Assembly: GCF_009914755.1 (NCBI RefSeq)
Contig: NC_060934.1
DNA length: 64,000 bases
Direction: 5' to 3' (one strand)
Source: the human T2T-CHM13v2.0 reference genome, Homo sapiens
A program made the translations under genes and the position numbers. Within the stretch, counting starts at the first letter, position 1; each line of letters starts with the position of its first letter. The notes below the pieces were generated by a model. The model searched no databases and was not told the DNA's origin. It saw nothing but the letters and a program-made list of their open reading frames with translations. Shown here one piece after another: positions 1 to 64,000 of this stretch.

Positions 1-930
1 ATTCCGCCAGTGGCTGGTGCAGAGAACCAGGACCACCACCTTTGAAAAGACCTAAATCAATACTCCAATGGGATCCTGATGTCAAGTATTTAACGACTTT
101 GCTTTACCTACTACAGTAATTAAAATTAAGTCTTCAAACTTAAATTTAAATTTCTAAAAGCAGGAATGCACTGTCCTTAATCTTAAACACCAAAGGTGGG
201 AGAAAGAGGCCAGAATCCTAGGGTACTAGGCCTACTGGTATAGGGCGATCTCTTCTGCTTTTTTCTTTCCACCCCATTTCTTTTCCCTTTCTCCTTTCGT
301 TTCCCATCTTCTCTCTTCTCGTTCTCTTCGAAGTAACAGTGACAAAATTAAGGTGATTCAATTATTCCAAGAGGCTTGCTCATATAAAATATTTCTCTTC
401 AAGCCCTTTCCTGAAATCCCAAATTAAAGCATTTCCAATAGTCTCTGCTTTAAGTATTCCTAGTTAAGTCTACTTTTGGAAATATTAAATATTCTCACTT
501 TGGCACAATATTCCAAAATTCCTTGAGAAGTTCGCCTACGATCAGTCTTGCTAGTAGAAACCTTTTTTTTTTTTTATTTAAAACGCTCGATTTCCACTTT
601 TTACTAGGTTTCCCAATGTTGGCGATGTCTCCCAATGACTTAATAACGTGTATCCACTTCACCTTTGAAAATCTTAGAGGTCAGTGCATCCACCGGCATC
701 CGGGAATTTATTCTTATTTCTGCTTCTTAAACAGGCTCTGGGGAGGAGCAGTTTCGACGGAGAAGTTCATAGCAGCAGTTATTACGGAACTTGCAACAGT
801 TGGTGCCGGGCGATAGGCAGGTTGGAAGTGATAAATGGGGCTGGCGTAAAAAACAAAAAGCCCCGGGGAGGGCGGGGGCAGCCGTGGCCTTGGGGGACAG
901 TGCGAAGGCGGCGCGGGGCCAGCGGGACTG

Positions 931-938
931 ACTTCCGG
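931..938 (-). promoter_or_regulatory. ETS/GABP motif CCGGAAGT
   Basis: ACTTCCGG on + strand, perfect consensus near the 5' edge of the island. Confidence 0.65.
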
Positions 939-1212
939 CTGTGGGAAGGCGCCGTCCCGGGCGGCCAGAGGCGGCGGCAGCCGCGTAGAAGGACGGCGGG
1001 ATCGCAGCCCGGCGGGCGGCGCGCGGGGCGGGTGAGCGGGCCCAGGCCGCCCCCGGGCCACGCCGGGGCCACGGTGAGGTGAGGCCGGCCCTGCCCCCGC
1101 ACCGCCCCCGGCAGGAGGCGCGACGCCCGGGCCGCGGGTGCGTGCGCGGCCCCGGGCGACGCGGCTGGGCGTGCGCGGGGCCGCGGCGGAGGCTGGGCCG
1201 GGCGGGCGGCAG

Positions 1213-1221
1213 AAGATGGCG
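1213..1221 (+). promoter_or_regulatory. YY1-type motif AAGATGGCG overlapping the strong Kozak ATG
   Basis: AAGATGGCG; A at -3 and G at +4 of ATG 1216. Confidence 0.6.
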
Positions 1222-1312
1222 AGGGTGTGTAGGCGGCAGCAATGCTCCGTTGAGAGACGCGGCTTTCGGCAAGAACTGGATTCGTGGCGCCACAAGCTCA
1301 TTCACTGTGTAG
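1216..1312 (+). CDS. LCOR: Exon 1a coding segment [38 protein letters not shown]-homologous N-terminus (uORF or N-terminal extension depending on splicing)
   Basis: Strong Kozak; 97 nt = 32 codons + 1; donor TAG|GTGAGA at 1313; paralog homology from memory. Confidence 0.8.
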
Positions 1313-1954
1313 GTGAGACCCTCCGCCGACCGCCGCCGCCCCTCCGGCCGCCCCGCCGCCGGTCGCCCCAGACCAGGGAGGAAGCTGGGGAAGTGGCAAT
1401 TGCTGCTCCGGCCCGCCCGCCCTCTTTGGCTCGAGCGTCCCCCCTTCCCCCACCCCCCGGAGTGTGAGCGCGCGCGACCTCCAGGCGGGCTCCCCTGCTC
1501 GGCCGAGCGCGCGCCGGCCCCTCCCCTCCGCGCGCCTCCCCGGGGCTGGCTCTCGGCGGGAGCGCGGGTTCCTCCCCCTCCCGCTCTCCATCCCCGCCTG
1601 CTCGCTCCCCTCCCTCCCCGCTCCCGCCCCTGCTCCCGCTCCAGGCCCGGCGCCCCGGCGCCGCCGCCGGCTTATTGTGGCGACTCGCCTCGCGGCGCTG
1701 CCGCTGTACTGGGGGAGGCGCGAGGGGCGCGGGCGTGCTCGGCCCCCACCCGCGCTGTGGCCGCCGCCGTCCTCCTCCTGCGCCACCCCTCCCCCACGCG
1801 CGGGGCGCGCCCCCGGGTCTGCGTGCACGCGCGGCGGGCTGCAGGCGGGCGCCCGGCGCTCGGGCGTGTGCGAAGCGTGAGGTGGAGATGGGGGCGGAGG
1901 GAGCTGGAGCTGTCACAGTCCCCGGGTGCGCCTGACCGAGCCAAGTGGGGTGTC

Positions 1955-2031
1955 ATGGCCGCGGGGGGCAGCGGCTGCACTTCCTCAGCGGGCGGCGGTG
2001 GCCGGGGAGTTAATCCTCGACGCACGGGTCG
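1955..2031 (+). CDS. LCOR: Alternative first exon 1b coding segment MAAGGSGCTSSAGGGGRGVNPRRTG-R
   Basis: GTCATGG Kozak; 77 nt = 25 codons + 2; donor TCG|GTGTGT at 2032; phase matches the only open frame of exon 2. Confidence 0.55.
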
Positions 2032-2318
2032 GTGTGTGCGTATTTGTGTTCGGTGTCGTGCTGCGGGAGGAGGGGGTGGGACCGGGTCCGACCGAGGAGC
2101 CCCGGCGGGGGTCGCTCTCGTCCCCTCCCGGGGATTGGCCGGAGCCGCAGCCTCGCCCGAATGCCCCGTCCGCCCCCCGCCTCCCGGACCTTGGGCCGCC
2201 CTCGGGTGGCTTTTTCCCTGCGGGCCGGAGGGAGCGCGGACGGGGGCGCCCCGGGAGGGGCCGGGCGGCCGAGCTGCGCCTCTCACACTGTGTGTTTTGT
2301 CTGTTTTTCTCTCCCAAG

Positions 2319-2392
2319 GTCCCGTTTCCCTCTGTGCGGCGGCCGGCGGGACCATAAGGGCTTAACTCATATATTTAACCCCCCTCCAAAAA
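2319..2392 (+). other. LCOR: Exon 2 (74 nt), frame-switching exon
   Basis: Pyrimidine tract ctgtttttctctcccaag|G and donor AAA|GTAAGT at 2393; stops at 2355-2357 and 2363-2365 in two frames; third frame open (SRFPLCGGRRDHKGLTHIFNPPPK). Confidence 0.88.
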
Positions 2393-3760
2393 GTAAGTGG
2401 CCCGTGTGGTGTCTCCGCTCCGCCCGCCGCCCCCTAGCCCCAGTCCATCCTTGTGTCTGACTCTCCTGTCCTCCAGCATTGTTACTTCCCCGTCTTTGCT
2501 TCGGTGCTGCTGGTGTGTGGGGAGATGCCCTCTCGTCGTCCGCTGTCCCCCACGCCCAGTCCTCGGGGAGGCCCAGAATTCCAGCCCCTTCTCCCCCAGG
2601 GGAATATTCTTGGGAACCAGGTCTTTCCCGGCAGAATCTAGGAGAGTCTATCCGTTCGCTTGGGCCCCTCATTCCCTCCTTCCCGACAGGGTTTCGTTGG
2701 AAGGAATTATGCAAATCCTGCTTTCTGGTGTCCATTCAGCGGCAATTTCATGCGGTGAGAAGTTCTCTTTGTTGTGCGAGGGGGAGAACAGACACTGATT
2801 TAATAGACATATCTGTTGGGGGGAAGGGTGGAGGGGGTGTGGAGAGGCTCAGTTTGGAAGAATTACAGCACTTGGTTAGCTCAGTGTCTTTGTGTTTGAG
2901 CCTTCTGGCTTGACAGGAGGGTCTGCCCTTTACAATGTCCCACAAGGGATGTTTTCGATAATAGATTAAAAAGCAAAATTGAAACTTTAAACAAGTGAAA
3001 AATCAGGTAACCTTTACTTAAAGAATATACGCCTTTCCATTTCTACAGGGTTTCATTACGAAAATGTATAGCGTGAGTTTCGTTAAGGATTTAGACTGTA
3101 ACACCGAAATTAATATAGGCAACAATGCTTTAAGGTATCTGATACCAGTTTGGTTGTCCAAAGGTTAAAAGTGCATTTTCAAACATATGCTTGTGCAAAT
3201 AATAAAGGCATGAGTCAGTTTTTTGGTATAATTCGTCTCATGAATATATTTTAAAATTCCCCTCCTGCCAATCCAAGACCAGTGCTGCCCTCCAGGAAAC
3301 AAACAGCCTTTTGCCTATCAGTTATCCTGTACTCTGCTCTATCTCTGCTTGTTTTATTCTTTCAAAGTATTATTATGCATGTACTAAAATGTTACGTCGG
3401 TTTAAGTACTTTTTGAATTACTTGGTATTTCGGACTATCATAGAAGAGAGCATATAGCAGGTTTTGAGAAGCATGAAATTAATGCGTTTTCAGAATTGTG
3501 GGTTAGTATCAAATGCTGGAATTGTTTTGAAGAATTTTTAGTTCTTGTATGTTTTACATTTGTTAGTGATTGGTTTTTTCAGCAGGGCTTTTTAGTCTTT
3601 GAAAGATTTTTAAATTTATAATGTAGTCCTGTCCTGTAGATTTTCTGAGTTCCATGTTGCTTTAATTTAGATGGTTTTAATTAGTGTATCTTATTCTAAT
3701 TCTCTTTGCATTTAATCCTGGGCTCCTGCCTCAGGACCCCATTTTTTCAGTCATTGCTAG

Positions 3761-4128
<368 letters not shown>

Positions 4129-5381
4129 TAAAATTATGACTGATAAATTATTTCTGTAAATATCTGAATGGAATATCAACATTTTGATTCATTTTTTGAA
4201 GGCAAATTTTAATCTGGTGATCAAATTTCTTAAAGCATACTTTTAACTCCAAATTTCCACTTTAAAGATAGTAAAGTTCAGAAGATTATAGAGTCCAGAG
4301 TGCAGAGCAATATTTTAATCTGAGCAGTAACATATATTCATAGTCTCTCAACTAAAATCAGTGGGGCCTCATATTTTCTCTTTTATTATATGTAATTTTG
4401 TTTTTTAAGAGGAGAGTTCTAAGTAAATTAATTGTAGTGTTAAGAACTTTCTATATTTAAAAGGACTGGCAGTGATCCTTAGGCAATTCAAAAGGTAACT
4501 TGTTTACTTCCAGATGTAATAATTTTTTAGTGGGATTGGTTCTAAACGGTCAACCTGTTTGTTTCTCTTGACTGATTATCTTAATACTTTAGGGTCATTT
4601 GGTTTCTGGAAGGTATTTAATTTACAGCAGTTTGGATTAAAAATTAATTCTCATTTCTAAAATCGAATTCTCCCTTCTATTAGTACTTTTTTGGAGGGTG
4701 TGGGGGCAGGTGGTGGTGGTGATGTTGCTGATTAAATGATTAGGTTCAGTTGAATTGGAGTTAGTCCTGGGTTCAGACAGTGATTATGATCAAGATGGAT
4801 GATATTTGGTTACCAGGTGATTATTAAGGAGTCCTCTGAGACTAGGATGATCAGTTTAGATTCCAGGAAGATCTAGGCTCTCTCTGCGCCTGATATGATG
4901 TAACCTTTTGCTTTCCTGCACCTTGCCCTTGCTGTATTTTCAAGAAGCTCTTCCTAATGTGGGGAAAGTTGTGGTGATTTCAGCTTAGCTCTAGCTTGGC
5001 TAAAAATAGGACAGCAGATGAGTCTCTTTGACTTTCAGAAAGTTATTTCAGATTGCCCTAATTTCCTGAAATGTTCTTGTAGCTGGAGCAATTCTAGGAA
5101 GTATTTGAACAATGCCATTTTTTAGTCTTATGGTGCTACACAGGGGGGCCTGGAATTTCTTACATAGTGAGAATTGGTTATTTGATGCCACTTTTATTTT
5201 TATTTAGAGTTTTTTTTAGAGACAGGGTTTGGCTATGTTGTCCAGGCTGGTCTCAAACTCCTCCTGTCTCAGCCTCCCAAAGTCACTTGCCTGATAGAAC
5301 TTGCCACTTCAGAGTACCTGCCTGATCATTTAGCTGTTTGTATTGATGCTGTTTTTAGGATGAAGGGCAGTTAGGTGTTTA

Positions 5382-5800
5382 CTTCATTTAAACAAGCATC
5401 TGTTTTTTACCAGGCACTGTGGGCAAACAAAGTCTGGGAAAGTTGCCTCAACCTTCAGGAACTTTTAAACCTTAGAGAAAATGTAATGTAATCGATCAGT
5501 TATTGTACAAGGCATAGTGTGTCATATGATGGTGCAAGCAAATGCTAGGGGTGTTTAGAAGTGAAATCTCTCCCGAGTTGATGGACGATTTCGTGAAGAA
5601 GGTGGTGGATTTTTGCTTCGTTCTGATGGAAAAGGCATTCCATTCATGAGAAATGGCATGAGCAAAAGTGGAGAAGGACAGCAATGACTTGTCAATTTAA
5701 ACTGCAGTTCATGATTAGTGTAAGGGATATACACATGATAGGTTTGCAAAGGTAGGTTGTAGGATTTTCTAATGCAGGTTAGAAAGTGGAGACTTTTTGT
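5382..5800 (-). mobile_element. L2 fragment
   Basis: Degenerate antisense L2 3' end (ttcatttaaacaagcat...caggcactgtg). Confidence 0.5.
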
Positions 5801-5906
5801 TAGGCAACTTGCAGTTTGCAACACGTTTCTTTCCTTAGCTCAGGGGAGGAATGGTAGCTTTAGTTAAGGATTTCATTGTGGAACTCTACAAAAATGACAC
5901 AGATTC

Positions 5907-6466
5907 TTTTTTTTTTTTTTTGAGACGGAGTCTCGCTCTGTCGCCTAGGCTGGAGTGCAGTGGCACCATTTCAGCTCACTGCAAGTTCCGCCTCCTGGGT
6001 TCAAGCCATTCTCCTGCCTCAGCCTCCGAGTAGCTGGGACTACAGGTGCCCGCCACCACGCTCGGCTAATTTTTTGTCTTTTTAGTAGAGACGGGGTTTC
6101 ACCGTGTTAGCCAGGATGGTCTTGATCTGCTGACCTCGTGATCTGCCCGCCTTGGCCTCCCAAAGTGCTGGGATTACAGGCATGAGCCACTGCGTCCCTC
6201 TATGTATGCCCAGGCTGGAGTGCAGTGGCGTGATCTTGGCTCACTGCAACCTCCACCTCCCAGGTTTAAGAAATTCTGTGCCTCAGCCTCCCAAATAGCT
6301 GGGATTACAGGCTCGTGCCACCACGCCCAGCTAATTTTTTTGTATTTTTAGTAGAGATGAGGGTTCAGCATCTTGGCCAGGCTGGTCTTGAACTCCTGAC
6401 CTCGTGATCCACCACCTCGGCCTCCCAAAGTGCTGGGATTACAGGCGTGAGCCACCGTGCCCGGCC
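5907..6466 (-). mobile_element. Tandem Alu pair (AluY-like plus AluS)
   Basis: Two antisense bodies; flanking direct repeat ACAGATTCTTTT at 5899 and 6468. Confidence 0.92.
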
Positions 6467-7089
6467 GACAGATTCTTTTTTAAACCACCTTTACAGGGAC
6501 AATATTATCATCCACAAGAGTATTATCTTCTAAGCAAGCTCATTTGGAGGTTATGCCTTCCATTGCTGTTACAGACCTATTTTTGGAATACCTTTAGGAT
6601 TGACAGATTATCATCCTTGGAAGTTGGAGTTGGTATTTGGAAAGAGTCAAAAAGTATTTGCTGTGAAATGTGGCAATTAAAGGTATATGTTAAATAATGG
6701 GATTGGCTTTCTTCCCTGGCTTGCAGTCTAGCTCGGAAAGCTCAGTAGAGGGGCTTGATTTGTTTCGATGTGCCTCTGAACCTCTCTCTTAATTCATATT
6801 TCCCGTAAGTCTGTCCATCTGTTGTGTGGAATCTCAGTTTGTGATATTGGATAGATGCAAATAAGCAAAGCTGTTACTTTTCATAGTTTCAAATGAAAAA
6901 CTCAACATCACTACTGTATAAATTATTTTCTAGTCTATCTGTGTTTATTTTTAAATTCCTTTTACTATTCTATACACTTGCACATTGCTCTGGGGGTAAA
7001 AATCCAATATAAACCATTAGCTCATTTTATTGACCATTCTTGTATTCAGCAAGTATCCCAAGTACAGTGGTCCATACCTTGAATTTTTT

Positions 7090-8200
7090 TTCACTTTTTA
7101 AGTGAGATATAATTTACATACCATAACAACTTAGTGGGTTTCAGTTATTTCAAATACAAGGTTGTACATATATCATCACTGTCTAATTCCAGAACATTTT
7201 ATTTTTATTTTTTCTCAGCAGTGGGGTCCTGCCATGTTGCCCAGGCTGGTCTTGAACTCCTGGGCTCAAGTGATCCTCCTGCCTCAGTCTCCCAAAGTCC
7301 TGGGATTACAGGTGTGCGCCACCACACCCACCCTCAAAACATTTTTATTTCCTAAAAAAGAAACCCCACATCCATAGGCAGTTCCACATTCCGTTCTTCC
7401 TATGATCCAGCTCTTGGCAGCTACTATAATTTGTTTTCTGTTTCTGTGGATTTGTCTATTCTGGACATAGCATGTAATTGGAGTCATACAATATATGGCT
7501 TTTTGTGCCTGGCTTCTTTCACTTAGCATAATGTTTTTAAGATTCATTCATGTTGTAGCATTATCAGCACTTTGTTTCTTTTATGGCTAAATAACACTGC
7601 ATTGTGTGGACATACCACATTTTGTTTATCCGTTAATCAGTTGATGGATATTTGGGTTGTTTCCACTTCGGGGCTATTATGGATGATGCTTCTCTGAATA
7701 TTTGTGTACAAGTTTTTGTGTGGACATTTGTTTTTAGTTCACTTGAGTATGTACCTAGGATGGAATTACTGGGTCATGTGGTAACTGTTTTAATTTCGTA
7801 GGAACTGCCAAATTGTTTCCTAAAGTGGCTACGGTATTTTACATTCCCATCAGTACTGTATGACAGTTCCGTTTATCCACATCCACTCCAACACTTGTTG
7901 TTATCTGTTTTGATTATATAATAGCTATTTTAGTGGGTATGAAGTCGTATTTCAAAAAAACAAGAAATAAATACAAAAAAATAAGACAAGTTATATTTCA
8001 TTGTGGTTTTGATTTGCATTTTCCTAACAGTGTGTTAAGCATCTTTTCATGTGCTTGTTGGCCATTTGCATACCTTTGGAGATACATTTATTCAGATCCC
8101 TTGCCCATTTTTAAAATTGGGTTATTATTTATTGTTGAATTGTAAGAATTGTGTATATATTCTGGATATACTTACAGTGTATGCTTTGCAGATATTTTTT
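7090..8200 (-). mobile_element. L1MB-type 3' end, interrupted by an Alu monomer (7200-7333)
   Basis: Antisense ORF MNLKNIMLSERSQAQKAIYCM typical of old L1 3' ends. Confidence 0.85.
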
Positions 8201-8577
8201 CTCATACTCCCCATTTAAGAACAAATACAGATCAATACATGACCAGATACACTGTAACAAAAGCTAAACTGCAGGATACCTTATGAAGAGAATAAGGAGC
8301 GTAGTAATAGAACGAAATAGAATTCTCAAGAAAAGCCAGGTGCGGTGTCTCACACCTGTAATCCCAGTACTATGGGATTACAACTCCATTTGCAAGAGTT
8401 TGGATAGAGAAGGACACCTTTGCTCTATATTGCCCTGTCACAAATGTTTTGAATGAATCTGTTCCATTTCTGAGTTTAGTGAGAATTTGGGTAGTGAGAG
8501 GAATCTCACTAGCAGTATTTTTGAAATTTAAGATTACATTTTTTTTGTTTGCATTTTATAAAAACCCAGACATCTGA

Positions 8578-8890
<313 letters not shown>

Positions 8891-9771
8891 TTTATATTTT
8901 GTTTCCTGGTGCTAAGTTAAATATACTGTTTTTAAAGTGTTTGTTTGAATTTCGTTGATTCTTGGTTTCTCTGATTTTTGAATTGGTTAGGTTTGGTCTG
9001 TTACAAAGTGTCAGGTATAATGATGTCTTAAGGATGAAACTAAGTATCTTATGGGGTAGATGGCCGAATTTAAGAATCTTTTGCTTAATGGATTGTGAGG
9101 GTCAAGTTAGGAAAGCTGTGTAGTAATGAGTGGCATCTTCTAATGATTTTTGGTCTTCTTTTTATTCCTTTGTTTCATGTTTTAATCTACTTTTTGATAA
9201 AGAGAGTTGTAGATTCTTTTAGCATATCACTTAATCATTTTTCTGAATTCATTATTGTGCAAGCCAGTGAATTTTACATAGTAAAAACTAGTATTTGTTG
9301 TATCTTTACTATAATGAAGTTCTTATAATTGAGGGTAATAGAAGGATCCTGTCATGTGTAATGTGCATTTGTTAGTATAAGAGCAGGATACGTCAGGGTT
9401 TGCTAAAAGAAAAAAATGATGGCTGTAACTAGGGTTTAGACTAACGTTTCAAATTTGGTATTGGGAGACTAGAAATTAATATGCTTCAGACATGTCTATT
9501 TTAAAATTTCCTCTCTATATATTTTTTAAAATTTAGATTAAAGAAAAATAGAGATGGGGTCTGGGATTACAGGCATGAGCCACTGCTCCTGGTCTAGACC
9601 TGTCTAAAGGGACTTTTCTTTAGACTTTAAATGTTTTCTAGAGCTTAAAGACAAAAAATAAATTTTACTCAGTTGTGCCTTACAATTGTATTAAAAACTA
9701 TTATAACAATACCATTTGAAGTAAAGCAGCGTTTGTTATAACTTCTGAATCATTGAAAATTAGTCCATCAC

Positions 9772-10063
9772 AGGCCAGGTGGCTCACGCCTGTAATTCCA
9801 GCACACTGGAAGGCTGAGGCAGGCAAGTCGCTTGAGCCCAGGAGTTGGAGACAAGCCTGGGCAACATGGTGAAACCTTGTCTCCACACAAAATACAAAAA
9901 TTAGCTTTAGCTGTGTGTGGTTTTGTGTACCTGTAGTCCCAGCTACTCGGAAGGCTGAGGTGGGAGGATCGCTTGAGCCCAGGAGGTCGAGGATGCAGTG
10001 AGTCATGATTGCATCACTGTACTCTAGCCTGAGGGACAGAGTGAGACCCTGTCTCAGGAAAAA
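9772..10063 (+). mobile_element. AluJ
   Basis: GGCCAGGTGGCTCACGCC...A tail. Confidence 0.93.
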
Positions 10064-10263
10064 AGAGAAGTTCATCACAGTTGTTTACAGAGGTGAAGGG
10101 GATTACTTAGAAACATATAGTTGTCTCACAAGAATTTTTTAAATGTGCAGTAATCTAGATGAATAATTAACTCTTTAAAATAACAGAAAGCAGAAAGTAT
10201 CAGAAAATGTATTAATGGTATCACCATCTTATATATCTGCATGACACATTTAATACTTTCTAG

Positions 10264-10833
<570 letters not shown>

Positions 10834-11026
10834 TAATACTAGATAGTCTGTGACTGTTGTTTTTGATCTCATGATTAGCTTATTTTTCATAAAATCTGAA
10901 TCATTTTATCATTATCAAAAAATGATTATTGTGTATAGTTCTCTTAGTACGTGATTTTTTAGAGTTTTGCAGAAGGTAAAAGCATGCTTTACCTTTCCTA
11001 AACTCACAGTATAAAGGGAAAGAGAG

Positions 11027-11330
11027 GCCAGGCACAGTGGCTCATGCCTGTAATCCCAGCACTTTGGGAGGCCGAGGCGGGTGGATCACGAGGTCAAGAG
11101 ATCGAGACCGTCCTGGCCAACATGGTGAAACCCCCATCTTTACTAAAAATACAAAAATTAGCCGGGTGTGGTGGCATGCACCTGTAGCCCCAGCTGCTTG
11201 GGAGGCTGAGGCAGGAGAATCGCTTGAACCCGGGAGGTGGAGTTGCAGTGAGCCGAGATTGCGCCTCTGCACTCCAGCCTGGTGACAGATCAAGGCTCAA
11301 TCTCAAAATACATACATACATACATAAATA
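11027..11330 (+). mobile_element. AluSc-like with (TACA)n tail
   Basis: Alu consensus; TSD GGAAAGAGA. Confidence 0.93.
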
Positions 11331-11516
11331 GGAAAGAGAAACTAAAGGGATCTATAGAATGTATCCTACTTGATAAAAGAAAATTCCACATGTGAAAATG
11401 TGAATTTACCACAAAGACATCTGTTTCACTTTACAACATAATTCATATCTGATTTAATATAGTAACAGGCTCCTCTGGTACGTTTAGAATGATCAGTTGA
11501 TACAAAAATTTTCTAA

Positions 11517-12341
<825 letters not shown>

Positions 12342-12809
12342 AATGCAAGCGTATTTTCTAGGTTGTTTGTAGGTATTTACCCTTATATCTGCCCACTGGA
12401 TATTATCCTGTTCTCTTTTACCTTTTTTTCGATTCAGTATTTATCAAAGCTAGAAAGGATGACGTAACTTGTTTTCTTGTCCAGCCATATCATTTAAAGG
12501 GAAAGGAATTTAAAATAAATCTTTTAGTTTGGAAAACTTCAAACATACAGAAAAGTAGAATAGTACAGTGAACAAACACCCAGCTACATCAACTAATGGC
12601 TATTCTTGTTTCATCCCTAACTGAATTATTTTGGAGCAAATTCCAGACACCATATTTAGTATTGAATCTTGGTTGTATCCTTTTGTATGGCACCATCTTC
12701 CTTTTCCCACCTCGCATCCCCATCAAGTGGTTCATAAGTTTAAAGAAATAAATAAGACATTTAAATATGGAGAAGTTTTTGCTTCTGTTTTGTTTACTTG
12801 TAATGTTTC

Positions 12810-12980
12810 TTAAAAGCTACCATATGTTGAGCATTTACTGTGTGACAGACAAGAGACCTTTGATGTTGTTAACATCTGTTTTACAGGCGGGGAAACAGAT
12901 TTAGGGAGATTACAGATTTGATTCGTAATCACTCAGCTAAAATGTGGTAGACCTGGGATTGGAAATCAAAATTTTATGCT
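12810..12980 (-). mobile_element. MIR
   Basis: ttttacaggcggggaaacaga core, antisense. Confidence 0.65.
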
Positions 12981-12987
12981 CTTTAAC

Positions 12988-13272
12988 CTACCTACCTTCC
13001 CACCCTCCCTCCCTCCCTTCCTTCCCCCCTCCCTCCCTTCCTTCCCTCCCTCCCTCCCCTCCTGTACCCCCACACACCCCAAGACAGGGGTCACTGTGTC
13101 ACCCAGGCTTGGAGTGCAGTGGCATGATCCTAACTCAGTGCAGCCTCCGACTCCTGGACTCAACTGATCCTCCTGCCTTAGCCTCCCTAGTAGCTGGGAC
13201 TATGGGTATACTCCATGGTGCCTGGCTAATATTTTTATTTTTTGTAAAGACGGGGTCTTGCTTTGTTACCCA
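12988..13272 (-). repeat. (CCCT)n/(CCTT)n tract followed by a partial AluJ
   Basis: Polypyrimidine repeat 12988-13062, Alu right arm 13082-13272. Confidence 0.85.
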
Positions 13273-14357
13273 GTTTTCTTCAATCTTCAGCATTATGCAT
13301 ATGCCCTTCTTTTAGAATTTCCATTAAGTTGCCCGTCTTTGTTTCTAATTACTGATTGCTTATGTGCTTTATGTTACATTAAGGTATTTTGGTTTCTCTA
13401 CCCATAATCTTACCATAAACAGGAGTTTATTCTATTCATTTTCTGTTCTCTGGCTTTGACTAGAATACCTTGCCTCCTTCTCTTCAGCTGTCACAGTCCT
13501 ATTTGTGTTTCCTTTTTTCTTTTTGATTTTTTAGTTTTGTTAGCTAAATGAGTTTCTGAGCTGAATGTTTCCACTGGCTTAATTTTCCTTCTTATCTTGT
13601 TCAACTGGCCATTCTTCACCATTAACTGAGATTGGAGCGTAGGCTTAGGAGAGGGAAAGGCAGCAGAGGGTATCTGAGTGATACTGATTCTACGCCTACA
13701 GAGTCTTCTGTGTAGACCAGCCTAATTCATAGGAGTTTGTAACAAAGGCCTTTTAACAGTGTAGCTGCTTGGCCTTTTCTTCTATTGATATTCTTCCCAG
13801 AGACCTCAAGGAAGTGTGGGGTGGTGGTGGAGGGGCAAACAGGTTAAAGCAGATTGAGGTCAGGATTCAGGACTCCTGAATCTAGCCAAATGCCTTTTCT
13901 TCACTTCCAACCTTCTGTGACTTAAATTTAGTTTAGCTGGCAATATTTTAAATTGTGTGACAGAAAAGGAAGTTGCTGAGTAGTGTGTAATTACTGAGAA
14001 GGAGAAGAAGAAATTGGATAAATTTAAAAAATGAATAAAAGCTTAAAAATCAACTTAAAAAAAGATGATAACTCATACATCATTGGTCTTAGACAAAATG
14101 ATTACTAGCAGGCACAGGAAGACGTTGTGACAAAGGTAATAAGGAGAAATTCCCATCAAAATAAAATGTGAAGGTTCTTGCCTTCAGTAAGAAAAAATGA
14201 GGGGAACGTCGGTGTTTATGAGTATTTCACATTTCAAATGTGGCTCTTTTGTTGCACCATGAATGATATAAACACTAATTTCCTGTGTGTTAGGTTATGT
14301 GAATTTTTATTCATCTAGTAAAGAAGCTGACAAAGTTTGCCTCTTATAAATGGGCTT

Positions 14358-14361
<4 letters not shown>

Positions 14362-14400
<39 letters not shown>

Positions 14401-14679
14401 AGACGGAGTCTCGCTGTCGCCCAGGTTGGAGTGCAGTGGCGTGATCTTGGCTCACTGCAGGCTCTGCCCCCCGGGGTTCATGCCATTCTCCTGCCTCAGC
14501 CTCCCCAGTAGCTGGGACTACAGGTGCTCGCCACCTCGCCCGGCTAATTTTTTGTATTTTTAGTAGAGACGGGGTGTCACCGTGTTAGCCAGGATGATGT
14601 CGATCTCCTGACCTCGTGATCTACCCGCCTCGGCCTCCCAAAGTGCTGGGATTACAGGTGTGAGCCACCGCACCCGGCC
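14362..14679 (-). mobile_element. AluY, Ye-lineage (AluYe5-like)
   Basis: Diagnostic GGGCGAGGTGG, AACCCCGGGGGG, GAGCCTGCAG, GACAGCGAGAC; T38 tail; TSD AAATGGGCTTATC. Confidence 0.85.
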
Positions 14680-14731
14680 AAAATGGGCTTATCTGATTAC
14701 AGTAAAATACTGTAATTATGGGTGAGCATCA

Positions 14732-15465
<734 letters not shown>

Positions 15466-15885
15466 GTACTGGCTTCTTAAAACAAAACAAATCAAAATAA
15501 AGCAAACAGGTATGAGTAAAGTGATAAAGCTATTTCCTTTGTGAGACTTGTATAACCAGTTTTTATTTGCGTATATATTTACTGTGTATAGCTTTTCATT
15601 GTATAGTTTTTATTAAAATAGATTCTGGCATGTTAAAATAAATAGACATATACTGAGAAACCCCCATACATCTACTGAAAACAGTTTCAAAAAGACCCAT
15701 GGCTTATGGCTGCAAATGTACAATCTTATCTAAAAGAGAACCTTCCCTTTGGTCCCCTTCTCCTTAGGAGAAGAACTTCTGCTTAACTTTATGTAACATA
15801 TCCATATCAAAGATTAGTACATTTTATTGGTGAAAGGTAAAGGTATGTAAGTGGATAAATGGAGTAAAGATAGAAAAGAGAAATC

Positions 15886-16165
15886 AGGCTGGGGGCAGTG
15901 GCTCCAGCACTTTGGGAGACCGAGGTGGGAGGATTGCTGGAGCCCAGGAGTTCAAGACCAGCCTGTGCTGCATGGTGAAACCCCGTCTCTACAAAAAATA
16001 CAAAAATTAGTCACATGCGGTATTGCGAGCCTGTTGGTCCCAGCTACCTGGGAGGCTGACATGAGAGGATTGCTGGAGCCTGGGAGGTCAAGCCTGCAGT
16101 GAGCCATGATCATGCCGCAGCACTCCAGTCTGGGTGACTGAGCCAGTCCCTGTCTCAAAAAATGA
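15886..16165 (+). mobile_element. AluJ
   Basis: Alu consensus, sense. Confidence 0.9.
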
Positions 16166-16317
16166 AAAGAGAAGCTAGAATTTTCCACATTAGCTGAGAA
16201 GACTTTTAGGAAGGAGTTACCAGAAGCTATAATAGAAATTTATGTGTGACTTAATTTTTCAAAAAAAAAAAAAAAAGCACACGGTAACAGTCCTGAATGA
16301 GTTATTTGGTCAAGAGT

Positions 16318-16656
16318 ATTTTATTTATTTATTTATTTATTTATTTACTTACTTATTTATTTATTTTTTGAGACAGAGTTTTGCTCTTAATGTTGCCCAG
16401 GCTGGAGTGCAATGGCACGATCTCGGCTCACCGCATCCTCCGCCTCCCAGGTTAAGCAATTCTCCTGCGTCAGACTCCCGAGTAGCTGCGATTACAAGCG
16501 TGTGCCACCACGCCTGGCTAATTTTGTATTTTTAGTAGAGACAGGGTTTCTCCATGTTGGTCAGGCTGTTCTCTTAACTCCCGACCTCAGGTGATCTGCC
16601 TACCTTGGCCTCCCAAAGTGGTGGGATTACAGGCGTGAACCACCCCTCCCAGCCTG
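16318..16656 (-). mobile_element. AluSp/Sq-like with (TTTA)n tail
   Basis: Alu consensus, antisense. Confidence 0.92.
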
Positions 16657-17288
16657 GTCAAAAGTACTAAAACTATTAAAAAGATTGAATTACCTACAAA
16701 CTTTGATCTTTTAAAAGCAAGAGAATGTAAATTAATGGAGAAGAGTGTTCTGTAGTTAACGTAAAAAGAAAGAAACTGACACTGTGGCATGGGCAAGATA
16801 GCAGAGGATTGAAGACCCGGTTTTTGCCTTTTTTCCCCCCTTTTCCTGAGGACTTAAACTTTATTTTGGAAAAAGTGGCAGGTTTGTTTTTGTTAAATGG
16901 TTGAAAAGTGTTTGTATGTTACTTCTCAGATATTACTCAGTATAAATTATTTCTTAAAACCATATGAAGTTGTTTAGGTAAGAATGCTCTTAGTAATTAC
17001 TATACCTAAGTCAGCCTGTATTTTGTCAGATATTTTTTAAGAAATGATCCAGATCAAATCAACTATTTTGAGGAATGTGAATATATATCCAGTTACAACT
17101 AGGAAAGAATGTTAAGAATATAAGCTGTGTTAAGAAACAGGAAAATTCTCTTGTTATATCATGCTGCTGCCAATCTGTAGTTTCTGTGACTCAGGAACAG
17201 AAGTATAAGCAATGACATAGTGATAACTGTTACTGTTATATTTTGATTTTAGATTTTAAAATAACCACACTTTAAAAACCGGATGCTG

Positions 17289-17652
<364 letters not shown>

Positions 17653-17924
17653 TTATTGCATCTGAAGATTATTATACAGGATGTTCAGTTATTTTGTTCA
17701 AAAACACAGGCTAGGATTCTGCCAGGAATATTCTTTCAGGAATGGTTAGCTTTTTTGGATGATAACAGTTTTTCATTCACCTTTCTTCCTCATTTAATAT
17801 ATTTCTATCTTTTCTTTATACTTTTTCCTTGTTTTTGTGCATATAAAATAAATAGATCTATGTTTTTGAAACTATCAAGAAACTGAATTAATTTTTAAAA
17901 ATAAGTGTATATGAGTTGAAAATG

Positions 17925-17973
17925 TTTTTTTTTTTTTTTTTGAGACAGATCCTCTCTGTCACCTGGCTAATTG

Positions 17974-18004
<31 letters not shown>

Positions 18005-18421
18005 GAGACGGAGTCTCCCTCTATAGCCGAGGCTGGAGTGCAGTGGCACAATCTCAGCTTACTGCAACCTCCGTTTCCTGGCTTCAAGTGATTCTCCTGC
18101 CTCAGCCTCCTTAGCAGCTGGGACTTACAGGTGTGCACCACCACACCTGGCTAATTTTTGTATTTTTAGTAGAGACAGGGTTTCACTGTGTTAGCCAGGA
18201 TGGTCTCGATCTCCTGATCTCGTGATCCACCCACCTTGGCTTCCCAAAATGCTGGGATTACAGGCGTGAGCCACTGCGTCCGGCCTAATTTTTGTATTTT
18301 TAGTAGAGACAGGGTTTTTGCCATGTCACCCAGGCTGGTCTTGAACTCCTGACCTCAGGTGATTGGCCCGCCTCGGCCTCCCGAAGTGCTGTGATTGCAG
18401 CCGCGAGCCACCACGCCCAGC

Positions 18422-18422
<1 letters not shown>
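17925..18422 (-). mobile_element. Nested Alus: full Alu (17976-18285) inside the linker of an internally deleted Alu
   Basis: Two T tails, one full body and one extra left arm. Confidence 0.85.
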
Positions 18423-21538
<3,116 letters not shown>

Positions 21539-21964
21539 TATATCTATTTTATTCTAGGGAAACAGGCTTCTTCAGAAGCCCATGGAGATAGAGCTCCATG
21601 AAGTAGAAGCAATGGTAGAAGTAGAAGCAATGGTGGTGGTGATAGTTAAGGGAGTGAAATTAACTAGAAGGAGAGTTCCATGATGAAATATAGTCAGTAA
21701 GTCTTTTTTTAGTGACTATTTTGCCTCTATTTTTGTATCATTGTTTATATGACTTCCATAAAACAATTTCATTTTGTTATAATGTGAGTAGCTTTGTCTC
21801 TTCTCATTTTCTCTATTATTTATGAACTTAAAACATTTTAAAACATCTAAACTTTGTTGAAGTTAAACATTGGTTCTCCATTTCTAACAGTTTTAAAGGT
21901 ATGCTTGAATAGTAAATTTGTAATGATAATAGGAATACACTTTATTTTGTTATTGTTGTCACCT

Positions 21965-22259
21965 TTTGTGTTTTTTTGAGGTGGAGTCTCGCTCTGTTGC
22001 CCAGGCTGGAGTGCAGTGGTGTGATCTTGGCTCACCGCACTGCAGCCTCCACCTTCCGGGTTCAAGCGATTCTCCTGCCTCAGTCTCCTGAGAAGCTGGG
22101 ATTATGGGCACGTGCCACCATGCACAGCTAATTTTGTATTTTTAGTAGAGATGGGATTTTGCCACGTTGGCCAGGCTCTTGAACTCCTGACCTCAAGTGA
22201 TCTGCCCGCCTCAGCCTCCCAAGTGCTGGGGTTACACGTGTGAGCCATTGCACCCAGCC
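21965..22259 (-). mobile_element. AluS
   Basis: TSD TGTTGTCACCTTTT. Confidence 0.93.
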
Positions 22260-22331
22260 TGTTGTCACCTTTTAACATCATAAACGGAAGAATAAAAATT
22301 ATTTTCTTTATTCACCTACCAAAATAAGATA

Positions 22332-23228
22332 GTGTTTCAGTTACCTGATGTCACAGTAATGGTGCTTATCAATCACAAAACCTTAGTGATGTATAACTAG
22401 AAGCATTTATTGAACTCAAGAGTTTGAGGTTCAGCTAATCTGGTCTAGGCTTGCTCATGTAGTCAGCTGTGTTGTTGTTGACTAGGCAGCTCTGCTGATT
22501 TTGGCTGGACTTGCTCCATGTCTGGGGTGATTTGGCTGATGTAGGTTGACCTAAGTTGGGATAACTGGGGCAACTAGTCTCTGTTCTACGTTTCTCACCT
22601 TCAGCAGGATAGCTTGGGCCTGTTACCACGTATTTTAGTCTGTTCTCACACTGCTATGAAGAAATACCCAAGACTGGGTAATTTATAAAGAAAAGAGGTT
22701 TAATTGACTCAGTTTGTCATGGCTGGAGTGGCCTTAGGAAACTTAACATTCATGGTAGAAGGTACCTCTTCACAGGGCAGCAGGAGAGAGAATGAATGCA
22801 AGCAGGGAAATGCCAATGCCTATAAAACCATCAGATCTTATAAGACTCCCCCATTATTACGAGAACAGCATGGGGGAAGCTGCCTCCATGATTCGATTAC
22901 CTCTATCTGGTCCCACCCTTGACACGTGGGGATTATGGAGATTACAATTCAAGGTGAGATTCAGGTGGGGACATAGAGCCAAGCCATATCACCCTGGCAT
23001 GACAGAAATACGCAAAGAATTTGGAAATAAGCACCTTTTCAAGCCTCTGCTTGTATAATATCTAATATCTCATTGGCTAAATGAGATAGCTCGTTGACTA
23101 AATGAATATCTTACTGGCTAAATCACATAATTGAGCCTACAGTAATGGTAGGATGATATAAAGTTACCTGGCAAAGGGCCTAGTTACATGGAGCGAAAAA
23201 GAATTGGGGCCATTTACAATCTACATCA
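22332..23228 (-). mobile_element. MLT1-type MaLR LTR with a nested MSTA/THE1-type LTR (22629-22991)
   Basis: agactgggtaatttataaagaaaagaggtttaa...ccatatca MST/THE signature inside an older MLT1. Confidence 0.8.
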
Positions 23229-23249
23229 GAAAGCATCAGTTTTCATTTC

Positions 23250-23539
23250 TTTGTTTGAGATGGAGTCTTGCTCTGTTGCCCAGGCTGGAGTGCAGTGGCG
23301 TGATCTCGGCTCAACCACAGCCTCCGCCTCCTGGGTTCAAGTGATTCTCCTGCCTCAGCCTCCCGAGTAGCTGGGATTATAGGCACCCGCCACCACACCC
23401 AGCTAATTTTTGTATTTTTAGTAGAGATGGGGTTTCACCATGTTGGCCAGGCTGGTCTCGAGCTCCTGACCTCAAGTGATCCGCTGACCTCGGCCTCCCA
23501 AAGTGCTGGGATTACAGGCTTGAGCCACCGTGCCTGGCC
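23250..23539 (-). mobile_element. AluS
   Basis: Alu consensus. Confidence 0.93.
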
Positions 23540-23869
23540 CATTTCTTCATATTCATGTCAGTAGGTATTCTTCAAGCACTTAATAGGTGCTAAGCAGATA
23601 TTTTTCCCATTTAATATGTACAGTCAATTTGAAAAGAGTGATATTCTTTTGTATAGAAACAGACTAGAAAAATAATTCACAGATGTACTAGAATTGGTGA
23701 TGCGAATCTAAGATTTTCTGACTTCAGAGTGTAATTGCATTCATATGATTGTAATCATTTAAATGGTGTCTTTAATTTTCTCCCTAAGTTATTCCCCCAT
23801 TATTTTGGGGAAAAATTATATGTGTGTTTTATCATACCTTTCCTACTGAATATCTTGTTTTAGCCCTCC

Positions 23870-24325
23870 CAGGATCCTTTCTCTCCTCCTCTTATGGCAG
23901 TAGCATCTTGATTTTCTTTTAGGGAGTCACCTTTTCTGCCATTCTTGAGTTCCATATGATTTGGATGAGGCTGACTTACCCCTGGGACTGATGTCTGGCC
24001 ATTGGTCACAGTGAGTGAGTGGTTCAGGGATCCTTCTGAGATTTGGTTGGTGGAGTTCTTGGGAAAGAGATTTCTTTTCTCTAGGGTAGCTAAGCTAATA
24101 GCCTAAAGTGGGAAGCAGCTACCATGGGGGGAGAGCTTGCCTGTGAGTGATGCTATATGCATTTGTGTGAGACATACAGAATGATGGATGAGAATTATTT
24201 CTGTGTACTTGGATCCAGCTGTGCATGCTCTAAAAAAACTTACTCGAGCCGATAATTACCTTTTTTGCTCAAGCCCATTTAAGTTGGGTTTTTATTACCT
24301 GGAACCAAAAGTTTTGACTGACGCT
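23870..24325 (+). mobile_element. Old MLT1 (J/K-like) LTR
   Basis: 3' end ttaagttgggtttttattacctggaaccaaaag. Confidence 0.55.
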
Positions 24326-25689
<1,364 letters not shown>

Positions 25690-26579
25690 AATACTGTTTT
25701 TTCTCTAGAAAGATACCTCCGTAAGGGCAGCAGAAAAGAAATAGCTCACTACGGGTAGACAATGCAAAAAAAAAAAAAGTAAAAAAAATTATCTGGCCTT
25801 ATGGAAATGGGGAAGGTTTGTTTACCTGGGATGATACTGTACTAGAAAGGAATAGTAGGGAACAGTATGGGGGAAGATCTACTTAATTTCAGGAAGTAGA
25901 AAAAATAGACTTAACCACTTCAAGCCATTCTCTTACTCTTTTTTTTAGTGAATTCTTCAGTCACCTGTGAATACTAAGATATTACTATAGATATATATAT
26001 GTATATATATGTGTGTATATAGTACATATTTGAATCTTGCAGAGTTAATTTTAATTGTAGTTATTTCTATCTCACAAGACATTTTAGACAAAGAAATAGT
26101 GTTGTAATTGTTGGTTATGATACTACAACCCACAAACATGATTTAAGTAAGTAGAAGAGTTTAATTAGTGTATTATTGAAATAAAAAGAACAGACATCCA
26201 TTCCCAAAGCCATCCCCTGTACTTTTTTATTACTTGGAAATGTTAAAGTCTTAAATTCCAGTATGCCATTATCCCATGTGTTTTGATAGATGTTAATTTT
26301 ATATGTGGGTTAACAGTTGTGTGAATTGATGCTGCTATAAATTTATCATGTCCAGCTTCAGCTGGACTCTCAGTGCTGGGAATTCCTTTGTGTATTCTTG
26401 GTCGACCCCTGCAGTTTACCACAATGGCTCTTTAGCCTCTATATACTCTTACTTCTCTCTCAGCTGATGATCTTGTCACCTGCAGAACAGTGAAAATTTA
26501 GGCTATTGAAAGTGAATATTCCACAGCATCCTCCCTTTTACCCAGGGCTACTTAGAAAATTTTAGAAAAATACTGCCTA

Positions 26580-26712
26580 AAGCATTGTTTCAAAGTATCG
26601 ATCGCTTGAACAAAACCGCTACCCTAGATGATCTTGGGCAGGGTAGGGGAATCTGTATTTTTAACAAGTGTCTCAAATGATGCTTGGACACACTGAAGTT
26701 TGGAAACCACAG
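26580..26712. mobile_element. MER5-like hAT fragment
   Basis: gaatctgtatttttaacaag...gaagtttggaaaccac. Confidence 0.55.
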
Positions 26713-27889
26713 GCATGTGAATAAGGTTACTTTAACCAGCATGCAAGATTCTCCAAGATATCTGATCCCAGGCTATTGCTTCAGTTTCACCTCTCTCTCT
26801 ATACCCTGCCCAGTCCCTATTCCCTAACCCCTGAAGTCTTCTTACCATAAAATAGCTCACTCTTTTTCTAGTGTATCAGGCTAAAATTGAGTAAGAGGTA
26901 GTGTTCTGTTTGTTGTGATTCAAGTTATTTAAGGAAAAATAAAAACTAAGATGAGAAAGAGGGAGTGTTAATTTTTGGACACAGTTTGGTGTACCCTTAA
27001 TGACTTTAACACAGTGATTTTTAAAAGGTTAAGTGGGAGGAATTGTGCATTTGAGAACCACTGTATTAGAAGTATTAGAGATAGTAAGGACTGTAATTTT
27101 TCTATTTGTGTGAATTGTGATGAGACACTTGAAACGTGACCTTTAACAGGTGAAACATTTTATCTAGTTTTACTTCAAAATGTAATGCTTTCCTTTTTGT
27201 TCAGAGCATGTTACTCTGAGGTTTCTGAAGCACCAGCAAATGGATTAAGTAAAGGTCTGGGGATTTTCGACAGACAAATTGGTAAAAGTTGGAGGTGGCC
27301 AGCAGGCAGAAAAAGAAGACCTTTAGATTGTGAGTATAAAATGTTCATGATCCTTCCAGAACTACAGGGTTACTTACTGACATACTATGTGTGTGACACA
27401 GTTTGCTAGAGAAACAAACCAACCATAAATAATTGTAGGCATAATAAAGGGTGAGACTATCATGAGTTTCCTCACAGTGGTGCTGTGGTCAGAAAGAGAT
27501 ATTCAATATGATTGTCACCATTCTGGCTAGCATTTAGTAATTAGGCTTGTCATTACTTTTGGGGATGATCATAATGTGGAGTGTCATTAGGGAGGGGAAA
27601 ACTTTATGAATGTTTGGATACTTAGGGTTTTTTGTTTTTTTAAAATAACTCTGGGAGTTTCTAATATTGTTTATATTTTGCTATCAGGACCTCACAGATC
27701 CGTACTTTTAACAAGCATGAATGAATTTGTAACTTAGATTCCAGAACCCTGCCTGGCAGATGGCCTGGTGGATAGGGCCATCTGTGTCCATTACACAGAT
27801 ACAAATTATTCTTTCTCTACTGGCTCTCCCTGTCCTTTGCTAAATTTGAGAAAGTAACCTTAAAAAAGTGAGGTTCTTTTCTCAACCAT

Positions 27890-28995
<1,106 letters not shown>

Positions 28996-29091
28996 TATCT
29001 AACAGAAATGGATATAGGTTAGGCAAAAATTGATAAATATTCTAACCATGAATCTAGATCTAATTTTGAAGAAATTGACTGACTTGGGCCA

Positions 29092-29529
29092 TGTGGTGGG
29101 TTGAATTGTGTCCCCCAAAAAGATACAATGAAGTCTTAACCTCCAGTGCCTGTGAATTTTAGCTTATTTATACATAAGGTCTTTGCAGTTAAAATTAAGA
29201 TGAAGTCATACTATATTAGGGTGGCCCCTAATCCAACAAGTGATAACTCCAGAAGAAGGGGGAAATGAGGATACAGACACGGAAGATGGAGGCAGGGATT
29301 AGAGTTACACTGCCACAAGCCAAGGAATGCCAAGGATTGCCAAGGATTGCTGGCAACCACCGGAAGCTAGGAAGAAACAAGGAAGGATTCTTTTCTAGAG
29401 CCTTTGGAGGGAGCATGGCCATGCCAATACCTTGGTTTCTGACTTCTAGCCTCTAGAATCGCAATGTTGTTTTCAGCCAGTTACCCAGTTTGTGGTAGTG
29501 TGTTCCAGCAGTCCTAGAAAGCTAATACA
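29092..29529 (+). mobile_element. MLT1C/D-like LTR
   Basis: TGTGGTGGGTTGAATTGTGTCCCCC...CTAATACA termini. Confidence 0.85.
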
Positions 29530-30288
29530 GACTATATTTGGCACATGCTGAAATTTAATTTTGGGTAAGTCCATCGTTTTGAAATAAAATGCTGACCATA
29601 AGTTTTCCCGGTGGATATCTTCAGAAAATGTGATGTTACTTTGTGGTTGGTTATATTTATGGAACTTTACATTTTAGTCTATAGTTACAGTTTAGCTGAA
29701 CCTGTGTTCCTAGTTGATGGACAGCTAAACATTTCTTAGTGTGTCCTACTCAGCAGTCATGTGTGAAAACTAATAGAAGAAATAAAGTGAAACGCCTACA
29801 GTAAATACATGCCAATATCCTGAGTATAAAAGAAAGAGTATGTTTGGGGCAGTTAGCTGTTGAGGTAAGGACAGTTAGTATTTTGGTGAGTCTAAGCAAA
29901 AAGTTAATAACTTGAACGATATTTCTGGGTTCTAGTTCATTTTCAGCAAACAGAGTTGGATAACACCTTTAAGGTTGGCTGGACTTTGAAAAAAACGTAA
30001 TGAATATTCTTTTGGTTTCTAATTTATAGAAAGTGGGTATCTTCTTGTTCTGTAATTTTGTTCAGAACCTTTGTGGTGTGACAAATTCATTTTTGAGGAA
30101 CCTAAGACTACTGGAAAAACAGATTTAGGAGACCTATGCAAGTACTTTTAAATACATATGCTTTCCCTTCCAGCCCCACTAAAATTCACTAAAATGAAAT
30201 AACAGTAAGTAAAGAAAATGTCATAAGTTCGTAGTGATGAATGCAGTAAGCTTCTTCTAACACTTATAAATATTTTTGACAGTGGTAG

Positions 30289-31749
30289 TGTGAGTGTGGG
30301 AAAACAAAATCTGTTTTTCCTCTGCTCACACCATATTACAATAATCACAATCTTCAACACAGAACAGTTCTGTGACCAAACGTGGGTTTTTTCCCCCACC
30401 AATAAGCAGGCATTCAATTCTGCAGTGGACACTAGGTGAGTCTCTTCTCTTCTCTTTTCTCTTTCTTTTTTTTTGAGACAGGGTGTCTCACTCTGTCACC
30501 CAGGCTGGAGTTCAGTGGCATGATCACAGCTCACTGCATCCTCCACCTCCTGGGTTCAAGTGATTCTCCTGCCTCAGGTGCCTGAGTAGCTGGGGTTACA
30601 GATGTGTGCCATCACACCCGGCTAATTTTTGTATTTTTAGTACAGATGGGGTTTCGCCATGTTGGCCAGGCTGGTCTTGAGTGATCTGCCTACTTTGGCC
30701 TCCCAAAGTGCTGGGATTGCAGGTGTGAGTCACTGCGCCCAACCAAGGTAGGTGTCTTCTAACTCAATTCCAACACTATCTACCTGGAGATACCATCAGA
30801 TCCCACATGTAAGGTCTCCATCTCTAAGACTGACCCTCCTCCTTCAGACAGCAATCTTAAGTCTGGGCTTCTGGAACTTCTTAATGGCTGTCTTCAAGTT
30901 GGGGTTCCCATAACTCCCTCTTTGCATTTGATTACTTTGCTAGAGTAGCCCACAAAACTCAGGGAAGCACTTATTTACAGTTACTGGTTTATTATAAATG
31001 ATATTACAAAGATACAGGTGAAGAGATGCATAGGGCAAGGCATGGAGGAAGGGGCACAGAGCTTTCATGCCCTCCCTGGGCACACTACTCTCCAGGAGCC
31101 TCCACATGTTCAGGTATTTGGAAGCTCTCCAAACCCAGTCCTTTTAAGTTTTTATGGGAGGCTTCGTTACATAGACATGATTTTTTTTTCTTTTCTTTGT
31201 TTTTGAGATAGCGTCTCACTTTGTTGCCCAGGCTGGAGTGCTGTGGCATAACCTTGGCTCACTGCAGCCTCGATCTGAAGCAGTCCTCCCACCTCAGCCT
31301 CCTTTGTAGCTGGGACTATAGGTATGCACCACCATCCTCGGCCAATTTTTCTATTTTTTGAAGAGATGGGGTTTCACCATATTACCCAGGCTGGTCTCAA
31401 ACTCCTGACCTCAGGTGATCCGCCCGCCTCAGCCTCCCAAAGTGCTGGGATTACAGGCATGCATCACCAAGTCCAGCCACGTAGGCATGATTGGTAAACT
31501 ATTGGCCATTGGTGATCAACTTAACCTTCAGCCCTTTTCCCTTCTCCAGAGTTTGGAAGGTGGGTTGCAAGTCTCAACCCTCTAATCCTGTCTTGGTCTT
31601 CCTGGTGGCCAGCTCCTATCCTCAAGCTACCTAGGAATTGCCAGCCCCCGTCAACTCATTGGTGTACAAAAAGACAACACTTTGTAGTCTCTAAGGATTT
31701 TAGGAGTTAAAGAGGGTCCAAGACCAAATATGTATTTCAGAATATCACA
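30289..31749 (-). mobile_element. MER21-family LTR with two Alu insertions (30440-30745, 31180-31478)
   Basis: ttctgtgaccaaa..., tatctacctggagat...cagatccca, ...aatatcaca terminus. Confidence 0.8.
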
Positions 31750-31779
31750 AGTATCTTTTTTAAAGTTTAGTAATATGTT

Positions 31780-32423
<644 letters not shown>

Positions 32424-33334
32424 TGAATTTTCTGATTTTTTCACATTCAGAATTCATTTTCTGGGAATTGATTCTAAAAGTTTGATTGCATTGTTAGTGC
32501 TGTGGAAACGTGAAGTGTGTGGATTGGGATAGCATGATCAGGTTTTTCTGAGGTTGACCTTTTTCAAGAAAGCATAGACTGGTGTTGTGCAGTCTTTAAA
32601 CTGCTTTAAAGGAGTTTAGAAAAGTTGCTCAAATTTTGCCCAAAGGCTTGGTCTTGTATTTACCTTAGGCGTTTGCTAAAATACTTTTTCTCTAGTAAGT
32701 TTAAGTTGATATTTTTGGTTTGATTTAGTATGTTCTACAGAATGCTAGTTGCCTTCTTTCATGATGCTATCTTTTGTCTCTAACCTGCCTATTTTGTCTT
32801 TTGTTTTTGGCACTTTATTCTTTCTGTATCAGTTAGCATTATGTTTACTGAATGTTGGAGGAACTGTTCTGAGCTTGTTGGTAGGAATGTCACTTTGTAT
32901 GTTTACATTCTGATGTGAAACACCTGTCCCTGAGCAGTTATGTTTCTACAGCTAATGATGCCATTAAATATTAACTTGGCAGTAGTTTATGAACCTTATC
33001 GCCTAATTTCTTAAGGTCCAATATCTTAGAAACTCCGGAAGCACATCATAAAATACACAACAGAGATTAAAGGTTATAAGAATAAATGTGCCCAACTAAG
33101 AAGGGACCAATAGGTAGAAGAATGAGGATAGGAAATAATGACACAGAGGACAGTCCAACATTCTGAGAGCCAAGTTGAAAAGGAAGTAGATACTCAAGTA
33201 ATGACTCATAGATGGTAATCCAAAATGTTCTCTGTCAAATAAAGGTGTATTGACTTTCAGTTGATTTTTCAAACAAGGAAAAATCCTTATTTGCTTTGGG
33301 GACAGTCTTTGTTTAGATGGTGTGGTTGGATTGT

Positions 33335-34000
33335 ATTTTTATTCACTGAGCCAAATGTTCTGTGAACATCTTTACTAGCTACCAAGCACTATATGGGGAT
33401 ATGGTGATGTGCAAAGCAGACTCTGTTCCTGCTCGCATGGCACTTAGAATATAATGGGAAAAACAGGGACATCAGTTACACAAGGAACCAGATAAAAGCT
33501 CTGAAAAGAGACGTTGTTCTCTGCATGTATGTATGGTCATGCACCTCATAACAATGTTTCAGTCAACAACAGACCACATATATGACAGTAATCTTGTAAG
33601 ATTATAATACTGTATTTTTACTATACCTTTTCTGTGTTTAGGTATGTTTAGATATACACATACTTACCATTGTGTTACCATTGCCGACAGCATTCAGTAC
33701 AGTGACATGCTATAGGTTTGTAGCTTGCTAGCAATAGCCTAGGTGTGTAGTAGGGTATACCATCTAGGTTTGTGTAAGTACACCCTATGATGTTCACACA
33801 ACAACACACCTATTGGCATATTTCTCAGACCATATCCTTGTTGTTAAGCAGCTCAAGACTATAATTGTGTGTGAGTTGTGGGGGTGGATTGGAGTAATAG
33901 AAACTCAGAAGAATTTCTGAGAAAAGAAAATTTAATTTGAGAGACGAGAGATTAGTAGGTGTTAATTAACTATGGGAAGGAGGTAGGGGAAATGTGGTTG
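33335..34000. mobile_element. L2 fragments (antisense) with a nested Tigger3a/MER7A (about 33534-33861)
   Basis: gtcatgcacctcataacaatgtttcagtcaacaacagaccacatata matches the Tigger3 terminus. Confidence 0.75.
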
Positions 34001-34399
34001 GTAGAAAGGACTATAGGATATCAACGTATATTTTCAGAAGACAGAAAAAGCAAAGTTAGATCTTAATTTCCCTCTTAAGACTCATTCTGGTTTATATAAA
34101 AATTTATATTTTCGTCTCACCATTTGATGTACTTAAACATGCCTTTATGAGGTTCAGTTTTGACTGTGGACTGTTAGGCTGTTTTAAAAAAAATTAGGGA
34201 AACTGAAAATTGGAAGGGGGCACTGGATGAGTATATTGTTAAAATTTTATGGGAAGAAAAGATACAATTATACCTAGGCACTAGATATTTCTGTAAATCC
34301 ATAGCTGTACAGTTGCTCCCATTGGAGAAGCATGAAGGCATTCTTAGGCAGACATTCTGTCAGTTTCTATCTCTCTCTTTCCAAAATCAAATAGGAGTG

Positions 34400-36790
<2,391 letters not shown>

Positions 36791-36797
36791 ATATTAA

Positions 36798-39224
<2,427 letters not shown>

Positions 39225-39987
39225 TAAACCCTAGGTTTTGACTTCTGTAAGAAGGAAAGATTTAAACAAACAAACAAACATTAAATTACAACCATAATAA
39301 ACAAAAAAACACTAAACTAAATTACAACCATAATAAAATCTCCCAAAGTCCGTAGGCACTGACATATTACAGCCTTGCCAAATCAGAATAGATTTCTCAT
39401 GTGTTGTCAATTTACCAGACACAAAGAGTAGCTCAGATCTCATAGACTCTTCAGATCTTGTAGACTAATTTCAAGTCTTTTTAAAGTTTTGAAAAACATG
39501 TGCTATTTGGAATTACGTCATCCTCGAATATTAAACCTGAGCTCAAAAACCTATTGTTTGATATTGGAAATAGTTAACTCCAGTTTTCTTCTATTAAGAT
39601 AAAATTCTTTCATCATGTCTGTGCCCTCTAAAATAATACTCCTATTGCTTTGTCTTCCCCTTCTCCCCTCCTAGTCCTTCTTTAGTCATTCTATTTAGAA
39701 TCAAGTCGCTCATGAGTTTAAGAATTAGAGCAGCAAGAAATTGAGCTAGAGATGTACAAAAGCTTTGGACAATAGTAGTTTTGCTTGTCCTCATTCTTAT
39801 TAGAAGTGCTGTTAATTTACTGATAAATTCTAGGACGGAAGACAAATCTTTGCAACTGGTACTATATCAGTCGGTAATTATTTGTTTTCCTTAGACCATA
39901 TTGAGCTCCCGAAGTACAGAACAATGAGTAGATGTGAACCAAGATGCTGGGATTTTTTAAGTTTCAAATATGTGTGTGTATATATAA

Positions 39988-40639
<652 letters not shown>

Positions 40640-41227
40640 ATTTAGACCTTTTCTAAGGAGATTAGAAAATTAGTTGATAAAATTATTTTTAAGAAGTAGC
40701 TACAGTAGTTCATCAGTTATTGTTGAACCATGATATTGTAGGCAGAAAGGAGGAGGAGCATTTTGGGAGGTATATCTTACAAAACAACAACAGTAAACAA
40801 ACTGATCTAATAACTTTCTGAAGTCACAATATCTGCCACTTTCATAGAGTCAAGATAGAATCACGGTCTTCAGTTCATCTTCTCCCCAGGAAGTTTTGTA
40901 ACTTTTGGTGGAGTCCCAAATAGATTGACATAGTCCATGCCACATAGAAGCAGTTCTTCTGACCAGAAACACCTGAGATGAGTACTGTTCCTAAAATACT
41001 AGCCCTGTAGCTTGCCCCACAGTCTGTAGCTAACTCACATGCTACTACCTCTACATAGATAGCCATGTCTGATAGTCTACATAGCTGGAGTTAGGTGTGA
41101 ACTCTATTGTGAGGGCACATATGGCTTATGCCATTACCGCAGTGTCAGTAAAAAGTATTGCTGAACCTGTGGAAATTTCAAATATACCATCGGTATCAGC
41201 AGCCACACAGTTTAGCCTTTGTCACTA

Positions 41228-41651
<424 letters not shown>

Positions 41652-42362
41652 TTATAATGAAGATAAAGACTACCAGTTAATTCTTCTTCTAACAATAATA
41701 GCCTTAGTGTTTCAGAATCACAATAGAGGAAGATGTTCTTATTGTATAAGCTGTTTGGGGTTGGGCAGATATTTATGTCATTTCAGATGAGACTTGTATT
41801 TAAAAGGTTATTTTTTATTAAAACAGTAACTATGTTTTTTTAAAAAACCAAATACTGTAGTATTATATGACAGCAGGGTTACCCCAAATCCCATATGCAT
41901 AAATAACTGCCATTATTAACACTGTAGACAACTTTAATTGCATAGACACAGATAGGGTGAGCAAAGGGCTAAAAGGGATGAGTGGAGGGATGGATGGTTG
42001 GAAGGATAGACATGATTTTAATAAAAATGGGGTTACATTATATATGCTGCTTGTATTTTTAAATATTAATTTTGATTCTATTTGAATTTAGCAGAAAGGG
42101 AAATTGAAGCCATTGGTACCATGAAGTAAATGTTAATTCACAGCAGGAAGTACTGTAATTAGTTTCTAAAAGCTGCTTCTGAGTTTGTGGGGAAAAACAT
42201 TATGAGGGGAAAAAAACTAAGTCATTGGGATCTTTTTAACTTTCCATTTTAGACAGTGGTTGTGCTTTGAAAGGTGAGGAAATTAGTATTCTAACATTTC
42301 TTTTCATCACTTTTTCCCTGAATTGCTGAGTTAGTAAATTATTTTAGTTTTATTCTCTCCAG

Positions 42363-42645
<283 letters not shown>

Positions 42646-43445
42646 TGAGTAGCTGGGATTACAGGAGCCCACCACCACAGTCCGGATAATTTTTATAGTT
42701 TTAGTAGAGATGGGGTTTCACCATATTGGTAATGCTGTAAATAAGTTGTTTTGATGTTAATTCTGTGGTGAACAATGATTAAAATATTGTATTCTTCTAG
42801 GATTAAAGGGTGTGGGGGAAGGGATAGCATCATGGAGTTTTTAGAAAACCAGCTGTTGGGTTGACTGAGGGACATTCATGAGTTTTCGCCAAGCTCTCTT
42901 GCTTGTGGAAAAGAGGACAATGGGGCACTTCATGACCCAGAAAGAATTTTCTTGAAAATGATTTGCTTTACTGAATGGAAATTCTGTTTTACTAAAATAG
43001 AAAACATTAGATATAGTCCAAAAATATTTATTGTTAAGCATATATATCGCGTGCTATAAAACTCTATTAGATATTTTGTAGCTTTAGTAGAGATCAATAT
43101 GCTAGTAAGTTGTCTTGCACAATATTTACAGATTTCTGCTGTTTTATAAGTTTTTATCACTTCCACGTGCGCCATCATTAAAGATTCTTCTGATTCTTGC
43201 GTAACTGTATTCCATCCAATCTTTGATCTATATTGCCAGTGTAGTTTTTCTAAAACATGCCATTATCCTGTCAGTAATCCTTCAATGACTCCTTATAATC
43301 TTCAGGATAAAATCCAGACTCTAACATGGCTTTCCATGCATATTTTAGTGTACTGCTTACTATTTTACCCAATTTATCTCCATGTCCCAGTAATCAGCAT
43401 AATAATAGCTAACATTTATGTAGTATTTTTTATGCCAGTAACTGA

Positions 43446-43855
<410 letters not shown>

Positions 43856-44021
43856 GTCAATCTCTTTAATTATGTAATACTTGCTTATTCTTTGAGATTC
43901 CATCCAGACATCTTTTCTTGGAAGCAGAATTCCCATACTCATTTTCTGCACCTCCACCCCCACCCCTTAAAATTTTTGTGAGCTGTCAGGGCAATATGTT
44001 ATATAATATCTAGTCTAAAAT

Positions 44022-44805
44022 GGCCAGGTGTGGTGGCTCACACCTGTAATCCCAGAACTTTGGGAGGCCGAGGCAGGCAGACCACAAGGTTAGGAGATCG
44101 AGACCATCCTGGCTAACATGGTGAAACCCCGTCTCTACTAAAAATACAAAAAGTTAGCCGAGCGTGGTGGCAGGTGCCTGTTGTCCCAGCTACTCGTGAG
44201 GCTGAGGCAGGAGAATGGCATGAACCCAGGAGGCAGAGCTTGCAGTGGGCCACTGTACTCCAGCCTGGGCGACAGAGCGAGACTCTGTCTCAAATAAAAA
44301 AAAAAATAATAATAATACCTAGTATAAAACAGAACATAGTTTTTTTCTCCCTTACTCTCATCCTGTGTTGCCCCTTTTTCTGCAGTGGTTAAAGTTCAGT
44401 GGGATTCAGCTGCCCTAGTTTAAGAGCAGAGGAAATAGGATTTTTGATTGTTCATCATTACCACTGCCTTCTTCAAACCACGTGTTTGAAAACACATGGG
44501 CCAGGTTTGGTGGCCCATGCCTGTAATCCCAGCTCTTTGGGAGGCTGAGGTGGGCCAGTCGTTTGAGCTCAGGAGTTAGAGACCAACCTGGGCAACGTGG
44601 TGAAACCCTGTCTCTACAAAAAATATAAGAGTTAGCTGGGTGTGGTGGGGTGCCTGTATAGTCCCAGCTACTTGGGAGGCTGAGGTGGGAGAATTGCTTG
44701 AGCACAGGAGGTTCATTGAGGCTGCAGTGAGCTGTGTTTGCACCACTGCACTCCAGCCTGGGCAACAAAGAGAGACCCTGTCTCAGAAAAAAACAACAAA
44801 AAACA
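44022..44805 (+). mobile_element. AluY-like (44022-44312) and AluJ (44498-44805)
   Basis: Alu consensus, imperfect TSDs. Confidence 0.92.
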
Positions 44806-44992
44806 CACATGGTCCACTGGTAGGAGGCACAAAATTAGTAAGATCTTGCTTTCAGAGATCCCAGATTCTACTGGTAAAAGACCGACTTATAAATAGCTAA
44901 TTATATCTAGCTGGGTCAGAGACTTAAACATTAAAAAAAAAAAAAAGTAAAAGAAGTAGAAGCAACATAGACAATTTTTTCCCCTATCATAT

Positions 44993-45354
44993 TGTCTTAG
45001 TTCATTTTCTGTTGCTATGACAGAATACCTGAGACTGGGTAATATATAAAGAAAAGACATTGATTTCTTAATAGCTGTGAAGTCTGGGAAGTCCAAGGTT
45101 GAGGAGCCATATCTGATGAGGGCCTTTTTGCCTCTAATGATGGAGGGCACCTCATGGGAGAGAGCAAGAGTGCCAGCTCAGGTCTGTCTTCCCCTTCTTA
45201 AAAGCCCCTATTCCCATCATGGGGACCCCACCCTGATGACCTTACTTAATCCTAATTACTTTCCAAAGGCCCTACTTCCAAATACCATAAACATATGAAT
45301 TTGGGGATTAATTTCTCAACACATGAAATTTGGGGATACATTCAAACTATAGCA
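44993..45354 (-). mobile_element. MST-type MaLR solo LTR inside old L1 sequence
   Basis: TG...CA ends with perfect 5-bp TSD CATAT (44988 and 45355). Confidence 0.88.
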
Positions 45355-45607
45355 CATATTGAAATGGGAAAGGCCTTTAAATTATAAAGGAAATGGTTTA
45401 TATAAAAATTAAATACTTTATATGACAAAAGCCATATAATTAAAAAGCAAATAGAGAAAAAAGATGGCAGCTTTTATTAATACATAACTTTCTGCCATAT
45501 ATTAGAATGAACTCTTAATATTCAGAAAGTAGAAAAGATTAATGACTCATTAGAAAATACGGACAAGGCAATGAATAGGCAGTTCACAAAGAATTAAAAA
45601 GCTCATA

Positions 45608-46830
<1,223 letters not shown>

Positions 46831-47039
46831 TGAAAATTTATAATAGGAGAAGAATGAAGCATTTATCCTATTACCTACAAAATGTATTACAAGGTAATCA
46901 AATAGTTAACAGTGGAAAGCTTTTCATTGAATAATTTAGTTAAGAAGAATGAGAGAGAGTACTATTTTGCATCCATGTACAGTAATTGTTCCAGGCAGAT
47001 TATCAGTATATGCTAGTACATTGAAAAGTGTAGAAAAGT

Positions 47040-47530
47040 AACAATGCAGACCATGTGAGGTGTATAGGCCATTGTGACAACTTCCACTTTTACTCTGAGC
47101 AAAATCAGCAGCATTGTAGGCGTTTGAGCAGGAGAGTTGACAGGATGAAATATGGCTTAGTTTTAGCAAACTAACTGGTTGCTTACGTTGATAATTGGCC
47201 AGGAGTGCTGGGAGCAGAATTGACACATAGACCAAGCTGGAAGTTATTGCATCAATCCAGGTGAGAGATGAAGGTTGCTCGTACCAGATACTAGTAGAGG
47301 ACAGAAGTGATTAGGACTGTAAATATATTAGATTGATAGATCTAACAGACTTTGCTAATAGATTAATGTGGAAAGTAAGAAGAGAGAAAAGGAGGATTAA
47401 AGAGAGGAGATTAGGAGGACTCTAAAGTTTTTGGTTTAAGCAACTGAAAGTTTAGAGTTGCCATTAACCAAGAAGGAGGAGACTGGGTGGCACAGGTTTG
47501 GAGACAATAAAGAATTCAGTTTTGACTACC
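47040..47530 (-). mobile_element. L2 fragment
   Basis: aatccaggtgagagatgaagg, aaagtttttggtttaagcaactgaaag motifs. Confidence 0.75.
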
Positions 47531-47689
47531 TTCCACGTAGTAGGTACTCTCTGTGAGCATAATATTGCTGAATATTAAGTTCCAAGGGTATGAGAAAGCT
47601 GTCATGAGATGGCCTTTCATTGTCAGACTCATATTGTTCATTAATCATGATTTCTCATTTCGTCAACTTGATGTTTTTGTATTGTGTTT

Positions 47690-50695
<3,006 letters not shown>

Positions 50696-50943
50696 TGAGA
50701 ATATTAGCCAATATTTGTGGTACCATGATATTTTATAGATTGTTGTGGTGGAAATATCCTCTTAAAAGCCATGTGATCTGTCTTCCATTGTTTTACCACT
50801 TTTCAGTGTTTGATAATTCACTATTTCTCTTAGTCTGTCTCTTTGGATAACATTGATTTATTTGTTTTTAGTTGATGTACTGGCTCTGTCTTCTTCTAGC
50901 TTCCTCTAATTGCTATTCATTTGAGTTTTGTTGTCCTAGATAA

Positions 50944-53295
<2,352 letters not shown>

Positions 53296-53467
53296 AAGTA
53301 GTATCTTTGGATTCTTTTGCAGGGCATAAGCAAGGGGTTCACTTTGTCCAGCAAGACTGTCATCCTTTCTCTGTACCTCGGAAGAGAAGAACTTCCTTTG
53401 CCAGTGTTTGGATATCCCCCCTCCCCAGTCAATCCTTTCTGCACCTGGGGGTGCAGTGTCTCTAGGA

Positions 53468-53654
53468 CAGCACTTCTCAAACTTCAGTAAACATAAGAAT
53501 CACCTGGAAAGCTTGTTAAAACTAAGATTCTTGAATACCATTTCCAGATATTCTGATTGATTAGGTCTGGGTTGAGGTATAAGAATTTACATTTCTGTGG
53601 AACAAGCTGCCCGATGCTGATATTGCAGGTCAGTGGACCACACTTTTGAGTAAG
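53468..53654. mobile_element. MER5A
   Basis: cagcacttctcaaactt...agaatcacctgg; 8-bp hAT-type TSD nTCTAGGn on both sides. Confidence 0.85.
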
Positions 53655-54284
53655 GTCTAGGGTCTTAGCCTTTATGCGAGAGTCTCAGTTTCATTTCTTA
53701 AGGCCCTTCTGCCCCTGCATATGTATTAAAACCCAAGTTGGTTTTAATACATGGGTAACACAGCATGTTACCCATATTAATCAGTGCACTCTCAGCTCTG
53801 TCCTCCAGATTCTTCATTTCTGGTACGTGAGGCATTTCCTACCTACCTTTTCAGCTTAGCTTGATGTGTGTGTTTGTTGGGGAGGGGAGTGGGTATACGT
53901 GTGCACTTATCACATATTTTATCCATTATATATAGTAATAAGACTTTTAAGTTGTCTTCACATACTTCTCTGAATAGTTTGGTCCCACCAATAAACCTAT
54001 CACTGTTCAACTGGAAGTTTCCTGTAAATCTATTTATAGACCTTTTGGGAAAATGCCATTAAATAAATACCACATTATTTTGGCTTTAGTATATACTTAA
54101 TTTACGGAAATGCAGTGCTTTACAGTTATTTAGAACATCACTTCTCATTTGAAAATAGTAAAGTTTTCAGATTTGTACCCAATGTGTTTTGAGCTTAGAA
54201 TGTAACAATGCATGTTTTTAAAAATTGCATTCTTAATCGTTTGTTGACTTGTCATTTGTTTCTCTTTTAGCATTAGGATGTTAA

Positions 54285-55161
<877 letters not shown>

Positions 55162-55194
55162 TAGTAATCAGTTCATCACCACATAAGAGATATA

Positions 55195-55398
55195 CAGGTT
55201 GAGTGTCTCTTATCCCAAATGCTTGGAACCAGAATTATTTTGGATTTTGGAATATTTGAGTTATGCTTACCAGTTTAGCATTTCTAATCTGAAATCCTCC
55301 AATGAGCATTTCCTTTGAGGATCATGACCGTGCTAAAAAAGTTTCAGATTTTGGAGTATTTTGGATTTCAGATTTTCCGATTAGGGATTCTTAACTCA
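55195..55398 (-). mobile_element. Tigger4a/MER46-like MITE
   Basis: TA-CAGGTTGAG TIR; ends match those of the large element at 18422-21538 in inverse orientation. Confidence 0.8.
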
Positions 55399-55910
55399 TA
55401 CTATTTAGTTTATAATATTATTCCCAAAAACGTTCAACAACTTATAGTATTCTCTTTTAGCTGTACTGACATTCTTTGTAATAATTGTAGATTCAGAGAA
55501 GAATATACACCACCACTTAGGACTTGCTGATTGCTTAGGGTCCTTGTATAAATCTAATTTGGGTTGTTTTTTCCTTAAATGGCATGACCTTATACTTACT
55601 CAACCTTAAGAGATTTTACTGGATTGTTTGTCTAATCTTTAATGCCATCTGTAAACTCTACATCTTTTCCTGAGCACTTGGAATAATTAGACTAGATACT
55701 GAGGTATCCTACTGCTTACACATCTCCAGTCAAAAGTACCCATTTATTCCTATCTTTAAACCAGTATTCTAATCATATAACTTTATACTCTTTTACTCAG
55801 CAAATTGGGACCTAAAGATATGCTACACTATTCTGAAAATGTAACTATTAGTTGTAACTTTAATAAATAGAGCAAGAAACCTGTGACAAAAATGGATTGA
55901 TTTGATCCTT

Positions 55911-57570
<1,660 letters not shown>

Positions 57571-57574
57571 TTTT

Positions 57575-60448
57575 TTTGTAGGAGAAATTTTATTTTTTAA
57601 ATTAAGTTGTAGTAAAACTGACCATTTTTGTGTACAGTTGTATGAATTTTACCTCATGTATAAATTTATATACCCAACACCACAACTAAGAAACAGAATA
57701 GTTTCATGACCTCAAGAAGTTCCCTGTGCTGTCTTTTCTAATTGCCCCACCCAAAACCTCTGGCAGCCTCTGATCCATTCATTTGCTATAGTTATGTTTT
57801 TTAGAGAATGTCATATAAATGGAATCATACACTGTGTAACCATTTGAGACTGGCTTCATTCACTCAACATGTATTTGAGAGTAATCCAAGTTGTATCTTC
57901 CGTTATTTCACTCCATTTTAAAAAACTAAAATTCACCATTTGAGCCATTTTAAGGTGTGTATAATTCAGGAGCTTTTAGTATATTCAAAGTGTTGTACAA
58001 CCATTACCACTATCTAATTGTATAGCATTTTGATCACCTCCCAAAAGATAGACCATACCTATTACATAGTCACTTCCATTTCCATATTTCCTCCATAATA
58101 TCCTTTATGTCTGTGAATTTTCCTGTTCTGGACATTTCATATAAATGGAATCATACAATATATGGCCTTTTGTGTCTGGCTTTCATTTAGCATATTTTTG
58201 AAGTTCATCCATGTTGTACGTATCAGTATTCATTCATGTTGTCAGCTCAGGTTGCCATAACCAAAATACCACAGGCTTAGTGGCTTGAACCACAGATACT
58301 TATTTCTTATAGTTCTGAAGGCTGGAAGTACAGATCAAGGTCCGGCAGTGTTGGTTTCTGCTGAGGCCTCTCCTCCTGGCTTGTAGGTAGCTACCTTCTC
58401 ACTTTAACCCCACACAGCCGTTTCTCTGTGCTCATGCAGGGAGGTAGCACAAGTGATCTCGAGCGTGTGTGCACCTTCTCTGGTTTCTGTCCTAACAAGG
58501 ACACTAATTCTGTCAGATCAGGGACCCACCCTTCTGACCTCATTTCATCTTTGTTGCTTCCTTAGAGACCTCATCTCCAAATACAGCCACACTGGGGTTA
58601 GGGCGTTAACATGAATTTTGGGAGTGACATAAACTTTGAGTCCTTAACAGTTCTTTTTTATGGTTGAATAATATTCCATTGGATGGCTGTACTCCATTTT
58701 GTTTATCCACTCTTTAGTTGGTGGACATTTGAGTGTTTCCGCTGTCAGGTTATTATGAATAATGCTGCTGTTCAATACTGCTGTGAACATTCATGTATGA
58801 CTTTTTGTTTGAACACCTGTTTTCATTTCTCTTGAGTATATACTTAGGAGTGGAATGCTGGGTCATTTGGTAATTCTATTTTTAACTTTTTGAGAAACAC
58901 CTAACTTGTTTTCCAGAGCATCTGCGCCGTTTTGCATTCCCACCAGCAATGTGTGAGGGCTCCCATTTCTTCACTTCCTTTACCAGCACTCGTTATTTTC
59001 TTTGTATGCGTGTAGTTTTTTTGTTTTGTTTTGTTTTGTTTGAGATGGAGTCTCGCTGTGTCGCCCAAGCTGGAGTGCAGTGGCATGATCCTAGTTCAGT
59101 GTAACTTTGAACTCCTGGAGTGAAGTGATCCTCTCACCTCAGTCTAGGACTACGTACCACATCTGGCTAACCTTTAAGATATTTTGTAGAGAAGGGGTCT
59201 GGCTGTGTTGTGCAGGCTGATTTCAAACTCCTGGCCTCAAGCAATCTTCTCACCTCTACTTCCCCAAAGCACTAGGACTGTAAGTGTGAGTCACCCCTGC
59301 CCAGCCTAAAACTGATTTTCTTATGCTAATCTTGTATTCTACAACCTTGCTGAACCTGTTTATTAGGTTAATGGTGGTGTTTTGAAAGATTCTTTAGAAT
59401 TATGTATATATAAAATCATGTCATCTATAAAAGTAGTTTTACTTGGTCTTTCCAATTTGGATGCCTTTTATTTCTTTTTCTTTTTTCTAACCACCCTTGC
59501 TAGAACTTCTAGACAATGTTGAGTAGAAATGGTAAGAGCAGACATCCTTGCCTTATTTTTGATATTAGGGGAAAGCTTTCAGTATTTTGCTATTGAGTAT
59601 GTTAGCTGTTTCATAACCAGGGTTATGAAAAAGCTCCTTTCTATTCCTAGATTGTTGAGCGTTTTTATCATGAAAAGGTGTTGGACTTTGTCCAGTGCTT
59701 TTCCTATGTCAACTGAGATGATCAGGTTTCTCTTTTCCCCGCTTTATTCTGTTAATATGGTGACTTTTTTTCAACTGATTGATTTTTGTATGTTGAACCA
59801 GCCTTGCATCTCTGGGATAATTCCATGATGGATGGTCATATGCTGCTAAATTTTGTTTGCTAGTATTTTCTTGAGGATTCTTGCATCTCTATTCGTGAGG
59901 GAGATTGGTCTGTAGTTTCCTTATGATGATGTCTGTCTTTGCTATCAGGGTAATACTAGATTTATGGGATGAGTTTGGAAGTATTCATCCCTTTTCTCTT
60001 TTTTTGGAAGAGTTGAAGGAAGGATTGGTGTTCTTCTTTAAATGTTTGGTAGGATTCACCAATGAAGCCATATGGTCCTGGGGTTTTTTTTGTTGGAAGT
60101 TTTATTACAGTTTTCATACTTGTTATAGGTCTTTTCAGTTTTTTAGTTGAGTCAGTTTTGGTAGTTTCTAGAGGTTTATCCATTCATCTAGATTATCTAA
60201 TTTGTTGGCATACAATAGTTCATGGTATTCTCTTGTAATCCTTCCTGTTTCTATAAGATTGTAAAGATGTCCCCAGTTTTATTCCTGATTTTAGTAAATT
60301 GAATCTTCTCTCTTCTTTTTTCTTGGTCTGTCTAGTTAAAGGTTTGTCAATATTGATTTTTTCCGAGAAATTTTGGGTTCATTGATACTGATTTTTCTGA
60401 CTCTTTTTTTTTTTTTTTTTTTTGAGACAGGGTCTTACTCTGTCTTGA

Positions 60449-60480
<32 letters not shown>

Positions 60481-62240
60481 GAGACAGGGTCTCTGTCGCC
60501 CACACTGGAGTGCAGTGGTGTCATTTCTGTTCACTGCAACTTCTGCCTCCCAGGTTCAAGCAGTTCTCCTGTCTCAGCCTCCTGAGTAGCTGGGATTACA
60601 GGTGCACGCCACCACGTCCAACTAATTTTTGTATTTTTAGTTAGAGACAGGTTTTTACCATGTTGGCCAGGCTAGTTGCGAACGCCTGACCTCAGGTGAT
60701 CACCTGCCTCGGCCTCCCATAGTGCTGGGATTACAGGTGTGAGCCACCACACCTAGCCTGTAGTTACTTTTTTGAGTAACTATTTAAGAATGTATTGTTT
60801 AATTTCCACATATTTGCAAATTTTTCAGTTTTCCTGTTAGTGATTTCTAACTTCATTGCATTGTGGTTGGAAAAGATACTTTGTGTGATTTCAGTCTTTT
60901 GAAATTTACGGCAAGTTTTTTTGTGGTCTAACGTGTTGCCCTAGAGGATGTTCCAGTGCACTTGAAAAGAATGTGTATTCTGCTCGTGTTGGTTGGAGTG
61001 TTCTGCATATGTCTTTTAGGTCTAGTTGCCTAACGGTGTTGTTTAAGTCTTCTTTTTCCTTATGTATCTTTTGCTTAGTTGTACCACCCATTATTGAAAG
61101 TAGGGTGTTGAAGTCTCTAGCTATTATTGTTGAGCCATTTCTTCCTTCAAGTCTGTCAATTTTTGCTTCATAGAATTTGGGGCTGTGTTGTTAGGGGCAT
61201 ATATGTTTTTAATTCTTAAATGTTCTTGATTGACTCTTATCATTATATAATGTCCTTTGTCTTTTTAAGTAGTTTTGTCTTAATGCCTTTCTTAGTCCAC
61301 TTGGGCTGCCTAAGTGGCTTATAAAAAAAATTATTTCTCACAGTTCTGGAGGCTGGGAAGTTCAAGATCAAGACACAGACAGATTTGGTATGGTGAGGTG
61401 CCGCTTTCTGGTTCATGGATGACTGTCTTTTTGCTATGTTCTCACATGACAAAAGGATGAGGGATCTCTCTTGGTGCCTCTTTTATAAGGGCACTAATCC
61501 CATTTATGAGGACACTGCCCTTATTTTCTTAATCACCTTCCAAAGGCCCCACTTCTTAATCCTATCACCTTGGAGGTGATAGGATTTCAACATATGAATT
61601 TTTGGGGGGACTCCAACAGTTAGACCATCGCAGTGCCTATTTTGTCTGATACTAGTATAGCCACTCCATTTCTTTTTTGGTTGCTGTTCGCATGGGCTTT
61701 TTCTTTTCTTTCACCTTCAACCTCTTTGTGTCTTTGGATCTAAAGCAAATGTCTTGTGTACAGAATATTGTTGGATAATGCTTTTTAAATTAATTCTGCC
61801 CATCTCTGCCTATTAATTGGAGGCTTTACTCCATTTACATGTAATATAATTGCTGATAAGGAGGAACATTTCCCATTTTATATTTCTTTCTGTCTGTCTT
61901 ATATCAGTTTTGTTCAAGCCCTCCATGACTGATTTTTGTGTTACATATTTTCTAGTGTACCATTTTGATTCCCTTCTCATTTATTTTACTACATAATAGT
62001 TATTTTCTTGGTGTTTGTCCTGGGGATTATAATTAACACCTTCATTTGTAGCAGTCTATTTTGAATTAATAACAACTTGGTTTCAATAGTATATAAAATA
62101 CTTTGCTGCTACATAGCTCTCCCCCCTCCAATAAATCTTTATGCATTGTTTGTCCATCAACACAGAGTTATAATTATTGTTGTATGTAGTCTTTTAAGTC
62201 ATATAGGGAACAAAAGAGGCATTAACAAACTGAAAACATA
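57575..62240 (-). mobile_element. Long old L1M (ORF2 remnants) with nested MaLR LTRs (about 58240-58630, 61290-61633) and Alus (59015-59307, 60403-60758)
   Basis: Antisense ORFs LPTKKTPGPYGFIGESYQTFKEE and KEKEDLNNTVRQLDLKDICRTLQPTRAEYTFFSSA are L1 ORF2/endonuclease-like. Confidence 0.88.
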
Positions 62241-62398
62241 ACCTCTCTGCCTTCTTTGCTTCCTAACACTTTATAATATAATATCTCTAATATGCTTTCA
62301 GATACTATTCTAAATAATTTACAAATACTTGTCTAATCACGTTATAAATTTATAGCCAAGGAAAGTGAGGTGTGAAGAAGACAAATTGTCCAAGGTAT

Positions 62399-62719
<321 letters not shown>

Positions 62720-63001
62720 TTAAAAGAGAATCAGATATTTGAACCCAGGTGACCTGGCTTCGTAATTCATATTCTTAACCACTACATCTCTTACTTCCTA
62801 GAGTTGTAGTACTCCTTCTATTACACTACAACAGTGAATGTAAAATTCAGTTGGATACATAAAATGTGCATTCATGTTGAAAATGAAGGAAAAATAAAGT
62901 GAAAGATACTGGGAATCATTTGGGAGGAAAGATAACAGCTGGAAGGGACTTTTGAACTATGGCCTTGAAGACCACGTAGGATCAAGACTATTGATATTTG
63001 A

Positions 63002-63293
<292 letters not shown>

Positions 63294-64000
63294 GAGAGTA
63301 CATTTTAGAAGGAGCAAGGTGAAGAGAGGGATCAAGACAAAGAAAATCAAGGCCTACTTGAGAAGCAGATTGTTATTGAAAGGCATTGAAAAGGAGTGTT
63401 GAAAAGGTTCACTTTTGGAAGAATTTGAAAGCCAGACTAAGCAGTTTGAATTTTATTATGCAGGCAGTAGCTAATCATTGAACCTTTTTGAGCAGGGGAG
63501 AACTATTAAGAATTTTGTATATAAATCTGAAAGCTGATTCAAACATTGGTACAGTTTAAAATTTTCTAATATATCCTTCAATTGGGGCCAGACTGAGGGT
63601 TTATCTTTTGTACTGCCATATATTATGATGTGTTAGAAGTGTGGTAAAAAGTAATGATTTTTAAAATATATAAATTAGATATATTTAGATGTGTTTGATT
63701 ACATTAAAAGGAACCTGTTTCCTTTCAGAATCCTCGGATGACATTTGGAGTGGGTTAAGATATGTCTTTATTTCAATAACAGTGCCATATATAATAGTTC
63801 AGATCAGCTAGTATTTTTTGAGTACTTACCATCAAGTTGTTTGCTAGATGGTAAAGATAGAACAGTAAAAAAGACCTGACCTTAATTTTCAGTCTCTTTT
63901 TCTTTCTAATCTTTAAACATTGGAATGCTCCAGTATTTGGTCCTGTTGCTTCCTTTCCTTAACTTAATATGATCTTATCTAGTTCTAAAGCTTTAAATTC

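What the first reader, a model, noticed from the sequence alone, without database searches (positions are those of the whole stretch)
1216..1312. Exon 1a encodes a hidden LCORL-homologous N-terminal module
Seen: an optimal Kozak ATG and the peptide [33 protein letters not shown], ending exactly at a strong donor. Its composition is unlike the Pro/Arg/Gly noise of the surrounding island ORFs. From memory, LCORL reads [38 protein letters not shown], and canonical LCOR starts much further downstream at MQRMIQQF. Retained similarity between ancient paralogs implies protein-level selection. Using recalled exon sizes, skipping exon 2 would add about 140 residues in frame (unverified).
Basis: partly seen in the sequence, partly recalled or inferred. 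Interest (0 to 1): 0.85.

Follow-up and report, generated by a model that had tools for sequence, protein, structure and literature searches.

The report
Unannotated conserved N-terminus of human LCOR
The first exon of human LCOR, annotated as untranslated, holds the ancestral start codon of a 142-residue N-terminal module shared with LCORL, which a small 74-base exon cuts off from the annotated protein in the reference transcript.

Summary
ATG 1216 (A at -3, G at +4) opens 32 codons plus one base and ends at the annotated donor G|GTGAGA (1312/1313). A six-frame search of the whole genome finds only this exon and LCORL exon 1 (69% identity, E 1.3e-9). LCORL exon 1 ends at the same codon phase.

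The downstream "5'UTR" exons are intact with GT-AG sites. They lie outside the window at 76181-76246, 76584-76663, 113015-113147 and 117910-117959. If the 74-nt exon 2 (2319-2392) is skipped, they add 142 residues in frame to the annotated Met. That ORF is 221/221 identical to a gibbon RefSeq model. With exon 2 included, the frame stops at TAA 2363-2365, leaving a 47-codon uORF.

Vertebrate LCOR and LCORL proteins from fish to primates begin with this peptide. All 13 invariant alignment columns lie in the module. No Pfam family, confident fold or paper covers it.

Use of the extended form in human tissue was not testable here. The module is already present in ortholog gene models but missing from the human reference, so this is an annotation gap with functional consequences, not a new kind of element.

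The parts
1211..1312 (+). LCOR exon 1a (RefSeq exon 1 of NM_001346516.2). The annotated transcription start is only 5 nt before the ATG.
   Evidence: Gene table supplied with the finding; sequence.
1216..1312 (+). Ancestral start codon, 32 codons and the first base of codon 33 (Gly) of the LCOR/PALI1 N-terminal module. The module continues in four exon pieces outside the window (continued window numbering, all with AG/GT sites): 76181-76246 (66 nt, (G)[21 protein letters not shown], with a paralogous LCORL exon at chr4:17955151-17955216 minus); 76584-76663 (80 nt, (D)CEPESISDWTFDENCLFCCLRRDKVK); 113015-113147 (133 nt, GHLVGL...NAVFYRK); and 117910-117959 (50 nt, (D)SPWVSDPNIPLVAREI, directly before the annotated AUG at 117960).
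   Evidence: for exon 1a; for the pieces outside the window.
1313..1318 (+). Splice donor GTGAGA, at phase 1. This is the same position and phase as the LCORL exon 1 donor.
2319..2392 (+). Exon 2, 74 nt, with AG/GT sites (polypyrimidine acceptor, GTAAGT donor). It breaks the frame when included and is unique in the genome.
2363..2365 (+). TAA stop of the exon-1a ORF when exon 2 is included. The result is a 47-codon uORF.
1858..2027 (+). Alternative first exon of other LCOR transcripts. It bypasses exon 1a and so cannot encode the module's first 32 residues.
   Evidence: Gene table supplied with the finding; sequence.

Best explanation
Exon 1a carries the ancestral initiation codon and first 32 codons of LCOR (and of its long PALI1 splice form). 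With four downstream exon segments now labelled 5'UTR, it encodes a 142-residue N-terminal module. This module is homologous to the annotated N-terminus of the paralog LCORL and is the best-conserved part of the whole family.

In the human reference transcript a 74-nt exon (2319-2392) is spliced in after exon 1a. It shifts the frame and stops translation 15 codons later. Annotators therefore start the protein at Met143 of the ancestral ORF, in the middle of a conserved block. What remains of the exon-1a ORF is a 47-codon uORF with a strong start context.

Transcripts that splice exon 1a directly to the next exon would give proteins of about 575 aa (LCOR) and about 1,700 aa (PALI1). Exon 2 would then act as a frame-breaking switch between the full-length protein and an N-truncated, uORF-burdened one.

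Shown here: the homology, the intact human ORF, the splice sites, the exon-2 stop and the conservation pattern. Inferred: that human cells make the exon-2-skipped mRNA and the extended protein, and that the module is a helical, Cys/His-bearing interaction surface.
For: - Paralogy inside the human genome. Exon 1a matches LCORL exon 1 (69% identity, E 1.3e-9; 2 of 2 matches genome-wide). Both have the same last ten bases, CACTGTGTAG|GT, and the same phase. The next exon matches chr4:17955151-17955216 over 22/22 residues.
- Codon signature. In codons 11-32, differences at positions 1/2/3 are 3/3/11 of 22. Six identical residues use different codons. Ungapped flank identity is 27/97 upstream and 33/97 in the intron.
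- Intact human ORF. All five pieces have AG/GT sites and no stop in 221 aa. The extension is 142 aa and is 221/221 identical to gibbon model P0036. Identity over the 142 residues is 142 to capuchin P0046, 141 to cat P0031, 129 to a marsupial, 126 to platypus, 100 to a Danio LCOR and 78-79 to LCORL.
- Database models. 333 proteins at E<=10 among 334 candidates. Named NCBI models 'ligand-dependent corepressor isoform X2/X4' of 574 aa (a cluster of 340 members) and 1,693-1,702 aa in four primates begin with the identical 33 residues.
- Representative search. 149 representatives at E<=0.001. The other 5 are 3 genomic read-throughs and 2 unrelated repeat proteins.
- Constraint. All 13 invariant columns of the 91-sequence alignment lie at residues 5-70, and 8 of them lie in exon 1a. 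In 20 of 20 full-length comparisons the extension is more conserved than the rest of the protein, for example 69-74% against 46-63% for most fish LCOR rows, and 55% against 36% for LCORL-like P0186.
- Conservation stops at the donor. The figures are 32.8/33 then 19.4/33 in 19 mammal read-throughs, and 26.9/33 then 6.7/33 in 30 others.
- The exon-2-containing leader (505 nt) holds 5 upstream AUGs. One opens a 49-codon uORF ending 14 nt before the annotated AUG. This is unlike an ordinary leader.
Against: - The human gene table supplied with the finding lists four transcripts, and the selected one has no coding part in the window. That reference transcript includes exon 2, whose splice sites look strong.
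- I had no access to human RNA-seq junctions, Ribo-seq tracks or proteomics.
- The five supplementary files of the paper analysing the 7,264-ORF human Ribo-seq catalogue contain no 'LCOR' entry and not the peptide's first ten residues. So the uORF is not in that set.
- Among mammals the 33 codons upstream of the ATG are almost as conserved (31.5/33, 13 rows). Mammal-only identity therefore does not separate coding constraint from promoter constraint. The case rests on birds, fish, the paralog and the codon pattern.
- AlphaFold2 gave only low to moderate confidence for the module, so it may not be an autonomous fold.
- Some models lack parts of it: the initiator Met in two Suina rows, and the 66-nt exon in 6 models.
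- No orthologous DNA was available, so no dN/dS or PhyloCSF score was computed.
Confidence: 0.8

Rival explanations
1. In humans the exon-1a ORF now works only as a uORF. Exon 2 is constitutively included, ribosomes translate the 47-codon peptide and stop, and this (with the other upstream AUGs) merely throttles translation of the 433-aa and PALI1 proteins. The extension is an ancestral coding remnant no longer made in people.
For: - The reference transcript contains exon 2, with a polypyrimidine acceptor and a GTAAGT donor.
- The uORF has a strong start context and ends at TAA 2363-2365.
- No human transcript in the supplied gene table codes in the window.
- Published LCOR work uses a 433-aa protein (passages of PMC5562849).
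Against: - The 142 codons show no stop, no frameshift and no lost splice site.
- They show no amino-acid difference from capuchin and gibbon models and one from cat. That is hard to reconcile with neutral drift on the human lineage. This step is an inference; no rate test was run.
- Primate RefSeq models splice exon 1a directly to the next exon.
- The uORF itself is absent from the 7,264-ORF catalogue files.
Confidence: 0.2
2. The conservation is non-coding. The ATG sits in a promoter or initiator element of the CpG island (the sequence resembles the recalled YY1/TISU motif) and under an antisense lncRNA. Gene predictors in other species simply took the longest ORF.
For: - The 33 codons upstream of the ATG are 31.5/33 identical in 13 mammal rows.
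- The annotated start site is 5 nt before the ATG (gene table).
- GAAGATGGCGAG resembles the recalled TISU consensus. This is recalled, not tested.
Against: - In three bird rows the upstream identity is 9-12/33, while the peptide keeps 25-26/33.
- Fish and the paralog keep the peptide but nothing beyond the donor.
- Differences concentrate at third codon positions.
- The downstream exons, 75-117 kb away, continue the same frame and are also conserved.
Confidence: 0.03
3. It is a chance ORF in a GC-rich island with a fortuitous resemblance to LCORL.
For: Long ORFs are common here: 10 ATG-ORFs of 32 codons or more in 3 kb.
Against: - The genome-wide six-frame search returns only the paralog, at E 1.3e-9.
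- 147 related representatives were found: 149 at E<=0.001 minus 2 repeat proteins.
- The exon boundary is identical to that of LCORL.
Confidence: 0.01

Closest known systems
Annotated N-terminus of LCORL / PALI2 (human chr4 paralog)
   Same: Same exon 1 end and phase. 22 of 32 residues are identical in exon 1 and 78-79 of 142 over the module. The invariant residues are the same: C5, C10, R18, L21, W24, L28, C31, G33, E35, I37, G40, W64, C70. The second exon is also paralogous.
   Different: In LCORL the module is part of the accepted protein. In human LCOR it is annotated as 5'UTR because of the intervening 74-nt exon. The central part (the 133-nt exon) is too diverged to match LCORL in the genome search, which found only the exon itself.
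RefSeq and UniProt models 'ligand-dependent corepressor isoform X2/X4' of other vertebrates (574 aa and about 1,695-1,702 aa; fish LCOR 603-686 aa)
   Same: They begin with the same 33 residues and carry the same extension. The human ORF is 221/221 identical to the gibbon model.
   Different: They are automatic predictions in other species. The supplied human table has no such transcript, and I found no paper describing the extension.
Upstream ORFs and frame-breaking cassette exons that switch N-terminal proteoforms
   Same: With exon 2 the exon-1a AUG opens a 47-codon uORF ending before the main ORF. Without exon 2 the same AUG starts the long protein.
   Different: Here the uORF's first 32 codons are an ancient, strongly constrained protein segment and not a young regulatory ORF. 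Regulated use of exon 2 is not shown.
Classical C2H2 zinc finger
   Same: Invariant C5 and C10 and nearly invariant H26 and H30, spaced C-x4-C (C-x2-C in some fish LCORL) ... H-x3-H.
   Different: The Cys-His spacer is 15 residues, not 12 (12 is recalled). There is no Pfam hit at E<=1. AlphaFold2 puts residues 8-30 in one helix at low confidence. It is not filed as a zinc finger.

Membership tests
LCOR/LCORL (Mblk-1-related, PALI) N-terminal module | Sequence homology of the exon-1a peptide to the LCORL N-terminus. | tested here: met
   69% identity and E 1.3e-9 in the whole-genome six-frame search. 149 representatives at E<=0.001.
LCOR/LCORL (Mblk-1-related, PALI) N-terminal module | Same exon boundary and codon phase as the paralog. 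| tested here: met
   Both exons end ...CACTGTGTAG|GT with one base of the Gly codon. The next exon aligns 22/22 residues end to end.
LCOR/LCORL (Mblk-1-related, PALI) N-terminal module | In-frame continuation through the downstream exons to the conserved IPLVAREIM...QF block. | tested here: met
   A 142-aa open extension with AG/GT sites, 221/221 identical to P0036. It requires omission of exon 2.
LCOR/LCORL (Mblk-1-related, PALI) N-terminal module | Protein-level constraint (synonymous excess, conservation ending at the splice site). | tested here: met
   Position 1/2/3 differences of 3/3/11 in codons 11-32. Identity drops from 26.9/33 to 6.7/33 at the donor. The extension is more conserved than the rest in 20 of 20 comparisons. 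No formal dN/dS was run.
LCOR/LCORL (Mblk-1-related, PALI) N-terminal module | Expression and translation of the extended form in human cells. | not testable with these tools
   No human transcript, Ribo-seq or proteomic data were reachable. The catalogue supplement has no LCOR entry.
Upstream ORF (uORF) | An AUG upstream of the main ORF on the same mRNA, with a stop before the main AUG. | tested here: met
   In the exon-2-containing leader the ORF has 47 codons and its stop ends at leader position 149 of 505.
Upstream ORF (uORF) | Ribosome occupancy. | tested here: inconclusive
   Not listed in the five supplementary files of PMC10032668. Other catalogues could not be opened.
C2H2 zinc finger | C-x2-4-C-x12-H-x3-5-H spacing (recalled) and a profile match. 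| tested here: not met
   The spacer is 15 residues. There is no Pfam family over the module at E<=1 in 4 proteins.
TISU / YY1 initiator element | Match to the recalled consensus SAASATGGCGGC close to the transcription start. | not tested
   GAAGATGGCGAG at 1212-1223 matches 10 of 12 positions of a consensus I only recall. No scan or control was run.

The most novel reading that the evidence does not exclude
Human LCOR and PALI1 are normally made, at least in some tissues, as the 575-aa and roughly 1,700-aa forms. The 433-aa and PALI1 constructs used in essentially all functional work would then lack the family's most conserved domain. That domain is an uncharacterised Cys/His-bearing helical module that mediates a conserved interaction. 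One speculative possibility rests on a review reporting that the cofactor NOL4 bound strongly to mouse LCORL and only weakly to the short LCOR (passages of PMC5343783). In this reading the 74-nt exon 2 is a regulated switch between the two forms.
Probability: 0.3. Interest if true: 0.75.

Novelty: new member of a known kind. Interest (0 to 1): 0.6.

Why it matters
LCOR is studied as a nuclear-receptor corepressor in breast cancer, and PALI1 as a PRC2.1 accessory subunit.

- **Constructs and domain maps.** The LCOR work I saw uses a 433-aa numbering (passages of PMC5562849). The PALI1/PALI2 domain description I read does not mention this module (PMC8864842). Both therefore appear to start at what is Met143 of the ancestral protein. 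If the 142-residue module is made in people, interaction screens and knock-in tags have missed the part of the protein under the strongest constraint.
- **Variant interpretation.** Variants in four "5'UTR" exons would be missense or nonsense changes.
- **Regulation.** Exon 2 inclusion would be a previously unnoticed control point.
- **Annotation.** This is a concrete candidate for adding a coding transcript to the human reference.

Tried and rejected
- **Fold assignment.** Two AlphaFold2 runs gave only helices. The 574-aa marsupial LCOR with 91 rows had mean pLDDT 52.8, with the module's ten-residue blocks at 45-79. The 231-aa fish N-terminal fragment with 36 rows had mean pLDDT 42.6. Foldseek against PDB matched only the C-terminal HTH domain (2cob, E 1.1e-6); every other hit had E>=0.7. 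I ran no further fold searches on such low-confidence models.
- **Family assignment.** Pfam covered nothing in the module at E<=1 in 4 proteins. The ESM Atlas returned only LCORL isoform clusters at 0.81-0.85.
- **Zinc-finger reading.** Considered and not adopted; see the membership test.
- **Paralog DNA.** I used database proteins and own-genome searches instead. The 133-nt exon finds only itself in the genome.
- **Repeat origin of exon 2.** Rejected, because it is unique in the genome.
- **Literature.** Searches for LCOR with uORF, N-terminal extension or ribosome profiling, and for four peptide strings, found nothing on this extension. The PhyloCSF paper mentions LCOR only for the merger with C10orf12. 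Its searched supplements list only that exon; 8 supplementary files were searched, and files 1 and 8 were reported as not searched.

Full report
**1. What is in the sequence**

At 1216 there is an ATG in the context cagaagATGg (A at -3, G at +4). It is followed by 32 codons reading [32 protein letters not shown] and one further base. The sequence then reads GTGAGA. Position 1312 is the end of RefSeq exon 1 in the gene table supplied with the finding, and the annotated start of that exon (1211) is only 5 nt before the ATG.

The stretch stands out from the CpG island. Its GC content is 0.577, against 0.875 upstream and 0.801 downstream. Its P+R+G+A content is 0.28, against 0.44-0.46 in all six frames of bases 1-3000. 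An open frame by itself means nothing here: there are 10 ATG-ORFs of 32 codons or more in 3 kb.

**2. Paralogy within the human genome**

A six-frame search of the whole 3.1-Gb assembly with the 33 residues returned two places. One is the exon itself. The other is chr4:18003949-18004044 on the minus strand, at 69% identity and E 1.3e-9. That locus reads ...[32 protein letters not shown] and is followed by GTAAGA. Both exons end with the same ten bases and the same phase, with one base of a Gly codon.

The codon comparison has a coding signature. In codons 11-32 the two genes differ at 3, 3 and 11 of 22 first, second and third positions. Six identical residues use different codons. The three replacements in codons 13-32 are Q/R, K/R and I/M. 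Ungapped identity in the 97 nt on either side is 27/97 and 33/97.

**3. The rest of the module in human DNA**

I fetched the remaining 104 kb of the gene. The first annotated coding exon is open upstream of MQRMIQQF and reads ...DSPWVSDPNIPLVAREIM.

The N-terminus of a gibbon RefSeq model (P0036, 1,702 aa) maps onto five human pieces, given here in continued window numbering:
- 1216-1312
- 76181-76246
- 76584-76663
- 113015-113147
- 117910 onward

All five have AG/GT sites. Joined without exon 2, they give an ORF with no stop, in which the annotated Met is residue 143. The first 221 residues are identical to the gibbon model. Over the 142-residue extension, identity is 142 to capuchin, 140 to macaque, 141 to cat, 129 to a marsupial, 126 to platypus, 100 to a Danio LCOR and 78-79 to LCORL. 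The 66-nt second piece also has a paralogous exon in the LCORL locus, at chr4:17955151-17955216, with 77% identity over all 22 residues. The 133-nt piece finds only itself.

**4. What exon 2 does**

Exon 2 (2319-2392) is 74 nt long, has a polypyrimidine acceptor and a GTAAGT donor, and is unique in the genome. When it is included, the exon-1a frame reads on as GPVSLCAAAGGTIRA and stops at TAA 2363-2365, which makes a 47-codon uORF. The resulting 505-nt leader contains five upstream AUGs. One of them opens a 49-codon uORF that ends 14 nt before the annotated AUG.

**5. Relatives elsewhere**

- The word-indexed search was run with the peptide plus 8 read-through residues, because 33 aa was below that tool's minimum. 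It gave 333 proteins at E<=10 among 334 candidates.
- Named hits include NCBI 'ligand-dependent corepressor isoform X2/X4' models. One is a 574-aa cluster of 340 members. Others are 1,693-1,702 aa in Sapajus, Macaca, Nycticebus and Symphalangus. Fish LCOR models of 603-686 aa also appear. All begin with the peptide.
- The exhaustive search of 1.84 billion representatives gave 149 hits at E<=0.001 and 57 at E<=1e-10.
- Of the 99 session proteins of 450 aa or more, 88 run from the peptide into the GFESILEG exon, and in 82 of those the peptide lies at the very N-terminus. Six models skip that 66-nt exon. Three are genomic read-throughs. Two are unrelated repeat proteins that matched through a short QQ..SVERRG repeat.

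**6. Strength and limits of the conservation**

In a 91-sequence alignment of LCOR and LCORL, all 13 invariant columns are at residues 5-70: C5, C10, R18, L21, W24, L28, C31, G33, E35, I37, G40, W64 and C70. Eight of them lie in exon 1a. In 20 of 20 full-length comparisons with the marsupial protein, the extension is more conserved than the annotated part.

Many database 'proteins' are prokaryote-style ORF calls on vertebrate contigs that read through the donor, and they serve as a natural control.
- In 19 mammal rows, identity to human is 32.8/33 before the donor and 19.4/33 after it.
- In 30 fish, bird and paralog rows, it is 26.9/33 before and 6.7/33 after.

One caveat applies. The 33 codons upstream of the ATG are also 31.5/33 identical in 13 mammal rows, so the promoter is conserved too. 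Only the deeper comparisons separate coding from promoter constraint; in three bird rows the upstream identity is 9-12/33 and the peptide identity 25-26/33. I had no orthologous DNA, so no dN/dS or PhyloCSF score was computed.

**7. What the module might be**

No Pfam family covers it; only HTH_psq and DUF4553 are found elsewhere in the proteins. The ESM Atlas returns only LCORL clusters.

AlphaFold2 predicts helices at about residues 8-30, 34-42, 45-56, 98-122 and 136-156, with block pLDDT of 45-79 in the full-length run and lower in the fragment run. Foldseek matches only the known HTH domain, 2cob.

The invariant F17/L21/W24/L28 spacing suggests an amphipathic helix. The invariant or nearly invariant C5, C10, H26, H30, C31, C70 and C73 suggest possible metal binding. 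However, the spacing is not that of a classical C2H2 finger, and nothing here tests metal binding. Both ideas are inference.

**8. Literature**

- Passages of an LCOR paper use a 433-aa numbering (PMC5562849).
- Passages of a PRC2 review describe PALI1 and PALI2 domains (CTBP binding, NR box, PRC2-interacting region) without this module (PMC8864842).
- Passages of a review of the Mblk-1 family report that NOL4 bound strongly to mouse Mlr1 (LCORL) and was a minor interactor of Mlr2 (LCOR) (PMC5343783). This is compatible with, but no evidence for, a role of the module.
- The PhyloCSF paper mentions LCOR only for the merger with C10orf12. Its searched supplements list only that exon; 8 supplementary files were searched, and files 1 and 8 were reported as not searched.
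- The supplements of the paper on the 7,264 Ribo-seq ORFs contain no LCOR entry.
- Searches for LCOR with uORF, N-terminal extension or ribosome profiling, and for four peptide strings, found nothing about the extension.
- Supplements of one further paper were closed and one paper is not held. Catalogues there may bear on whether the uORF is translated.

**9. Verdict**

Exon 1a is the ancestral first coding exon of LCOR. The human genome keeps the whole 142-residue module intact. The reference annotation hides it because the reference transcript carries a frame-breaking 74-nt exon.

The module is not new to databases, since ortholog models and LCORL have it. As far as my searches reach, it is absent from the human reference set and from the literature. 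Whether human cells make the extended proteins, and how often exon 2 is skipped, is the open question, and it can be answered directly with existing public data.

Noticed in passing
Database proteins P0029 (Sus scrofa) and P0030 (Catagonus wagneri): These two Suina models read ...GDAAGVCRRQQC where other mammals have ...[13 protein letters not shown]. The initiator Met of the module seems to be replaced there. The models are 5'-incomplete, so an upstream start or a sequence error is possible.
   Followed up: no
Database proteins P0042, P0043, P0087 (sciurid LCOR) and P0190, P0231, P0233 (LCORL); the human exon is at 76181-76246 in continued numbering, outside the window: Models in both paralogs skip the 66-nt second exon of the module in frame (HCV-E/D-CEPE). 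This exon seems to be an ancient in-frame cassette.
   Followed up: partly
Bird rows P0161, P0164, P0167, P0172 and P0206: The bird LCOR exon-1a peptide is unusually diverged (25-26 of 33, with changes in the otherwise constant GFRQELD stretch). One long model joins HC directly to the fourth exon piece.
   Followed up: no
Window 1117-1215 (the 33 codons upstream of the ATG, same frame): This non-coding stretch is 31.5/33 identical in 13 mammal read-through ORFs. It is a very strongly conserved core promoter or leader. It also lies under the antisense lncRNA LOC102723665 (-455..1371, minus) listed in the gene table.
   Followed up: partly
Window 1212-1223: GAAGATGGCGAG around the start codon resembles the TISU/YY1 initiator motif as I recall it, and the annotated transcription start is 5 nt upstream. 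If real, the start codon would be read without scanning from a very short leader.
   Followed up: no
Exon-2-containing leader, continued numbering 113015-117959 (outside the window): A second sizeable uORF of 49 codons (context gtctggATGa) starts in the 133-nt exon and ends 14 nt before the annotated AUG. It would hinder initiation at the annotated start on any transcript that contains these exons.
   Followed up: partly
Window 1956-2027 (alternative first exon 1858-2027): By eye on the sequence, this exon carries its own ATG at 1956, and 24 codons run to the exon end. Joined to exon 2 or to the 66-nt exon, the frame soon stops. Transcripts from this start therefore also carry a uORF and cannot encode the module's first 32 residues. 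This was read by eye and not computed.
   Followed up: no
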